64,000 nt of DNA from contig JBEKKX010000003.1 in the NCBI GenBank assembly GCA_050010515.1, forward strand, positions 1-64,000, in the 5' to 3' direction. The notes beneath the pieces were generated by a model. That model was not told where the DNA came from and did not search any database. It saw only the letters and a list, made by a program, of their open reading frames with translations. Numbering within the stretch: position 1 is the first letter of the stretch; each line of letters starts with the position of its first letter. The DNA comes from Candidatus Bathyarchaeia archaeon (GTDB lineage Archaea > Thermoproteota > Bathyarchaeia > Bathyarchaeales > Bathycorpusculaceae). The translations under genes and the position numbers were made by a program. This document shows positions 1 through 64,000 of the stretch, in pieces.

Positions 1-849
1 TTCCATTCCCCCCTAAGAATAAAATAATCATTGAAGAAAGATAGGCGAGGGCTTTAGCCGAGCCGTCCACTTAACACCATAATTCATGAATAGTTGCATA
101 GTTAACATACACATCATGTGCGTGTGCAACACAAGCAAAAGATGAGTAACGACCCAATTCAGTTAAACCATTAATTACCAACCAACTACTAACTAACGAA
201 CTAATAACTAACGAATAATAAATCAATAATAATAATAAAATAAGGGGGTACACACACACGCATAATGTGTATGTAAAGTATGATTACCCATTATTTACGA
301 TTCACAAACGCTTAAATCAAGATATGGGCTTTATAACCGCATATGAGTGCGAGCAATGGAGCAAACAAGGAAACAGCCCAGATTCACTGCTATAAAGGCA
401 AACAACACCGAAAACAAAGGTTTCAGAAAAAATTTGAGCATGATATAAGAGACACATAAGCGCAAAAAACCTTGCGTTTGATTTTGGACACGGCGTTTTA
501 ATCAGATGATTAATTAACCAATTTCAAAGGCGTTTCGGCACGGTTAACCAAGCCAATTAATACGCCGTTATCCCCTGTTATTTAGGTCACATAGGCGCAA
601 AAACGCTTTTTTTTACCCCATTTTCGCGTGGGGGATTGACAGCAATGCTTTCAATAGGGGGAGTGTTCTATAGCTTATTGGGATTAGTTAATAGGCTTAC
701 GGGTACGGGAATGTTCATGATGAGGTTTAAAATAGTTAAGGGCAAAATAGTAAAATGTAGTGCTCTTAATAGCCCTCAATGCCCATGCAAAGGTCACTAC
801 AAGACAACTTGTTTTCTACCAAACGATAAGGTCGAATTCACTTAAAAGG

Positions 850-1053
850 ATGGTTGAGACTGTGCCGACAGAAAGGTTTGAACCGATGAGTGAAGAACAA
901 AAACGATTAATAGCTGAATTTATTGAAACTCTTAAACTTGAATTGTCAAAAGAAGGAAAAGGCTCTCTTGAATCGTTTAGAACGATTTTAACGGTGAAAG
1001 GCGAACATTACACGGTCAAGATTGAACATTTAGAACCAAGACCTAAACCCTAA
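850..1053 (+). CDS. Small hypothetical protein (67 aa)
   Basis: Part of ORF 760..1053. ATG at 850 gives MVETVPTERFEPMSEEQKRL. Followed by a T-tract. Confidence 0.55.
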   Translation: MVETVPTERFEPMSEEQKRLIAEFIETLKLELSKEGKGSLESFRTILTVKGEHYTVKIEHLEPRPKP

Positions 1054-1203
1054 CCATACCTCTCTTTTTTTAGCAGTTTGGCAAAGCCTTAATCAACTGA
1101 TTAACTATTGGTCTTTTTTAATCAACTGATTAAACCAACCAACCACATAGACAGAAGATAAGTAAGTGCGGTGGTTTATTGCTTATAATAACTAACTTAG
1201 CTT

Positions 1204-1638
1204 TTATAATTTAATGCCCTCTTTATCTGGATATGACCGTGGACTAAAAGGGTATAGGAAAAAATTATCGTTCAATGGGTCAGTCTCAATTTTAAGGTGT
1301 TTAGCCATTGCCTTAAACAAGTCAAGAAGTTTCTGATTCTCCACAGTCAAATCTCGCGGAGAGTCTGCTAAGCAATATTCATAATATGCCTTAAAAGCCG
1401 ATAACACTTCTTTTGATTCAGAAAAAACAATAGGGATTTGATTTATTGCTTGAACAAATTCTTCTTTATTTTTAGAAAAGCGGTTTGCCATTAATTGTTG
1501 AAAAACTGCAAATTTCAATTTTCTAATCTCGTTAAGTTTGAAAGACCTATTTGAAATCCAAACACCAAGTAAACCTGACAACAAAGCTGAAACCAAAATC
1601 GAAAGTATAGTCCATCCAAATTCTTCTGAAACTACCAT
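1204..1638 (-). CDS. DUF6680-like protein with N-terminal TM helix
   Basis: TM segment, then R..K..VFQQLMANR...FVQAINQIPIVF...LLDLFKAMAKHL pattern recalled for DUF6680. Confidence 0.6.
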   Translation of the reverse strand: MVVSEEFGWTILSILVSALLSGLLGVWISNRSFKLNEIRKLKFAVFQQLMANRFSKNKEEFVQAINQIPIVFSESKEVLSAFKAYYEYCLADSPRDLTVENQKLLDLFKAMAKHLKIETDPLNDNFFLYPFSPRSYPDKEGIKL

Positions 1639-1747
1639 GTGGTGCTTTATGTCTCTTTACCTTATTATATTTGCCACTGGCTACGGACTTCTCCATTAAA
1701 GTTTAAAAGCATGTAGTAATACTTACGATATTAAGGTAGGTGAAAAA

Positions 1748-1828
1748 ATGGCTAAAGGTAAAGGTGGAAAACCAAGCACAACTGGCAAACCTTCAGGAAA
1801 AGGACGAGATAACAACCCACCAAAATAA
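1748..1828 (+). CDS. 26-aa G/K/P-rich micropeptide MAKGKGGKPSTTGKPSGKGRDNNPPK
   Basis: Strong RBS (AGGTGA) about 5 nt before the ATG. TATA-like TTTAAAA at about 1702. Too short for the ORF track. Confidence 0.55.
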   Translation: MAKGKGGKPSTTGKPSGKGRDNNPPK

Positions 1829-1914
1829 GTGATTCTGGGTTAAAGTCTTTTTTCTATCAGGTTCAAAAGTCTTAAATCTGGACAGAAGAGAATAGAGGAA
1901 CTGAGGCGATAAGA

Positions 1915-2205
1915 GTGAGCAATATTGATGGTGAAGAGTTAAAGAATCTTGTTAGTTCAACTATAGACAATATTGAAGCGGGATTAAAGGGGAAAAATAA
2001 AGAGTACGTCCTTAGTGGAAATATTAAGTTTGAGGTTGCTGTGGTAACCGCCAAGCAAGGTGAAGGCGGTTTAAAACTATACGTTGTTGGTGTTTCTGGA
2101 AAGACAAGCAAGGAAAGTGTTTCAAAAATAACTTTTGAGGTCATAGACAAGGGAAAACAGAAGGGGAGTATGTTTGTTATATCACATAATCCTAATGTAC
2201 CTTAA
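1915..2205 (+). CDS. Trypco2-like (trypsin-co-occurring domain) small protein
   Basis: N-terminal helix, then IKFEVAVV...GGLKLYVVG...VSKITFEV beta-strand pattern. Confidence 0.5.
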   Translation: MSNIDGEELKNLVSSTIDNIEAGLKGKNKEYVLSGNIKFEVAVVTAKQGEGGLKLYVVGVSGKTSKESVSKITFEVIDKGKQKGSMFVISHNPNVP

Positions 2206-2397
2206 ATTAACTCCCGTACCTCTTTAGTTTTTTGGCTTTTTTGGCAGTTTGGCTTTTTTTAATCCATCGATTAATTATTTGGGCTTGATTTCTCTGTTTG
2301 ATTTAGTGGATTCAGGATTCATAAAGCGTAATACGCTTTTTAAAGTTAGGTTACTTGGAATAACGGTAACCAGCCGCCGCGCTATTAGGAAAAACAT

Positions 2398-3084
2398 ATG
2401 AACACAACCACAAAAATAATCGGATTAGTTTCAATCATTGCAATAATTTTATCGGTTGTTGCAATCGGAATAAATTTAAACACAACCAACCAAACAAACC
2501 AATTAAACGCTCAATTGAACCAACAAGCAACACAAAAAATAATTACAAATACATCTTTTGACGGTTTTGGAAACGATAAAACCATTGACTTTACTTTTAG
2601 CATATTTGTAGTTAATATTAATAGCATAACTGTTAACGGTAACGGTGTTTCATTTACAAATATGAACGGATTTGACGGGACATCAGGCGGAATAAACTAT
2701 AATTGGGTAAGCGGTCACATATACACTATAACGATTAACGAAACAGATAACAACGGAATCACACAAACTTTAACCGAAAAATTAACCGCTCCACCAACGG
2801 CAACACCACAACCAACACCACAAATATTAAGTGCTACATTTGGAGCAACGGGAACAGCTATAGGCGATTATTACATTACAATACAGCTTTCAAGCGGAAC
2901 ATATATTTCAAGTTATACAGTTAACGGTGTTATACATACATGCGAGTATTCTGACTCACAATCGCAATTTCATTTATGCCTTAATAGCCCGTGGATAAGC
3001 GGAGAATCTTACAGTATAACAGTAACCGTTAGCGTAGGAATTTATGCACAACAAACACCAACATACACGGCAACCGCTCCGTAA
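2398..3084 (+). CDS. Membrane-anchored T/N-rich surface protein with two beta-rich domains
   Basis: N-terminal hydrophobic anchor, short coiled coil, and a PPTATPQPTP linker between two similar beta-rich halves (W.SG..Y.IT motif twice). Confidence 0.7.
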   Translation: MNTTTKIIGLVSIIAIILSVVAIGINLNTTNQTNQLNAQLNQQATQKIITNTSFDGFGNDKTIDFTFSIFVVNINSITVNGNGVSFTNMNGFDGTSGGINYNWVSGHIYTITINETDNNGITQTLTEKLTAPPTATPQPTPQILSATFGATGTAIGDYYITIQLSSGTYISSYTVNGVIHTCEYSDSQSQFHLCLNSPWISGESYSITVTVSVGIYAQQTPTYTATAP

Positions 3085-3216
3085 TGAGAACAAACTTTTT
3101 TCCTTGTGTTGTTTTTAAGCAGTTGATTAATTATTAAAGAATGTTTAATGGGAGAGATTGATAAGGCTAAAAAGTTAGGGCTATTTTATGGATTTGACGA
3201 TTAAGCTAAGTCGTAA

Positions 3217-3672
3217 CTATTGGTTTACAGTTCTTTTAACAGTTATAGGAGACTTAATGAGTTCGAGGGTTCTCATTGCTTCCGCGCAATCTGAAACGAC
3301 TGTTGTCTCATCATAGTCAAATGAGTTCATACATTGCGTACAACAGACAGGTTGATGATAGTATATCAAAGCACATTCGGCACGTTCTCTATCTGGGCTT
3401 GCAATTTTTGCGAATGCAAAACATAACTGTTGACCATCGGGTACATTGTTACGCCATAAGCCCCATTTTTCATGTTTATCAATTCTGTCATCTACATCCT
3501 TTGTTTCGCCAATATAGATTAGCTTTGTTAGGTCTACTGTGTTAGTAGGTGCATTGTACTTACATGAGTAAACCAAGTATATTCCTGAATCTGCTGGGAT
3601 AGAATCCTTCTTTTCCTCTCTCCAATATCCCTCAAAAGTCAGGTTAATTGTTTTTGCTACCATCTTTTTCAC
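3217..3672 (-). CDS. GIY-YIG nuclease family protein
   Basis: SGIYLVY...LIYIGET..V..RI..H, and AE.ALI...QP. Confidence 0.85.
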   Translation of the reverse strand: MKKMVAKTINLTFEGYWREEKKDSIPADSGIYLVYSCKYNAPTNTVDLTKLIYIGETKDVDDRIDKHEKWGLWRNNVPDGQQLCFAFAKIASPDRERAECALIYYHQPVCCTQCMNSFDYDETTVVSDCAEAMRTLELIKSPITVKRTVNQ

Positions 3673-3795
3673 CTCTATTCTATAGTGCCTATTATCTTTA
3701 GGTTTACATTTAAAGTTTCAAAATAGCCTCTGCCTACTCAAGTTTTTAGCAGTTTAGCAAGTCTTAAATTTGCACAGCGAAGAAATAGCCTAAAC

Positions 3796-4098
3796 ATGAG
3801 AGAAAAAACCATTAAGTTCTTAGACAAACCCTTGAAACTTGGCGAAAAAAGTCATACACAAGAACCGAAACCGAAAGAAGATAAAACCGAGTCAAAAGAG
3901 GAAATAAAAGCGAGAGTAAGAGCCAAAAACTACGATACAGAAACTTTGATAGAAAAATATGTTTCAACGGGGATGATGTACAACAACCTTGTTGAAGAAT
4001 ATAACGACCTTGATAATGCCGTGGATAACATTAAGCAAAAATTGATGCAATTGCTCGAAAAGAACGAAAATTTGTTAAAAGCACAAACTAACCCATAA
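3796..4098 (+). CDS. Hypothetical coiled-coil protein
   Basis: 100-aa ORF, charged, C-terminal heptad pattern. TATA-like CTTAAAT upstream. Confidence 0.6.
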   Translation: MREKTIKFLDKPLKLGEKSHTQEPKPKEDKTESKEEIKARVRAKNYDTETLIEKYVSTGMMYNNLVEEYNDLDNAVDNIKQKLMQLLEKNENLLKAQTNP

Positions 4099-4248
4099 TC
4101 CTCTTTGCTTTTTTCCTGACTCCCTTTTGAACCTCTAACTTTCACTTAGTTTCTGTTTGGCTTTCGTTATGAGGTCGAATTCACTTAGTTAGCTTCTTTT
4201 TTTTGCACGTTTATCAAATAATTAATCTATTGATTAAAAAAAGTGAAT

Positions 4249-4962
4249 TTAGATAGCAAAAACATAAGTATTGTTATCAATAGATATTTCGACACGGTCG
4301 TCTGCAATTAATGGCCACCATGTAGTTTGTATATACCTTAGAAACTTATTGTTCGTTAAAGATGTTTTAAGCCAGTCCTCAGGTTCATCTATAATGACTC
4401 TTGTGCCGACTTGTGAGAGAGGAGAAAGCGAGGGTGAATATCTTGATAACCATTCCTTAGCTTCTGAGCCTTCAAACTCCCATAGATCACCAAGTCTTCT
4501 TACACCGATCCTATAAATGTTATCCTCCCTCAGGGTATCGTAAACAATAGTCCTGTTTTTTGACGCACCTACGAATACAAATTTTCCTTGTCCTCGTGCA
4601 CCTAAAGCTTCTTTCTTTTGCCTTCTGAATGCAAGCCCTTGGAAACGCCCCCATCTTTCTTCTTCAGGGAGATCATCGTCATATAGTTCTTCAGGCAATA
4701 TGTTACCAGTTAGACCTACAGTCCCATGATCCTCCATGAGAAACATTTCTCGACCATTAACGTCTTTTATGAGTGAAAATGCCATCTTCCAGTTATCGCC
4801 AACTTTTGCATCCCAGGCGTTCTGTATTGCGTCTTTCTGCACGGCATGTGAAAGGTCATCAACATTTTGGTAGTACTCATCAAGGATATTATCAATCAAC
4901 GGTTCCCATGACACAGGCGTCTTTTTAGGTTTATTGCACTCAAGGGCTGATTCAAAACTCAT
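4249..4962 (-). CDS. GHKL (HSP90-like) ATPase, probably C-terminally truncated
   Basis: N-box DAIQNAWDA, EDHGTVG, GARGQGK and GTRVII. Ends immediately after the ATPase domain. Confidence 0.7.
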   Translation of the reverse strand: MSFESALECNKPKKTPVSWEPLIDNILDEYYQNVDDLSHAVQKDAIQNAWDAKVGDNWKMAFSLIKDVNGREMFLMEDHGTVGLTGNILPEELYDDDLPEEERWGRFQGLAFRRQKKEALGARGQGKFVFVGASKNRTIVYDTLREDNIYRIGVRRLGDLWEFEGSEAKEWLSRYSPSLSPLSQVGTRVIIDEPEDWLKTSLTNNKFLRYIQTTWWPLIADDRVEISIDNNTYVFAI

Positions 4963-5462
4963 CCGAATACCTCACTGTTATGTGAATTTGAATGATTGGA
5001 CTTCAAAAACTCTAACGTGTTTTCTAAAAAGTAGTTGACTGATTCGTCAGAGGGCCTATTACGGTTTGATCTTAGAATTGATTCAACTTTCTTTCTCCGT
5101 TCTTCGTCTGACAAATTAGGGACTTGTAAAGCATCAACAAACGGTTTATAAATTGAGCATTTTTGTCCTTTTGTGTTTGTAATTCTACCGACCACTGCCC
5201 AACCTCTTGTCTTCATTCTGTTTCTCTTTTTCCTTTGTCTCCTTTGCTTCGAGTGGCTTGTGGTTAGATTCGTCGTTACCCTTTCAAAGGGCTCCGTAAC
5301 CGTTTCCTCCGCTTCAGCAAAATGTAGGACAAGGGACTGACCCTCAATTTTGGCATCTACCATTCTTGCGGGCAGTAGATGTTTGTCTCTAATCGATTGC
5401 TCGATTTCAGAGAGCGGAATTTTTACAACGGTCACTATTTCTTCAGGCATACAACCTACCAT
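4959..5462 (-). CDS. Hypothetical basic protein, translationally coupled to the GHKL ATPase
   Basis: 167-aa ORF with an ATGA overlap onto the next gene. R/K-rich central segment. Confidence 0.7.
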   Translation of the reverse strand: MVGCMPEEIVTVVKIPLSEIEQSIRDKHLLPARMVDAKIEGQSLVLHFAEAEETVTEPFERVTTNLTTSHSKQRRQRKKRNRMKTRGWAVVGRITNTKGQKCSIYKPFVDALQVPNLSDEERRKKVESILRSNRNRPSDESVNYFLENTLEFLKSNHSNSHNSEVFG

Positions 5463-5662
5463 ATGATTAGTTATAATAGATATAAGCGCTTATAAGCTTT
5501 GTTATAGTAGGCTATGCTAGCTTTAACTATTTATATATCCTCTATAAGCCAAGCGTTTACGTTTAGCTGCATAAATGATTTTTGCTCGATGAATGCGAAC
5601 TCATTGTTGTAAAACATTACAACTAAGCTGGAATAGAATATCGGGTAGATCGAGGAAAATAA

Positions 5663-6012
5663 ATGGATGACTCGTTTGATAGTATAGATAGATGGAATAC
5701 TTGACCAAAATTCGTTACTTTAAAGAAATATATTGAGTGGAATTTTTCAAAACATAATTGGCGCTTTAGCGAAGCTCAATTAAATGCTATTAGAGTGATC
5801 TGTCTCGGAGCGACCAAGGAATGGCTTGAACAGAAAAAAGAAGACAAGGCTAACATTAGCTAACTCTTAGATGAGCTTGCGAAATCATACGAAAAAGCGC
5901 TTGGTGAATTAAAGAAGTACGGGTATTAAGATATTGAGCCGTATCAATTAGATGAGGCCATGGATTTACTCAACTACTCAGTGAGAAGAAAGAGACCGTC
6001 AGTTATGTTATA
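5663..6012 (+). pseudogene. Decayed ORF of unknown family
   Basis: GAGG plus ATG at 5663, protein-like reading (MDDSFDSIDRWNT*PKFVTLKKYIEWNF...LLDELAKSYEKALGELKKYGY*) broken by several in-frame stops. Confidence 0.35.
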
Positions 6013-6085
6013 ATAGACCTGAACGAAGAATTAAGCACAGAATCCAAAAAGAAGACCGTAGAAAAGTAATTTCAGTAATTTGGAG

Positions 6086-7081
6086 CTAAAGAAACTTCAA
6101 CTCTTTACCAATTGCCTCTAACCGTTTTCTGTAGCTCAAATAAGCGCTAAGATATGCATCGTTTTTCGCTTTCAACTCCTTAGTATTGCCATTAGCATTT
6201 GCCAATACCTTCTCTTCTAAGTGTTTAAGGGAAAATCCTGAGATAGCATCTAAAGCAATGAGGGGCATTCCCAGTATAGTTTGGCATTCCTTAACTAAAG
6301 AATCATACGAGGAAGGCATTATAGCAGTTTCATAAATCTTTGTCAGGACACCGTACTTCTTGAGATTAGTATATATTCCCAGTTGACCCTGCGAACTACT
6401 AAAACGGGAATTGTTTGCAGTTGGATAGCTATTTTGACCTTATTTGCAAGGTCACTTGGATATTCAAGCCCCATTTTTTACTTCAACGCCAAAGCGAATG
6501 CCACCTTTCTCAGCAATAAAATCAATGTCTCCACCTTCAACCTTGTTACCTTCAAATTCCGAAACATCTTCCTTTAATATTTCGTAACCTAAAGACTTGA
6601 AGCCTTCACGCCAGAGATACTGCGCGTGGAAACCTGCGGAACCAGCTAACTCACTTACAAATTCTGAGAGCTCCAGCTTTTTCTTCATTACTCCTAAAAT
6701 ATCACCATATTCGGTGGACTTGACCTTATAAAACACATTAGGCGTTCCTTGACTAATGGACCTGCGACCCGGCAACGCTGTTCTATAAAGCTGAAAGCCA
6801 TTATTGTATGCCTTGCCTTGCTCTAAACGTTTTATGGCATAATCTGTGACAGTATGATAATACTCTCTTTCTAGTCTGTATCTAAACTCATTTCTAAAAA
6901 CTACTTGCTCCTTGTCCAATATCTTCATAATGCTCTTTTCTGCATTAACATCGTAAATAGAAACTGTCCAATCACATGACTTACACTTGTACTCATTTCC
7001 CACAAGAACCATTTCATTCTTGCATTTCGGGCATACCACTTCGGGCAGTACAAATCCCTCAAACGCTAATTGTTTTATCAA
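6086..7081 (-). pseudogene. Zn-ribbon plus PD-(D/E)XK nuclease, frameshifted
   Basis: CPKC/CKSC, then DIDFIAEK...GVEVKN. After about 6470 the reading continues in another frame (LEYPSDLANKVKIAIQLQTIPVLVVRR), and after a second shift near 6378 it joins ORF 6086..6319. Confidence 0.7.
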
Positions 7082-7449
7082 GCACTAAAAGCTTGTCTAA
7101 CTTTTGAACATATTCATAGCCAGAGCACAAATAATACATGTCAAAATGACAAGGGCAATTTTTGCGCTGTTAAACGCTGGCGAGCCTTACGTACACGAAT
7201 GAGGACACTGAAAGTTTAGTGTTTAGGGGTTGCGGGTGATTTTGAGGGGGCTTTCAATGTGGCGTTGTGCTGCATCGGCTGTTTCCATGTTTAGCTTGCG
7301 ATAAATCCTGATTTTTCCGCATGGTTCGCCAGCTTTTCAAGCAACTTCCCGAAAAACGCGCTCAGACACAAAACCCTCCGCCGAAACGGAAGAAAACGGC
7401 TAAAATTCAGGCTCAGCACACCGTTTTGGAGACCCGCTGCCAGCGCCCA

Positions 7450-7700
7450 AAGAAAAAGTCGCAACCAAAAACAAGATTCAAACCCCAAACCAAAAAAACA
7501 ACCCAAAGCAATCCCTTCCAAAAACTGCTGACCTATAGACCTACCCTACTATTTGTTGAAAAAATTTTGCCACAAAAAGCCACATCTGAAAGTCGCAACT
7601 TTCCACCACGCAAAAGTCGCAACTTAAAAATATCCGAAAAAACCAAACCCAAAAACAGCCAACGCCAAACAAAACCAAAACTTCACGGAGAATTTTTCTT
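7450..7700 (+). repeat. Non-coding A/C-skewed element with AAAGTCGCAACTT motifs (copy 1)
   Basis: Motifs at 7455-7465 (partial), 7589-7601 and 7613-7625. Inverted homolog at about 37610-37710. Confidence 0.6.
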
Positions 7701-7764
7701 AAAAAAGTAAGAAGAGTTTTATTGCACTATGTTCCAATATTAGGCATTAAAGGAACATTAAACT

Positions 7765-8277
7765 ATGTTATCGACTATTGATGATGCAACCTTAATAAAA
7801 GTAGCTATGGCGTTAGGTGACGAAGAAGCCGTTAGACTAATTGAATTCCTAAAAGGCATAGAAGAAATAACGGACGACGAAATAGCGAACAAAACAGGCA
7901 TCCGCCTAAACTCAGTCCGCAAAATCCTCTACAAACTTTACGATCATTCGCTTGTAAGCCTCAGAAGAACACGGGATCCAAAAACAGGCTGGTTTATTTT
8001 TCACTGGAAACTTCAACCAGACCAGTTGGAAGGGTTCATTTTAAGCCAAAAACGCAGAGTTCTTGAGAAGCTGAATGTTAGGTTGGAATATGAAAAGAAC
8101 CATGACTTCTACTATTGCGGCAGCCAAGAATGCAAACGAGTGCCTTTTGAAGAGGCTGTTGAACTAGTTTTCCACTGTTCCATCTGTAGCAAACCACTGG
8201 TGCATTTTGCAAACGAAAAAATGATAAGTAAATTATCCGAGAAAGTTGATTTGTTAAGGAAGGAACTCGGTGAGTAA
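7765..8277 (+). CDS. tfe: Transcription factor E (TFE, TFIIE-alpha homolog)
   Basis: wHTH (TDDEIANKTGIRLNSVRKILYKL), RD.KTGWFIFHW, Zn ribbon C..C/CSIC. Confidence 0.95.
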   Translation: MLSTIDDATLIKVAMALGDEEAVRLIEFLKGIEEITDDEIANKTGIRLNSVRKILYKLYDHSLVSLRRTRDPKTGWFIFHWKLQPDQLEGFILSQKRRVLEKLNVRLEYEKNHDFYYCGSQECKRVPFEEAVELVFHCSICSKPLVHFANEKMISKLSEKVDLLRKELGE

Positions 8278-8791
8278 AGAGCTTCCTTCAAGGGAGCAAG
8301 CAATCGAGCTTCTACGCAAACACAATTGTCCACCTAAAGTTATTAATCACTGTGAAGAGGTCGCAAAACTTGCTTTAGAAATCGCAAGTAAACTTGAAAA
8401 AAAAGGTATAAAAGTTGACTTAAAACTCGTTGAAGCCGGCGCTCTTTTACATGATATTGGCCGTTCAAAAAGCCACGCTGTTGACCATGGTGTTGTCGGT
8501 GCTGAGATAGCTGAATTAGAAGGTTTGCCAGAAGCTGCGGTTAGGATAATTAGGAGGCATGTGGGAGGCGGAATCACGGCTCAAGAAGCTGAGAAGTTTG
8601 GTTGGCCAAAAGATATTTATGAGCCACTCACTTTGGAGGAGAAAATTGTTTCATACGCCGACAAACTGATTGATCAGTCAAAAAGAGTCCCGATTGACTT
8701 GGAGATTAAGCGGCTTCGAGTCGAGCACAGGGATGCTGCAGAAAGAGTTAGAAAGCTCCATGAAGAAATAACCCGTCAACTGGGCGATTAA
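8270..8791 (+). CDS. HD-superfamily phosphohydrolase (TIGR00295-like)
   Basis: H...GALLHDIGR, HGVVG, HVGGG, EEKIVSYAD. Usual neighbour of tfe. Confidence 0.9.
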   Translation: MSKELPSREQAIELLRKHNCPPKVINHCEEVAKLALEIASKLEKKGIKVDLKLVEAGALLHDIGRSKSHAVDHGVVGAEIAELEGLPEAAVRIIRRHVGGGITAQEAEKFGWPKDIYEPLTLEEKIVSYADKLIDQSKRVPIDLEIKRLRVEHRDAAERVRKLHEEITRQLGD

Positions 8792-8793
8792 AA

Positions 8794-9576
8794 ATGGCGA
8801 CCTTAACATTGCTAGTTAAAGCTTCCAATGCTGGGCAACTAAAAAAGATAGATGACTTGTTGAAATCTGAGTTTGAGAACTTGGATTTAGACGTAAAAGT
8901 TTTAGGCAATCCAGTTAACAGGTGGGTTCAAGTTTCCCTTTCAGGAGAAGACGAAGTCATAGCTACAAGCTATATCAACAAGAACATAGGCACCTGCCCC
9001 ATAAACATAAAAAACGTAGACAAATTTTCGGTTTTAAAGGGATACATTTCCAAAGTTGACACTGACAAACAAGAATTAAAGGTAGATGTAGGCATTTTTG
9101 AGCCAAAAATAATCCAAGCAACCGTTCCTTTAGCTTATTTGCAAGCCCAACTTGCGGATGGCAGAAAAGTTGATTTAAAGAAAATCTCAGAAGTTTATGG
9201 TTTCCATGCGAATTTGCCATTAAGTATCAAAGCAATTTGCTTAAACGGTGAAGAAGACAAGCTGTTGCAAGCGGAATTATCGACGGCTCAAATCGAAAAA
9301 ATCCGTTTATGGCAGCAGTCTCTTTTGGACAGACTAATTGTTTTGGGTTCATCTATCGGCGAGATTGAGAAGGTGCTTGAACGGACTAGGCTAAACAGGG
9401 ATGTTATTGGCACGGAGGCGTTAGGATTGTTTGAGCACGCTTTAACCTGCAAACTTGGAACTGACGCGACTGGTTTGATTCCGAAAATCGGCAGGTACAT
9501 GAAAAATTCAACGTTTGTTATTTTTAGTCCTAAGAAAGTGAGGGGATTTATCGGTGAATCGTCATTAAACTTATAA
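8794..9576 (+). CDS. DUF2110 family protein
   Basis: WVQVSLSGEDE, LGLFEH..CKLGTDA.GLIP.IG. Conserved tfe-HD-DUF2110 context. Confidence 0.8.
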   Translation: MATLTLLVKASNAGQLKKIDDLLKSEFENLDLDVKVLGNPVNRWVQVSLSGEDEVIATSYINKNIGTCPINIKNVDKFSVLKGYISKVDTDKQELKVDVGIFEPKIIQATVPLAYLQAQLADGRKVDLKKISEVYGFHANLPLSIKAICLNGEEDKLLQAELSTAQIEKIRLWQQSLLDRLIVLGSSIGEIEKVLERTRLNRDVIGTEALGLFEHALTCKLGTDATGLIPKIGRYMKNSTFVIFSPKKVRGFIGESSLNL

Positions 9577-9668
9577 ATCGTTTACATTATTAGTTATAAC
9601 AATCTATTATCCGAATAAGGATAATAGAAGAGAAGAGAAGAGAAGAGAAGAGAGGGGGAGAAGTTCAC

Positions 9669-9830
9669 ATGAGTCAAGGCGACGACAGGGACAGAAGAAA
9701 ATATAGAATTGATATAGGGGCTTATGGCAGCATAGGAATTGAAGCGCCCACTAAGGAAGAGTGTTTGGAGCTGTTCAAGGAAGTCACTAGAACTAGACGT
9801 GACTCAAAGATAGACGAAGCAATAAGATAA
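9669..9830 (+). CDS. Small hypothetical protein (53 aa)
   Basis: MSQGDDRDRRKYRIDIGAYGSIGIEAPTKEECLELFKEV..., preceded by GGGGGAG and an (AGAAG)n tract. Confidence 0.55.
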   Translation: MSQGDDRDRRKYRIDIGAYGSIGIEAPTKEECLELFKEVTRTRRDSKIDEAIR

Positions 9831-9908
9831 CCTTAAGCACTAAATCAATTCTACCTTTCTTTATTGTTGGCAAATATAGGCAAAATTATAGCTTCCATAT
9901 GTACAATT

Positions 9909-10010
9909 TTAAAGCACATCGTGCTCTTCTTTACAATGCCGCTTGTAATCCTCTCTGTTATCGTATACCGCTTGGTCCAAAGGGCACTTAAACTTGTTAT
10001 CTTTAGTCAT
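9909..10010 (-). CDS. C2H2-like zinc micro-protein (33 aa)
   Basis: MTKDNKFKCPLDQAVYDNREDYKRHCKEEHDVL, with F.CPxD...Y..H....H spacing. Confidence 0.4.
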   Translation of the reverse strand: MTKDNKFKCPLDQAVYDNREDYKRHCKEEHDVL

Positions 10011-10261
10011 CTCAGCTCTGGCACAGTTATGTTCGATTCTCTTCTAGAACGCTTTTCTGACAAACAATCACCTCCAATAAAAAATTAGCCTTTAAACAAG
10101 CTTCGCATACAAATTATTAAGATTATGTGACTGCGCCTAACAACAATTAATCAAATATCGACTTATGGCACAGAAATAGTTTGCAGAAATCCTGAGACTA
10201 ATAATTGAGAATTGACGAGTAGATGCATATTTATGAGGTTCACTTGCAGGACTAATGCAGG

Positions 10262-10672
10262 CTATTGAATTTTTTTCAATGTGGCTTCAAGCTGGTTAAA
10301 ACTTTTCAAAATTACGTCGGAATATGCTATAATCCAGGGGCTCAAGCACTCCATTTCCGATACCACTATGATTTTCTTGCCTTTATGTTTGGCGTAAAAC
10401 AGCTCCATACATGCTCCTGCCGAGAGTTTGGGCAAATAAACAACCATGATGTCGCATCTGTCAGCGTCATCTAAGTCCCTCTGAATAAAGTCAAACGTGG
10501 AAACTTTATTCCACCAGCAATCCTCGTCTCCTTTATAGAGGACTTTTTCTCTATTCCACGGATCAATCACATCAAATCCAATCCTGACGCAGACATCGCT
10601 AATTTCTTTCCGGTACTCTTGATTGTTTTCCATGCCCAGAATAGGGCCTGATATGAACACTTTCTTCTTCAT
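10262..10672 (-). CDS. Nucleoside 2-deoxyribosyltransferase-like protein
   Basis: VFISGPI, VIDPW, RDL..ADRCD, SAGACMEL.YA...GK. Confidence 0.8.
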   Translation of the reverse strand: MKKKVFISGPILGMENNQEYRKEISDVCVRIGFDVIDPWNREKVLYKGDEDCWWNKVSTFDFIQRDLDDADRCDIMVVYLPKLSAGACMELFYAKHKGKKIIVVSEMECLSPWIIAYSDVILKSFNQLEATLKKIQ

Positions 10673-10938
10673 TGTATGCTAACCGACCGTAGAATAGTAA
10701 ACGTTTGGAAACGGGCCGAGCGGGACTGGAGGCGACGACCTTTGTTTCGTAAACATAGACAGACTGCGGTTTTCTTAAACTTTCCCCCTGAACTGACTGA
10801 TCACATGCGGGCGGACGGGGTACGGTGTATGTATGCAGGTGCGTGAGAGAAAAAAAATAAAAATTTAACTTCAAACCCAAAACCATTATTAGTTTATATT
10901 CGTATTGACTCAAAAGGTGCGTTGTGAAGAGTTAAAAA

Positions 10939-11148
10939 ATGACTAAACAAGCGAGTCAAAAGAAAGCTGTCAGCGAAAAAGTGCTAACTCTTCTTGGAAT
11001 CATGGGTATCGCAGGGCTAATCCTTCTTGCTTTCGGGGTGTACTCAATATTTGAGATATCCAAACCTCTGGGCCTAACCTTAGTGGTTCTGGGAGTCCTC
11101 GTATACGTTATATTTGTACTCATAGAAAAAAAGTTAAAGCTCCTCTAA
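10939..11148 (+). CDS. Small two-TM membrane protein
   Basis: Two hydrophobic helices with basic termini. Confidence 0.65.
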   Translation: MTKQASQKKAVSEKVLTLLGIMGIAGLILLAFGVYSIFEISKPLGLTLVVLGVLVYVIFVLIEKKLKLL

Positions 11149-11532
11149 AAGGTTCAGCTTAATGATAATAGTACTTCTACGGACTCTTAGCACAAATAAA
11201 ATTGCAATCCTCACTACGAGTATAGCCTCCGTCTGAAACTACATACATAAAGCGCAGCATACAATAGCAAAAAGCTCTAAAACCATTGTCTAATAAGTTG
11301 GCGTCATAAGTTGGGGCTCAGACCGCTTCGGGGATGGGTCTAAGGTGGGTCGAGCCGAACTTGAACCTAAATGAGAGATAGCATAATAAAAGAACTATCT
11401 GGCGAAAAAAAACAGCGACAACCTTAAGGCTCTGTCCGTCGGCATCCCAACACCGAACCACATTCCTAAGGCAGGCAAGACAGTTCATTTGGCAAAATTG
11501 GGAGAAGAAAACCAAGTGTGAAGTGTTACCAT

Positions 11533-11775
11533 TCATCTCGTTTGCTGACTGATTCCTTTTTCATTGTTTTCCTCAATTTCACGGTAAATGTTTTTGTTAG
11601 ACTTGGAAATCACAGCTGTAACCATTTCATAAAAAGTGAGTTTCACCATACCATCATTTTTGCATACCAAAAAATAATATTCAAAGTCTTTTGTTCTCTC
11701 ATCAATTGTACCTACACAGTTACATCGAGGACATATTGCATATTTCCGATGGCTCGTTTTTTCAGTCAAGCGCAA
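11533..11775 (-). CDS. Small Zn-finger-like protein
   Basis: CPRC...C..D motif in an 80-aa ORF. Confidence 0.45.
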   Translation of the reverse strand: MRLTEKTSHRKYAICPRCNCVGTIDERTKDFEYYFLVCKNDGMVKLTFYEMVTAVISKSNKNIYREIEENNEKGISQQTR

Positions 11776-12074
11776 ACGCTCTTAAATAAATCCCGTTGTT
11801 TTGAGTATTTCTGTTTTATGAATCGATGGTATACAAAACCACAGTTCAACTCGTTCTACGGTCTTTGCCACAAAGGTCGTAATGCTTAGAGCAATTTCTC
11901 AATAAGCGTTACAGGTAAGCATTGAACTGGGCTTCGTGATTCAGCATAGAAGGGAAATACCCCAATTGTGACCGATGTCGACTATTTTCATATTCAGTTT
12001 TACTTTTTCTGGAAACTAAGAGGTTGGAAAGTTAAATCCGAATAGCCCAATTATGTATTGAGGAGAAAATAGAA

Positions 12075-12236
12075 ATGAGGAAGTGTGGATTGTGTGGAGA
12101 AGAAATTAAAGACGGCAAATATTTCACGATTTACCAGTGTAAGGGAGCCGAAAGCAGACTCGTACTGATAGCCTGTGCAAAAGACTTTAATGACGAGAAA
12201 TACCGAGAAATCATTATGAAAATCTCAAGTATTTGA
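12075..12236 (+). CDS. Small Cys-rich protein (53 aa)
   Basis: MRKCGLCGEEIKDGKYF...C...C, preceded by a GAGGAG RBS. Confidence 0.5.
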   Translation: MRKCGLCGEEIKDGKYFTIYQCKGAESRLVLIACAKDFNDEKYREIIMKISSI

Positions 12237-12375
12237 ACAGCCTAAGAATAGAATTAAAAGATATGGGGTTAGAAAAAGGTCCAAATGCTACTTTACGATT
12301 ACTTTGGTTAATATCGTTAATTCAACCGAAGCCTTCTTAGCCCTCATCTTTTTTCAATTCTTAAGCTAAAAGAGG

Positions 12376-12714
12376 CTAAGACTTTTCTTTCAAGATTTCT
12401 TCAATTTCTTCTCTTAATTTGGCATCTTCAATCTTCGGCAAAAGCTCTAGAAGACGACCCCTTGTGCTCGTTTCTTCTTTGCCGCCGAGATTAACCCAGT
12501 ACTTGTCTTTCTTCAGCCAAACCAGCATTACCCGAGCTTCAGCTTCCATGCGTTCAGTTTTATGGGCTGACGGAAAAACAAGCCCAAACTCGACAGCGCT
12601 CGCCATAAACTTCTCAAAAGCACCGGTCACAGTGTAACCGTTCTTTGCTGCTAACTCCTTAAAAGCTTTGTAAAGTTGTGGATTAAGTCTGAAGCCCTTT
12701 CTACTTTTAGGCAT
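12376..12714 (-). CDS. Ribbon-helix-helix-like DNA-binding protein
   Basis: GFRLNPQLYKAFKELAAKNGYTVTGAFEKFM fits an RHH strand-helix-helix pattern. Confidence 0.65.
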   Translation of the reverse strand: MPKSRKGFRLNPQLYKAFKELAAKNGYTVTGAFEKFMASAVEFGLVFPSAHKTERMEAEARVMLVWLKKDKYWVNLGGKEETSTRGRLLELLPKIEDAKLREEIEEILKEKS

Positions 12715-12724
12715 AAGCTTCCCC

Positions 12725-12779
12725 TGTACCGTCAAAATGTACCGTCAAACCGTATATAACTATACCTACCCGTAGGTAG
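12725..12779. promoter_or_regulatory. Tandem TGTACCGTCAAA repeats plus palindrome upstream of the RHH gene
   Basis: Direct repeats at 12725-12736 and 12738-12749. TACCTAC-CC-GTAGGTA at about 12763-12778. Likely an autoregulatory operator. Confidence 0.5.
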
Positions 12780-12925
12780 TAGAGCACACAAAAATCATCA
12801 ACCCTAAATTAAACAATAAAAACTTTAGAACAAGATTATTCCAAACTAGCTCACGAATACACGGCATAGGGGATTACTTTTAAATATTCGTGCAGTATGG
12901 TTTAGGTGCAGTTTAAGGTGTAAAG

Positions 12926-13366
12926 ATGCCAAAGCAGGAAAAAGGAAAATCCCATTCAATACGCCCAGTCAGCAGGCGTCCTCCAAGCTGGTGTAAGTAT
13001 CAGCCTGAAGAAGTAGAATCATTCATAATTAAATTGGCCAAGGAAGGCCACTCACTCAGCAGCATAGGCACTATCCTTAGGGATCAATATGCGATTCCGC
13101 TGGTGAAGCCCGTAGTGGGCAAAAGCATAAGCGACGTCCTTGAAGGCGCAGGATTAGCCCCATCTTTGCCAGAAGACCTGTCAAACCTCATGAAGAAGGC
13201 ACAAAGCCTTGCAGTTCATTTGGACAAAAACAAGAAGGACCTGCATAACAAGCGCAACATGCAAATCATCGAAGCACGCATCCACAAGCTTTCAAGATAC
13301 TATAAGCGTGAAGGCGTTTTAGCAAAGAACTGGAAATACGAAGCAAAAATCGCTTCCGTAACCTAA
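12926..13366 (+). CDS. rps15: 30S ribosomal protein S15 (uS15, archaeal type)
   Basis: KGKSHS.RP, IGTILRDQY, PEDL..L.KKA..L..HL..NKKD, IEARIHKLSRYYK. Confidence 0.97.
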   Translation: MPKQEKGKSHSIRPVSRRPPSWCKYQPEEVESFIIKLAKEGHSLSSIGTILRDQYAIPLVKPVVGKSISDVLEGAGLAPSLPEDLSNLMKKAQSLAVHLDKNKKDLHNKRNMQIIEARIHKLSRYYKREGVLAKNWKYEAKIASVT

Positions 13367-13460
13367 ACACTTCTTTCCTTAATTTTACGGTTTCTATTTG
13401 TTTTTGATGCACCAGCTTTAAATCTAATCAGAGCCTCTTTAGCCAAAGAGTGACCTGAGC

Positions 13461-14927
13461 ATGGCTGCACAGCAAACATCCATTGAACGCTTTCTAGCTT
13501 CAGCCGCTGAAGCATCAAAGGTTATTTTGGAAACGGTTCAGAAAGACGGTTTTATCCATGTTTTTTCGCATTTGGATGCTGATGGGGTTGCGGCTGCAGG
13601 CGTAATGGGAAAAGCTCTCTATCGGCTTGATGCCAAGTTTCGGATAAGAGTTACTCAATGGGTTGACGAGAAAATCATCGGCGAAATCGTTGCTGATAAG
13701 CCGCAGCTTGTGATTTTAACGGATTTTGGAAGCGGCTACCTTGACCTATTAAACGAGAAAATCCCCGACGTTAAAGTTCTAATTCTTGACCATCACCAGA
13801 TAACGGGCACCTTGGCTAATGAGAATTTTGTTCAGGTGAACCCTCACATGTTCGGCATCGACGGAGCAACGGATGTTAGCGGTTCAGGCGTAGCTTACTT
13901 TGTAGCTAAAGCAGTAAACCCATCGAATGTGGATTTGGCGCCTGTTGCATTGGTTGGCGCTCTAGGCGACATGCAGGACAAGTATGAACAGAGGAAACTC
14001 TGCTGCCTAAACGAGATAATTGTTAACGATGCAGTGGCTGCAGGCTTGCTTAAAGTTGAGAAAGACTTAACGTTCTTCGGCAGAGAAACCCGACCAATCC
14101 ATAAGACATTGGCTACTACGACTAACCCGTTTATTCCAGGCTTAAGCGGAGAAGAAGACAAAGCATTAGCCTTCCTTGCAAGCCTAGACATCCCCATCAA
14201 ACAAGGCGAAAAATGGCGGGCACTCCGCGACCTAAACGAAGACGAAAAGAAACGGCTGTGCTCTGCTTTAGCGGACCACTTGTTATCTAAGGGGTTACAT
14301 TTGGAAGTTGAGAACCTTATTGGGTACATTTACGTTTTAACCAAAGAAGAACCAAACACAGCACTGCGGGATGCAAGGGAATTCGCGGTCGTATTGAACT
14401 CGACGGGCCGCATGGACAGGCCAAGCCTCGGCATTGCCATCTGCATGGGCGACCGTGGAGCAGCACTTGAAGAATCTAACAAGATACTGGAAGATTACCG
14501 TAAAAACATAAACAAGTATCTCGGCTGGGTTATGGAGAAACCTGAACGCATGCGAGAACTCCAAAACATCTACGCCATCTACGGCGAGAACTTTATCAAC
14601 GAAAAAATCATCGGCACCATCTCCTCAATAATCGTCTCAGGACTCGCGAACCCTGAAAAACCGCTCATAGCATTCGCGAACGTTGAAAAAGAGCAAGCGG
14701 CAAAGTTTTCGGCAAGAACAACAGAAGCAGCAATCCGCAAAGGCGTCAACTTAGGCGAAGTTATGCGGTTAGCTTCCGAAGCGTACGGCGGCAAAGGCGG
14801 AGGACACAACATTGCTGCAGGCGCCCAAGTGCCCTTAGACAAGATTGAAGACTTCGTTAAAACCGTGAATGAGTTGGTTGGCAAACAGTTGAGAGGCGAG
14901 AAGGTTGGAAGCGATAGTAACACTTGA
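13461..14927 (+). CDS. DHH/DHHA1 phosphoesterase (RecJ/Cdc45-like)
   Basis: SHLDADG, TDFGSG, LDHH, GALGDMQ, GGGHNIAAGA. Conserved rps15-DHH-pcc1 order. Confidence 0.92.
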   Translation: MAAQQTSIERFLASAAEASKVILETVQKDGFIHVFSHLDADGVAAAGVMGKALYRLDAKFRIRVTQWVDEKIIGEIVADKPQLVILTDFGSGYLDLLNEKIPDVKVLILDHHQITGTLANENFVQVNPHMFGIDGATDVSGSGVAYFVAKAVNPSNVDLAPVALVGALGDMQDKYEQRKLCCLNEIIVNDAVAAGLLKVEKDLTFFGRETRPIHKTLATTTNPFIPGLSGEEDKALAFLASLDIPIKQGEKWRALRDLNEDEKKRLCSALADHLLSKGLHLEVENLIGYIYVLTKEEPNTALRDAREFAVVLNSTGRMDRPSLGIAICMGDRGAALEESNKILEDYRKNINKYLGWVMEKPERMRELQNIYAIYGENFINEKIIGTISSIIVSGLANPEKPLIAFANVEKEQAAKFSARTTEAAIRKGVNLGEVMRLASEAYGGKGGGHNIAAGAQVPLDKIEDFVKTVNELVGKQLRGEKVGSDSNT

Positions 14928-15150
14928 GTACGCCGACGCCAAGATTGCAAAGGCAGTTGCCAACGCGGTTTCTCCAGACAACTTTAAAACGCCGATTGGA
15001 CTCCGAGTTACAACGACGAGAGTAGATACAAAAGTAGTAACTAAGATTGAATGCGAAGGCAAACTTGCCACTTTCACAGCAACAATTGACGACCTACTTT
15101 TCAGCGCATCAACCGCAGAAAAAACACTTAAAACCATCAACAAAATTTAG
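14905..15150 (+). CDS. pcc1: KEOPS complex subunit Pcc1
   Basis: AVSPDN, TF.ATIDDLL, 81 aa, gene context. Confidence 0.85.
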   Translation: MEAIVTLEYADAKIAKAVANAVSPDNFKTPIGLRVTTTRVDTKVVTKIECEGKLATFTATIDDLLFSASTAEKTLKTINKI

Positions 15151-15408
15151 AAAACATTAGCAATCAACCACATTAATGCCTAGCTAAATTTAGCTCCTAG
15201 TTCTTCCTGCTCAGGCTTATTCGTATTTCACCGATAGTTCATAACATCAGTACCCACCCCCCCACCCTACTATTAACTTAAACTCTTTCAATGTAAATAG
15301 CACTATGTTCTAACAGTGAACGTTTTATTCTACTTTTTAGCTCAAGTTCTAAATACAACATAGCTTACTGTAAAGTAAATAAATAAGCGAACACAACATT
15401 AACGAAAC

Positions 15409-17250
15409 TTGGACTTGGTGAATTCAGTGAAACGAACCCATGCAGTATTGATGATTGCAGTTTCCTTGTTACTAGTTTCTCTGCCGATTGCTTTACCTTC
15501 CAGAGGGGTTTTTGCTCAAACCACTGGTTACAGCATCACCCAGGTTAATCATCAGGTTACCGTAATGTATTCTGGACAAGTAGTTATTCAAGATACAATT
15601 CATGTTTCTGGGCAAGTAACTGATGGCTTTTTGATTGGGATGCCTTTTACGTACAGCACAGACATCCTCAAAGCTGTAGCTTACGACTCAAACAACGTTT
15701 TCCAAGTAAACTTAGGAGTCCAATTAGGTAACCAAAGCGGATTTTACGGCGCAGAAGTAAATTTCAACGGCACGTCACCAAGCGTTTTCACAGTAGCATT
15801 TGTTCTATCCAGTAGTCTTTTTACTTATGATCAAGTTACCGGCGGTTACATGCTTGATTTTCCAGCTTACCCAAGCCTCACACAAAATGTCGCTATCTGC
15901 AACGTAACCATAACTCTTCCAAGTGCACCCACAAGCATAACCATCGCCAAAAGCGACGGAGTAGTAAACTCAGAAAACTATGTCGTCCAAAACTTGCCAG
16001 CATACACTTATTCCCCTACGTCGGCAGCTATTCAAATAGCTGACGGAACCATACAGTTAACCGATATAAGCCAGCTAAACCGTCAAATAACAATTGACCC
16101 AACTGGTAAAGTAACCGCTTCAGATAGTTACACCATCATAAACAACTCGACATCAACAATGTCAGCTTTTGTTTTAGATTTACCGAAAAATGCCGCAAAC
16201 ATTGTAGTAAAAGATGAAACTGGCACAGTATTAACAACCAGTATCAGCTCCACAAGCACAGACATTTTGCTGGACAATGCCACTTTGACAACACCCATAT
16301 CAAGTGGTCAATCCGTCATTATCACAGCTAGCTACAATTTACCAAGCGCAACCATCCAAGGCTCCCAATACACCCTAAGTGACTTCAAACTTTTCCCATA
16401 TTTCAATTATTACGTTGACCATGCAACCTTCACTTTTAACCCGCCTGAAGGAGCAACGATTATAACGCCGCAGTTATCATCCCTCGATTCCTCCAGTGCA
16501 TTGACAAGGGGTACCTTCCAAGACACTCTTACAATAACGAGAGACGGCATAAGCTACGTTGATTACAGCCTTCCAGAAAGCAACACTGTGCAATTTTCGT
16601 ATAATTACAATCCAGTTTGGGTTTCTTTTAGACCAACTCTCTGGGTTTCACTCGCAGCAGTGATTGGATGTGTAGGTGCTGTGGTCTATAAGAAGCGCAA
16701 ACCAAGCGAAAAAGCACCAATTAAAACTAGAAGAGAAAAGTTGTCAACTCCAAAACCGACTCCAAAACTGACCACAGCAACACTGCCCGAACAAGTAAAA
16801 AGTGGTGAGCCTATGACTAGTCAACGTATTACTCCAGAAAATCTTATTGAATTTACTGAGGCTTATGACGACAGGAAACGGTTAAATGCAGAAATAAGAT
16901 CGTTGGATGCGAGGGCGCAGAAAGGAAAGATGCCTAGACGCCAATACAAAGTTCAGCGCAGAGCCATAGAGATCCGTTTAGAAACACTTACAAGAAATAT
17001 AAGCAGATTAAAAGATGCATTCCGAAGCTCAGGCAGTGCTTACACAGATTTAATTAAACAACTTGATTCTGCTGAAGAAGACTTAACCGAGGCTGAGAAT
17101 AACATCAAAAACCTTGAATCCCAACAAAATAAAGGCGAAATTTCAATAGAAACTTACAAGAAAAACAGTGCAGACTACCAGAAACGCAAAGACAAAGCGG
17201 AATCAACAATAAACGGAATACTGCTAAGACTACGTGAAAAAGCGCACTAA
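15409..17250 (+). CDS. Ribophorin-I-like type I membrane protein
   Basis: Signal peptide, two repeated beta-sandwich modules (QVNHQVTV..SGQVVIQD and QLNRQITIDPTGKVTASDSY.IIN), a TM at about aa 410-427, and a C-terminal helical/coiled-coil domain. Confidence 0.6.
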   Translation: MDLVNSVKRTHAVLMIAVSLLLVSLPIALPSRGVFAQTTGYSITQVNHQVTVMYSGQVVIQDTIHVSGQVTDGFLIGMPFTYSTDILKAVAYDSNNVFQVNLGVQLGNQSGFYGAEVNFNGTSPSVFTVAFVLSSSLFTYDQVTGGYMLDFPAYPSLTQNVAICNVTITLPSAPTSITIAKSDGVVNSENYVVQNLPAYTYSPTSAAIQIADGTIQLTDISQLNRQITIDPTGKVTASDSYTIINNSTSTMSAFVLDLPKNAANIVVKDETGTVLTTSISSTSTDILLDNATLTTPISSGQSVIITASYNLPSATIQGSQYTLSDFKLFPYFNYYVDHATFTFNPPEGATIITPQLSSLDSSSALTRGTFQDTLTITRDGISYVDYSLPESNTVQFSYNYNPVWVSFRPTLWVSLAAVIGCVGAVVYKKRKPSEKAPIKTRREKLSTPKPTPKLTTATLPEQVKSGEPMTSQRITPENLIEFTEAYDDRKRLNAEIRSLDARAQKGKMPRRQYKVQRRAIEIRLETLTRNISRLKDAFRSSGSAYTDLIKQLDSAEEDLTEAENNIKNLESQQNKGEISIETYKKNSADYQKRKDKAESTINGILLRLREKAH

Positions 17251-17313
17251 AAAACCTAAACCCTTTTATTTTACACCATAGCTTCTCAAATAAAATTGCA
17301 GAGGTAAATAAAT

Positions 17314-17493
17314 ATGGTAAAAATAGTTGTTGATCCCAAATGCACCGGATGCGAAACATGCGTAAACACTTGCCCTGTAGGCGTTTATGAAATCAAAGAC
17401 GGCAAATCTACACCAACCAAAGTAAGCGAATGCCTAGTCTGTAGAGCATGTGAAGCCCAATGTCCTGAAGGTGCAATTCAGGTAATCGAGTAA
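17314..17493 (+). CDS. 2x[4Fe-4S] ferredoxin (59 aa)
   Basis: CTGCETCVNTCP and CLVCRACEAQCP, GAGGT RBS. Missed by the ORF track. Confidence 0.93.
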   Translation: MVKIVVDPKCTGCETCVNTCPVGVYEIKDGKSTPTKVSECLVCRACEAQCPEGAIQVIE

Positions 17494-17677
17494 ATTTAAG
17501 CTTATATTGAATTACGCGTGTATCTCTCAATCGATAGCTGAGAGATTATTCCCTTCTTTATTAACTAACTATTTTCTTCTCATGTTAATTGCTGTTGTAA
17601 CCTCGTCTTGCTTGCGTTACTACGGCAAAAAACGCAGTATCAAGTCATAAAATTTTAATTATGTAAACTCTTGCTGT

Positions 17678-18517
17678 TCAATCCTGGGCCGATTTGAATA
17701 TTCTTTGTACATTAACTATTTTTTCGCCTAACACCTGTGCTTCCATGCTGCCTAAGCCTTTTTCGCTGGCTTTACAGATATGCTTTACTTTACTTGGCTC
17801 AATGCCCATAACATGGCAAGCAGTAGCGTCAGTTGCAACAACGTTAGTTCCAGCAATAATCAGGTTCATTTTAACTGGTGTGCCATCCACTGGACCTTTA
17901 CCCTCCATGCCCACAAAACCGTCGATAACCGTTAACGCTGGCTTAATAACCGTGTTAATATCAACTATAACATCGCTTATGCCTTTTGCATGGTACTTTC
18001 CTTTGAATTTATCAGGAAGTAAACCGAACAGGTTCTTCATCCCTAAAGTCACGGTTGTAGATGTATGAGTTTTGAGTTTAGCTGCACTAATAATAGCTGA
18101 TTCAGTGACTAGGCGAGGCACCGTGATATCATTTAATGTCTCGCAACCTGGAACTTTCAGTTTTACCTTATCCTTAACATGCCTAAGATTTAACCATTCA
18201 ACGTCATTGCGAAGGCACATATCTTTCATGCCTGTAGCCACAAAAGCTTTGTCTGCATTAGTCATGGTGGCGTCTGATTCAACAACGTAAACCTTAACAG
18301 GCAACTCCTTCAACTTCAAAATAATCGCTTCAACGACGATGGGATCAGTAGTAGCGCCTGACTCCCAAGTTTTCTCACAAATAAAGTTAACTTTAATGAT
18401 AACTTTATCATAACCCACTAAGGCTTTCTTATAATCAATCATATCGAGCGCTTTGAAAACGGATTCGTGACCTCGCTCACCTTTAACAATAGCCACAAGT
18501 GGCAATGCCGATTGCAT
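17678..18517 (-). CDS. DUF362 family protein
   Basis: VIIKVN, TTDP, KLKTH..T.VTLGMKNLFG, IDGFVGMEG.GP..G. Confidence 0.88.
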   Translation of the reverse strand: MQSALPLVAIVKGERGHESVFKALDMIDYKKALVGYDKVIIKVNFICEKTWESGATTDPIVVEAIILKLKELPVKVYVVESDATMTNADKAFVATGMKDMCLRNDVEWLNLRHVKDKVKLKVPGCETLNDITVPRLVTESAIISAAKLKTHTSTTVTLGMKNLFGLLPDKFKGKYHAKGISDVIVDINTVIKPALTVIDGFVGMEGKGPVDGTPVKMNLIIAGTNVVATDATACHVMGIEPSKVKHICKASEKGLGSMEAQVLGEKIVNVQRIFKSAQD

Positions 18518-19073
18518 ACAAAATACAAGATGACTTAGCTTATAAAGAGTCCACGAAGTATTTAGGCGCAAATCTTACTTTACCCAGTCGAAATAGCGTC
18601 AACATGCTAAAAAACGGTCAGAAAAGGTCATAAAGGCTTTAACGGGTGTAATGAGCGCCTATTTGTTTAGCGTTGCTCCGTTTCTCATGTCAGTTGGGAA
18701 GTTTCCTTAATCTTCAATATTTCTTAAAAATCTCATAATTTTTGCAATTTGCTCTACCGTAGCATAGTCGACTTTTTGTTCTTGTTCTATATTTTTGAGC
18801 GGAATAGCGTTCGCCATATACAAAGTATTGGTTGCTTTTGTTATAACGATTATGTTAGCAGATACTTCGAACTTCGAAGTAGCGGGAAAGCCGTGGCTAA
18901 GCGTTTTAACGTTTTTATGTGTTTTTTGGGCATGTTGACAAAGCGAAATTGCCTTTTATTTTGTTTTTTTCTTGATTTTTGTTAGTCTGTTGAAGGAATC
19001 AGTCAGTTATGATGGAAATTGCTTCGATTTTGCAAGTAAAAGTTATATGCTTAAGATGATGTTCACTTTGTTT

Positions 19074-19349
19074 ATGACAGATAAAATTCACTGTGCGCAC
19101 ATACTCGTCAAGACAGAAACAGAAGCAAAAAACATTAAAGCTCGACTTGACAAGGGTGAAAAATTCGGCTCCATCGCCAAAAACGTTTCTCTATGTCCAT
19201 CCGCAAAGAACAGCGGAGACCTTGGCACTTTTACAAGGGGCAAGATGGTTAAGGAGTTTGAGAAAGCTGCTTTCGCGCTTGAGAAAGGTCAAACTTCCGG
19301 TCCTGTAAAGACACAGTTTGGGTACCACATAATTAAACGGTTAGAATAA
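19074..19349 (+). CDS. Parvulin-type peptidyl-prolyl isomerase
   Basis: HCAHILVK, SLCPS..SGDLG.F.RG.MVKEFE.AAF, PVKTQFGYHII. Confidence 0.95.
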   Translation: MTDKIHCAHILVKTETEAKNIKARLDKGEKFGSIAKNVSLCPSAKNSGDLGTFTRGKMVKEFEKAAFALEKGQTSGPVKTQFGYHIIKRLE

Positions 19350-19442
19350 CAAATTGCGCAATAACTAAAGTTAACTTTATAGCGCCTACGTTATACCGCA
19401 GACTTAATCCATAACACTAGCATTAAAAATACAGGCTAACCA

Positions 19443-20186
19443 ATGATGAACAACCCAAAACTATCCCGAAATGAACACATGCTAATTCTTGTTTGCATAG
19501 TGTTTCTTGCAGGTTTTTTGCTTGTCACATTTTTTAGATCAAGCTTCCACTCATTTGATGTTGGAGTTAACGTTTGGATTCCATCGATTCAATCAAGCGC
19601 ATTCACTGGTATAGCCGAAGGAATTGCGGTTGTTTTTGATACTTCCATTCTATTGCTATTTTCCTTGGCGCTTGCGGCTTATCTTTTCATCAAGAACCAC
19701 AGAGCCGAGAGTTTATTTCTGCTTGGCGCAATGGGTGGAGATGCTTTAATCGTTTGGTTCGTTAAAGGTTTGGTTCAATCGCCCAGGCCTTTGAATGGAT
19801 TAGTTGTTGATTCTGGGTTTTCTTTTCCAAGCGGTCATGCTGCTGGAAGTATAGTATTTTGTGGTTCCCTTGCTTTTTTTGCGTGGCAGCACTGGAAAAG
19901 TACAAGAGAGCGAGCCTCGATTGGTACAGGAGTTGTTGTAGTAACGTCTGTGGTGAGTTTCAGTCGAATATATTTGAACGTTCACTGGTTTAGCGATGTT
20001 CTTGGTGCAAGTATGCTTGGGGTTTTCTGGCTGTCTTTTGCCATTTTATTGTTCAAGCTCTTGAAGGACATGGGTAAGTTTGAATCCGAAAGATTCCGCG
20101 TGATCTCTTTGCCTCTCTTTGTTGTTGCTACTGTTATTGGTATTGTTGTAGCCGTTTTTTTTGCCCAGAATGGGTTGCTTGGTTAA
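19443..20186 (+). CDS. PAP2-family membrane phosphatase
   Basis: K...SPRP, SFPSGH, SRIYLNVHWFSDV. Confidence 0.92.
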   Translation: MMNNPKLSRNEHMLILVCIVFLAGFLLVTFFRSSFHSFDVGVNVWIPSIQSSAFTGIAEGIAVVFDTSILLLFSLALAAYLFIKNHRAESLFLLGAMGGDALIVWFVKGLVQSPRPLNGLVVDSGFSFPSGHAAGSIVFCGSLAFFAWQHWKSTRERASIGTGVVVVTSVVSFSRIYLNVHWFSDVLGASMLGVFWLSFAILLFKLLKDMGKFESERFRVISLPLFVVATVIGIVVAVFFAQNGLLG

Positions 20187-20287
20187 TTATTTTCCTGCTT
20201 GTTTTCAAACAAAAGATATATCTTTTTCAGACACATTTATATTGATAAATACCAAATATTCACGTGCCAACATAAAGAGAAAAATTT

Positions 20288-22399
20288 ATGACAAAAGTAC
20301 GCGACCCCGTATGTGGCATGGATGTTGACACGGAAACAGCCATAAGCCGCAAAATAGGCGACCGAACCTACTATTTCTGCAGCCAACAATGCGCCGACGT
20401 CTACACTGCGCCAGAACGCGAATTAAAAGCGATGCAGCGCAGAGTAGCAGTTACCTTAATTGGCGTGGTAGCAGCTGTTGGCTTGCGAGTGCTCACACTT
20501 TTCGGTTTAGTAGCCGCCATCATGTATTTTGACATAGTCGGTGGACTAAGAGTCTACGACCTTGCAATATTCATTGTATCAACACCCGTGGTCTGGATAG
20601 CAGGCATCAGGATATACAAGGGGGCATACCTGTCGCTTAGAAACCGAAACGTAAACATGGATGTGCTAGTCACTGTCGGTGTCTTAGCAGGCTGGATTTA
20701 CGGAGTTATAACCGTGTTTTTCCTACCTGCTGCCCAAGCCCAAGCAGGCTCAGGCTACCTGGAAATAGCCATCGGCATCCTAGCCTTCGTTTTACTAGGT
20801 AAATACATCGAAGAATTAATTCGACGCCGCTCCGCCGCATCAATACGAAAACTGCTCGAACTTCAACCAACCATGGCCAGAGTCGTCAGAGACGGAAAAG
20901 AAACCGACATGCCAATAGAGGAAGTGCAAGTAGGCGACACAATTATCGTTAAACCAGGCGAAAAAATCCCAATTGACGGTACCGTAACCGCAGGCTACTC
21001 ATCAGTAGACGAAAAACTCCTCACAGGAGAAAGCATCCCTGTCGAGAAAACTGTCGGAAGCGAAGTCATTGGCGCCACAATCAACAAAACTGGGCTCTTA
21101 ACCATAAAAGCCACAAAAGTCAGCGACGAAACCGCTCTATCACAAATAGTCCACCTTGTTGAAGAAGCCCAAGCTTCAAGTGCTCCAGTACAAAGGTTTG
21201 CCGATCGTGTCATCAGATGGTTTGTCCCCATGATATTCACTGTTGCGGCCATATCATTTGGCTATTGGTACATAACAAGCGGCTTCACAATAGCATTCCT
21301 AGCATTCCTCGCTGTCCTGTTAATCTCTTGCCCATGTGCTTTAGGCATAGCAACTCCGACAGCCATTCTTGCAGGTGTCGGAAAAGGCGCCGAGTACGGT
21401 GTACTGCTTCGCAGTGGAGAATATGTTGAAAAAGCTAGAAAACTCACAACCGTCATATTCGACAAAACCGGCACCTTGACAAAGGGAGAACCAAGCGTAA
21501 CCGACGTTAAAATCTACAACGCCTACACTCAACAAAGCGTGCTGCGATATGCAGGTGCCGCTGAGAAAGGTTCAGAACATCCCTTGGCAGAAGCAATACT
21601 CGCCAAAGCCGAAGCCGACAAAGTTAACATTTTTCAATCTGACAGTTTTGAAGCCTTACCCGGCAGAGGCGTCCAATGCAAAGTTGAAGGCAAAGCAGTG
21701 CTACTTGGGAACCGCAAGTTAATGCAGGAACAAAACGTTTCCATCAGCGAGTTAGAGGCTGATCTTACAGCGCTGGAAGCGCAGGGAAAAACCGTTATGA
21801 TACTAGCCGTCGATGGTAGTGCTGCTGGGTTAATTGCGGCAATGGACACTCCAAAAGAGAGCGCCTCCGAAGCAATAGAGCAACTCAAGGGCATGAATTT
21901 GGAAGTTGCAATGCTGACTGGAGATAATGAGCGAACTGCCAATGCTATAGCGCAACAGTTAGGAATAACTCAGGTTATTGCGAATGTTCTGCCATGGCAA
22001 AAGGTAGATGTCATCAAAAATTTGCAGAGTGAAGGAAAAATTGTAGCTATGGTTGGTGACGGAATCAACGACGCGCCAGCATTGGCACAGGCAGATATCG
22101 GCATTGCGATTGGAAGCGGAACCGACATTGCCAAAGAAACAGGCGGCATAGTGCTCATAAGAGATGACTTGCGTGATGTAGCCTTAGGTGTTGAGCTAAG
22201 CAAGAAAACGATGCGGAAAATCGATACTAACCTATTTTGGGCTTTCGGTTATAATGTAGTTATGATTCCAATTGCTGCCGCAGGCTTGTTAAATCCAATG
22301 TATGCTGCGGGGGCAATGGCGATAAGCAGTTTAACCGTAGTCAGCAACTCTGCACTTCTGAAGCTGGCTAAGTTTAAATCAAACAAAGTAAATCAATAA
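20288..22399 (+). CDS. copA: Cu(+)-exporting P1B ATPase with N-terminal YHS/TRASH domain
   Basis: [40 protein letters not shown]...P, MAISS. Confidence 0.95.
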
Positions 22400-22426
22400 A
22401 ATGTCTAACGTGAGGTGAAAATGATT

Positions 22427-22591
22427 ATGGCTAAAGATCCAGTTTGCGGCATGATGGTTGACGAGAAAAAAGCAAAATTCAAATCCGATTACAACGGCAA
22501 AACTTTCTATTTCTGCGCAGCCTCCTGCAAAACCACTTTCGACAAAGACCCAGCAAAATTCGCTGGCGGCTCTGGGAAACCAAGGACATAG
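22427..22591 (+). CDS. YHS/TRASH metal chaperone
   Basis: MAKDPVCGMMVD...FYFCAASCKTTFDKDP, with a GAGGTGA RBS. Confidence 0.9.
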   Translation: MAKDPVCGMMVDEKKAKFKSDYNGKTFYFCAASCKTTFDKDPAKFAGGSGKPRT

Positions 22592-22696
22592 TTGCAGTTG
22601 CGGAGGACACTAAACCTTAGTGTTAAGTTTCTGACTGCCATTTAAGCTAAAGTTTCACTGTTGCCTTTTTGACTCACTCGTTAACTGCTTCCTTTT

Positions 22697-23341
22697 CTAG
22701 AATGCGCCCAACAACACATGCTCCGCAAATAGGTCCTCATTGAATGCTCCAACAAACTCTATTTTTTCATTAATAATAATTTTCGGTACACCAATCACAT
22801 TATACTTCATGGCTAAATCTGGAAACTCACTGGTTTCTATCACGTCCGCTTTCACCAAGTCGCTTTCGATAGCCAATTTATGTGCAACAGTCGCCGCAAC
22901 AGGACAATGGGGGCAGGTTAGTGTAACGAAGACTTGAATGTGAACTGGAGATTTGACCTCTTTTAGAATTGACTTAGTCTTGTCTGAAAGGTCCGTTTTG
23001 CCTTTTGAAACGTTAATGATTGCTTCAATTAAAGTTTGAAGTTCATACCCGTATGGTATCCCATAAATTCTCACGCCATAATCTTTCTTGCCAATTATTG
23101 CTAAGGCAGGAATTTTGTCGATGCCGTATTCTTTGGCTTTAGCGGCGTCAGCTACAAAATCGTAAATCTCCGTTGTTATCTTGTCATTGAGAGTGGCTAA
23201 GTCTTGCACTAGTTGCCTTGTGTCAGAGCAGAATCGGCACTCAATCTCTTGAGTAAACATGACAATTTTAACTGGGTCAACCAGTTTCTCCTTGAAATCG
23301 TTTTTAAGCAATTCTTTCTTGTCATCAGGAATCAAACTCAT
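22697..23341 (-). CDS. Protein disulfide oxidoreductase (PDO, two thioredoxin folds)
   Basis: CRFC and CPHC active sites, GIPYGYE, GVPK. Confidence 0.92.
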   Translation of the reverse strand: MSLIPDDKKELLKNDFKEKLVDPVKIVMFTQEIECRFCSDTRQLVQDLATLNDKITTEIYDFVADAAKAKEYGIDKIPALAIIGKKDYGVRIYGIPYGYELQTLIEAIINVSKGKTDLSDKTKSILKEVKSPVHIQVFVTLTCPHCPVAATVAHKLAIESDLVKADVIETSEFPDLAMKYNVIGVPKIIINEKIEFVGAFNEDLFAEHVLLGAF

Positions 23342-23649
23342 AAAACCTACGCCTCAATACACATTGCCGATTTTTGCACTTGGCAAATCTAATAAGTAAA
23401 CTGATAATTCAGGCATATATTGATTATTCATTTTATGCAGGTTTGTTTAAGATGCTGATTGACCTGTGGGATACCGTTTTTTGCTAGTTGAACAACCAAA
23501 CAAAAAGTATACCCCTTAGGGATTTTTTCGGCAATTTCTATAGCAATAGTAAATTATGGCGTTGTTTAAAATTCGTAAACACAATCCATATAAACGCTTG
23601 TAAACATTCAAAACTTGAATTTTGCAACCTTAAATTGGAGTGCAAAAAT

Positions 23650-24069
23650 TTGACTACAAAAATTTATGCAAACGCCAAGTTAATTGAAGGTTTCCAAATA
23701 GCCCTCGATGATGGAGAAGCACACAGCTACATAGTTGACCTTGCACCCGACCTGGGAACAGGGCTTGGAGCTACATCCCTTGAACTTTGCGTCATGAGCC
23801 ACGCAGGCTGCTATGCCACAATCTGTGCCTTGACAGCCAAGAAAATGCGTTTAGAACTCAAAGGGTTAAAAGTTAAAGTTGAAGCAATGAAATCGGATGA
23901 AACAGGAACCATAGCTGAGGAGACCTTTGATATACAAATTAAAACCGATGAGCCGCAGGATAGAGTTGAAAGGCTGCATAAGTTAACGCTTGAAAATTGC
24001 CCTGTAGGAATCCTTTTTGAGAAGGCAGGCGTTAAAATAAATTATAGAGTCAACGTAACAAAGGAGTGA
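23650..24069 (+). CDS. OsmC/Ohr family protein
   Basis: AGC and NCPV conserved cysteines. Likely TTG start at 23650 after GGAG. Confidence 0.85.
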   Translation: MTTKIYANAKLIEGFQIALDDGEAHSYIVDLAPDLGTGLGATSLELCVMSHAGCYATICALTAKKMRLELKGLKVKVEAMKSDETGTIAEETFDIQIKTDEPQDRVERLHKLTLENCPVGILFEKAGVKINYRVNVTKE

Positions 24070-24076
24070 AGATATT

Positions 24077-25264
24077 ATGGTTAATGTTGTTTTGAAGGAA
24101 GGAGTAAACTGGGTTGGAGTTGTCGATTGGAACCTACGAGATTTTCACGGCTACATTACCCGCCGAGGAGGCACCTACAACGCATACTTAATCTCAGATG
24201 AAAAGATAGCACTCATAGACACCGTGAAAAGCACGTTCGCCAATGAACTTATCGAAAACATCTCGAAGTTAACAAGTCTTGAAAAAATTGATTACATAAT
24301 AGTTAACCATGTGGAGATGGACCACTCAAGCAGCCTGCCAGTGATTGCTAAGCTTGCAAAAAACGCCAAGATACTTGCTTCGCAAAGAGGAAAAGACGCC
24401 TTAATCGAGCATTACGGGGCAGACTTCAACGTGGTTGAAACCGTGAAAAGTGGCGATGAACTGAAGCTTGGCAAGCGTACTTTGCGGTTTATTGAGGCAC
24501 CTATGCTGCATTGGCCAGACAGCATGTTCACCTACATAGTTGAAGACAAAATCCTTATGCCTAATGACGCTTTCGGGCAGCATCTTGCCAGTTCAGGGCG
24601 CTTTGACGATGAAGTTGATGAGCATGTGCTTATGGAAGAAGCCATAACGTATTATGCTAATATTCTGATGCCTTTTGCACCACTCATAACAAGGAAGATT
24701 CAAGAAGTTGTCCAAATGGGGATTCCTATCGACATTATTGCGCCAAGCCACGGCATAATTTGGCGAAAAGACCCGTCGAAAATAATTAATGCTTACTTGA
24801 ACTGGAGCTCCGGCGCAGCCAAACAGAAGGCGGTTGTGGTTTTTGATACCATGTGGGGAAGCACAGACAAAATGGCAAGAGCCATAGCCGACGGCATAAC
24901 CAGCGGAGGCGTCGAAGTTAAACTTCTCAAGCTTCGAGCAACAGACAACACTGACATTGTTACAGAAATTGTCGACGCTAAAGCAGTAATTGTAGGTTCG
25001 CCAACATTAAACAACCAGATGTTCCCAACTTTAGGCTCGTTTTTAACGTACATTACTGGTTTGAAGCCTAAAGGCAAACTATGGGGCTTCTTTGGCTCTT
25101 ACGGCTGGGGAGGCGGAGCAGTTAAAGGCATGGTTGATATGGCGAAAAAGGCTGGCTTTGAAGTGTATGAACCAAGCGTTGAAGTAAAATATGTTCCAGA
25201 CGAGGAAGATTTGAAAAAATGTTTTGATTTTGGGCAGCAAATAGCCCAAAAAATCAAACCTTAA
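24077..25264 (+). CDS. fprA: Flavodiiron protein (O2/NO reductase, FprA type)
   Basis: NHVEMDHS, HWPDSM, DAFGQH, PSHG, and a flavodoxin domain (GSPTLN, FGSYGWGG). Confidence 0.95.
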   Translation: MVNVVLKEGVNWVGVVDWNLRDFHGYITRRGGTYNAYLISDEKIALIDTVKSTFANELIENISKLTSLEKIDYIIVNHVEMDHSSSLPVIAKLAKNAKILASQRGKDALIEHYGADFNVVETVKSGDELKLGKRTLRFIEAPMLHWPDSMFTYIVEDKILMPNDAFGQHLASSGRFDDEVDEHVLMEEAITYYANILMPFAPLITRKIQEVVQMGIPIDIIAPSHGIIWRKDPSKIINAYLNWSSGAAKQKAVVVFDTMWGSTDKMARAIADGITSGGVEVKLLKLRATDNTDIVTEIVDAKAVIVGSPTLNNQMFPTLGSFLTYITGLKPKGKLWGFFGSYGWGGGAVKGMVDMAKKAGFEVYEPSVEVKYVPDEEDLKKCFDFGQQIAQKIKP

Positions 25265-25269
25265 CTTTT

Positions 25270-25773
25270 TTATGTTATTTTCATGAATTTCTCTTTAGGC
25301 GTTGCGCAGATTGGACACTTGTCGGGCGCTGAGCCTTCAAACGTGTTTCCGCAGACGGGGCACACGTAATAGTCTACCGTGGCAGGTTCTTTTTTATTTT
25401 TCAATGCATCAAGTGCTTTCTGGTATAAGCCTGCGTGGATTTGCTCAACCTTGTTTGCGAACTCAAAGCTAATTTCAGCGTGTTTATTTCTTTCCTTCTT
25501 GGCGTCAGCGATGAATTCTGGATACATTTTTTTGAACTCGTATGTTTCTCCAGTAATCGCAGTGCCTAAGTTTTCAGCGGTTGATTTTACTTGTCCAGTT
25601 ACCTGCAAATGGTTTAGAGCGTGGACTGTTTCTGCTTCAGCCGCCGCTTTAAACAGCTTAGCAATCTGTGTTTTTCCTTCTTCCTCTGCCTTCTTAGCGA
25701 AAGCCAAATACAATCTGTTAGCTTGAGATTCGCCTGCGAAAGCAGCTTTCAGGTTCTCATCAGTTTTAGTCAT
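25270..25773 (-). CDS. rbr: Rubrerythrin
   Basis: AFAGESQA, AE.VHA, GETYE, VE..H, C-terminal CPVC/CPIC. Confidence 0.95.
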   Translation of the reverse strand: MTKTDENLKAAFAGESQANRLYLAFAKKAEEEGKTQIAKLFKAAAEAETVHALNHLQVTGQVKSTAENLGTAITGETYEFKKMYPEFIADAKKERNKHAEISFEFANKVEQIHAGLYQKALDALKNKKEPATVDYYVCPVCGNTFEGSAPDKCPICATPKEKFMKIT

Positions 25774-26076
25774 AAAACTCACCAGAAATAGTTAATCAAA
25801 AGCAGGTAATAAGCTATACTAACACCATAAGTAGTAACTTTCTTTTTTAAAGAATTCAGCTCCAATTATGCCTAAGGGGGTCTGTTAAGTCTTCGCGGGA
25901 TTTTACTTCTGGATTATTCGCTGTTAACTGTCGTTGGATGACTTGATTACTACGAGGGTTTCGGTACCTCTTTTCTTGATGGAGCATTCCGCAAATGTCA
26001 CAAAACTCATGTTCTAAAACTTAGAATTAAATATCAGAAGAGCCTAAAGAATCTCACTGGATGCAGCAGTGACGGC

Positions 26077-26703
26077 ATGGATAAAAATCAAAAAATACTC
26101 TTAGCGGTTGTCTTAATTGTAGTGATTGCAGTAAGCGGAATATTCTGGTTTCCTGCAATATTGCGTACGCTGGAACCATCGCGCGCCGGGCCACCCACAC
26201 CAGCAACCAACGTAGAGCAGATAAGCCCACAATATCTCCCAGGATACGTTTTCCAAAGCATTTCGAACTCAAGTGCTGGAACGATTTTTGTATCAGCCAC
26301 AAGAATCTTTTTGGTATCTGCCACCACATATTACGGGTACTCCAACGAAACGCGCCCGCTTAATGGTGCTAATCCTTCTCTCGGTAATTTTATCAGCAAA
26401 GGCGACCCAATTTTCATCATAAACGTCACATTGAGAAACGATTACAACCCTGAAAACCCACTACCCCTATCCACGGATAATCACGCGTTTATTTTCTTGA
26501 CCGCAACCCTCTATTCCCAAAATGTCACAATAAAAGCAAAGGATGTGAGTCCAACAAACCCTGAAGTCGGGCCATATCTCACTGCCTTCCTTGGTTTAAA
26601 TAGCGGGGAAACAGCATCCGTTGAGGTTTGGATCGCGACCAGCAACAGGAACATCGACCATTACGAAATCAACCTCAGCGTCTTCGGCATCCCGCCAGCC
26701 TAA
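26077..26703 (+). CDS. Membrane-anchored extracellular protein (Ig-like fold possible)
   Basis: N-terminal TM, INVTLRNDY, multiple N-x-S/T sequons. Confidence 0.7.
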   Translation: MDKNQKILLAVVLIVVIAVSGIFWFPAILRTLEPSRAGPPTPATNVEQISPQYLPGYVFQSISNSSAGTIFVSATRIFLVSATTYYGYSNETRPLNGANPSLGNFISKGDPIFIINVTLRNDYNPENPLPLSTDNHAFIFLTATLYSQNVTIKAKDVSPTNPEVGPYLTAFLGLNSGETASVEVWIATSNRNIDHYEINLSVFGIPPA

Positions 26704-26928
26704 AGCTTGGTCGCGAAAAAAACTTGAAGTGACGCCTAAATATTACAGAGATGGAACTCATAAAAGAATAATAATTTCCACCCTTTTTTCTTGTCACCAA
26801 TTCTAAAGGAAACCTTTCCCACGACAGGTTAACATTGAGAAGCATCCAACGAGAAGTTAACAGAATCCCCCTAGGCAAAGTATATTAGTTGTTTTTCCCT
26901 TTGGTTTGTTTGATTTTTGGTGAATTTT

Positions 26929-27540
26929 ATGGAGAAAGTAAAATCGTTTAGTCTACCAAAACTACCCTATGACTATAATGCTCTAGCACCATACATTTCA
27001 GAGCAGCAACTAAAACTCCACCACGACAAGCACCATCAAGCCTACGTAAACGGTGCAAACGCAGCTTTTGAAAAACTTGACAAGGCACGCACCGAAAACG
27101 CTGACGTCGACATGAAAGCCATGCTAAAAGAGTTATCCTTCAACGTCGGTGGCCACATCTTGCACACTGCATTCTGGGAAAACATGGCACCCGCAGGCAA
27201 AGGCGGAGGAAAACCAAGCGGAGCCGTAGCCGACATGATTGATATGGGCTTCGGAAGCTTCGAGCGGTTCAAAAAGGAATTCACGATGGCTGCCACAAGC
27301 GTTGAAGGTTCAGGATGGGCTGCCTTAGCTGTCCACCCATGCATCGGAAGACCACTGATAATGCAAATCGAAAAGCACAACGTGAACGTTTACCCAACAG
27401 TCAACATCTTGATGGTTTTGGACGTTTGGGAACACGCGTACTACCTTGACTACAAAAATGAACGGCCAAAATTCGTTGAAGCCTTCTGGAACATCGTCAA
27501 CTGGGACAAAGTTAACAAAAACCTCAGCCTCGTAAAGTAA
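26929..27540 (+). CDS. sod: Fe/Mn superoxide dismutase
   Basis: [24 protein letters not shown]. Confidence 0.97.
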
Positions 27541-27630
27541 GCTTTCGCTGCTTACTTTTTTTCTTTAGCTTAAACTTTTTTTTGATTAATTTATAAAAAT
27601 AGAAGCGCCCTAAAAAATTAGCGCTTGCCT

Positions 27631-27948
27631 TTATGGTGGTGGGGTGATTTTTATCGCTGCCGCAGGGCATTGCATTTCGCAGGCTAAGCATTGTATACAG
27701 TCTTTCTCGCGGGCAGGGTCAGATTTCCTCTCAGAAAGCGGGTGCCCAGGAGATTCAGCCCAATCATACAGTGAAACGGGGCAAACGTCTATGCATACTC
27801 CGTCTCCGATGCAGGAATCCCAGTCTACAGCGCTGGTTGTTCCATGAATTCCCAGTTTCTGTGGAGCTTCGACTGGTCCCCAAACTTTATGTCCGTTATG
27901 TTCGCCGACAACTTGGCGTTTTGTTTGAAAATCAGGGTCTATTGGCAT
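27631..27948 (-). CDS. zfx: Zinc-containing ferredoxin (Sulfolobus Zfx type, 7Fe)
   Basis: N-terminal IDPDF...VGEHNGHKVWGPVE...LGIHGT, then CIGDGVCIDVCP and CIQCLACEMQCP. Confidence 0.88.
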   Translation of the reverse strand: MPIDPDFQTKRQVVGEHNGHKVWGPVEAPQKLGIHGTTSAVDWDSCIGDGVCIDVCPVSLYDWAESPGHPLSERKSDPAREKDCIQCLACEMQCPAAAIKITPPP

Positions 27949-28058
27949 AAAAATTCACCATATTAAATTCAGAAAATCCTAAATATTAGGCTTTCTACTT
28001 AACGAATTCTTCCACAAAACATTTTGGGGATAACTATCCTATTTCTTAGGTGGTTTGA

Positions 28059-28838
28059 ATGGTTCAATACTACTTGCCCATTGGGATGAGATACTCCACT
28101 CTTGAAGAAAGAAAACAATTCTACAGCTCTGAATTTGACCTTCAAAAAGTTGCCCAATGGTTCGGCAGTCAGAGCCACAGAGTAAAGTTTGCAGTAATCA
28201 TAGGCAGGCACACAAAAATTTACCCCGAAAAATACAAAGAAGACGCATCAACCACCATAATAATCGATGAGTATTCAGGCTTAGAGGACGTGAAAGGGCA
28301 GATAATTGAGTTTTTGCCTGAAGCAGTATACTACGACCGAAACGTATATGATGAAAACGACCACAAGATTGGTCAAGAACTCGCTTTCGACCTTGACCCG
28401 GAAAACATAACTTGTCCAATCCACGGTACCTTAGCGGATAAAATGAAGCGGCAGCAAGGGTTGAGCTTCTGCGAATTAGAACTGGAAATGGTTAAGCAGG
28501 AAACAATACGTCTCTACGAGTTTTTTATGAATCGTTTTTCTGAGGTCAGGGTTGTTTATTCTGGCAGAGGCTTCCACCTTCACATATTAGACCAACAAGC
28601 CTACCTGTTGAATACCAAAGAGAGGCTTGACCTTGCACAGCAAGTAAAAAGCGCTGGGTTTCACATTGATGAATGGGTGACTTCTGGCGAAATGCGTTTA
28701 ATACGACTACCTCACAGCCTAAACGGTTTAGTATCAAGAATCGTGTTACCACTAACAAAAGGTGAACTGGACAGCTTCGACGCTGTCCACGACGAGCGGT
28801 GCCTACCAAAGTTCCTGAGCAAAAAGCTTACTTTTTGA
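28059..28838 (+). CDS. Archaeo-eukaryotic primase (PriS-like) catalytic protein
   Basis: ELAFDLD, CPIH...C, YSGRGFHLH, RLIRLPHSLNG. Confidence 0.85.
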   Translation: MVQYYLPIGMRYSTLEERKQFYSSEFDLQKVAQWFGSQSHRVKFAVIIGRHTKIYPEKYKEDASTTIIIDEYSGLEDVKGQIIEFLPEAVYYDRNVYDENDHKIGQELAFDLDPENITCPIHGTLADKMKRQQGLSFCELELEMVKQETIRLYEFFMNRFSEVRVVYSGRGFHLHILDQQAYLLNTKERLDLAQQVKSAGFHIDEWVTSGEMRLIRLPHSLNGLVSRIVLPLTKGELDSFDAVHDERCLPKFLSKKLTF

Positions 28839-29043
28839 CCTGTTTGGCTTTTTTCTCGGTTTTAGCATAGTAGGCTTTCTTTTTCTTTTCTTCTTCTGCT
28901 TTTGTTGGTTTGGTTGTTTTTGCCATGAAAATCCTCAATTAAAGTTATCTGTAACTCGCATAAAAGATTTTCCAACCACAAAAATAATAGTTGAAAAGTT
29001 TATCTGTCATTCAACATTTCACTTAACTGTGTGAGGCTTTGTT

Positions 29044-30414
29044 ATGGAGCGATTCGATGTAATCGTTATTGGTTCAGGCTCTGGAATGCTTGTTGCTTCA
29101 GCAGCAGTTGAGCAAGGTTTCAGGACAGCACTGGTTGAGCATGGAAAAATGGGTGGCACATGCATAAACGTAGGCTGCGTTCCCTCCAAAATGCTGATTT
29201 ACCCAACTGATGTTATCGCCGCCATTAAAGATTCAAAGAAACTGGGCGTCCACGCAACCGTGGATTCAGTTGATTTCAACAACATCATAAACAGGATGCA
29301 TACGCTGGTTAACCATGACTCAGGGCATCAGGCACAAGCGGTTGAAGCCACTCCTAACCTTACATGGTTTAAGGAAACAGGAGAGTTCATCTCAGATTAC
29401 ACCATGCAGGTCGGCGCACACACGATTATGGCAGAAATGATTTTTATTGTTTCAGGCGCACGCCCTGGAATACCGCCAATCAAGGGTATAGAAAACATAG
29501 GTTACTTGACAAGTGACACGGTCTTAGAACTACAAACGCCGCCCGAAAGCATACTAATTATTGGTGGAGGCTACGTTGGCATGGAGTACGGGCACTTCTT
29601 TTCAGGCATCGGAACAAAAACCACCATACTCCAAAGACCCTACCGAGTGGTGCCTGAAGAGGAACCAGAAATCTCTGAATTATTAAAGAAGGAAATGCAA
29701 CAGCGAATGGAGATATACACTGGCTTTGAGGTTACCGAAGCAAAACAAGAAGGCCAGCTAAAAAAGCTCATCGCAAAAAACCGCCAAGACGACAGCCAAC
29801 ATGAGTTCTCCGCTGAGTCAGTGATGGTTGCCACAGGCAGAGTATCCAACGCTGACATTTTAAAACCAGAAAAAACAGGAGTAGAACTAGACGAGCGCGG
29901 ATTCATAAAAGTTGACGAGTACCTTGAAACCAGCAAAAAGAACATTTGGGCTTTCGGCGACGCTATTGGCATTCAAATGTTTAAGCATGTGGCCAATTAT
30001 GAGGCAGGTGTAGTTTGGCATAACGCCATTCATGATCATAAGGTTAAAATGGATTTCTCAGCGGTGCCTCACGCAGTTTTTAGTCATCCGCAAGTTGCCT
30101 CCGTCGGCTTAACAGAGGAACAAGCTAAAGAGCAATATCACAACATTCTCGTGGGACAAGCCCCTTACAGTGAAACAGCCATGGGGGCAGCTATGGGGTT
30201 TCCTGAAGGCTTCGTGAAAGTGGTGGTTGAAAGAGAAACAGGCAAAATCCTTGGCGCCCACATAATAGGTCCTGAAGCTTCAATCCTCATTCAAGAAATC
30301 ATAAATGCAATGGTTTCTGAAACGGGTTTTGCGCCCATCGCTCAAGCAATGCATATTCATCCTGCCATGTCAGAGGTGGTACAGAACGCTTTTGGCAACC
30401 TTACACCAGTATAG
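29044..30414 (+). CDS. Pyridine nucleotide-disulfide oxidoreductase (dihydrolipoamide/mycothione reductase-like)
   Basis: GSGSG, GGTCINVGCVPSK, GGGYVG, HIHPAMSE. Confidence 0.92.
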   Translation: MERFDVIVIGSGSGMLVASAAVEQGFRTALVEHGKMGGTCINVGCVPSKMLIYPTDVIAAIKDSKKLGVHATVDSVDFNNIINRMHTLVNHDSGHQAQAVEATPNLTWFKETGEFISDYTMQVGAHTIMAEMIFIVSGARPGIPPIKGIENIGYLTSDTVLELQTPPESILIIGGGYVGMEYGHFFSGIGTKTTILQRPYRVVPEEEPEISELLKKEMQQRMEIYTGFEVTEAKQEGQLKKLIAKNRQDDSQHEFSAESVMVATGRVSNADILKPEKTGVELDERGFIKVDEYLETSKKNIWAFGDAIGIQMFKHVANYEAGVVWHNAIHDHKVKMDFSAVPHAVFSHPQVASVGLTEEQAKEQYHNILVGQAPYSETAMGAAMGFPEGFVKVVVERETGKILGAHIIGPEASILIQEIINAMVSETGFAPIAQAMHIHPAMSEVVQNAFGNLTPV

Positions 30415-30500
30415 CTTTTTGCTAAACCGCCTAAAGTTCAAGTTTTTTGGTCAATGTAAACAGTTATATTTGGCTTAAACCAAAGTTTAGGTGTGAAAAT

Positions 30501-30785
30501 ATGCAGCTCTCAAAGGTTTCTGGTAAAAAAAACAACCATAAGGTTACTTTGTACGCTTTAAGCACTTGCGTTTGGTGCAAATTGACCAAGCAGTTTCTAA
30601 CCGAGAACAGTGTCGAATACGAGTACATCGATGTTGATTTATGCGACGAAGAAGACAAACAGAAAATTCATGAAACAATCCAGAGCAAAGGCGGAAGCCT
30701 TAGTTATCCCACCACGATTGTCGATGATAAAGTTGTGATTACTGGTTTTCGCAAAGACAAGCTCAAAGAGGCACTTGAAATTTGA
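30501..30785 (+). CDS. Glutaredoxin/NrdH-like redoxin
   Basis: LSTCVWC, SYPT, ITGF. Confidence 0.9.
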   Translation: MQLSKVSGKKNNHKVTLYALSTCVWCKLTKQFLTENSVEYEYIDVDLCDEEDKQKIHETIQSKGGSLSYPTTIVDDKVVITGFRKDKLKEALEI

Positions 30786-31342
30786 CCACAATAGAGGAGG
30801 TTCGCAGAAGAGCTGAAGCTGACGCTAAAACATACGGGTACTATCTAACGCCTCAGCCTGAACTTCTACAGGGCTTCCTTGAAGGATTAAAAACAAACGA
30901 AGACCGCTACGGTTACCCTTTATGCCCCTGCAGGCTTACCTCAGGCATATTCGAATATGACCGAGACATAATTTGTCCCTGTGACTATCGAGATCCAGAC
31001 ATCGCCCAATACGGTTCCTGTTACTGCAGACTCTATGTTAACAAACAAGTTTACGAAAGCCAAAGCTTACCTGAGGTTCCCGAGCGAAGACCACTCGAGA
31101 AACAAGCAAGAGCCTATGGAACGCAAGCAGCTGCCGCTAAACAAGCACCCGCGCAAGGAGGGCAAGAAAAACCTCCAGCGAAAGCGGAAAAAGCGCAATC
31201 GGGAGTTAAAAAGAAGTTATGGTATTGCAAACAATGCGGATATGTAGTGTTTAGGGAAGACCCGCCGTATATTTGCCCAATATGCAAGGCTAAAAGGGAA
31301 ATGTTTGTTGAAATTGAGAGCACTGTTGAATTTAATGGTTAA
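30782..31342 (+). CDS. Ferredoxin:thioredoxin reductase catalytic subunit with C-terminal rubredoxin-like domain (FDR type)
   Basis: CPCR, CPC, CYC, and C-terminal CKQC/CPIC. Confidence 0.92.
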   Translation: MTTIEEVRRRAEADAKTYGYYLTPQPELLQGFLEGLKTNEDRYGYPLCPCRLTSGIFEYDRDIICPCDYRDPDIAQYGSCYCRLYVNKQVYESQSLPEVPERRPLEKQARAYGTQAAAAKQAPAQGGQEKPPAKAEKAQSGVKKKLWYCKQCGYVVFREDPPYICPICKAKREMFVEIESTVEFNG

Positions 31343-31344
31343 AT

Positions 31345-31494
31345 TTATTGTTGGATTTCTACCTCGATTTTTTTCCAGTCCTCTTTTATTCCTCGAAGGG
31401 AAGCCACGGCGCCTGTTATTGTTCCGCTTAAGATTTTCTCAACAAATTCGTTTAGAGGTATTTCTTTTCCATCAACTTTTAGTTTCAAACTCAA
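31345..31494 (-). CDS. 49-aa protein resembling the C-terminal domain of archaeal MobB
   Basis: MSLKLKVDGKEIPLNEFVEKILSGTITGAVASLRGIK, with a TTG start after AGGTGA. Confidence 0.65.
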   Translation of the reverse strand: MSLKLKVDGKEIPLNEFVEKILSGTITGAVASLRGIKEDWKKIEVEIQQ

Positions 31495-31592
31495 ACTTGG
31501 GTCACCTAGAATAGGGTTAGTGTGATGTGAGGGGTAAAAAGTTTTGTGCAGACTACAGAGGCTTAGAAGTTGAAAAAAATCAGGAATCCTTT

Positions 31593-32150
31593 TTACATTC
31601 TTGGCGTGCTGGGTTTTACTGTTACTCTGAGTTTAGTTAAGTTCTCTTTTATCTCTGCTTTAACACCCATGGCCGCAAAGTATTCTTCAAGGAATATTCT
31701 TATGAAATCTTTCGAAACTTCCGAGACCAAAACCAATGTGTAGTCGTTTGGAGCATTCTTTGTTAAACGGTAAAAGTTGCAAGCCTCAAGCCTGACCAGC
31801 ATTTCTTCTGCTGAATGCACCTTTGTTTTCAGCTGTTCCCAATGAGCTCGAGCTACTTCCTTATGCTCACTCCAAAACTTTTCCTGTTCAGGAGATGAAG
31901 AGATTAAGCGCAAGAACATCAGCCAATGATCAACATCTATGATGACGTGTTCACCGTTAAGAAGCATATCGCTATAGGCCAGAATTTTTTTCTTGATTGC
32001 TGGGTCTTCGAGAGCCTTGTTTTCGTTGTAGAATTTTAGGGCACGGCGCATGACTTCGCTTTGTGATACTTGTGCTTCGGTGCTTATTTTTTCTAGTAAG
32101 TCAGCTGTTATTTTGTCAAATGCAACGGTTATTCTTGTTGGGTTAACCAT
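31593..32150 (-). CDS. CopG/RHH transcriptional regulator with C-terminal sensor-like domain
   Basis: RITVAFD...SQSEVMRRAL. Confidence 0.8.
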   Translation of the reverse strand: MVNPTRITVAFDKITADLLEKISTEAQVSQSEVMRRALKFYNENKALEDPAIKKKILAYSDMLLNGEHVIIDVDHWLMFLRLISSSPEQEKFWSEHKEVARAHWEQLKTKVHSAEEMLVRLEACNFYRLTKNAPNDYTLVLVSEVSKDFIRIFLEEYFAAMGVKAEIKENLTKLRVTVKPSTPRM

Positions 32151-32361
32151 AACTGCCCACTTTAACTAAATTAACATATTTTCAGATTATTAGAAATTAT
32201 ATAAACATTGCGCAATAACAATCAGATAAATGTTTGCAAATTTGAAGCCTACAACTATATTATTAAACAAATGTTAAAACGATCATCCATCGAAGCAAAC
32301 TTTTATTTCCCCACCAGTCCACTACATTAACGGTCATGCATACTTCTAAGGAGAACGCTAA

Positions 32362-33021
32362 ATGAAAAAACCAGAAATATACCTTGAACCCAAACAGAGA
32401 GCAACAAAAATAATCGAACTGCTTGAAAAACAGTTTCCTAACGCAAAAACAGCCCTAAACTACTCCAACCCATTGGAAATACTCGTAGCAACCATGCTCT
32501 CGGCTCAAACAACTGACGAAAGAGTAAACATAGTAACCCAAAACCTGTTCAAAAAATACCGCACACCTGAAGACTATGCTAACGTTGACATAAAAGAGTT
32601 AGAACAAGATATTCATTCAACAGGCTTCTACCATAACAAAGCCAGAAACCTAAAAAAGTGCTGCCGACTCCTAATCGAAAAATACAATTCCCAAGTACCA
32701 AAAACGATGGATGAAATGCTGGAACTCCCAGGTGTCGCGCGAAAAACCGCTAACATAGTGTTATACAATGCTTACGGAATAATCTCAGGCATAGCAGTGG
32801 ACACTCATGTCCGCAGAGTTTCACAGCGACTTGGGCTTACAGAGCACGATGACCCTGCTAAAATAGAACAAGACCTAATGCAAATTACTCCAAAAGATAA
32901 GTGGATGAAACTCACCGACCTGCTGATTTTCCACGGCAGACAAGTATGCATCGCAAGAAAACCCAAATGCGAAATATGCGTTCTCAACAAGATTTGTCCG
33001 TGCGCTTTTACTTGTGGCTAA
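32362..33021 (+). CDS. nth: Endonuclease III
   Basis: LSAQTTD, LPGVARKTAN, AVDTHV, C-x6-C-x2-C-x5-C Fe-S motif. Confidence 0.96.
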   Translation: MKKPEIYLEPKQRATKIIELLEKQFPNAKTALNYSNPLEILVATMLSAQTTDERVNIVTQNLFKKYRTPEDYANVDIKELEQDIHSTGFYHNKARNLKKCCRLLIEKYNSQVPKTMDEMLELPGVARKTANIVLYNAYGIISGIAVDTHVRRVSQRLGLTEHDDPAKIEQDLMQITPKDKWMKLTDLLIFHGRQVCIARKPKCEICVLNKICPCAFTCG

Positions 33022-33074
33022 AATAAAAAGCGTCATCCATTTATATACCGTAATCTTTTTTCTAGAATTGATGA

Positions 33075-33563
33075 TTGATTTTTATGGTAAGCAAAATTAA
33101 AGTCGGAGACAAAGCACCGGATTTCACTTTGCCAGATGTTGACTTGAAAACCAGAAGCTTAAAGGAGTTTTTGGGGCAAAAAATCGTTTTAGCCTTTTTC
33201 GTTGGCGCTTTCACTTCAACATGCACAAAGGAAATGTGTGAGTTCCGTGATTCCATGGCTCGACTTATCGATTTGAATGCTCAAGTTATCGGATTAAGCG
33301 TAAGCGACCCCTTCTCAAACAAGGGTTTCACAGAAAAAAACAGGCTGCCCTTTCCAATACTAAGTGACTACAAGCGTGAAGTTATCAGAACCTATGGATT
33401 GGAGTTACCAAATTTTGCTGGGCTCAACGGTTACACGGTCGCTAAACGCTCAATTTTCGTCATCGACTCGAAAGGTATAGTACGGTATGTTTGGGTTTCA
33501 GACAATCCAGCAGTGGAACCAAACTATCAGGAAATACAGAACGTTCTTGAACAAATCAAATAG
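33075..33563 (+). CDS. Peroxiredoxin (BCP/PrxQ/AhpE-like)
   Basis: [25 protein letters not shown]. Confidence 0.92.
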
Positions 33564-33614
33564 ACTCTGGGCTTCTTCTTCATTAGCGCCGTATAGAAGA
33601 ACCGATATAGCCTG

Positions 33615-34040
33615 CTAAGATAAGCGGTGATGCTCAACCATCAAGCACTTATCCATAACAACAATCAAACCAGCACGCCTAGCTGCCTCAGCAGCCGCCT
33701 CATTAACTATTCCAAGCTGCATCCAAACCACGAAAGGCTTACCATAAAACTGTTTTAGCTTGATGGCTTGCTCCACTATCGGCTGCACATCTTTTGAAGG
33801 CCGGAAAATGTCAACTATTTCTATGGTTTTCTGGATTTCGGGCGGAATATCAAGCAGGCTCTTGTAGCTTTTTTCGCCAAGAACCTCGTCCGCGAAGGGA
33901 TTTACTGGTATAATTTGGTAGCCATGTTGTTTTAGATAAGCGCTAACTCTATGGCTGTCTTTCTCCGGCTCTTTGGATAACCCAACAACCGCAATAACTT
34001 TGTATTTTTTTAAGATATCTTTAATTTGATTTTGACCCAA
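33615..34040 (-). CDS. CoA-binding protein (YccU-like)
   Basis: IAVVGLS, IPVNP, VDIFR, WMQLGI, MDKC. Confidence 0.92.
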   Translation of the reverse strand: MGQNQIKDILKKYKVIAVVGLSKEPEKDSHRVSAYLKQHGYQIIPVNPFADEVLGEKSYKSLLDIPPEIQKTIEIVDIFRPSKDVQPIVEQAIKLKQFYGKPFVVWMQLGIVNEAAAEAARRAGLIVVMDKCLMVEHHRLS

Positions 34041-34071
34041 CCGAAACCTCCCATCGTCTAAAAAAAATCGT

Positions 34072-35010
34072 TTATGGCGCTTCGCTTAGTTTTAACTCAA
34101 AAAAGTGTTCCCCTCCATTGCGCAATGCAAGGATTCTAACTACGTCGCCGATCTTTCTCCTTTGAATCTCGTTGACCAAGTCCTCGATTTTATTGGTTTC
34201 TACGTTGCTTATTTCTAGAATGATGTCTCCTTCAGCCATTCCAGCGGCTTCTGCTGGGCTGCCGTCAGCAATTCTGGTCACTAATACTCCGCGGTTCACT
34301 GGTAAACCATAGTAGCGTGAGATTTCCCGTGTTAAAGTTAATCCCACTATGCCGAGCCATGGTCTTTTGACTCCTCCTTCAGTGACAATTTCATCGGTGC
34401 AGCTTTTCGCCGAGTTTATGGGAATCGCAAAACCTATACCTTGCGCGAATGGTATAATAGCAGTGTTTATTGCTATAACTTTGCCTGTCACATCTACAAG
34501 TGGGCCGCCACTGTTTCCTGGATTAATAGAGGCATCGGTTTGAACAAGGTTCTCTATCAAGCCTCTGTCAGAGTCTATTGTCCTATTAATAGCGCTAATT
34601 ACTCCGGATGTTACGCTCGGTCCACCTGCTAAGCCGAAGGGGTTACCAATAGCATAGACCCTTTGCCCCACCCGTATCTTATCTGAGTCGCCAAGTTGGG
34701 CTGCTTGAAGATTTCTTTTATTGCCATTAATTTTAACCACGGCTATGTCATGAATGGCGCATGACCCTACAATTGTACCTTCAAGTACTTCGTTGCTGCC
34801 TAGAGTGACGTTGATTTTTTGTGCGCCACCGACCACGTGGTTGTTTGTTAAAATTAGCCCTTTTGGATCGATTATGGTGCCTGAACCCATGCCGCTAACT
34901 GGCACCGCTTGGTAGAAAATGTTGTGGACAAGTTTTATGGCGCTTATGTTAACTACGCTTTTGGTCACTTTTTCAATAGTATCTAAAAAAGCGTTCTCAT
35001 CGTGAGACAT
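34072..35010 (-). CDS. HtrA/DegP-like serine protease with PDZ domain
   Basis: TNNHV, DIAV, INPGNSGGPL, C-terminal PDZ. Confidence 0.93.
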   Translation of the reverse strand: MSHDENAFLDTIEKVTKSVVNISAIKLVHNIFYQAVPVSGMGSGTIIDPKGLILTNNHVVGGAQKINVTLGSNEVLEGTIVGSCAIHDIAVVKINGNKRNLQAAQLGDSDKIRVGQRVYAIGNPFGLAGGPSVTSGVISAINRTIDSDRGLIENLVQTDASINPGNSGGPLVDVTGKVIAINTAIIPFAQGIGFAIPINSAKSCTDEIVTEGGVKRPWLGIVGLTLTREISRYYGLPVNRGVLVTRIADGSPAEAAGMAEGDIILEISNVETNKIEDLVNEIQRRKIGDVVRILALRNGGEHFFELKLSEAP

Positions 35011-35068
35011 TGATTTTCCTCAAAAATCAGTAAAACTTCGTTTTTAATAAATCTTAATTGCGCTTAAT

Positions 35069-35455
35069 TTAGCGGCAGAAGAGACAGTTTTCCGCCCATT
35101 GCGGAGGCATTTCTTTTTTGCAATATGGACACATTAAGCCTTTTTCTCTGATGGCTGTGCATGTTTGGCAGAAGAGATTGAGTATTTCTGCTTTGTTGTT
35201 TGGTTCTTTTATAAGGAAAGTTACCATTTGATCTATAAGTGCTAAAACTTCAGTCGAGTTTTCTATCATGAGTAAGTTTCCTCTTTCTCTTCCTACGTAT
35301 CTGCTTACTGCAGATTGTGATAGTCCAAGGAGTTCTGCGGTTTGTTTTTCGTTCAATCCATGTTTTTCAACGATTGACCTTGCCATGATAGCTTTTACTG
35401 CAGGCAAAACGGTTTTTACCCCCACTTCGCACGGTAGTATCAAGTTTAACACCAA
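35069..35455 (-). CDS. HTH transcriptional regulator (COG2522-like) with Cys motifs
   Basis: PCE...LPA, TAELLGLSQSAVSRY, CQTC...CPYC. Confidence 0.85.
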   Translation of the reverse strand: MVLNLILPCEVGVKTVLPAVKAIMARSIVEKHGLNEKQTAELLGLSQSAVSRYVGRERGNLLMIENSTEVLALIDQMVTFLIKEPNNKAEILNLFCQTCTAIREKGLMCPYCKKEMPPQWAENCLFCR

Positions 35456-35488
35456 TTACTCTTATTTCTGGGGAAAAGTTATTTAAAT

Positions 35489-35521
35489 ATGACGCTTGTC
35501 ATAGTTTATGACGCGTGTCAT
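35489..35521. promoter_or_regulatory. Tandem palindromic operators ATGAC-N4-GTCAT
   Basis: ATGACGCTTGTCAT at 35489-35502 and ATGACGCGTGTCAT at 35508-35521, next to TTTAAAT and between two divergent regulator genes. Confidence 0.7.
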
Positions 35522-35585
35522 GACTGGCTATCAATCGCAAAAAAGCAGTTTCACTCAATCTCCCACTTCTTCCCCGTTATGACAC

Positions 35586-36557
35586 ATGCCAAGACAGGAG
35601 AAAAAACAAATGGGCAATGTCCTATTACCACCCCGAAAAAGTGAAAACAACCGCGACCTAGTTGGAATGCTTAAGTCACTTGATGCAGAATGCAGAAACT
35701 GCGCTCCGATAACACCCTTAGAATGCATAAGCCGATGCCAAGTATACAAACTAAAAAACGAGCTAAGAAAACTCCGGGAAACCATGGATAACCCGAACTA
35801 CATAAAAGAGCTCTTCAACGTTCTAAAAAACGAGACAAGACTCCATATTCTAAAAGCAATCGTAAACGGTAGATACTCAGTAAGCCAATTACAGCAAGAA
35901 CTAAAAAAAACAGGACACAGCCACAGCCGAGACACCATAAACGAAGAATATTTGCAGCCTTTAATGGCAGTAGGTCTAGCCACCGAAGCACGAGATGAAT
36001 ACTACGCAACCATGTTTGGCGGTCGGCTAACCGAGCTACTAGGATGCTTCCCCGAATTTGCCGAAATGCTTCCAGCCCACTCAGAATGCTATGAAGAAAT
36101 TCTTTTACAATCTTTACTGTCAGGACCGAAAACTTTTGAAGATATTGAAGCACTTATCTCGTCAAAAATCGCTTCGCGAATACTAAAACGCTTACGCTCC
36201 GCAGGTTTGATAGAAACCCCCATTGAAAGGGATTACATATTTTTCTTTAAATCAAAACGAGACCCAAACAGAGAAACCTTCACAATTTCCGAACGAAAAG
36301 TTTACGGTATGATCCCGAATGAAGGAATTTCAGCTGGAAGGCTTGCCAAAGAAACAGAGCTCTCAATCAGAAGAACATACAAGTACCTCAGAAGCTTAAA
36401 AGGCAAAAAACTGGTTTTCATAAGGAAAACTCCAAAAGCTTATGGTTTGACCTGCAAAGGTGAAATGTTAGCGTCAGTACTAAAGGAGCTTCAGCAGATA
36501 GTAGAAGACACATGGAGCTCTTCTGAACAAGTCATGCATAACAACGCTAACTCTTAG
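35586..36557 (+). CDS. Multi-wHTH protein with N-terminal Cys cluster
   Basis: CRNC-x7-C-x3-C, followed by three wHTH-like repeats. Confidence 0.75.
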   Translation: MPRQEKKQMGNVLLPPRKSENNRDLVGMLKSLDAECRNCAPITPLECISRCQVYKLKNELRKLRETMDNPNYIKELFNVLKNETRLHILKAIVNGRYSVSQLQQELKKTGHSHSRDTINEEYLQPLMAVGLATEARDEYYATMFGGRLTELLGCFPEFAEMLPAHSECYEEILLQSLLSGPKTFEDIEALISSKIASRILKRLRSAGLIETPIERDYIFFFKSKRDPNRETFTISERKVYGMIPNEGISAGRLAKETELSIRRTYKYLRSLKGKKLVFIRKTPKAYGLTCKGEMLASVLKELQQIVEDTWSSSEQVMHNNANS

Positions 36558-36583
36558 CAAACAATCTAAGCTTTCTTTTTTGG

Positions 36584-37069
36584 TTATCCTCCACCAGGAG
36601 CTCCGTGAAACGGCACGTTTTCCCACAGCAGTTTCCACCAATCTTCCTCTGTTATGGTTTCTCCGTGAACAATTATCTCTAAAACCATCTTTAGCATAGC
36701 GTGGTGTCTGCATTCGTCAGCTAATATGGAGTTTAAGAGAAACACAACCTTCTTGTTTTCAACGTTAGGTATCATGGCTTCAAGGCGCTTAATTAGCTTA
36801 GATTCTATCTCGATGTGTTTTTCTACGAGTGCTCTTTGCTGATCAAGATGCTCCTGCGTTAATGCTGTAGGAGTACCAGTGAGCAGGGTAACGGCTGATG
36901 AGTAAAGTTCCGCGTGCTTCACAGAATCCAGCGAGACACCCTTCAGGACGCCTTTAACAGCTGGATTCTTCATGCCAACTAACGCTTTTTCAAGGGAAGC
37001 GACTATTTCGTTTTCAATCACTATTTGATTTTTCAAAAATTCAATGAGATTATTCTTTGGTTTTTCCAT
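36584..37069 (-). CDS. Ferritin-like protein
   Basis: E..I, DSVKH, HIEIE, DECRHH. C-terminal PFHGAPGG. Confidence 0.8.
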   Translation of the reverse strand: MEKPKNNLIEFLKNQIVIENEIVASLEKALVGMKNPAVKGVLKGVSLDSVKHAELYSSAVTLLTGTPTALTQEHLDQQRALVEKHIEIESKLIKRLEAMIPNVENKKVVFLLNSILADECRHHAMLKMVLEIIVHGETITEEDWWKLLWENVPFHGAPGGG

Positions 37070-37090
37070 TCTTTTCTCCCTTCATTTATG

Positions 37091-37534
37091 TTAAGTCCTG
37101 TTCATCAAGTTTTCGGAAATTCTTTTTCCTAAATCCTTACAGGCGCTAAGCATTTTTTCGTCAGGAATATACTTCACAAGTAAAGGTGGTTCAACAACTT
37201 GCATCTCAAACTTATTTTTCATAATTTCCAAAATAAGTCTAGGTGCTTCACCGCTCCACCCATAAGAACCAAATGTGGCGCCGACTTTACCCTTCAAACT
37301 TACGCCCTTTACCGCAACTTCCTCAAAAAGCTTCTTGAAATCAATAGGCATCTCATGATGATAAGTAGGTGCCCCAACAACTAAAGCATCAAAGCTACTT
37401 AGTTCTTCAGGTTCAATGTGAAAATTTAATTCGACCCTAATCTTATCGTTGATTTGTGCTCCCTCAGCTACTGCTCTCGCCATTTTTTCAGTATTTCCTG
37501 TCCTGCTGTAATATAAAACAAGAATTTCCTTCAT
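37091..37534 (-). CDS. Flavodoxin-like protein
   Basis: YSRTGNTEKMA, GAPTY, FGSYGWSG. Confidence 0.9.
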   Translation of the reverse strand: MKEILVLYYSRTGNTEKMARAVAEGAQINDKIRVELNFHIEPEELSSFDALVVGAPTYHHEMPIDFKKLFEEVAVKGVSLKGKVGATFGSYGWSGEAPRLILEIMKNKFEMQVVEPPLLVKYIPDEKMLSACKDLGKRISENLMNRT

Positions 37535-37581
37535 AAAACCAAATATAAAATAACCTTATTTCAATATTTGCCTTTCGGTCA

Positions 37582-37895
37582 TTGGTTCTGGAAACTTGGC
37601 GTGGGATTTTTTCTCCATGTTTTGGTGGTTTTTGGGGTGGTTTTTTGGGTGGTTTTTTGGTTTAATTTTTAAGTTGCGATTTTGTGGGCGGTGTAAGTTG
37701 CGACTTTTTGTTTGTGTTTGGTTGTGTGTATTGTTGGTGTGGTGTTGGCGGGTTTTGCATCCACAGTTGTGTCAACAGCTCAACAAGCAACTATGCACTA
37801 CGGCATAGCGTTTCAGTTTTCGAAGGTTTGAAGGTCATGCTTCTTTATCACTTTTTTGGTTCTGGCAACTTGGCGTGGGATTTGTTCTCCATGTT
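37582..37895 (-). repeat. Non-coding element: 40-bp direct repeats enclosing an AAGTTGCGA(C/T)TTT pair (copy 2)
   Basis: 37582-37621 and 37856-37895 are 38/40 identical. Motifs at 37671-37683 and 37695-37707. Confidence 0.7.
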
Positions 37896-38174
37896 AATTT
37901 TCGTGGGATAGGTTGCTGCAACGGTTTCTGTTAACTCGGTGTGAGATTTCGGCTTAGACAGGGTATTTGCGTGTGTGCTCAAGCCTACCTCCTAGTCTAC
38001 TAGATGCTTCTAATATGCCTCAAATATGATTCAACATAGTTCAACATAGAAATAATGCCCGCACTTTCTACATGAAATAGTGCTTTTTCTGCATGTGAAG
38101 AGTTTGGTTTTGTTGGTTGTTGGCAAGGTTTTAGAGCTTTCCCGAGCTAAGTAGTCTTTAAGGCGGAGTACATA

Positions 38175-38330
38175 AGCAAAACTGGTTTTGTTCCCTCCAT
38201 AAAAGAGAGCGAAATCAAGGAAGGCCACATGAAACCGGTGCGTGCCAAGGGCAAGCCTATTTTGCTGGTACGGCAAGGCGGAAGTTTTTTGGAGTATCAA
38301 ACCGTTGCCCCGCATATTGACTGCTCTTCA
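38175..38330 (+). pseudogene. Rieske ferredoxin N-terminal fragment
   Basis: With frameshifts it reads TGFVPSIKESEIKEGHMKPVRAKGKPILLVRQGG/VFGVSNRCP/HIDCS (CxH box). Broken off just before hsdM. Confidence 0.6.
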
Positions 38331-38426
38331 AGAATTGAGATATTTTAATAGTAAGGGATATGGCTTAGTCTTTAAGCTTTTAAGTTAAACTACCTTTAAG
38401 ATATACTGGGTTTGGGTGTACATTTA

Positions 38427-40848
38427 ATGCCAATTAAAAAGAGCGAACTTTACAGTTCAATATGGCAGTCTTGTGACGAATTAAGAGGCGGAATGGATGC
38501 TTCCCAATACAAAGATTATGTCCTTGTTTTATTGTTCATGAAGTACGTTTCTGACAGGTATGCTGGAAAAAGCGATGCTTTGATTGAGGTTCCTAAAGGT
38601 GCAAGTTTCGCTGACATGGTTGCCTTAAAAGGCAAGCCTGACATAGGCGATAGAATTAACAAAATTATTGCCAAGCTTGCTGAGGCTAACGAACTAGTGG
38701 GGATTATCACCGTTGCAGACTTTAATGATGATGATAAGCTCGGGGAAGGTAAAGAAATGCAGGAACGCCTTTCTAACCTTATCGCTATTTTTGAAAAACC
38801 TGAGTTGGATTTTAGTAGGAATAGAGCTGATGGAGACGATCTTTTAGGTGACGCTTACGAGTATTTAATGCGCCATTTTGCTACAGAATCAGGTAAGAGC
38901 AAAGGGCAATTTTATACGCCGGCTGAGGTTTCAAGGATAATGGCTAAGGTAATTGGAATTAACAAAGCAGAACGGCAAGATCAAACCGTTTATGACCCAA
39001 CTTGCGGTTCGGGTTCTTTGCTATTGAAGGCTGCAAATGAAACAGAGCATGGTATAACTATCTACGGACAGGAAATGGACTTAGCGACTAGAGGCTTAGC
39101 TAAAATGAACATGATTTTACACAAGAATCCTACCGCTGACATCCAACAGGGAAACACGCTCTCAAAACCGTATTTCAAAAATAAAGATGGGACTCTAAAA
39201 ACCTTTGATTTCGCGGTGGCTAATCCACCTTTTTCAACTAAAGCATGGAGTAACGGTTTTGAACCAGACCATGACATGTTTGGAAGGTTTGAGGGGTTCG
39301 GTATTCCGCCTGCAAAGAATGGCGATTACGCTTTCCTTTTGCACCTGATTAAATCTTTAAAAAGTACTGGCAAGGGTGCTATAATTTTGCCACATGGTGT
39401 ACTTTTTAGGGGCAATTCCGAAGCCAATATAAGGAAAAATCTAATCAAGAGAGGCTACATAAAAGGCATTATAGGCTTGCCAGCTAACTTGTTTTATGGG
39501 ACAGGCATTCCTGCTTGCATTATTTGTAATAGATAAAGAGGATGCTGAAAGCCGAACAGGCGTTTTTATGATAGACGCAAGCAAGGGCTATATTAAAGAC
39601 GGAAATAAAAACCGGCTCAGAGAGCAAGATATTCATGAAATTGTAGATGCTTTCAATAACCAAATTGAAGTCCCAAGATACTCACGCATGGTTCCTATAA
39701 CAGAAATCAGCAATCCAAAGAACGATTACAATCTTAACATATCCCGATACATTGATAGTCAAGAAGAAGAGGATCTACAAGACATAGAAGCTCACCTTCT
39801 TGGCGGCATTCCAGCAAAAGACGTTGAAGATTTAGCCGCTTACTGGAGTGTTTGTCCATCTTTAAAGGAAGCGCTCTTTACTCCAAGTGAACGACCGGAA
39901 TACTTCAACTTAAAGGTCAAAAAAACAAATATCAAATCAACTATTTTTGAAAACTCCGAATTTACTGGCTATTCAAAGAAAGTAGAGTCAACCTTCAACG
40001 GTTGGCAGGAAGAAATAAAGTCATTACTAAACAATTTACAGATCGGTTCCAAACCTAAAGAACTAATCACTATTCTTTCAGAAAAACTCATTTCCTCCTT
40101 TGGCAAGAATGCCCTCATAGACAAATACGATGTCTACCAAAAACTCATGGACTATTGGTTTGAAACAATGCAAGACGACGCCTACTTAATATCAACAAAC
40201 GGCTGGAAAGCAGAATTGAACGTTACTAAAAACAGTAAGGGCAAAGACACCGAATGGACTTGCGACCTAATACCAAAAAAAGTCCTGATTGCCAAGTTTT
40301 TCGTTAAGGCGCAGGAAACAATAAACGACCTTATGGTAGAAGCTGAAACAATAGGTCAGCAAATGGAAACCTTAAAAGAGGAAAACACTGGAGAAGACGA
40401 CCTATTTGCAGAGGTAAAAAATGATGCTGACAAGATCGCTAAACCAGATCTTATCAAGAGGATAAGAAACATAAACGCAAAAAGTGAGTTTGTTGATGAA
40501 CTCAAAGTTTTGGAGGAATACTTGGGGCTAATACAAAAGAATGCGGAAATCAACAGCAAAATAAAAAGTGTCGAATTAGACCTTGACAAAAAATTGCAAA
40601 TTAAATGCAAAAACTTAACCCTTGAGGAAACCAAGTCGCTGGTAGTTGAAGATAAATGGCTAAAATCAATGCATGACTCTGTAAAGAACGAAGTCGAAAG
40701 AATCTCCCAAAAACTTGCAGGTAGAATAAAAGAGCTTGCAGAACGGTATGAATCACCCATGCCGAAATTGACCAAAGAAGTTGAGGAGCACTCCAAAAAT
40801 GTTGATAATCACCTAAGAAACATGGGTTTTGAATGGGTTTGCCAATAA
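38427..40848 (+). pseudogene. hsdM: Type I R-M methyltransferase, split by a +1 frameshift at about 39524
   Basis: GQFYTP, DPTCGSG and NPPF in ORF 38412..39536. The GIPACII/VIDK reading resumes in ORF 39496..40848. Confidence 0.9.
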
Positions 40849-42104
40849 TAGAAAAAGGGTACAACAAGACGGAGATAGGTACAATCCCTGAAGATTGGAC
40901 CCTGAAGAAACTGAAAGATATTTTGTTATCTACACAACTGGGTGGCAACTATCAAAATAGTGAAGAAGAAACGCCCTACCCATTGATGAAAATGGGGAAT
41001 ATTGAAAGGGGAAATATTAACCTGGATAAAATTGAATATATAAAACAAAATGTCAAGCCGTCTGAAAGAGACAAACTAAATTTTGGAGACATTTTGTTCA
41101 ACACAAGAAATACATTGGAATTGGTGGGAAAAGTCGCAATATGGAGAGATGAGCTGCCGATAGCGTATTTCAATTCCAATTTAATGAGGTTGAAATTTAA
41201 TATCGATGTTTCCAACTTTTTTATGAATTATGTTTTTAACTCTAAAAGCTTGCTTACTCAATTAAAGTCCATAGCGACTGGAACTACGAGCGTCGGCGCG
41301 ATCTATACACGAGATCTGTTTGGTATACAAATTCCACTTCCTGAATTAGAAGAACAATCCGCTATAGCTCAAGTCCTCTCAGACGCGGACGACCTGATCG
41401 AATCTCTTGACAAGCTTATCACAAAGAAGAAGCTCATTAAGCAGGCTGCAATGCAGGAACTCCTCACAAGTAAGAAAAGATTGTCAGGTTTTTCTGAAAG
41501 GTGGGCAATCAAAAAGCTTGGAAAGATCGGATATTTTAAGGGAGGCAGCGGATTTCCTCTTAAATACCAGAAATCTTCAGAAGGCACTTTTCCTTTTTAT
41601 AAAGTATCAGATATGAATAATAAAGGCAACATTATTTTCATGTCTACTTCTAACAATTACATTTCTGAATATGTAGTAAAGAAAATTGGAGCTACTATTT
41701 TTCCAAAAAACTCCATTATTTTTGCAAAAATTGGTGCAGCAATATTCCTTGAAAGAAAAAGGATACTTTCAACAAATAGCTGTATAGATAATAATATGAT
41801 GGGTTTTATAGTCGATAAACATCAAGCAAATTACAGGTTTATTTACTATAAACTAATTCAAACTAATTTTGGCAAGCTTTCAAGTACAACAGCGTTGCCA
41901 TCTTTAAATGGAAACGAACTTGGAGAATTGGATACTTTCTTACCGACTGATTTAAGGGAGCAGGAAGAAATCGCTAGAATTATCTCTGATATGGATGGGG
42001 CGCTTGAGGCTCTTGAGCGAAAGAGGGATAAGTACAAACAATTAAAAGTAGGCTTGATGCAACAGCTATTAACAGGAAGAATTCGGTTAAAATGGAAAAG
42101 CTGA
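40833..42104 (+). CDS. hsdS: Type I R-M specificity subunit
   Basis: IPEDW, two target-recognition domains, PLP.LEEQ..IA and EQ.EIA conserved helices, LMQQLLTG. Confidence 0.95.
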   Translation: MGLPIIEKGYNKTEIGTIPEDWTLKKLKDILLSTQLGGNYQNSEEETPYPLMKMGNIERGNINLDKIEYIKQNVKPSERDKLNFGDILFNTRNTLELVGKVAIWRDELPIAYFNSNLMRLKFNIDVSNFFMNYVFNSKSLLTQLKSIATGTTSVGAIYTRDLFGIQIPLPELEEQSAIAQVLSDADDLIESLDKLITKKKLIKQAAMQELLTSKKRLSGFSERWAIKKLGKIGYFKGGSGFPLKYQKSSEGTFPFYKVSDMNNKGNIIFMSTSNNYISEYVVKKIGATIFPKNSIIFAKIGAAIFLERKRILSTNSCIDNNMMGFIVDKHQANYRFIYYKLIQTNFGKLSSTTALPSLNGNELGELDTFLPTDLREQEEIARIISDMDGALEALERKRDKYKQLKVGLMQQLLTGRIRLKWKS

Positions 42105-45100
42105 TTGTCGGGCAAGCTGAAAGGAAAACTCAGGAAAGAATAATTAAACTATTTTCAGGTAAACTGTTGGGGTACTCTTATCTCGGTAATTGGGAGGATC
42201 GTGAGAATAGCAACATAGAAGAAGAGTATCTAATCAAGTTCCTCAAGAAGCAAGGTTACAATGATAATCTAATTAAAAAAGCCCTTTTTGAATTACAGCA
42301 AGTTGCTTCTAATCAAAACAAGGGACTATATGATATTAACAAAGAAGTCTACAGTCTTTTAAGATATGGCATTCAAGTAAAAGATAACATTGGGGAAACT
42401 AAACAAACCGTTTGGCTAATAGACTGGAATAACAAATTAAACAATGATTTCTACATAGCTGAGGAAGTGACTGTTAGAGGCGAACATGATAAGCGCCCCG
42501 ATATAGTCTTGTACGTTAATGGGGTAGCAGTGGCTGTTTTGGAGCTAAAAAGAAGCACGATCTCAGTATCCCAAGGCATAAGGCAAAACCTCGATAACCA
42601 AAAGCAGATTTTCATAAAACAGTTCTTTGCAACAATCCAGCTTGTTATGGCTGGAAATGATACCGAAGGCTTGAGCTATGCAACGACTGAAACCCCTGAA
42701 AAATACTATCTCAAATGGAAAGAGCATTCTAAAATAAAAAACAAGCTTGAAAAAGACTTATCCTTGCTTTGTAGCAAGGAACGCCTCTTAGAAATAATTC
42801 ATGATTTCATAGTCTTTGATTTTGGAGTCAAAAAGATCTGCCGACACAACCAATACTTCGGAGTTAAGGCGTGTCAAGCGTACCTAAAGAGAAGGAAAGG
42901 CGGCATAATTTGGCACACTCAAGGGAGCGGCAAAAGCCTAATTATGATTTGGCTTGCCAAATGGATAAGAGAAAACATAACCGACTCGCGGGTTTTAATA
43001 ATTACTGACCGGGAAGAACTCGACAGCCAGATTGAAAATTTCTTCAAAGGAGTCGACGAGCAAATTTACCGGACAGAAAGTGGAAAAGACTTAATCCAAC
43101 AACTCATGAATGCTAAGCCATGGCTTATGTGTTCCCTCATCCACAAATTCGGAACAAAAAAACAACAAAGCGAAGAACAAGACTTAGAGGAATATATTCA
43201 GGAAATAATGAATAATCTTCCAACTAATTTCAAGCCAAAAGGCGACCTGTATGTTTTTGTCGATGAATGTCACAGAACTCAATCAGGAAAATTACATGGA
43301 GCAATGAAAGGTATCATTCCTAACGCGATCTTCATCGGCTTTACCGGAACACCACTATTAAAAAAAGACAAGAAAACAAGCCGACAAGTGTTTGGCGACT
43401 ACATTCATACCTACAAGTACAACGAAGCCGTATCCGATAACGTAGTTTTAGATTTACAGTATGAGGCAAGAGAAGTAGATCAAAGGATAACTTCTCAAGA
43501 AAAAATAGACCAGTGGTTTGAAGCAAAGACAAGAGGGCTGACAGAGTATGCAAAGGCCGAATTGAAGACGAAATGGGGTACTATGCAAAAAGTCCTCAGT
43601 TCCCAACCGCGGTTGAATAGAATAGTCGCAGACATAATGTTTGACATGGAAACCAAAAACCGGTTGCTAAGCGGTAGAGGTAACGCAATGCTTGTTTCAG
43701 GTAGTATATACCAAGCCTGTCAATACTATGAACTGTTCCAAAATAACGGTCTTAAAAAATGCGCAATAATAACCTCTTATTCAGGTGACATAGACCTAAT
43801 TAAGGGTGAAAGCACCGGAGAAGACGATGAGACAGATAACATATTCAAATATGAAACATACCAAAAAATGATCGCTTACTATGAAGGTATTTACCCTGAA
43901 ATCAAAACCAAGGGCTTTGAAGAAGTAATAAAAGAAAAATTCGTAAAAGAACCCGGCCAGATGAAACTTCTAATTGTAGTTGATAAGCTCCTTACTGGTT
44001 TTGATGCCCCACCTGCAACTTACTTGTACATCGATAAAAGCATGCAGGATCATGGTCTTTTCCAAGCAATCTGCCGAGTTAACAGACTCGACGGCGAAGA
44101 CAAAGACTACGGCTATATAATTGACTACAAGGACCTATTCAAAAGCCTCAGCCAAGCAGTAAAAGATTACACTACAGGAGCGTTTAGCGGATTTGACAAA
44201 GAAGATGTTGAGGGCCTGCTTAAAGATAGACTGAAAACTGGAAAAGAGAATTTAGATTCAGCCCTTGAAGGCATCAAGGTTCTCTGCGAACCCGTAAAAC
44301 CACCCAAAGATTCTTCAGCATATATCGAATATTTCTGCGGCAATACAGAAAAACCGGAGGAATTAGCCGCCACTGAACAAAAAAGAATATCTCTCTACAA
44401 ACTAACCTCAAAACTATTACGATCATACGTAAACATTGCCAATGAAATGAAAGAAGCGGGCTACAGCCAGAAAGAAACAGAAAAAATAAAGCAAAATGTA
44501 AGCAACTTTGAAAACATTAGAAGCGAAATCAAGTTAGCAAGTCATGATTACATCGATTTGAAAGCTTACGAACCTGCAATGCGCCATTTAATAGATTCTT
44601 ATATTGATGCAGATGAAAGCAAAACAGTAACTGCGTTTGATGATTTAACGCTCATAGACCTGATAGTCAATAAAGGCGTAGACGCAATCGATTCTCTTCC
44701 CAAAGGGATCAAAGAAAACAAAAATGCCGTTGCAGAAACAATTGAAAATAACGTGCGAAGACTAATCATTGAAGAGAAACCGACAAATCCAAAATATTTT
44801 GAAAAAATGTCAGTTTTACTTGATGAACTGATTAGGGAGAGAAAACAAAACGCTGTAGAATACGCCAACTACTTGAAAAGAATAGTGAATATTGTTAGAA
44901 GAGTAAAGAACAGCTCATTTGTCGATACGTACCCAAAGACAATCAATACAAAAGCCAAAAAAGCACTTTACGATAATTTAGAAAACAACGAAGAGCTTGC
45001 TCTAAAAGTTAATGAGCATATTGAGACGGAAAAGTCTGACGGCTGGCGAGGAAGCCGTATTAAAGAAAAACAGGTAAGAATTGCAATCAAAAACGCTTTA

Positions 45101-45175
45101 GCCGAATTCGGAATAAGCGATGAAGCTAAAATAGATGCAGTCCTAGAATTGGTGAAGAATCAAAATGAATACTAA
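42092..45175 (+). CDS. hsdR: Type I R-M restriction subunit
   Basis: RPDIVLYVNG..ELK, HTQGSGKS, DECH, FTGTP, LLTGFD, QAICRVNR. Confidence 0.96.
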   Translation: MEKLIVGQAERKTQERIIKLFSGKLLGYSYLGNWEDRENSNIEEEYLIKFLKKQGYNDNLIKKALFELQQVASNQNKGLYDINKEVYSLLRYGIQVKDNIGETKQTVWLIDWNNKLNNDFYIAEEVTVRGEHDKRPDIVLYVNGVAVAVLELKRSTISVSQGIRQNLDNQKQIFIKQFFATIQLVMAGNDTEGLSYATTETPEKYYLKWKEHSKIKNKLEKDLSLLCSKERLLEIIHDFIVFDFGVKKICRHNQYFGVKACQAYLKRRKGGIIWHTQGSGKSLIMIWLAKWIRENITDSRVLIITDREELDSQIENFFKGVDEQIYRTESGKDLIQQLMNAKPWLMCSLIHKFGTKKQQSEEQDLEEYIQEIMNNLPTNFKPKGDLYVFVDECHRTQSGKLHGAMKGIIPNAIFIGFTGTPLLKKDKKTSRQVFGDYIHTYKYNEAVSDNVVLDLQYEAREVDQRITSQEKIDQWFEAKTRGLTEYAKAELKTKWGTMQKVLSSQPRLNRIVADIMFDMETKNRLLSGRGNAMLVSGSIYQACQYYELFQNNGLKKCAIITSYSGDIDLIKGESTGEDDETDNIFKYETYQKMIAYYEGIYPEIKTKGFEEVIKEKFVKEPGQMKLLIVVDKLLTGFDAPPATYLYIDKSMQDHGLFQAICRVNRLDGEDKDYGYIIDYKDLFKSLSQAVKDYTTGAFSGFDKEDVEGLLKDRLKTGKENLDSALEGIKVLCEPVKPPKDSSAYIEYFCGNTEKPEELAATEQKRISLYKLTSKLLRSYVNIANEMKEAGYSQKETEKIKQNVSNFENIRSEIKLASHDYIDLKAYEPAMRHLIDSYIDADESKTVTAFDDLTLIDLIVNKGVDAIDSLPKGIKENKNAVAETIENNVRRLIIEEKPTNPKYFEKMSVLLDELIRERKQNAVEYANYLKRIVNIVRRVKNSSFVDTYPKTINTKAKKALYDNLENNEELALKVNEHIETEKSDGWRGSRIKEKQVRIAIKNALAEFGISDEAKIDAVLELVKNQNEY

Positions 45176-45911
45176 CACAAGCAATACAGAAATTTGCAAT
45201 TTAGAGGTTCAAATAGTTAAGAAAGACATAAAAAACATACATTTGGGCGTTTATCCTCCCGATGGTAAGATAAGAGTCGCAGTTCCAATTCAAACAACCG
45301 ATGAAAAAATACGGTTATTAATTAATTCAAAAATATCTTGGATAAAAAGACAACAATCTAAATTTCTTGAACAGGAACGGCAATCCAAAAGAGAATATGT
45401 CTCTGGGGAAAGCCATTTCTTCATGGGAAATAGGTATCTATTGACCGTAATTAACTCAAACAGCCCGCCTAGAGTCGAGATAAAAAGAAAAAAACGTATA
45501 GACATGTATGTTAAGCCACAGACAACTCTCAAAAAGAAAGAGCAATTAATGAATGCTTTCTATCGTTCTGAGCTTAAAAAAGAAACTCCCCCATTGATTG
45601 AGAAATGGGAAAAAATTATGGGTATAACCGTTAAGGAATTTAAAATCAAGAAAATGAAAACAAAGTGGGGAACCTGCAGCCCTAAAAACCAAAGAATATG
45701 GATAAATCTGGAACTAGCAAAAAAACCAAGACATTGTTTAGAATATGTTTTAGTTCATGAAATGACTCATTTGATCGAAAAGAAACATACCGACCAGTTT
45801 AACTCTTTAATGTACTTCTTCATACCACAAGGCGCTCAGTATAAACAAGAATTAAATAACGATATCTTGGCTTATTCAAAGTGGAACAATCTAACAGAAC
45901 CCAGTCATTAA
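45165..45911 (+). CDS. YgjP/DUF45 (SprT/M48-like) metallopeptidase
   Basis: KWGTC, YVLVHEMTHL..H. Typical fourth gene of type I R-M loci. Confidence 0.9.
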   Translation: MNTNTSNTEICNLEVQIVKKDIKNIHLGVYPPDGKIRVAVPIQTTDEKIRLLINSKISWIKRQQSKFLEQERQSKREYVSGESHFFMGNRYLLTVINSNSPPRVEIKRKKRIDMYVKPQTTLKKKEQLMNAFYRSELKKETPPLIEKWEKIMGITVKEFKIKKMKTKWGTCSPKNQRIWINLELAKKPRHCLEYVLVHEMTHLIEKKHTDQFNSLMYFFIPQGAQYKQELNNDILAYSKWNNLTEPSH

Positions 45912-45944
45912 AACAAGAAAATAAAACTATAAGAAAAAAAAGCT

Positions 45945-46154
45945 TTATTCACGCCTCTTTCCTCTGCTTTCTCCGCCTTTCCTTCCTATTTCCCTGTAGA
46001 ATTCGGAACCGCGCTCCTCAGCTACTTTTTCGCCGCCTTTCCTACCGATCTCTCTGTAAAATTGTGGACCTCTTTCTCGAGCCACTTTTTCGCCGCCTTT
46101 TCTTCCAGCTTCTTCACGTGTCATCTTCCTTTTTTCTTCACTTTTAACTACCAA
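45945..46154 (-). CDS. KGG-repeat general stress protein (GsiB/YciG/Em-like)
   Basis: EAGRKGGE, and FYREIGRKGGE twice. Confidence 0.9.
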   Translation of the reverse strand: MVVKSEEKRKMTREEAGRKGGEKVARERGPQFYREIGRKGGEKVAEERGSEFYREIGRKGGESRGKRRE

Positions 46155-46350
46155 AATTATTCACCTCCCTTTATTTCCTCGAAAAAGGCTGTCTTGTTAT
46201 CTACTCAAGGATAGCCTTTAAGCGTGTGTGGTTATCAAAAAGCAATCACAAACCTACTTGGCGAGCTAGTTAACCACAGTAATCTCTATTTTTCAAAATA
46301 GGAAACTAACGCCAAGAAATTAAATTAAAGAAAACGGAATGTTTAGTTAG

Positions 46351-46635
46351 TTATTCTATTTTCCCTATTTCTTTTGTTATATCTATTGGCGATTTATAGG
46401 TTTTATCCGGCAGTTTGTTTAATAAATCCATTACATCGTCTGGGGCATCTTTATCTTGTGCTTTGTCGACCAAGTTCTTTTTTTCTGCTGGGTAATGTAT
46501 GCCAGCAAGATATTTTTCCACTATAGCTGGGCTAACGTGACCAGATTTTCCGCTTCTATTTGTGTATTGTCGTCGTGCCTCTCTACCTTGACCTATGCCT
46601 ACGCGCCTACTTGTTTGAACTTCTTCTCTACTCGT
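46351..46635 (-). CDS. DUF2795 domain protein, apparent non-canonical (ACG) start
   Basis: SPAIVEKYLAGIHYPAEKKNLVDKAQDKDAPDDVMDLLNKLPDKTYKSPIDI. GGAGGTGA RBS just upstream of ATA-ACG. Missed by the ORF track. Confidence 0.8.
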   Translation of the reverse strand, partial: TSREEVQTSRRVGIGQGREARRQYTNRSGKSGHVSPAIVEKYLAGIHYPAEKKNLVDKAQDKDAPDDVMDLLNKLPDKTYKSPIDITKEIGKIE

Positions 46636-46696
46636 TATCCTTCACCTCCATACTCTTAAACGAGTTAACTCGAAAAATAAAAAACATGCTTACCGT

Positions 46697-46867
46697 TTAT
46701 TCTTCTCCGTGCTCTTTTCCTTCCTCAATAAGTTTTCGAACTTTTAGTCCACTTTTGCTACTAATCTCACTGTAAAATTCAGATCCATGAGTCTCAGACG
46801 TCTTTTCTCCACCCATCCGACCAGCCTCCGCAACAGTCATCTTTCCCTTCTTCCTCGATTCACTCAA
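46697..46867 (-). CDS. KGG-repeat stress protein
   Basis: KGKMTVAEAGRMGGEKT..THGSEFYSEI, with a TTG start after GGAGGTGA. Confidence 0.85.
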   Translation of the reverse strand: MSESRKKGKMTVAEAGRMGGEKTSETHGSEFYSEISSKSGLKVRKLIEEGKEHGEE

Positions 46868-47115
46868 ACACATCACCTCCAAAAAAGTATGTTCCCGCTT
46901 TTTTGTCAACATTGTCAACACTTAATTGCTTTCTTAATTTTCTAGCCTGAAACAAAACTTTTAAACATATGTGGCTGTCTTAGCACAGTAACAACTGGAA
47001 GGAGCTTTTTTTAGGTCAAAAATACAATTTAGACTATAAATTAAGTCAAAACTCAAACGTTGAAAAATTTTTGGATCAGCTTTTCAAATTAAAACAAGGT
47101 TAATTGCAGTTTTTT

Positions 47116-47310
47116 CTATTCTTCTTCGTGTGCTTTTCCTGCTTCAATAAGTTTACGGACTCTTTGTCCACCTTTCGGTCCGCCTATTTTTCCACCCTTG
47201 CGGCCTATTTCGCTATAGAATTCTTCTCCGTGGGTTTCAGCTGTTTTTAGTCCGCCTTTCCTTCCGGCTTCTTCAACCGTCATTTTACCTTTTTTCTTTT
47301 CTCTTGACAA
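47116..47310 (-). CDS. KGG-repeat stress protein
   Basis: EAGRKGG..T..THG.EFYSEIGRKGG...KGGQRVRKLI. Confidence 0.9.
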   Translation of the reverse strand: MSREKKKGKMTVEEAGRKGGLKTAETHGEEFYSEIGRKGGKIGGPKGGQRVRKLIEAGKAHEEE

Positions 47311-47389
47311 TACCCTTCACCTCCATTAAAAAAGCGTTTTGATATCTAAAGAAGCTGAAACTAACAAGTAATTACTAAAATAAGGTTTT

Positions 47390-47707
47390 TTATTCTTCTT
47401 CATGTTCTTTGCCCACTTGAATTAGTTTTCGAACTCTTTGCCCACCACGGTGACCTGCTTCTTCAAGGCTTGTTTTTCCCATAGCTTCACTTGTACCTTC
47501 ATGCTGCTTGGCCCTCTCAGATCCACCTTTGCTGCCTATCTCACTGTAAAATTCTGGGCCGCGCTCTTGAGAAACTTTCTCGCCGCCTTTACGACCGATT
47601 TCCTCATAAAACGCTCGCCCATGAGTTTGAGCGGTTTTTTCTCCACCTTTCCTTCCAGCCTCAGCAACAGTCATCTTGCCTTTTCTGTTTTCTTCACGCA
47701 TACTCAA
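47390..47707 (-). CDS. KGG-repeat stress protein
   Basis: Three KGG repeats, then EAGHRGGQRVRKLI. Confidence 0.9.
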   Translation of the reverse strand: MSMREENRKGKMTVAEAGRKGGEKTAQTHGRAFYEEIGRKGGEKVSQERGPEFYSEIGSKGGSERAKQHEGTSEAMGKTSLEEAGHRGGQRVRKLIQVGKEHEEE

Positions 47708-47945
47708 AAAATTCACCTCCTATTAAACAACGGAAAAGTTAACGGTATTAGAGCCGAATGACCGCTCATAAACTTATGTGGTTGTGGCATAACAGTAACA
47801 TGCCAACTAAGCAAAATGGAAGATTATTTCATATGAAAAAATACACAAAAAACAGCTTACAACATGAATATTCAATGCCAAATGGATTCATAAGTTAATT
47901 TAAATATCTCGGACAGGTCAACTTTATAATCATTGGGGAACCTGA

Positions 47946-49427
47946 ATGAAAGTGCTTCTCATCAATCCGCCGCAAGTATTTTATCCAGGTTCTGATCAGC
48001 CAGCAGGCAATCTGCCTCTTGGCTTAATGTACATCGCTGCGATGCTTGACAAAGCAGGTTACAAAACTGAAATTTTAGATGCTTTTATGAGTGATAGTTC
48101 ATTCCTGAAAAACGGCGAAACCATAAACGTTGGCATGCCGTTTGAGCGGATAAAGCAGGAAATTTACAGTCGGAAGCCAGATATTGTTGGTATAGCAGGA
48201 CCATTCACTTGCCAAATAGAAAACTCAGTTAAAATAAGCAACTTAGCCAAGCAAGTTGACCAAAGCATTTTAACAGTTGTAGGCGGTCCACACGTAACCA
48301 CAGTGCCAAAAGGGTTTCTTGAAGAGGCAAAAAGCGTTGACATTGCGGTGACAGGCGAAGGCGAATACACAATGCTTGAATTAGCTCAGTATTTTGAAGG
48401 CAAAAAACAGTTAAGCGAAATTCTCGGCGTCGCCTACCGTAAAGATGAAGAAGTCATCATAAATTCACCGAGGCCTTTCATTAAAAACTTGGATGAGCTT
48501 CCCTACCCAGCTTACGACCTAGTGGATATGGAGCAGTACCTAAGCCCCAAAAGGATAGGTTACCGCAGCTTCAGAAACAGGGCAATATCAATGATTACTA
48601 GCAGGGGGTGCCCCTTTAACTGCTGTTTCTGCTCGGTCCATTTGCACATGGGCAGGGAATTTAGAGCGCACTCCCCAAATTACGTGCTCAACCACATACA
48701 ATATGTCGTGGAAAAGTTTAATGTTAAGAACATTTTTTTTGAAGATGACAACCTAACCCTTGACCTCTCAAGGTTCGAAGCTGTCTGCGACGGCTTAATT
48801 GAGAAAAAAATCAAGATCGGTTGGGAAACGCCAAACGGCGTCCGAGCAGACTGCTTAAACTTGAATCTGCTGGAAAAAATGAAAAAGTCAGGTTGTCAAA
48901 GCGTCTTTTTCGGCGTTGAGTCAGGCGACCAGCAAATCTTAAACAATGTAATCTGCAAGAGCCTAGACTTGAACCGTGTAGTTGAAGTTGCGAAAATCTG
49001 CAAAGACATCGGCCTGAAAACAGGCGCATTCTACATTATTGGCTTTCCAGGCGAAAAGAAAGAGAACATGCAGAAAACCGTTGATTTTGCTCTAGGGCTC
49101 AAACGTGATTTTGATGTTGGCATGCATCTGTTCTATGCTACTCCTTCGTATGGAACAAGACTTTATGATGAGTGTAAGGCTAAAGGGTATATTCAGGGAG
49201 ATTTAACTTGGAACTCTTTTGCTGAGGCACGTCAACCGAAAGGCATGCCGTTGATTTCAACTGAGGATTTTACATCCCAAGAAGTGAAAGAGATAGCAAC
49301 TAAGGCGCTTGAGGAGTATAAGAAATTATCTTTACTGAATCACATTAAAAATCCACGGAAAACGTTGAAGACAGCATTTGATCAGCCGCAACTCATTTTG
49401 AAATATCTCAGAAACTTATTTAGCTAA
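47946..49427 (+). CDS. Cobalamin-binding radical SAM protein
   Basis: PLGLMYIA, VGGPH, GEGE, SRGCPFNCCFC, GVESG. Confidence 0.93.
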   Translation: MKVLLINPPQVFYPGSDQPAGNLPLGLMYIAAMLDKAGYKTEILDAFMSDSSFLKNGETINVGMPFERIKQEIYSRKPDIVGIAGPFTCQIENSVKISNLAKQVDQSILTVVGGPHVTTVPKGFLEEAKSVDIAVTGEGEYTMLELAQYFEGKKQLSEILGVAYRKDEEVIINSPRPFIKNLDELPYPAYDLVDMEQYLSPKRIGYRSFRNRAISMITSRGCPFNCCFCSVHLHMGREFRAHSPNYVLNHIQYVVEKFNVKNIFFEDDNLTLDLSRFEAVCDGLIEKKIKIGWETPNGVRADCLNLNLLEKMKKSGCQSVFFGVESGDQQILNNVICKSLDLNRVVEVAKICKDIGLKTGAFYIIGFPGEKKENMQKTVDFALGLKRDFDVGMHLFYATPSYGTRLYDECKAKGYIQGDLTWNSFAEARQPKGMPLISTEDFTSQEVKEIATKALEEYKKLSLLNHIKNPRKTLKTAFDQPQLILKYLRNLFS

Positions 49428-49613
49428 AGATGTGTTAGCCCCAGAAACGAAATATTTCTGAAAAATACATTTCAATTTTGCTAGAGAAATTCACTTGCTA
49501 AATTGATACCCTATCCCGTCTTTCTGGTGCCAAATGTGAGTGTCTGCTTTAGCATTAAAAGAAGAAAAAGGTGAAAGGGTTAACTATAAACATAAAGAAG
49601 TCACAGAAACAAT

Positions 49614-49739
49614 TCAGTAGGCTACCTTGAAGCTGGCACCACATTTGTCACAAGTGTAAACAGCTATGTAAAACAAGTCGTTTTCTATCTTCTTATCGGG
49701 TTTGGTGAGGTTTTTTCCACATTTTTGACAGCTAACCAT
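49614..49739 (-). CDS. Zn-ribbon micro-protein (41 aa)
   Basis: MVSCQKCG...YTCDKCG, with an AGGTG RBS. Confidence 0.7.
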   Translation of the reverse strand: MVSCQKCGKNLTKPDKKIENDLFYIAVYTCDKCGASFKVAY

Positions 49740-49938
49740 ATGGGTACACCTGCGAGGTTTTTTATTTAGCGAAAGCACTATAAGAAAACTTGTTGTCTCA
49801 CTCAAGCTACAACAACCGCATCCCCGCTATATTATTAAGCAAAGGGCAACTCGCTTGAACTCGAAACGCTTTCTTGCTTCGAAGTTCAATTAGTTTAATA
49901 TATTCTATTCTTACATGTGATTTCTTGTATGGGTAGCA

Positions 49939-52344
49939 ATGAGGAAACACAAGTGGATGCTAATCATTCTCATTTCCCTTATTCTAATTCAAACATCATA
50001 CAGCATGTCGGTAGCCTCATGCAGCAACGCTATTTCCAGCACCGACAACTGGACGATGTTCCGTAATGACCCAGGCCACAGCGGCACCACAACTGGTAAC
50101 AGTCCAACGAATTCCGCCAAACTCTTGTGGAATTTCACAACAATGCAAGGTGTTGTATCTTCCCCCGCAGTAGCTAACGGCTACGTTTTCGTAGGTTCCA
50201 ATGAAGGGGCTGTTTACTGTCTCAACTCCTCCAACGGCGAACTAGTATGGTACTACCCAACTGGAAGTGCAGTGGCGTCGTCGCCTGCCATCGATAACGG
50301 GCGTGTCTACATAGGCTCCTACGATGGCAACGTTTATGCTTTGAACGCTACAAGCGGCGCAAAACTCTGGAATTCCACTATCGGCAGCAGTGTTGAGGCG
50401 TCTCCTGGCAGTGTTTATTCGTCTCCTGCTGTTGTCGGTGGCGTAGTCTACGTAGGCTCCTACGATGGCAACGTTTATGCTTTGAACGCTACAAGCGGCG
50501 CAAAACTCTGGAATTCCACTATCGGCAGCAGTGTTGAGTCGTCTCCTGCTGTCTCAGATGGCGTAGTCTACATTGCCTCTAACTTTTTTGTTTACGCTCT
50601 TAATGCGTCTACAGGTAACGAAATATGGAACCACCACACCGGAAGCACTATCTCTTCTCCTGCCGTGTACAATGGCTATGTCTACATAGGCTCATACGAT
50701 GGTTACGTTTGTGGTTTGAATGCTTCCACAGGCACCCAGATTTGGAAATATCAAACCCAAGATTCAGTGGATTCTTCCCCAGCTGTCGCCTATGGATGCG
50801 TTTACGTAGGCTCTGAGGACAACAACGTTTATTGTCTAAACGCTTCAACCGGCAGTAAAATATGGCAGAGCCCAACTGGATATTGGGTCTGGTCTTCACC
50901 TGCAGTTGCAGGCGGCAACGTGTATGTGGGCTCTGAAGACTACAGCATTTATTGTCTTAATGCTTCTACAGGAGCAAAGGAATGGAGTTACGAGACTGGA
51001 AATTTTGTGGATTCTTCACCAGCCATTATAAACAATACCCTATACGTGGGTTCTGATGATAATCATATCTACGCTTTTGCCTTATTCAATTCGACTGTTG
51101 AAACCGTACCTTTGCAATCTACCAGCTCTTTAGCGTGGACTACGATTGCGTTTGATGTGATTGCAGGTGCCGTAATGGCCGTGATTGTTTTTGCAGTCGT
51201 ACTCTTTGTTCGCTCGACCAGGCGGGCTAAGCGAAACGCTGAAGCCGCAAATATTTCTGGTCGAAATGTGTCTTGGTTTTCAGCACACACCGACGCCCTT
51301 TGTGTTTTGGCAATTCTGGCTTTTTCAACAATATTCTTCATTAATATAGGAAATGGACATCTGTCAGCTGCCGATGAGCAAACATACTCTCAATGGGCAT
51401 TCCACATGGTTAAAACTGGAGACTACCTGACCCCTTGGGCTTTTGGCGGTATTTTTTTTGCAGGTAAGCCGCCTCTTAGCATTTGGCTGATGTCTCTTGC
51501 TTACCAGGTCTTTGGCGTTAACAACTTCGCGTCAAGGTTTTTTAGTGCTGTATTCGGCACCTTGTCCCTAGTTCTTATCTTCTATTTAGGAAAGAAACTT
51601 TATAACGGCTATGTAGGATTTCTGTCGGCGCTAGTTTTAGGCACACTTACAACCTTCTATGAGTTTGCAAGACTCGCCATGACAGACGTTCCCTTAGTCT
51701 TCTTCGTTCTGGGCAGCATATACTTTTTTGTTTTGAGCGAAAAAAGCGAAAAAACAACCCGATATGCAGCTTTAAGCGGCCTATTTTTTGGTTTGGCATT
51801 AATGACAAAACAGATTGAAGCCTTGCTAATTCTCCTAATCATCTTCGCTTATCTCATCGCAACACGGAAAAGCATCAGGTTTCTATTCACAAAACACTTT
51901 ACCCTTTTTTGGGGAATCGGCCTTCTCGTCTTTTCTCCCTGGCTAATCTACATGAACGCTCGTTTTGGATCACAATTTTGGTATTGGTATTTTGTTTATG
52001 ACGACATTACGCGGACAGTTGGTACTGTTGAGAGCCATGTCGGAAGTTACCTCTACTATTTCAGCTACTTAGCTAATAATGAGAACTTGCTTTGGGTAAT
52101 ACTGCTTCCTTTTTCGGCAGGGCTTTGCGCATTCAATGCGGTTATCAAGCGCTTAAAAGGAGACACCATGATTCTCTTGTGGATGACAATTGTGCTCTTA
52201 GTATTCACTTTAGCTCAAACAAAACTTTTCTGGTATATTCTGCCGGCTTTTCCAGCTTTCGCCATAGCCATAAGCAGCTTTCTATATCAACTATCAAAGA
52301 AAATATTTCAACTATCAAAAAAAATAAAACTTTCCGCACGCTAA
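49939..52344 (+). CDS. PQQ-like beta-propeller fused to ArnT/GT83 (PMT_2)-type glycosyltransferase, paralog 1
   Basis: Signal peptide, W.MFR.D..H.G, 8-9 SSPAV..G.VY.GS.D..VY.LNA.TG..W repeats, TM, then DE..Y, GKPPL..W, RLAMTD, LMTK. Confidence 0.9.
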   Translation: MRKHKWMLIILISLILIQTSYSMSVASCSNAISSTDNWTMFRNDPGHSGTTTGNSPTNSAKLLWNFTTMQGVVSSPAVANGYVFVGSNEGAVYCLNSSNGELVWYYPTGSAVASSPAIDNGRVYIGSYDGNVYALNATSGAKLWNSTIGSSVEASPGSVYSSPAVVGGVVYVGSYDGNVYALNATSGAKLWNSTIGSSVESSPAVSDGVVYIASNFFVYALNASTGNEIWNHHTGSTISSPAVYNGYVYIGSYDGYVCGLNASTGTQIWKYQTQDSVDSSPAVAYGCVYVGSEDNNVYCLNASTGSKIWQSPTGYWVWSSPAVAGGNVYVGSEDYSIYCLNASTGAKEWSYETGNFVDSSPAIINNTLYVGSDDNHIYAFALFNSTVETVPLQSTSSLAWTTIAFDVIAGAVMAVIVFAVVLFVRSTRRAKRNAEAANISGRNVSWFSAHTDALCVLAILAFSTIFFINIGNGHLSAADEQTYSQWAFHMVKTGDYLTPWAFGGIFFAGKPPLSIWLMSLAYQVFGVNNFASRFFSAVFGTLSLVLIFYLGKKLYNGYVGFLSALVLGTLTTFYEFARLAMTDVPLVFFVLGSIYFFVLSEKSEKTTRYAALSGLFFGLALMTKQIEALLILLIIFAYLIATRKSIRFLFTKHFTLFWGIGLLVFSPWLIYMNARFGSQFWYWYFVYDDITRTVGTVESHVGSYLYYFSYLANNENLLWVILLPFSAGLCAFNAVIKRLKGDTMILLWMTIVLLVFTLAQTKLFWYILPAFPAFAIAISSFLYQLSKKIFQLSKKIKLSAR

Positions 52345-52564
52345 CTTCATCTAAATCCCACAAAGGCGTTTGACAAGCTGAAAGCTCTTGAAACAGCGGT
52401 AGCATAAACAGCATGGTTAGTCAAGTATTTTTCTGCACTAAAATATCCCCGCAGAAAAAACATGTTCGGTAGGCGGCTGGTCCGCTGGGACCCAAACAAA
52501 TCCCGCTTGAAGTTCAATTAGTTTAATATTCTAATTTTACATGTGGTCGATTGTAAGGATGGCA

Positions 52565-54955
52565 ATGCGAAAACTCAACTGGCTACTGATCAGTCTCATT
52601 TGTCTTATTCTAGTTCAACCAATTTGCATGTCGGTAGCTTCAGGTAGCAACTCCAGTTCCAGCACCAACGACTGGACAATGTTCCGTCAAGATCCAAGTC
52701 ACATTGGCTCAGTAACTGGAAACAGCTCAATCAATTCCGCTAAACTCTTGTGGAATTACACAACAGGCAGAATGGTACAGTCTTCCCCTGCAGTAGCGGA
52801 AGGCTATGTTTTCGTAGGCTCTAGGGATAGCCAAGTTTACTGTCTCAACGCCTCCAATGGTGAACCAGTCTGGAAATACCCAACTGGAAGTGAAGTGTGG
52901 TCGTCACCTGCCATCTATAATGGGCGTGTCTACGTAGGCGCAGACGACGGCTACGTTTACTGTCTAAACATTACCACTGGAATGCCTCTTTGGAAATCAT
53001 TCATCGGGGGTCCAGTGCGGTCTTCGCCTACAGTTGTGGATGGCTACGTCTATATAGGTTCAGGAGAGCAAAATGTTTACGATCTTAACGCTACAGACGG
53101 AACCACAATATGGATTTTCCCAACTTTATACCCAGTGGATTCATCGCCAGCCGTTTCAAATGGCGTAGTATACGTTGCCAATAGCGACGATTTCATTTAC
53201 GCTATTAATGCTTCTACAGGCAGCCAGATATGGAGCCACCAAATTAGAAGCTCTAGTTCTTCTCCTGCCGTGTACAATGGGTATGTCTACATAGGCTCAT
53301 ACGATGGTTACGTTTATGGTTTGAATGCTTCCACTGGCGCCCAGATTTGGAAGTACCAAACGGCAGACGAAGTGTACTCTTCCCCAGCTGTCGCTTACGG
53401 ATGCGTTTACGTAGGCTCCGAGGACAATAACGTTTATTGTTTAAACGCTTCAACCGGCAGTAAAATATGGCAGAGCCCGACCGGGTATTGGGTCACATCT
53501 TCACCAGCAGTTGCAGACGGCAACGTATACGTCGACTCCGAAGACTACAACATCTACTGCCTCAATGCCACTACAGGAGCCAAGGAATGGAGTTACCAAA
53601 CCGGAAATTTTGTAGAATCCTCTCCAGCAATTGCGAACGACACCCTCTACGTTGGTTCAGACGATTGCAAGGTCTACGCTTTAGCCTTAAACAATTCAAC
53701 TGCTCAAACCCAACTTTCACAATCTACCAATTCTTTACCATGGACTACCATTGCGTTTGACACCATTGCGTGCGCGATAGGAGCAGTGATTATTTTTGCA
53801 TTAGCACGAACCTTTTACTCCAGTAGACGGCAGAAGCGAAATGCTGAATCAAGCGATATTCCGAACCAAAAATACTCATGGTTCAAAGCGCACTCTGACA
53901 CGGTTTTTATTTTGGCAATTCTGGCCTTTTCGATGATATTCTTCGCTAATCTTGGAAGCGGGGTTCTTCAGGCAGCCGACGAGCAAACGTACTCTCAATG
54001 GGCATACCACATGTTTAAAACTGGAGACTACCTGACCCCTTGGGCTGACGGCGCCGTGTCTTTCGTGATAGGCAAGCCGCCGCTTTTGATGTGGCTGATG
54101 TCTCTTGCCTACCAGGTCTTCGGCGTTAACAACTTTGCATCACGGATTTGGACCGCTGGATTCGGCGCTTTATCGTTAGTTCTTGTCTTCTATTTGGGAA
54201 AGAAACTTTACAATCGGTATGTTGGGTTCATGTCGGCGCTTGTTTTAGGCACATTCATAACTTATTACGTGTTTGCAAGATACGCCATGACTGACGTCCC
54301 GCTGGTTTGCTTCATTTTGGGAATCATATACTTTTTTGTTTTAAGCGAGGAAAAAGAAAATGCTAATCGATATGCAGTTTTAAGCGGCCTGTTTTTTGGC
54401 TTGGCGTTAATGACCAAGCAGATCGCTGCCCTGTTAATTCCGCTAATCATCTTTGCATATTTAATCACGACAAAGAAAAGCCTGCGGTTTCTCTTCACAA
54501 AACACTTTACCCTTTTCTGGGGAGCTGGGCTTCTGCTGTTTTCGCCCTGGTTGATCTACATGGCTGCCCGTTTCGGGTCACAGTTTTGGCAGTGGTACTT
54601 CGTTTATGCTGACCTTACACGCTCAGCCAGCCCCGTTGAGGGCCACTTAGCGGGTTACCTTTTCTACTTTAACTACATAGCTAATCACGAAAACTGGCTT
54701 TGGGTAGTATTGTTGCCTTTCGCGGCTGGGCTTTGCGGGTTCAACACGGTTGTTAAGCGCTTAAAGGGAGACACGTTAATTTTCTTATGGATGGCGATCG
54801 TGCTGTTAGTATTCACTTTGGCGCAAACAAAAATTTACTGGTACATCCTGCCAGCTTTCCCAGCTTTCGCCATCGCCATAAGCAGCCTTCTGTACGAAGT
54901 ATCAAAGAAAATACTACGTCACAAGCTAACTTCAGCTAAACTCACTGGCGGTTGA
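52565..54955 (+). CDS. PQQ-like beta-propeller fused to ArnT/GT83-type glycosyltransferase, paralog 2
   Basis: Same architecture, with long identical peptide stretches shared with paralog 1. Confidence 0.9.
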   Translation: MRKLNWLLISLICLILVQPICMSVASGSNSSSSTNDWTMFRQDPSHIGSVTGNSSINSAKLLWNYTTGRMVQSSPAVAEGYVFVGSRDSQVYCLNASNGEPVWKYPTGSEVWSSPAIYNGRVYVGADDGYVYCLNITTGMPLWKSFIGGPVRSSPTVVDGYVYIGSGEQNVYDLNATDGTTIWIFPTLYPVDSSPAVSNGVVYVANSDDFIYAINASTGSQIWSHQIRSSSSSPAVYNGYVYIGSYDGYVYGLNASTGAQIWKYQTADEVYSSPAVAYGCVYVGSEDNNVYCLNASTGSKIWQSPTGYWVTSSPAVADGNVYVDSEDYNIYCLNATTGAKEWSYQTGNFVESSPAIANDTLYVGSDDCKVYALALNNSTAQTQLSQSTNSLPWTTIAFDTIACAIGAVIIFALARTFYSSRRQKRNAESSDIPNQKYSWFKAHSDTVFILAILAFSMIFFANLGSGVLQAADEQTYSQWAYHMFKTGDYLTPWADGAVSFVIGKPPLLMWLMSLAYQVFGVNNFASRIWTAGFGALSLVLVFYLGKKLYNRYVGFMSALVLGTFITYYVFARYAMTDVPLVCFILGIIYFFVLSEEKENANRYAVLSGLFFGLALMTKQIAALLIPLIIFAYLITTKKSLRFLFTKHFTLFWGAGLLLFSPWLIYMAARFGSQFWQWYFVYADLTRSASPVEGHLAGYLFYFNYIANHENWLWVVLLPFAAGLCGFNTVVKRLKGDTLIFLWMAIVLLVFTLAQTKIYWYILPAFPAFAIAISSLLYEVSKKILRHKLTSAKLTGG

Positions 54956-55002
54956 AACACCATGGTTATGAGAAGCAACGATAACATAAGCGGTATGTAG
55001 GG

Positions 55003-55102
55003 TGGCGGGCCCGCTGGGATTTGAACCCAGGATTTTCGGCTAACCCCCGCTTTGAGAAGCGTCCGGAGGCCGACGCCTTAATCCGTACTAGACTACGGGC
55101 CC
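55003..55102 (-). tRNA. tRNA-Arg(CCG) with a 21-nt canonical 37/38 intron and encoded CCA
   Basis: GGGCCCG acceptor, TCGGC-CTCCGG^A-GCCGA anticodon arm, intron ACGCTTCTCAAAGCGGGGGTT forming a bulge-helix-bulge, CTGGG-TTCAAAT-CCCAG T arm. Confidence 0.95.
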
Positions 55103-55148
55103 ACAGTTTACAAACCAAACATGCCCAATTAATTTAAAGCTAACCTTG

Positions 55149-55649
55149 TTATTCTTGGATTAACTCTTCGTCTATCCACCAAGCCTTCTTCTTCCCAGAC
55201 CTTTCGCCCGCATAATACTCGATTACTGGTTTTCCAACTTGTTTTTTGGAGATTTTCTGGATTTTTCTAAGCCTGTTAAGTATGAGCCACCTGTTGGTTT
55301 TAACGTAAGCAGCCAACTCAGGCGTAGTTGCGCTCTTGTAATGAAGCAGATACTCCATTATTTTATGGTCCACCTCATCGATGCAGAAAGAGTGCGGATT
55401 AATATTTCCATGCTGAAACGTTAGCAGTTCCAAATCGGCAAGGTACTTTCTAATTTGCCCGAACTCCTGCTCTATTTTGCCCATTCTCTCTTCTAAGGCT
55501 AAAAGTTTGTCTGCTTTAGGCGTTTTCTGAAGTTTCTCACTTATGGCTTCCCTGATAAAGTTGCTTCGGTCACCCTCAGGAATACGCAGCGCCATTTCAA
55601 GGTAGACTTCTTCAGGTATTTTGACGGAAACTATTCTAACTTCGCTCAA
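55149..55649 (-). CDS. RHH + coiled-coil + wHTH transcriptional regulator
   Basis: IVSVKIPEE...RSNFIREAI, and ATTPELA...RL. Confidence 0.8.
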   Translation of the reverse strand: MSEVRIVSVKIPEEVYLEMALRIPEGDRSNFIREAISEKLQKTPKADKLLALEERMGKIEQEFGQIRKYLADLELLTFQHGNINPHSFCIDEVDHKIMEYLLHYKSATTPELAAYVKTNRWLILNRLRKIQKISKKQVGKPVIEYYAGERSGKKKAWWIDEELIQE

Positions 55650-56090
55650 TAGAGGCTCTCCTCAGCCACATAATATCGCCTTTGTGTATTTCATTTTTTC
55701 CATAACCTAACGCTCGAATTTGTGAAAAACTTAAATGCGCACAACTATTTTGTTCAGAGTTGGATGCGTGGAAGCCATTGGGGTCCACTTATGCCGGTTG
55801 GATTAAAAGCGTCTAAATGTACTGCTTTTGATAGTCCACCTCCGATTATTGCTTTAGAGTTCCAGCTTGCGAACGGTAAAATCTCAAGTGACCATGAATG
55901 CAAACCGCTTATCGCTGACTTATTTGATGATCCTGCGTTCTCTATGCTAGACATGAAGCAATAAACAACGGTACCATGTTAAGACGGATAGGTGAGTTTT
56001 GAACCAGCACGGTTAAGCGCTGAAGACATGGAGTATACTGCAATACAGCATGTTCTGTAGAAATGACAAAACGATTTATAAAAGCTAAAT

Positions 56091-56660
56091 TTACTCAGTG
56101 TAAACTGGTTGGTCTGCCAATTTAGCTAATGCTATATATCGTTGCTTAACGATTTCATGCAATTGCCTGCGCAGGTTCTCTCCAGCCACATTTCTTTGTT
56201 TTAATAATGCAGCCTTTTTTGCTAATTCTACGTCTCCGAGTCCGTTGAACCAGGCTTCAAAGTCTCCACGTTTTGTATGGAATTCTATTGATGTAATGTC
56301 TGCTTTTTCAACTTTATTGGCAAAATCACGAAGGTTGTGAGCGTGCAAGTTTAGTGGTTTTCCAATGTCAGCGTAGAAGCTGAATGCTTTATCATGTGGC
56401 GAATAAGCCAATATGGCAGTGGCTTTTTCTTTGTTGATTTCCAGTAAACCGAGGGCTTCTTTTCCTTTCTCAGTAATAACATATTGCCCTTTTTCAGGTG
56501 AGCTTACATATCCCATGCGAACTAGCCCTAAAAGATGCATCATGACGGGTGGAAACTCTTTTTTGGTTTCCTTTGCGATTTCGATGGCTTTCATGGGTCT
56601 TTCATATAGTAGCATGGTTTCTAGTATCTCTTGTTTGACGGGTGATAAACTCATTTGCAA
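56091..56660 (-). CDS. wHTH + DUF5752 domain protein
   Basis: YVITEKGKEAL, AFSFY..IG, SIEFH..RGDFEAW...LGD.ELA. Confidence 0.8.
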   Translation of the reverse strand: MQMSLSPVKQEILETMLLYERPMKAIEIAKETKKEFPPVMMHLLGLVRMGYVSSPEKGQYVITEKGKEALGLLEINKEKATAILAYSPHDKAFSFYADIGKPLNLHAHNLRDFANKVEKADITSIEFHTKRGDFEAWFNGLGDVELAKKAALLKQRNVAGENLRRQLHEIVKQRYIALAKLADQPVYTE

Positions 56661-56814
56661 GCACCTTGCCTGTTAGTGATATGCAGAACTGTCTAATCAA
56701 ACTTTTCCTTAACTCTTTTGAAAATTTTTTTGGTTTCAGGTTTGCTTACTGCAAATAAGCAAAGCTTTAGTATAGTGATTGCCAATGCTAATGGTACATT
56801 GGTGAATACTGAGG

Positions 56815-58065
56815 ATGAAAATTGCTGTTTTCGTTTACGAGTACCCGCCTAAAATAGTTGGTGGACTGGGTACCTATGCAGCGGAAATAACCAGAAAGTT
56901 TGTTTTGGACGATCACGACGTAACCGTTTTTACCATGAATGATGATGCAGGTTCTTTGCCTACTAGAGAAATTTGGCGTGGAATAGAAATTCATCGTCCA
57001 TTGCACATTGACATTTCAGACTCGCTTCCAGACGTGATAGCTGAAGACATTAAAAAATGGGGCAGAGGATTACATTTTTTCGGCAAACTAATGGTTTATA
57101 ATTATTTGTCAGCGGCTAAACTGATCAACGAGTTAATAAAGAAAGAAGGCATGAAATACGACATTGTTGTTGCGCATGATTGGCTTTCCGCTATGGGCGG
57201 GATCACAGTTAAAAGAGAAACTGGTTTGCCTTTAGCTTTCCATGTTCACTCAACTGAGAAAGGTCGAACCTTAGGAAATGGCTCAGACGTAGTTAGTAAC
57301 ATAGAATTGCGGGCGGGCAAAATGGCTGATATGGTTGTAACAGTATCGTACGCCATGAAAGATGAGCTTATACAGCTTGGTTTTCCAAGAGAAAAAATTC
57401 AAGTAAGCTACAACGGTGTTGACCCACAAAAATACAATCCTGAAAACGTTTCTTCCGAGGACATTAAGCGAATCCGAAGCAAATATGGCATAAAAGATAA
57501 TGAGCTAATGATTCTTTTCCTTGGCAGGCTTGTAGGCGTCAAAGGCGTTGATAAACTCATAATGGCGATTCCGCATATTCTAACCAAGATTCCTAATGCA
57601 AGACTTGTAGTTGTAGGTGTAGGCGACCTTCAAGAATACTTAACAAACCTTACTAGAACCATGCGGCTTGGCGAGTACGTTAAATTCTGCTTTGATTTCA
57701 TCCCAGAGGAAGAACGAATACTACATTATGCCGCATGCGACATAGCGGTTTTCCCCAGTCACTATGAACCATTTGGTATTGTAGCTCTTGAAGCGATGAG
57801 CATGGAGAAGCCAGTTGTAGTTGGCGCCGCTGGCGTCAGCGGAATGCGTGAAATCGTAATTTGCTGCGGTGAAGAACAATGCGGTTACCACGTAGATCCA
57901 AATAACCCGTCTGATATTGCATGGGGAGTAATCAGCGCTTTAGAAGACCCTGAAAGGCGGAAGGTGCTTGGCAAAAATGGCAGGAAGCGTGTTATAGCCG
58001 AGTTCACTTGGAGCAGAATCGCCGAAAAAACCATCGAACTTTACGAAACAATAGTGAAACGCTGA
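56815..58065 (+). CDS. GT4 glycosyltransferase (glycogen-synthase-like)
   Basis: EYPPKIVGGLG, HDW, HSTE.GR, KG, EPFGIVALEAM. Confidence 0.92.
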   Translation: MKIAVFVYEYPPKIVGGLGTYAAEITRKFVLDDHDVTVFTMNDDAGSLPTREIWRGIEIHRPLHIDISDSLPDVIAEDIKKWGRGLHFFGKLMVYNYLSAAKLINELIKKEGMKYDIVVAHDWLSAMGGITVKRETGLPLAFHVHSTEKGRTLGNGSDVVSNIELRAGKMADMVVTVSYAMKDELIQLGFPREKIQVSYNGVDPQKYNPENVSSEDIKRIRSKYGIKDNELMILFLGRLVGVKGVDKLIMAIPHILTKIPNARLVVVGVGDLQEYLTNLTRTMRLGEYVKFCFDFIPEEERILHYAACDIAVFPSHYEPFGIVALEAMSMEKPVVVGAAGVSGMREIVICCGEEQCGYHVDPNNPSDIAWGVISALEDPERRKVLGKNGRKRVIAEFTWSRIAEKTIELYETIVKR

Positions 58066-58085
58066 TAAAAACGCTAGGTGAATGA

Positions 58086-58700
58086 TTGATTGTTGACTTT
58101 GATTTAAAGTGCAGAGTCGCAAGAGAAGCCGCTACTTTACTTTATTTTGGCGCTGAAAAAGAATACAAACAAGCTAAAGAAAAAGCTGCAAAAACTTTGG
58201 GCGCTCACTTTTTGCCTTCTAACCTTGAAGTTGCTCTTGAACTGGACAAAATAGCTGAAGAAAACGAAGGCGCAAAAAGAAAAGAGCGTCTGATTCAAAT
58301 GCGAACGGAAGCCCTAAAGATAATGAAGCTTCTTGATGCTTATTGTCCTGTTTTAATCGGGAGCGTTTGGCGGGGAACGATAAGGCAGGGAAGCGACATT
58401 GACATTGCCGTTTATACGGATGAGCCAGAAGAAATCGTAAAAACCCTCAAAGCTGAGAGAGTTAAAATTTTAAAAACGGCTTGGACTACCGTAAACAAGC
58501 GTGGAATAACTTTAGCGTCATTCCATATATACGCTGAGACTTCAGCTAAACATGGATTCGAGATTGTTGCTCGAAGCTCTGAGGAAGCAGGGAAAAAGAG
58601 AAAATGCGAGGTTTTCGGTGATGAAATGAAGGGTTTAAAGGTTCAGGAACTTGAAAAAGTTTTAAAAACTAACTCAACCCAACAATTCCTACCATCATAA
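58086..58700 (+). CDS. Nucleotidyltransferase-domain protein
   Basis: LIGSVWRG....SDIDI. Confidence 0.8.
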   Translation: MIVDFDLKCRVAREAATLLYFGAEKEYKQAKEKAAKTLGAHFLPSNLEVALELDKIAEENEGAKRKERLIQMRTEALKIMKLLDAYCPVLIGSVWRGTIRQGSDIDIAVYTDEPEEIVKTLKAERVKILKTAWTTVNKRGITLASFHIYAETSAKHGFEIVARSSEEAGKKRKCEVFGDEMKGLKVQELEKVLKTNSTQQFLPS

Positions 58701-58779
58701 TTCCTGCTAAATCTTGTTTTCCATCAAAAAAGCACATAAAGAACATATTTGATATTTATTTTTAATTAACTGATGAAAA

Positions 58780-59160
58780 ATGGCAACGGATAAAAAATCG
58801 CTCAAGAAAATGTTTCCACACCTCTACAAGGAACTTGAAACAGGAGACGTCAAGGTACCAATTAACGCCGTACGAAAAAACCCGCAAGAAGTTGAAGAGG
58901 CTGAGGCTGAAGAAGAGGAATTTGAGCCTACGGTTTTGCCTGATAAGTTGCGCCATTTTAATCCTTGTGCCGTGGATTTTATCCGCCGATGTGACACAGA
59001 AGCGCAAGCGGAAGAAATAATTGCTTACCTGAAGAAGAAAGGAGAAATAACCAAAGAGTATGCTGAAGAACTGCGGTGTCAGCTTAAACGTGAAGGCGTA
59101 AGAAGCTTTGGTCCCAAAAAAGAAGATAACTATTACTTTAGAGAAGGCGGAATTTACTAA
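58780..59160 (+). CDS. DUF2095 family protein
   Basis: KMFPHLYKEL, P..VDFIRRC.T..QAEEII.YL...GEI, GVRSFG.KK...YY. Confidence 0.85.
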   Translation: MATDKKSLKKMFPHLYKELETGDVKVPINAVRKNPQEVEEAEAEEEEFEPTVLPDKLRHFNPCAVDFIRRCDTEAQAEEIIAYLKKKGEITKEYAEELRCQLKREGVRSFGPKKEDNYYFREGGIY

Positions 59161-59368
59161 ACGTTTAAGCTTGGAAACCAAAAGATCGTGGCCAATTCAA
59201 GCAATTGATGCTAAAGCTATGCAACATTAATTGCTTTAAGACAATAATGCTACAACTTTTTTCAAGCGCTAGACTTGCTGCTTGTTTATTGGTTTGCCTG
59301 TATTTTTGTCGGAAAATTAATTAAGTTAGAGTCTGTACAAGAACCTAACAAAAAATAGGTGATAGTTA

Positions 59369-60388
59369 ATGGCTATAAAAGTAGGAATTAACGGATTCGG
59401 AAGAATCGGAAGGCTTCTTTACCGCGCAGCACTTGAACGCAACGCAAAAATTGATTTCGTAGCAATCAACGATCTTGCAGACGCGAAAACAAATGCTCAT
59501 CTCCTCAAATATGACTCAATTCACGGGCGCTTCCCCGGCACAGTTGAAGTCATCGGGAATGACATGGTCGTCAACGGAAAAACTCTCAAATGTCTCAGCG
59601 TAAAAGACCCAGTAGCACTGCCATGGAAAGACCTTGGAGTTTACTTAGCAGTAGAATCCACTGGCTTGTTTACCAACCGTGAAGGTGCAAGTAAACATTT
59701 TCAAGCAGGAGCAAAGAAAGTCCTCATTTCAGCGCCAGCAGAAAACCCAGATGCAACCTTTGTGTTAGGCGTAAATGATGAGTCGTATGACCCAGAAAAA
59801 CACAATATTTTAAGCAATGCTTCATGTACAACAAACTGCCTGGCACCAATCAGCAAGGTATTAGTCGACAACTTTGGCTTAGAAAAAGGCTTAATGACAA
59901 CATGCCACAGCTACACAAACGACCAAAAAGTCCAAGACCTTGTCCACAAAGACCCACGCAGAGCAAGAGCAGCAGCAATCAACATCATCCCAACAAGCAC
60001 TGGTGCAGCAAAAGCAATCGGCTTAGTTTTGCCAAGTTGCGCTGGAAAAATGAATGGCTATTCCCTGCGTGTGCCTACAGCAGACGTGTCCATTGTTGAC
60101 TTAACCGCTATATTAGGCAAAGAAGTCACCAGAGACGAAATTAATGCAGCTATGAAGAAAGCCGCAGAAGGTCCCCTTAAAGGCATCTTACAGTACACTG
60201 AAGACCCAATCGTTTCAACCGACGTACTACACAGCACTTACTCAGCAGTCCTAGATGCACAATTAACCATGGTTTTAGGCGAAAAGAGCAACTTCGTTAA
60301 AGTCTTCGCATGGTACGATAACGAATGGGGCTTTAGCAACCGCATGGTTGAATTCATCGAAATGATCGGCAAAAAAGCAGGCTTTTAA
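59369..60388 (+). CDS. gap: Class I (bacterial-type) glyceraldehyde-3-phosphate dehydrogenase
   Basis: [40 protein letters not shown]. Confidence 0.96.
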
Positions 60389-60456
60389 GCAATCAAACAA
60401 GCTTAAATCCTTCCTATCTTTTTCTTTTCTAACTAAACAGAAAGAAGCGAATTAAC

Positions 60457-61689
60457 ATGGCGAAATACAAAACCTTGGATGATTTTGATGTAAAGAACAA
60501 AGTTGTTCTTGTCAGAGTAGATTTCAACTCAGAAATAGATCCTGCAACTAAGAAAGTTACAAGCGACGTACGCATAAAAGCGCATGCTGAATCGACGCTT
60601 AAGGAGCTGGCTGAAAAAGGCGCCAAAACCGTTGTCCTAGCACATCAAGGACGCAAAGGAGACCCAGACTACACATCACTAAAACAACACGCGGAAATAC
60701 TGCAAAAAATACTCAAGTGCCCAGTAAAATACGTCGATGATGTCTTTGGTGAAAAAGCAAAAAACGCCATCAAAAACCTGCAAGCCGGAGAAATCCTAGT
60801 TCTTGAAAACGTACGCTCCTGGGATGGAGAAACGAAAAGTGGCACACCAGAACAACAAAGCAAAACTGAACTTGTCCAAAACCTCGCACCACTCGCGGAT
60901 TTATTCGTTAACGATGCTTTCGCCGCTGCACACCGTGGACACGTTTCAATGGTTGGCTTCACCGCAGTATTGCCAAGTGCTGCAGGGCGCATAATGGAAC
61001 GTGAGCTGAAAAGTTTAAGCAAAGCATTGGAGAAACCTGAGAAGCCTTCAGTGTACGTTATGGGTGGAGCAAAAGCCGATGATAGCCTTGAAATCAGCAA
61101 GTATGTTCTGGGCAACGGCATAGCAGATTATGTGATTGTTGGCGGTGTAACTTCGCAGTTGTTCCTTGCAGCTAAGGGCGTTGATTTGGGCAAGAAGACA
61201 ATGGATTTTCTTGCAAAGAAAGAGTTAACAGGCTTAATTCCAGGCATTAAAGCGTTAATGGAGCAGTATGGCGATAAGGTTGTCGTGCCAGTTGATCTTG
61301 CCTTAGACGTTAATGGTAAACGCAAAGAAATCCCCGTGAGTAAGCTGCCGACTGAATACTCAATTTTTGACATAGGCGCAAAAACCGTCGAGAACTATTC
61401 AAAAATCATTTCAAACGCTAAATCCATCGTTGTCAGCGGACCAATGGGAGTTTACGAGAACAAAGAATTCAACTACGGCACCAAAAAAGTCTTCGAAGCC
61501 ATAGCAAACAGCAAAGCCTTCAGCTTAGCAGGCGGCGGAAACACCATCGCAGCCATACAAGAATATAACCTGAGCAAAAAAATCGGTTACATAAGCACAG
61601 CGGGCGGAGCACTAATCGAATTCTTAATGGGCAAAAAACTGCCAGGCGTTGTGGCGCTAGAAACAGCTACTAAGACTAAGAAAATCTAA
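60457..61689 (+). CDS. pgk: Phosphoglycerate kinase
   Basis: RVDFN, HQGR, LENVR, NDAFAAAHR, GGAK, STAGGA. Confidence 0.96.
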   Translation: MAKYKTLDDFDVKNKVVLVRVDFNSEIDPATKKVTSDVRIKAHAESTLKELAEKGAKTVVLAHQGRKGDPDYTSLKQHAEILQKILKCPVKYVDDVFGEKAKNAIKNLQAGEILVLENVRSWDGETKSGTPEQQSKTELVQNLAPLADLFVNDAFAAAHRGHVSMVGFTAVLPSAAGRIMERELKSLSKALEKPEKPSVYVMGGAKADDSLEISKYVLGNGIADYVIVGGVTSQLFLAAKGVDLGKKTMDFLAKKELTGLIPGIKALMEQYGDKVVVPVDLALDVNGKRKEIPVSKLPTEYSIFDIGAKTVENYSKIISNAKSIVVSGPMGVYENKEFNYGTKKVFEAIANSKAFSLAGGGNTIAAIQEYNLSKKIGYISTAGGALIEFLMGKKLPGVVALETATKTKKI

Positions 61690-61716
61690 CTTTCTTTTTC
61701 TTTATTTTTTATTGCT

Positions 61717-62460
61717 TTATTTGCTTATTGAAATAATTTCGGTAAGACTTTCGCTGATTGATTGGAGATCTTTTGCAATAAAGTCTGGTTTTTGCAGGCT
61801 ATCCAATAGGTCTTTTAGGGTGTTAAACTGTGACGCAACAAAGACCGTTTTTAGTCCTGCTTGTTTAGCGCCTTTAATGTCCTCGATTGGGCTGTCGCCT
61901 ATGTAAACTGCTTCTTTTGCTTGGACTAGCAGCTTATTTAGCGCGTCTTGGAATATGTGGCTGCTTGGTTTGCGCCAGCCGTTTTCCTCCGAAATCACAA
62001 CCGCATTGAAGAACGTGTTCATTCCAAGTTTTCTTAGGCTTGAGTAGATGACTGGTGCATGGGTGAAGTTTGAGATTAACGCTACTTTGCACTGTTCTTT
62101 GGCTTGTTTGATTAGTTTTTTTGCGCCTGCCCGTAGCTCAAGCATGTCTACGTAGTCTTTGAAGAAAACGTTTAGGGCAGCTTTAATTCGGTAATCATCC
62201 GCCGTCGCCTTAAAGCCTAGATTGCAAAGTGCTTCTGCCACCCAAACTGCGTTGGTTACTTCTCTTAGCTGTTCATAGCGTATTTTGCGGTATTTCTCGT
62301 GCGCTTGTATGTAGGCTTCCAAAAACTTGTCTTTGGCAACATCAAAACCTTCATTCGCCAATGCTGCGTGGAGTTTCTCTCTTGAGGCTTCCATGGTGTA
62401 GTTTCCGCAGTTGACCAGTGTGCCAACGTAATCAAATATTACTGCTTTAATGCATGCCAT
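61717..62460 (-). CDS. HAD-superfamily hydrolase
   Basis: FDYVGTL, ISN, RKP, IGDS..EDI.GA. Confidence 0.9.
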   Translation of the reverse strand: MACIKAVIFDYVGTLVNCGNYTMEASREKLHAALANEGFDVAKDKFLEAYIQAHEKYRKIRYEQLREVTNAVWVAEALCNLGFKATADDYRIKAALNVFFKDYVDMLELRAGAKKLIKQAKEQCKVALISNFTHAPVIYSSLRKLGMNTFFNAVVISEENGWRKPSSHIFQDALNKLLVQAKEAVYIGDSPIEDIKGAKQAGLKTVFVASQFNTLKDLLDSLQKPDFIAKDLQSISESLTEIISISK

Positions 62461-62462
62461 GT

Positions 62463-63209
62463 TTAGGGTTCTCTCTTTTTCGCTAAGATATTGTTGTCGG
62501 CTACTTGTTGGATTTTTTTGCCAACAGCGGTGTTAAGCAACTTCTCTACGTCACCGATAGCGGCTTCAACCTGTAGGTCAAAGGGAATTTCTCCTAGAAA
62601 CTTTAACTCTAACTTTCCTGTTTCCTCTGCGATGTCTTTTGCCTTGTCCATTTTCATGTTTTCGATGACGCCGATAATTGGCATTTTTAAGTCGCATAGA
62701 AGAATTACTTGTTTTTTTACGGTTTCAAAAGCCAAAAGTGAAGGCGTTGTAACGATTAGGAACTCTATGCGTTTAATCAGCCTTACCAAATCAAGAACTG
62801 CGTCGCCGATGCCTGGCGGCATGTCAATTACGAGAAAATCAAGCGTACCCCACTGCGTAACTGCTAAGAGCTCGATTAAAGCGTTTGAAACATCCGCTCC
62901 GCGCAGTGGTGCTGGTTTATCGCCTACAAAGTAAACAAGCGACATGTATTCTAAGCCGCGAACTATTGGCGGAATTAAGCCTTTTTCCTCTTTCAGCTGC
63001 ACATTTTCAGCGCCGAGGATTATGTGGGTTGATGGGCTGGTGAAGTCTAAGTCGAATAAGCCTACTTTGCAGCCGTTATGTGCCAAGGTTAATGCGAGCG
63101 TGGTTGCAACCATGCTTTTTCCAACCCCGCCTTTGCCGCTTGAAACGGCGATAATTCTGCTTATTCGGCTTAAACGCTCGTTTATCACGCTTGTTCTTGG
63201 GTCAACCAC
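62463..63209 (-). CDS. Mrp/NBP35 family P-loop ATPase (hydrogenase maturation associated)
   Basis: SGKGGVGKS, DMPPG, VTTP, ENM. Directly downstream of hypA. Confidence 0.92.
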   Translation of the reverse strand: MVDPRTSVINERLSRISRIIAVSSGKGGVGKSMVATTLALTLAHNGCKVGLFDLDFTSPSTHIILGAENVQLKEEKGLIPPIVRGLEYMSLVYFVGDKPAPLRGADVSNALIELLAVTQWGTLDFLVIDMPPGIGDAVLDLVRLIKRIEFLIVTTPSLLAFETVKKQVILLCDLKMPIIGVIENMKMDKAKDIAEETGKLELKFLGEIPFDLQVEAAIGDVEKLLNTAVGKKIQQVADNNILAKKREP

Positions 63210-63211
63210 GA

Positions 63212-63610
63212 TTATCTGGCTCCTTTTATGTTCTCAAGCCAAACCCCACGTCCGCTGACGATTTCAAAGTCAGGACTGCCACATTTTGGACACTTAATGT
63301 AACTGTGAGCTACCTCGGGAACGAAATGGATGGCTTCAGCAGTTTCTTTATCCATTTTTTTACTGTTAAACTGCCAAGTGGTTCCGCAAACCCTACATTT
63401 TAGCGTTGTTTTGGCTTTTAGGATGCGGAATTTAGCGTTCTTAAAAATCGGCGGCTTCATCTGCGAAATAGCAAAACGCAAAATGCCAGCCTCAACTTGC
63501 TGGAGCTCACCAACCCTAATGGTGACCTCTGTAACTTCCTTCAACTTCTCCTTCTCAGCAACCTCTTTCGCGGATGCTATGATTGCTTCAGCTAAAGCCC
63601 ACTCATGCAT
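63212..63610 (-). CDS. hypA: Hydrogenase nickel incorporation protein HypA
   Basis: MHE, GELQQV, CRVC, CPKC, GRG. Confidence 0.95.
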   Translation of the reverse strand: MHEWALAEAIIASAKEVAEKEKLKEVTEVTIRVGELQQVEAGILRFAISQMKPPIFKNAKFRILKAKTTLKCRVCGTTWQFNSKKMDKETAEAIHFVPEVAHSYIKCPKCGSPDFEIVSGRGVWLENIKGAR

Positions 63611-64000
63611 AAACTCTCATTACTTAGCTGACATTTAAAAAGAATATTGCCGACAAGATGAATTTCAAATAAAAATATTGCCTTTCATGTGAATTGCCGA
63701 ACCAAAAAAAGGGGTGAATTTCAACTTTAGAAATATGATTCTGAATGCCAAGCCATGAAGAGCGCTGTTTGCGAAAGTAAAGAGTATCTTTGTTCTCGGT
63801 AGCACCGCTATTTTTTATTGAAGATAAGTCTTAAATCTGAAAAGCGTAGAATAAAAAGCCACCTTTCGCTTGTTGGAAACAAGAGGCAAAAGGCACATAA
63901 CGAAAAAAGTTAAATCTGCTTTGAATACTAATGTGAGATTGAATTTAGTGGCTAATAGGAAATAGAGGAACCCATTAATTGCAGAAGAAAAAAATCTTAA

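Follow-up and report, generated by a model that had tools for sequence, protein, structure and literature searches.

Stoperators are asymmetric sites that are bound by a monomer and oriented with transcription. In phage P2 and in its satellite P4, the late promoters that respond to Ogr/delta are preceded by a dyad element, which is common to helper and satellite and ties the satellite genes to the programme of the helper. Stoperators are described from Cluster A mycobacteriophages (PMC9283540), and promoter-early stem-loops (PeSLs) are described as mobile regulatory cassettes of T4-type phages (PMC2839356, PMC4122927).

Here we analyse a 16-base palindrome, PAL (search pattern TTAATC-N4-GATTAA; fuller consensus TTAATCAACTGATTAA), in a 64-kb stretch of a Candidatus Bathyarchaeia genome, referred to below as the window. 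PAL is most likely the mark of portable gene-control modules common to a large archaeal virus and small Bathyarchaeia elements, and the exchange of genes that takes place at them most likely involves no capture system of the integron type.

Distribution of the palindrome in host, elements and virus

Exact PAL sites start at window positions 498, 1089, 1118, 2259 and 4222, compared with none in 100 dinucleotide shuffles. The original prediction listed six copies; five are exact, while the one at 3115 reads TTAAGC...GATTAA with one mismatch, and the other 60 kb indeed hold no further exact copy. The whole genome (2,379,893 bases, 66 contigs) contains a single additional exact site, C2:57412. With up to one mismatch there are 11 copies at five loci, namely the element E0 described below, integrase-411 elements on contigs C2 and C5, and one site on C8. 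Within the host genome PAL is confined to mobile DNA, and a genome-wide search found no host promoter using it.

Window positions 1–4274 are the accessory, variable arm of E0, an integrated element of about 12.5 kb whose remainder, C2:37-8300, runs leftwards from position 1. Contigs C3 and C2 overlap head-to-head by 36 nt, an overlap unique in the genome, and the junction is spanned, with 100% identity, by L192, a metagenome contig of 202 kb. E0 is bounded by 12-bp direct repeats (TATCTATTGATA, at window 4275-4286 and C2:8301-8312), and its insertion splits a 669-aa host gene, whose frame is continuous across the junction and of which an intact 669-aa orthologue with 83% identity occurs in G067 (L195 1092-3101). 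A recombinase had been suggested as a possibility to the left of position 1, and a tyrosine integrase is encoded at C2:7070-8221, at the far end of the element. The core genes of E0 on C2 are conserved in L020, L022 and L028; its arm genes are not conserved, the exception being the N-terminus of the surface protein, found in L179. The arm genes are in mixed orientation, each with its own TATA-like box (for example at ~1872 and ~2340, ahead of the Trypco2-like and surface-protein genes), and, in agreement with the earlier description of unrelated small genes with a conserved element between them, the arm is a mosaic of such genes that are probably transcribed independently. The family labels proposed for them fared unequally: DUF6680 is solid, Trypco2 marginal and GIY-YIG below its cut-off (Table 1). 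The GIY-YIG-like gene has a 99% identical copy in L192.

PAL is present in 40 of 120 genomes of the same genus, with about 95 matches listed compared with 17 for a reversed control. The copies are clustered, and the clusters adjoin homologues of integrase, ATPase and core genes. About 15 related small integrated elements carry PAL. Every complete element has a tyrosine recombinase, and no second recombinase was found in the elements. The largest number of copies, 38 compared with no control matches, was found in G144, a 112-kb head-tailed virus genome rated 100% complete, with terminal repeats and genes for a major head protein, large terminase, Neck1, MCM and PolB. G144 and the small elements have head-assembly gene homologues in common; the proteins with homologues in both are the 202-aa, scaffold-like, Neck1-like and ATPase proteins.

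That a virus and small elements have a motif in common, and that one P-loop ATPase, or its C-terminal tail, has a homologue in 13 of the 15 small elements, could also point to a DNA-handling site. PAL would then serve as a signal for packaging, as a centromere-like site for partition or as a replication iteron, and satellites would share it with a helper virus so as to be replicated or packaged. Pairs of PAL copies 29-93 nt apart in long non-coding regions fit such a role. However, the copies, which number as many as 38 in one genome, are scattered over gene borders instead of being concentrated at a single locus, and E0 carries 8 copies but no ATPase gene; we regard this explanation as very unlikely.

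Module architecture and re-assortment

Table 1. Coordinates of PAL modules, arm genes and the right boundary of E0 in the window.
Feature	Position	Strand	Details
PAL copy	498..513	.	TTAATCAGATGATTAA; inside ~850-nt non-coding region at window start
Small gene, 67 aa	850..1053	+	No known family
Module	1065..1133	+	T7 run, box GCAGTTTGGC, PAL 1089-1104, T6 run, PAL 1118-1133
DUF6680 gene, 144 aa	1204..1638	-	Pfam E 1.2e-16
Trypco2-like gene, 96 aa	1915..2205	+	Marginal: 24.1 bits, cut-off 24.2
Module	2226..2274	+	T-runs with TTTGGC repeats, then PAL 2259-2274; 3' of gene 1915-2205
Membrane-anchored surface-type protein, 228 aa	2398..3084	+	N-terminus resembles 376-aa L179 protein
Module	3095..3130	+	T6 run, degenerate box, PAL 3115-3130 with one mismatch (TTAAGC)
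Weak GIY-YIG-like gene, 151 aa	3217..3672	-	Pfam 19.5 bits, below cut-off 22.6
Lone box	3742..3771	+	GCAGTTTAGC followed directly by AAGTCTTAAATTTGC
Coiled-coil gene, 100 aa	3796..4098	+	
Module	4194..4237	+	T8 run, box GCACGTTTATC, PAL 4222-4237 (TTAATCTATTGATTAA)
Right attachment site of E0	4249..4286	.	Arm TTAGATAGCAA + core TATCAATAGATA
Attachment arm, 11 bp	4249-4259		TTAGATAGCAA; within right attachment site
Attachment core, 12 bp	4275-4286		TATCAATAGATA; reverse complement repeated at C2:8301-8312
Split host gene, N-terminal part	4275..4962	-	Frame resumes at C2:8313-9466

PAL modules have an oligo-T terminator and a GCNGTTTRGC box on one side and often a TATA box on the other, at a distance of 6-14 nt. 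Conservation beyond the palindrome, as originally reported, is borne out: positions 1066-1082 and 2237-2253 are 94% identical, and 2253-2281 matches the reverse complement of 4215-4243 at 27 of 29 positions (93%). Judged by its left flank, with the T8 run and GCACGTTTATC, site 4222 has the same polarity as the other sites and is not reversed. The box also occurs alone, as had been noticed, at 3742-3758; there is no intact PAL at 3742-3771, where AAGTCTTAAATTTGC is a TATA-like box ~30 nt ahead of the ATG at 3796. The segment 3759-3807 recurs in L003, L020 and L029, and metagenome contigs at 3742-3771 show extra depth and loose ends.

Several modules have counterparts in other surroundings. Window 484-566 is 87% identical to L022 16287-16369, which lies upstream of a P-loop ATPase gene. 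The double-PAL module at 1065-1133, located between two convergent gene ends, has a near-identical counterpart of ~110 nt in G118 (L179 3972-4016), in the opposite orientation and beside other genes. Module 2226-2274 resembles L024 10021 in its left flank and L020 17500 in its right flank, which indicates a mosaic around PAL. Among 22 pairs of sites with similar flanks, 15 lose similarity within 3 nt beyond PAL in an ungapped comparison, in which at least 2 of these 15 one-sided pairs become similar again once an indel or a few divergent positions have been passed. The flank family F1, which carries the terminator box and comprises 15 of 66 sites, is joined via PAL to at least six partner families. 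The flanking modules on both sides of PAL re-assort among elements. Gene content varies as had been expected, related elements carrying quite different arm genes; L002, L025 and L027 share one integration site and hold unrelated cargo. Contigs from metagenome runs X3 and X9 join position 1081 to 3113, where module 3095-3130 forms the right side of the joint, and represent a variant without 1082-3112 and its three gene units.

It is conceivable that a dedicated system of site-specific recombination excises, inserts or inverts cassettes in the arm and has PAL as its core site, an integron-like arrangement without attC. The re-assortment of flanks, the deletion variant and the recombinase in every complete element agree with this, as do the fixed inverted arms around a centre that reads AACT/AGTT in 38 of 62 copies from related elements; being both conserved and asymmetric, this centre resembles a crossover region and is less expected of a plain spacer. 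In addition, the E0 attachment core, TTATC-AATA-GATA, resembles PAL, and the nearest copy, PAL 4222, 38 nt inside the right end of E0, shares with it the 10 nt ATCTATTGAT on the opposite strand. However, the attachment sites of both integrase families are sequences other than PAL: E0 uses its own repeat, contrary to the idea that PAL is the site of its recombinase, and the second family adjoining PAL uses AAATATGT. No further recombinase was found in the elements, and a recombinase core site would be expected to have longer arms than the 6-7 bp of PAL. Four different N4 centres occur among the six window copies, and strand exchange between them would not be tolerated. The breakpoints of the 1081-to-3113 variant lie 6-7 nt outside two PAL copies and not in the N4 core, where they had been predicted. 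The place of PAL relative to a gene is not conserved either, as PAL is downstream of the DUF6680 gene here and a degenerate PAL is upstream of its homologues in G019, and 38 promoter-adjacent copies in a 112-kb virus are unlike a cassette array. A dedicated cassette recombinase is unsupported, and we consider this explanation unlikely. The gene-capture system proposed in the original prediction is likewise at odds with the differing centres, the mixed gene orientation, the TATA-like boxes of individual genes and the separate integrase sites. Its alternative, an operator-type site of a provirus regulator, fits better, given 38 copies across G144 that are often 6-14 nt from a TATA-like box.

A simple hairpin, either an intrinsic terminator stem or a cruciform, is disfavoured. 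The sequence could form a 6-bp stem with a 4-nt loop and has T-runs next to it, but the T-run lies ahead of the stem and not after it, RNA folding of PAL yields z-scores of -0.98 to +1.6 with energies no better than those of shuffles, and PAL has no match in Rfam. Single changes fall mostly (24 of 28) at arm position 5, and none of 24 copies with two mismatches is compensated. We consider a hairpin extremely unlikely.

Transcriptional context and a putative binding protein

PAL is associated with promoter-like and terminator-like sequences, and 55 of the 62 element copies are intergenic. In the elements, 21% of copies have a TATA-like box no more than 40 nt away, compared with 5.9% of random positions, and for eight of these copies the distance is 8-14 nt; in G144 such a box lies at 5-30 nt for 11 of 38 copies compared with 8.1% of random positions. 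The host TATA consensus, TTAAAT, peaks 41-50 nt ahead of start codons. One could consider PAL a part of the promoter that either the basal machinery or a virus-specific initiation factor recognises and that marks one temporal class of viral and satellite promoters. Consistent with this, a TATA-like box is 6-14 nt from 8 element copies and from 8 copies of G144, and 25 of the 38 G144 copies are concentrated between 30 and 60 kb of that genome, where ORFs of at least 110 aa are few. However, about half of the copies have no such box nearby (none within 120 nt for 29 of 62 in the elements, none within 60 nt for 23 of 38 in G144), window copies lie between convergent gene ends, and host promoters are free of PAL. 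A promoter part seems quite improbable.

A run of at least five T lies within 35 nt of 38 of 62 PAL copies, compared with 26% of random positions, and at the 15 F1 sites the T-run and box are 2-25 nt upstream of PAL, mostly after the 3' end of a gene and on the transcribed strand. PAL might mainly be a roadblock or insulator: a repressor sitting on it would halt RNA polymerase on the oligo-T just upstream, sealing accessory genes from their neighbours and keeping the integrated element silent. Stoperators offer a precedent (PMC9283540); many intergenic copies are dispersed over each genome, and 4 of the 6 window copies lie between convergent genes. On the other hand, at many G144 copies the strand transcribed towards PAL is A-rich and not T-rich, at L024 10850 and L031 10140 no gene end precedes the terminator box, and the repressor is putative. 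We view this as an improbable main function.

We consider it fairly probable that PAL is a regulatory, sequence-specific putative protein-binding site of one lineage of archaeal viruses and small elements, and that its modules double as recombination hinges. A dimeric regulator, which either the virus or element or the host might encode, would bind PAL and set or couple the transcription of the flanked units; it would act from upstream, in the manner of an activator or at an operator, or else block the way of the polymerase behind terminators. As one module of ~16-45 nt recurs at numerous gene borders, elements residing in one cell could use it as a hinge for general recombination, and such exchange would yield a cassette-like mosaic, as with the PeSL modules of T4-like phages. 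Several observations speak against this reading: the distance between PAL and the TATA box varies, from 25 to 140 nt upstream of the RHH-like gene, many copies have no TATA-like box nearby, 4 of the 6 window copies lie between convergent gene ends, and the centre is conserved and asymmetric. Within the conserved core, a single DNA-binding protein is predicted, a ribbon-helix-helix (RHH)-like protein (C2:2071-2442). It is a weak candidate for the PAL binder because the 112-kb virus (at E<=1) and the small integrase-411 elements lack its family. Its fold assignment is tentative as well (Pfam RHH_3 in 1 of 9 members, PDB E 0.39, model pLDDT 68), and the model has no Foldseek match. An HTH gene adjoining PAL copies on C2 has no counterpart in the other PAL-bearing genomes.

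Comparison with described systems

As in integrons, unrelated small genes lie between imperfectly conserved palindromic elements, and the array varies among relatives. In contrast to integrons, there is no IntI/attI/Pc platform, the genes are in mixed orientation with their own promoters, PAL is only 16 bp long without attC architecture, and the integrases use other sites. The dyad element of P2 and P4 is comparable in that PAL is common to a virus and small elements, whose helper-satellite relation is suggested by shared genes; here, however, the PAL-TATA spacing varies and the activator is putative. With stoperators, PAL has in common a single short repressor-type site with many intergenic copies beyond early promoters in a temperate virus, whereas PAL is palindromic with weak polarity and its repressor is putative.

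The modules here combine oligo-T terminators with BRE/TATA promoters, as their hosts are archaeal, whereas PeSLs combine sigma-70 promoters with stem-loops; the constant piece here is a 16-bp palindrome without an RNA fold, which looks like a separate protein-binding site, and it is common to a large virus and small integrated elements. In both systems, small non-essential genes in variable regions of virus genomes are bordered by repeats of a short motif composed of terminator and promoter, insertions, deletions and replacements end at the motifs, and the motifs are exchange points between otherwise unrelated sequences.

PAL and the element that carries it

Exact copies of the palindrome TTAATC-N4-GATTAA (PAL) occur at five positions of the window (498, 1089, 1118, 2259 and 4222), compared to none in 100 dinucleotide-preserving shuffles. 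The entire assembly (2,379,893 bases in 66 contigs) contains six, these five and one at C2:57412 (the window lies on contig C3; C2, C5, C8 and C15 are other contigs). The original prediction counted six copies in the window and none in the remaining 60 kb. The latter holds for exact matches; among the six, the copy at 3115 reads TTAAGC...GATTAA and carries one mismatch. The flank similarities it described are reproduced, with 94% identity between 1066–1082 and 2237–2253 and agreement at 27 of 29 positions between 2253–2281 and the reverse complement of 4215–4243, and the box it reported as occurring alone is present at 3742–3758. The improved consensus, TTAATCAACTGATTAA, has 11 copies genome-wide at no more than one mismatch (see table), and none was found at this threshold in three shuffled replicates of the first 10 contigs. 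The palindrome is a real, non-random feature.

Window position 1 is base 1 of contig C3, and the first 36 nucleotides of C3 are the reverse complement of C2 1–36, a 36-mer unique in the genome. A 202-kb metagenome contig (L192) is 100% identical to window 9672..1 and continues into C2 1..2817, and a 9.6-kb Logan contig from metagenome run X3 extends 1,981 nt past window position 1. The sequence left of position 1 is therefore C2 read backwards. It contains a co-oriented gene row followed by a 383-aa tyrosine recombinase (integrase-383), which bears out the suggestion that a recombinase could lie left of position 1. A relative of this recombinase (L019 13225–14595) matches integrase PHROGs at 1.5e-13, and the closest named integrase relative is in a Bathyarchaeota MAG. 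One locus related to integrase-383 was found (L006, 66% identity), with no PAL.

A direct repeat, TATCTATTGATA, flanks the combined segment. The minus-strand ORF at window 4962–4275 is in frame with C2:8313 into the ORF C2:8351–9466, and an uninterrupted 669-aa gene in a related genome (G067) is 83% identical over its first part and then continues with the C2 frame. The direct repeat and the split frame that is intact in G067 therefore identify window 1–4274 as one arm of an integrated element of ~12.5 kb, here referred to as E0, whose remainder is C2:37–8300. Judged from these reading frames, E0 interrupted a host gene when it inserted. In the reconstructed attachment site, two inverted arms of 11 bp, TTAGATAGCAA and TTGCTATCTAA, are each spaced 15 nt from the core; no tRNA that could have served as integration target lies near the element.

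Positions of PAL copies and associated features
Feature	Position	Remark
PAL, <=1 mismatch, C2	64, 157, 55484, 57412, 57482
PAL, <=1 mismatch, C3	498, 1089, 1118, 3115
PAL, <=1 mismatch, C5	46480
PAL, <=1 mismatch, C8	29465
Co-oriented gene row	C2:273-6745
383-aa tyrosine recombinase of E0	C2:7070-8221	Pfam Phage_integrase 18.2 bits, below cut-off
12-bp direct repeat flanking E0	window 4275-4286; reverse complement at C2:8301-8312	TATCAATAGATA
TATA-like boxes 30-50 nt before arm starts	window 1748, 1915, 2398, 3672(-), 3796	by host consensus
Stand-alone ATPase-tail ORFs	L002 8151-8492, L003 1258-1473, L027 8837-9070, L029 5242-5472

Several other features of the locus were observed. The split 669-aa gene has a GHKL-ATPase-like motif at its N-terminus by sequence reading and no Pfam match; a HEPN-domain gene lies nearby (C2:10436–11710), and the surroundings may be a defence island. 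Window 1–849 together with C2:1–272 forms a stretch of ~1.1 kb without convincing genes, which holds three PAL copies, a CACA-rich imperfect 30-nt inverted repeat (97–126/253–282) and G/C runs at the contig junction; the DNA following paired PAL copies in another locus (L002 7540–7800) is similarly C-rich and CACA-rich. This stretch may function in control or replication. Within the arm, ATRAGGTCGAATTCACTTA occurs as a direct repeat of 19 nt (95% identity) at 826–844 and 4169–4187, 3.3 kb apart. On the minus strand at 55003–55102, ARAGORN predicts a tRNA-like gene of 100 nt, its anticodon loop called as four letters (ccgg), which may be an intron-bearing archaeal tRNA.

Near-identical DNA is present in 20 metagenome runs of peat, wetland and soil, which belong to 19 studies; six of the runs may represent the source sample, and no RNA run appeared among those listed. 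The window encodes TFE, and upstream of the TFE gene lies a low-complexity A/C-rich stretch (7321–7710) where metagenome contigs show numerous variants, joints and loose ends; in run X3 the depth rises from ~60 to ~200 from window 7477 onward. The variants and the depth change probably reflect many related strains sharing TFE.

Sister elements, mosaic flanks and the question of recombination

In an exact-arm search, 24 of 61 relatives matched, with 0–3 copies each compared to six here and 0–2 in controls. Of 120 genomes of the same genus, 40 contain the 16-mer at no more than one mismatch (about 95 listed match rows versus 17 matches of the reversed control), with clear clusters in G084, G086, G087, G090, G108, G116, G004, G138 and others. 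Isolated single sites (about 25 of the loci retrieved) have no marker genes nearby and occur at approximately the control frequency, and exact matches among 185,579 species genomes are chiefly single chance occurrences in unrelated bacteria.

Fifteen elements were compared. A P-loop ATPase of ~370 aa with a weak HerA/DUF87 match, or its acidic C-terminal tail, is present in 13 of the 15, a scaffold-like coiled-coil protein in 9, a second, 411-aa tyrosine recombinase family (integrase-411; above the Pfam cut-off in L026) also in 9, and a ribbon-helix-helix (RHH)-like protein in 8–9. The core genes of E0 (C2:2071–6745) are conserved in three sister elements (L020, L022 and L028). No homologue of the seven window-arm genes was found in sister elements, save for the N-terminus of the surface protein in L179; the sister elements carry AbiJ, DUF4365, cyclophilin, GT2 and GOLD domains as cargo.

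The same genome contains further elements. One of ~5 kb with a 411-aa tyrosine recombinase (C2:53427–58557, or L002 3428–8557) sits precisely at the start codon of Kae1, its insertion marked by an 8-bp repeat, AAATATGT, defined against the empty site in 14 relatives. C5 carries a third element, of the integrase-411 type (L003), and C15 an ATPase homologue (C15:29997–31094). The acidic ATPase tail, ending in ...GDGLMSEGDIMFPEE, is also found as a stand-alone ORF of 71–113 aa at the edge of the smallest elements.

Comparisons among these elements reveal a mosaic in which similarity tends to end at PAL. Three elements (L002, L025 and L027) occupy one chromosomal site and have related integrases with unrelated cargo, and their shared blocks stop at a T-run/box just past a PAL. 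Among 22 site pairs with one similar flank, 15 lose the similarity within 3 nt beyond PAL in an ungapped comparison, where in at least two of the 15 the similarity returns after an indel or a short divergent stretch. A family of terminator-box flanks (F1; 15 of 66 sites) is joined across PAL to at least six partner families. In the window itself, the PAL at 2259 combines a left flank shared with L024 10021 and a right flank shared with L020 17500, and the PAL at 4222 shares its left flank, not its right, with L031 10140 and L020 17500.

A rearranged form is seen in low-depth contigs of metagenome runs X3 and X9, where window 1081 and 3113 are joined through three intervening letters. Three palindromes, with the genes that separate them, are missing from this form, and its depth is 6.65 compared to 61.5 in X3 and 3.5 compared to 6.5 in X9. 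The breakpoints lie 6–7 nt to the left of the copies at 1089 and 3115 and not in the N4 core. A segment comprising a promoter and first codons (window 3759–3807) recurs in three other elements; at this segment the metagenome contigs have loose ends and elevated depth. A candidate joint 2241->3762 in run X3 was rejected, as one side fits over 24 nt only, and was assigned to another element.

As a description of the region, the proposed array of cassettes is apt; an integron-like mechanism is not supported. In an integron, the array would adjoin an integrase, attI and a cassette promoter, but the only recombinase of E0 is located ~11 kb from the outer end of the arm and borders its own attachment site. 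Integron cassettes would be co-oriented and mostly promoterless, whereas the orientation of the arm genes is + - + + + - +. Instead of attC sites of 57–141 bp with conserved structure, PAL conserves a 16-bp sequence. Nor does PAL behave as the core of an att site, which would form a terminal direct repeat, as its copies are internal to the elements.

PAL could alternatively be the crossover site of a dedicated cassette recombinase, which would agree with a centre that is conserved and asymmetric (AACT in 38 of 62 copies). Yet four different centres occur among the six window copies, and the elements yielded no further recombinase. In E0, the attachment core, TTATC-AATA-GATA, resembles PAL without being one, the nearest PAL sharing 10 nt, and the integrase-411 element has AAATATGT as its boundary, at the start codon of Kae1. 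In addition, PAL lies downstream of the DUF6680 gene here, and a degenerate copy lies upstream of it in another genome (G019). We consider a dedicated recombinase improbable and retain it as a minor alternative because the conserved asymmetric centre favours a crossover function.

Transcription context and candidate binding proteins

Element DNA totalling 138 kb contains 34 perfect PAL copies, a further 28 with a single mismatch and 24 that carry two. Of the single changes, 24 of 28 affect arm position 5, mainly T to A, and none of the 24 two-mismatch copies keeps the base-pairing. The six window copies fold as RNA no better than shuffled sequences and no Rfam family matched window 1–5000, and an RNA motif or hairpin was therefore rejected as improbable. 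Conservation of the sequence and not of the pairing suggests that a protein recognises PAL. The two half-sites have their centres 10 bp apart, on one helix face, an arrangement that would suit a dimer or a pair of dimers.

Among the copies in 18 element loci, 55 of 62 lie outside ORFs, and most of the seven "inside" cases are in short doubtful ORFs. The host TATA consensus (TTAAAT, CTTAAA) peaks 41–50 nt before start codons. Judged by this consensus, each arm gene has its own TATA-like box 30–50 nt upstream, and the arm genes would therefore be separate transcription units. A run of five or more T occurs within 35 nt of 38 of the 62 element copies compared to 26% of random positions, and a TATA-like box within 40 nt of 13 of them (21%) compared to 5.9% at random, with eight of these boxes at 8–14 nt. 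In many elements, paired PAL copies 29–93 nt apart precede the first operon gene, and the PAL at C2:157 overlaps a TTTAAATAGGG box before a helix-turn-helix (HTH) gene. In the window, however, convergent gene ends enclose four of the six copies, which sit directly behind a T-run and a GCNGTTTRGC box. Roughly half of the copies overall lack a TATA-like box in their vicinity. PAL thus has no uniform geometry, and an activator site, an operator and a roadblock are all candidate roles.

Of the predicted DNA-binding proteins, the HTH protein encoded at C2:273–467 was rejected as the PAL binder, having no counterpart in other PAL-bearing genomes; its matches among 120 genus genomes are weak (E 5.6e-5 to 9.3e-4) and fall in nine others, none with a PAL cluster. 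Within the conserved core, only the RHH-like family (alignment A1; C2:2071–2442 in E0) is predicted to bind DNA. PAL is located 83–211 nt upstream of its gene in 6–7 of nine elements, E0 and L022 being exceptions, and all nine genomes with strong matches to it hold at least two PAL copies. Any core gene of the elements would co-occur with PAL in this way. The RHH-like family is missing from the PAL-rich virus described below and from the small integrase-411 elements. Its structural model has a pLDDT of 68 and no Foldseek match at E<=0.001, and its Atlas feature scores (0.81–0.84) serve as leads only; an RHH fold for the family is weakly indicated. It is equally possible that PAL is bound by a host factor or by another shared viral protein. 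Two zinc-ribbon proteins (C2:5505–6107 and C2:6107–6745) and small DNA-binding proteins of the virus are further candidate binders. As a separate observation, a repeated motif, CGTGGTTGGTTTAGT, and a conserved TTAACGGGGCTTGATT are found upstream of the RHH-like gene (C2:1770–2070, L022 9757–10057 and L028 5455–5757), and in L028 TTAACGGGGCTTGATT directly follows a PAL copy.

A PAL-rich virus and comparison with known systems

A scan of viral contigs yielded mostly single chance matches and a sole record with many, the virus G144 (IMGVR_UViG_3300035660_000003; loci L352–L356 and L347–L351). Its genome of 112,412 bp has direct terminal repeats, is rated 100% complete and contains 38 PAL copies, 35 with exact arms, compared to 0 in the control. 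Twenty-four copies have AATT as their centre and 13 have AACT/AGTT. Of the 38 copies, 25 fall in the 30–60 kb region, which is poor in ORFs of 110 aa or more; the commonest setting (17 of 38) is a gap separating two consecutive genes on the same strand. A TATA-like heptamer lies 5–30 nt from 11 of the 38 copies compared to 8.1% at random, eight of them at 6–14 nt. G144 encodes a major head protein, large terminase, Neck1/tail-completion protein, MCM-type helicase, PolB, ligase, a RadA/UvsX-like recombinase and a Cas4-like protein.

G144 also matches the 202-aa protein of E0 (E 1e-25) and the Neck1-like (E 1e-36) and ATPase (E 8.9e-15) families of the small elements. For the scaffold-like family, a pattern-based search of viral contigs gave no relative, and phmmer then matched G144 (E 1.8e-12). 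Elements with noted G144 homologues are L020, L022, L024 and L028. Neither a major capsid protein nor a terminase turned up in the searches applied to the small elements. This pattern would resemble the relation between a helper virus and its satellites. This leads us to speculate, tentatively, that the PAL-bearing small elements including E0 could be satellites of G144-like Bathyarchaeia viruses, with PAL as a shared code and hinge. If so, the satellites would sense the helper virus or be switched on by it via PAL, and helper and satellites would exchange accessory and defence genes at the PAL hinge. Short matches resembling CRISPR spacers were not found between G144 and this genome.

Taken as a whole, the observations fit best with PAL as an operator-type site in portable modules that double as recombination hinges, the form in which the originally proposed alternative of a provirus or plasmid operator is best sustained. 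Bathyarchaeia are abundant archaea of sediment and peat, and the regulation and genome plasticity of their viruses and mobile elements are almost unknown. A site common to a 112-kb virus and small elements provides a concrete handle for finding the regulator and a way to link viruses with hosts and possible satellites in metagenomes. It would also explain how genes with defence-type domains (DUF6680, Trypco2-like, AbiJ and DUF4365) are shuffled between elements.

A dyad-symmetric activator site common to helper and satellite is present in the P2/P4 system. In the portion of the literature covered by a limited search on satellites of archaeal viruses, the work on archaea concerns spindle-shaped viruses.

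For the dispersed-operator aspect, the closest system in the accounts consulted is that of the mycobacteriophage stoperators. Like stoperators, PAL occurs in many intergenic copies. Stoperators keep one orientation relative to transcription and are bound by the immunity repressor. Of 10 PAL copies with a terminator box, 8 have the centre AGTT following the T-run side, and beside TATA boxes the orientation is mixed.

The closest described system to the PAL modules is that of the PeSLs of T4-type phages. These are composite terminator/promoter motifs that border non-essential genes and mediate modular shuffling by homologous recombination (PMC2839356, PMC4122927). Exchange between neighbouring PeSL copies also gives rise to mini-circles. 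A counterpart to the composite character may lie, at the sequence level, in the enrichment of T-runs and TATA-like boxes near PAL. As with PeSLs, PAL borders genes in variable regions, the arm genes being without sister homologues and the core genes having them, and insertions, deletions and replacements end at PAL in the ungapped comparison and the low-depth contigs. Regulatory cassettes that act as recombination hinges, so far described for T4-like phages, would thereby extend to archaea.
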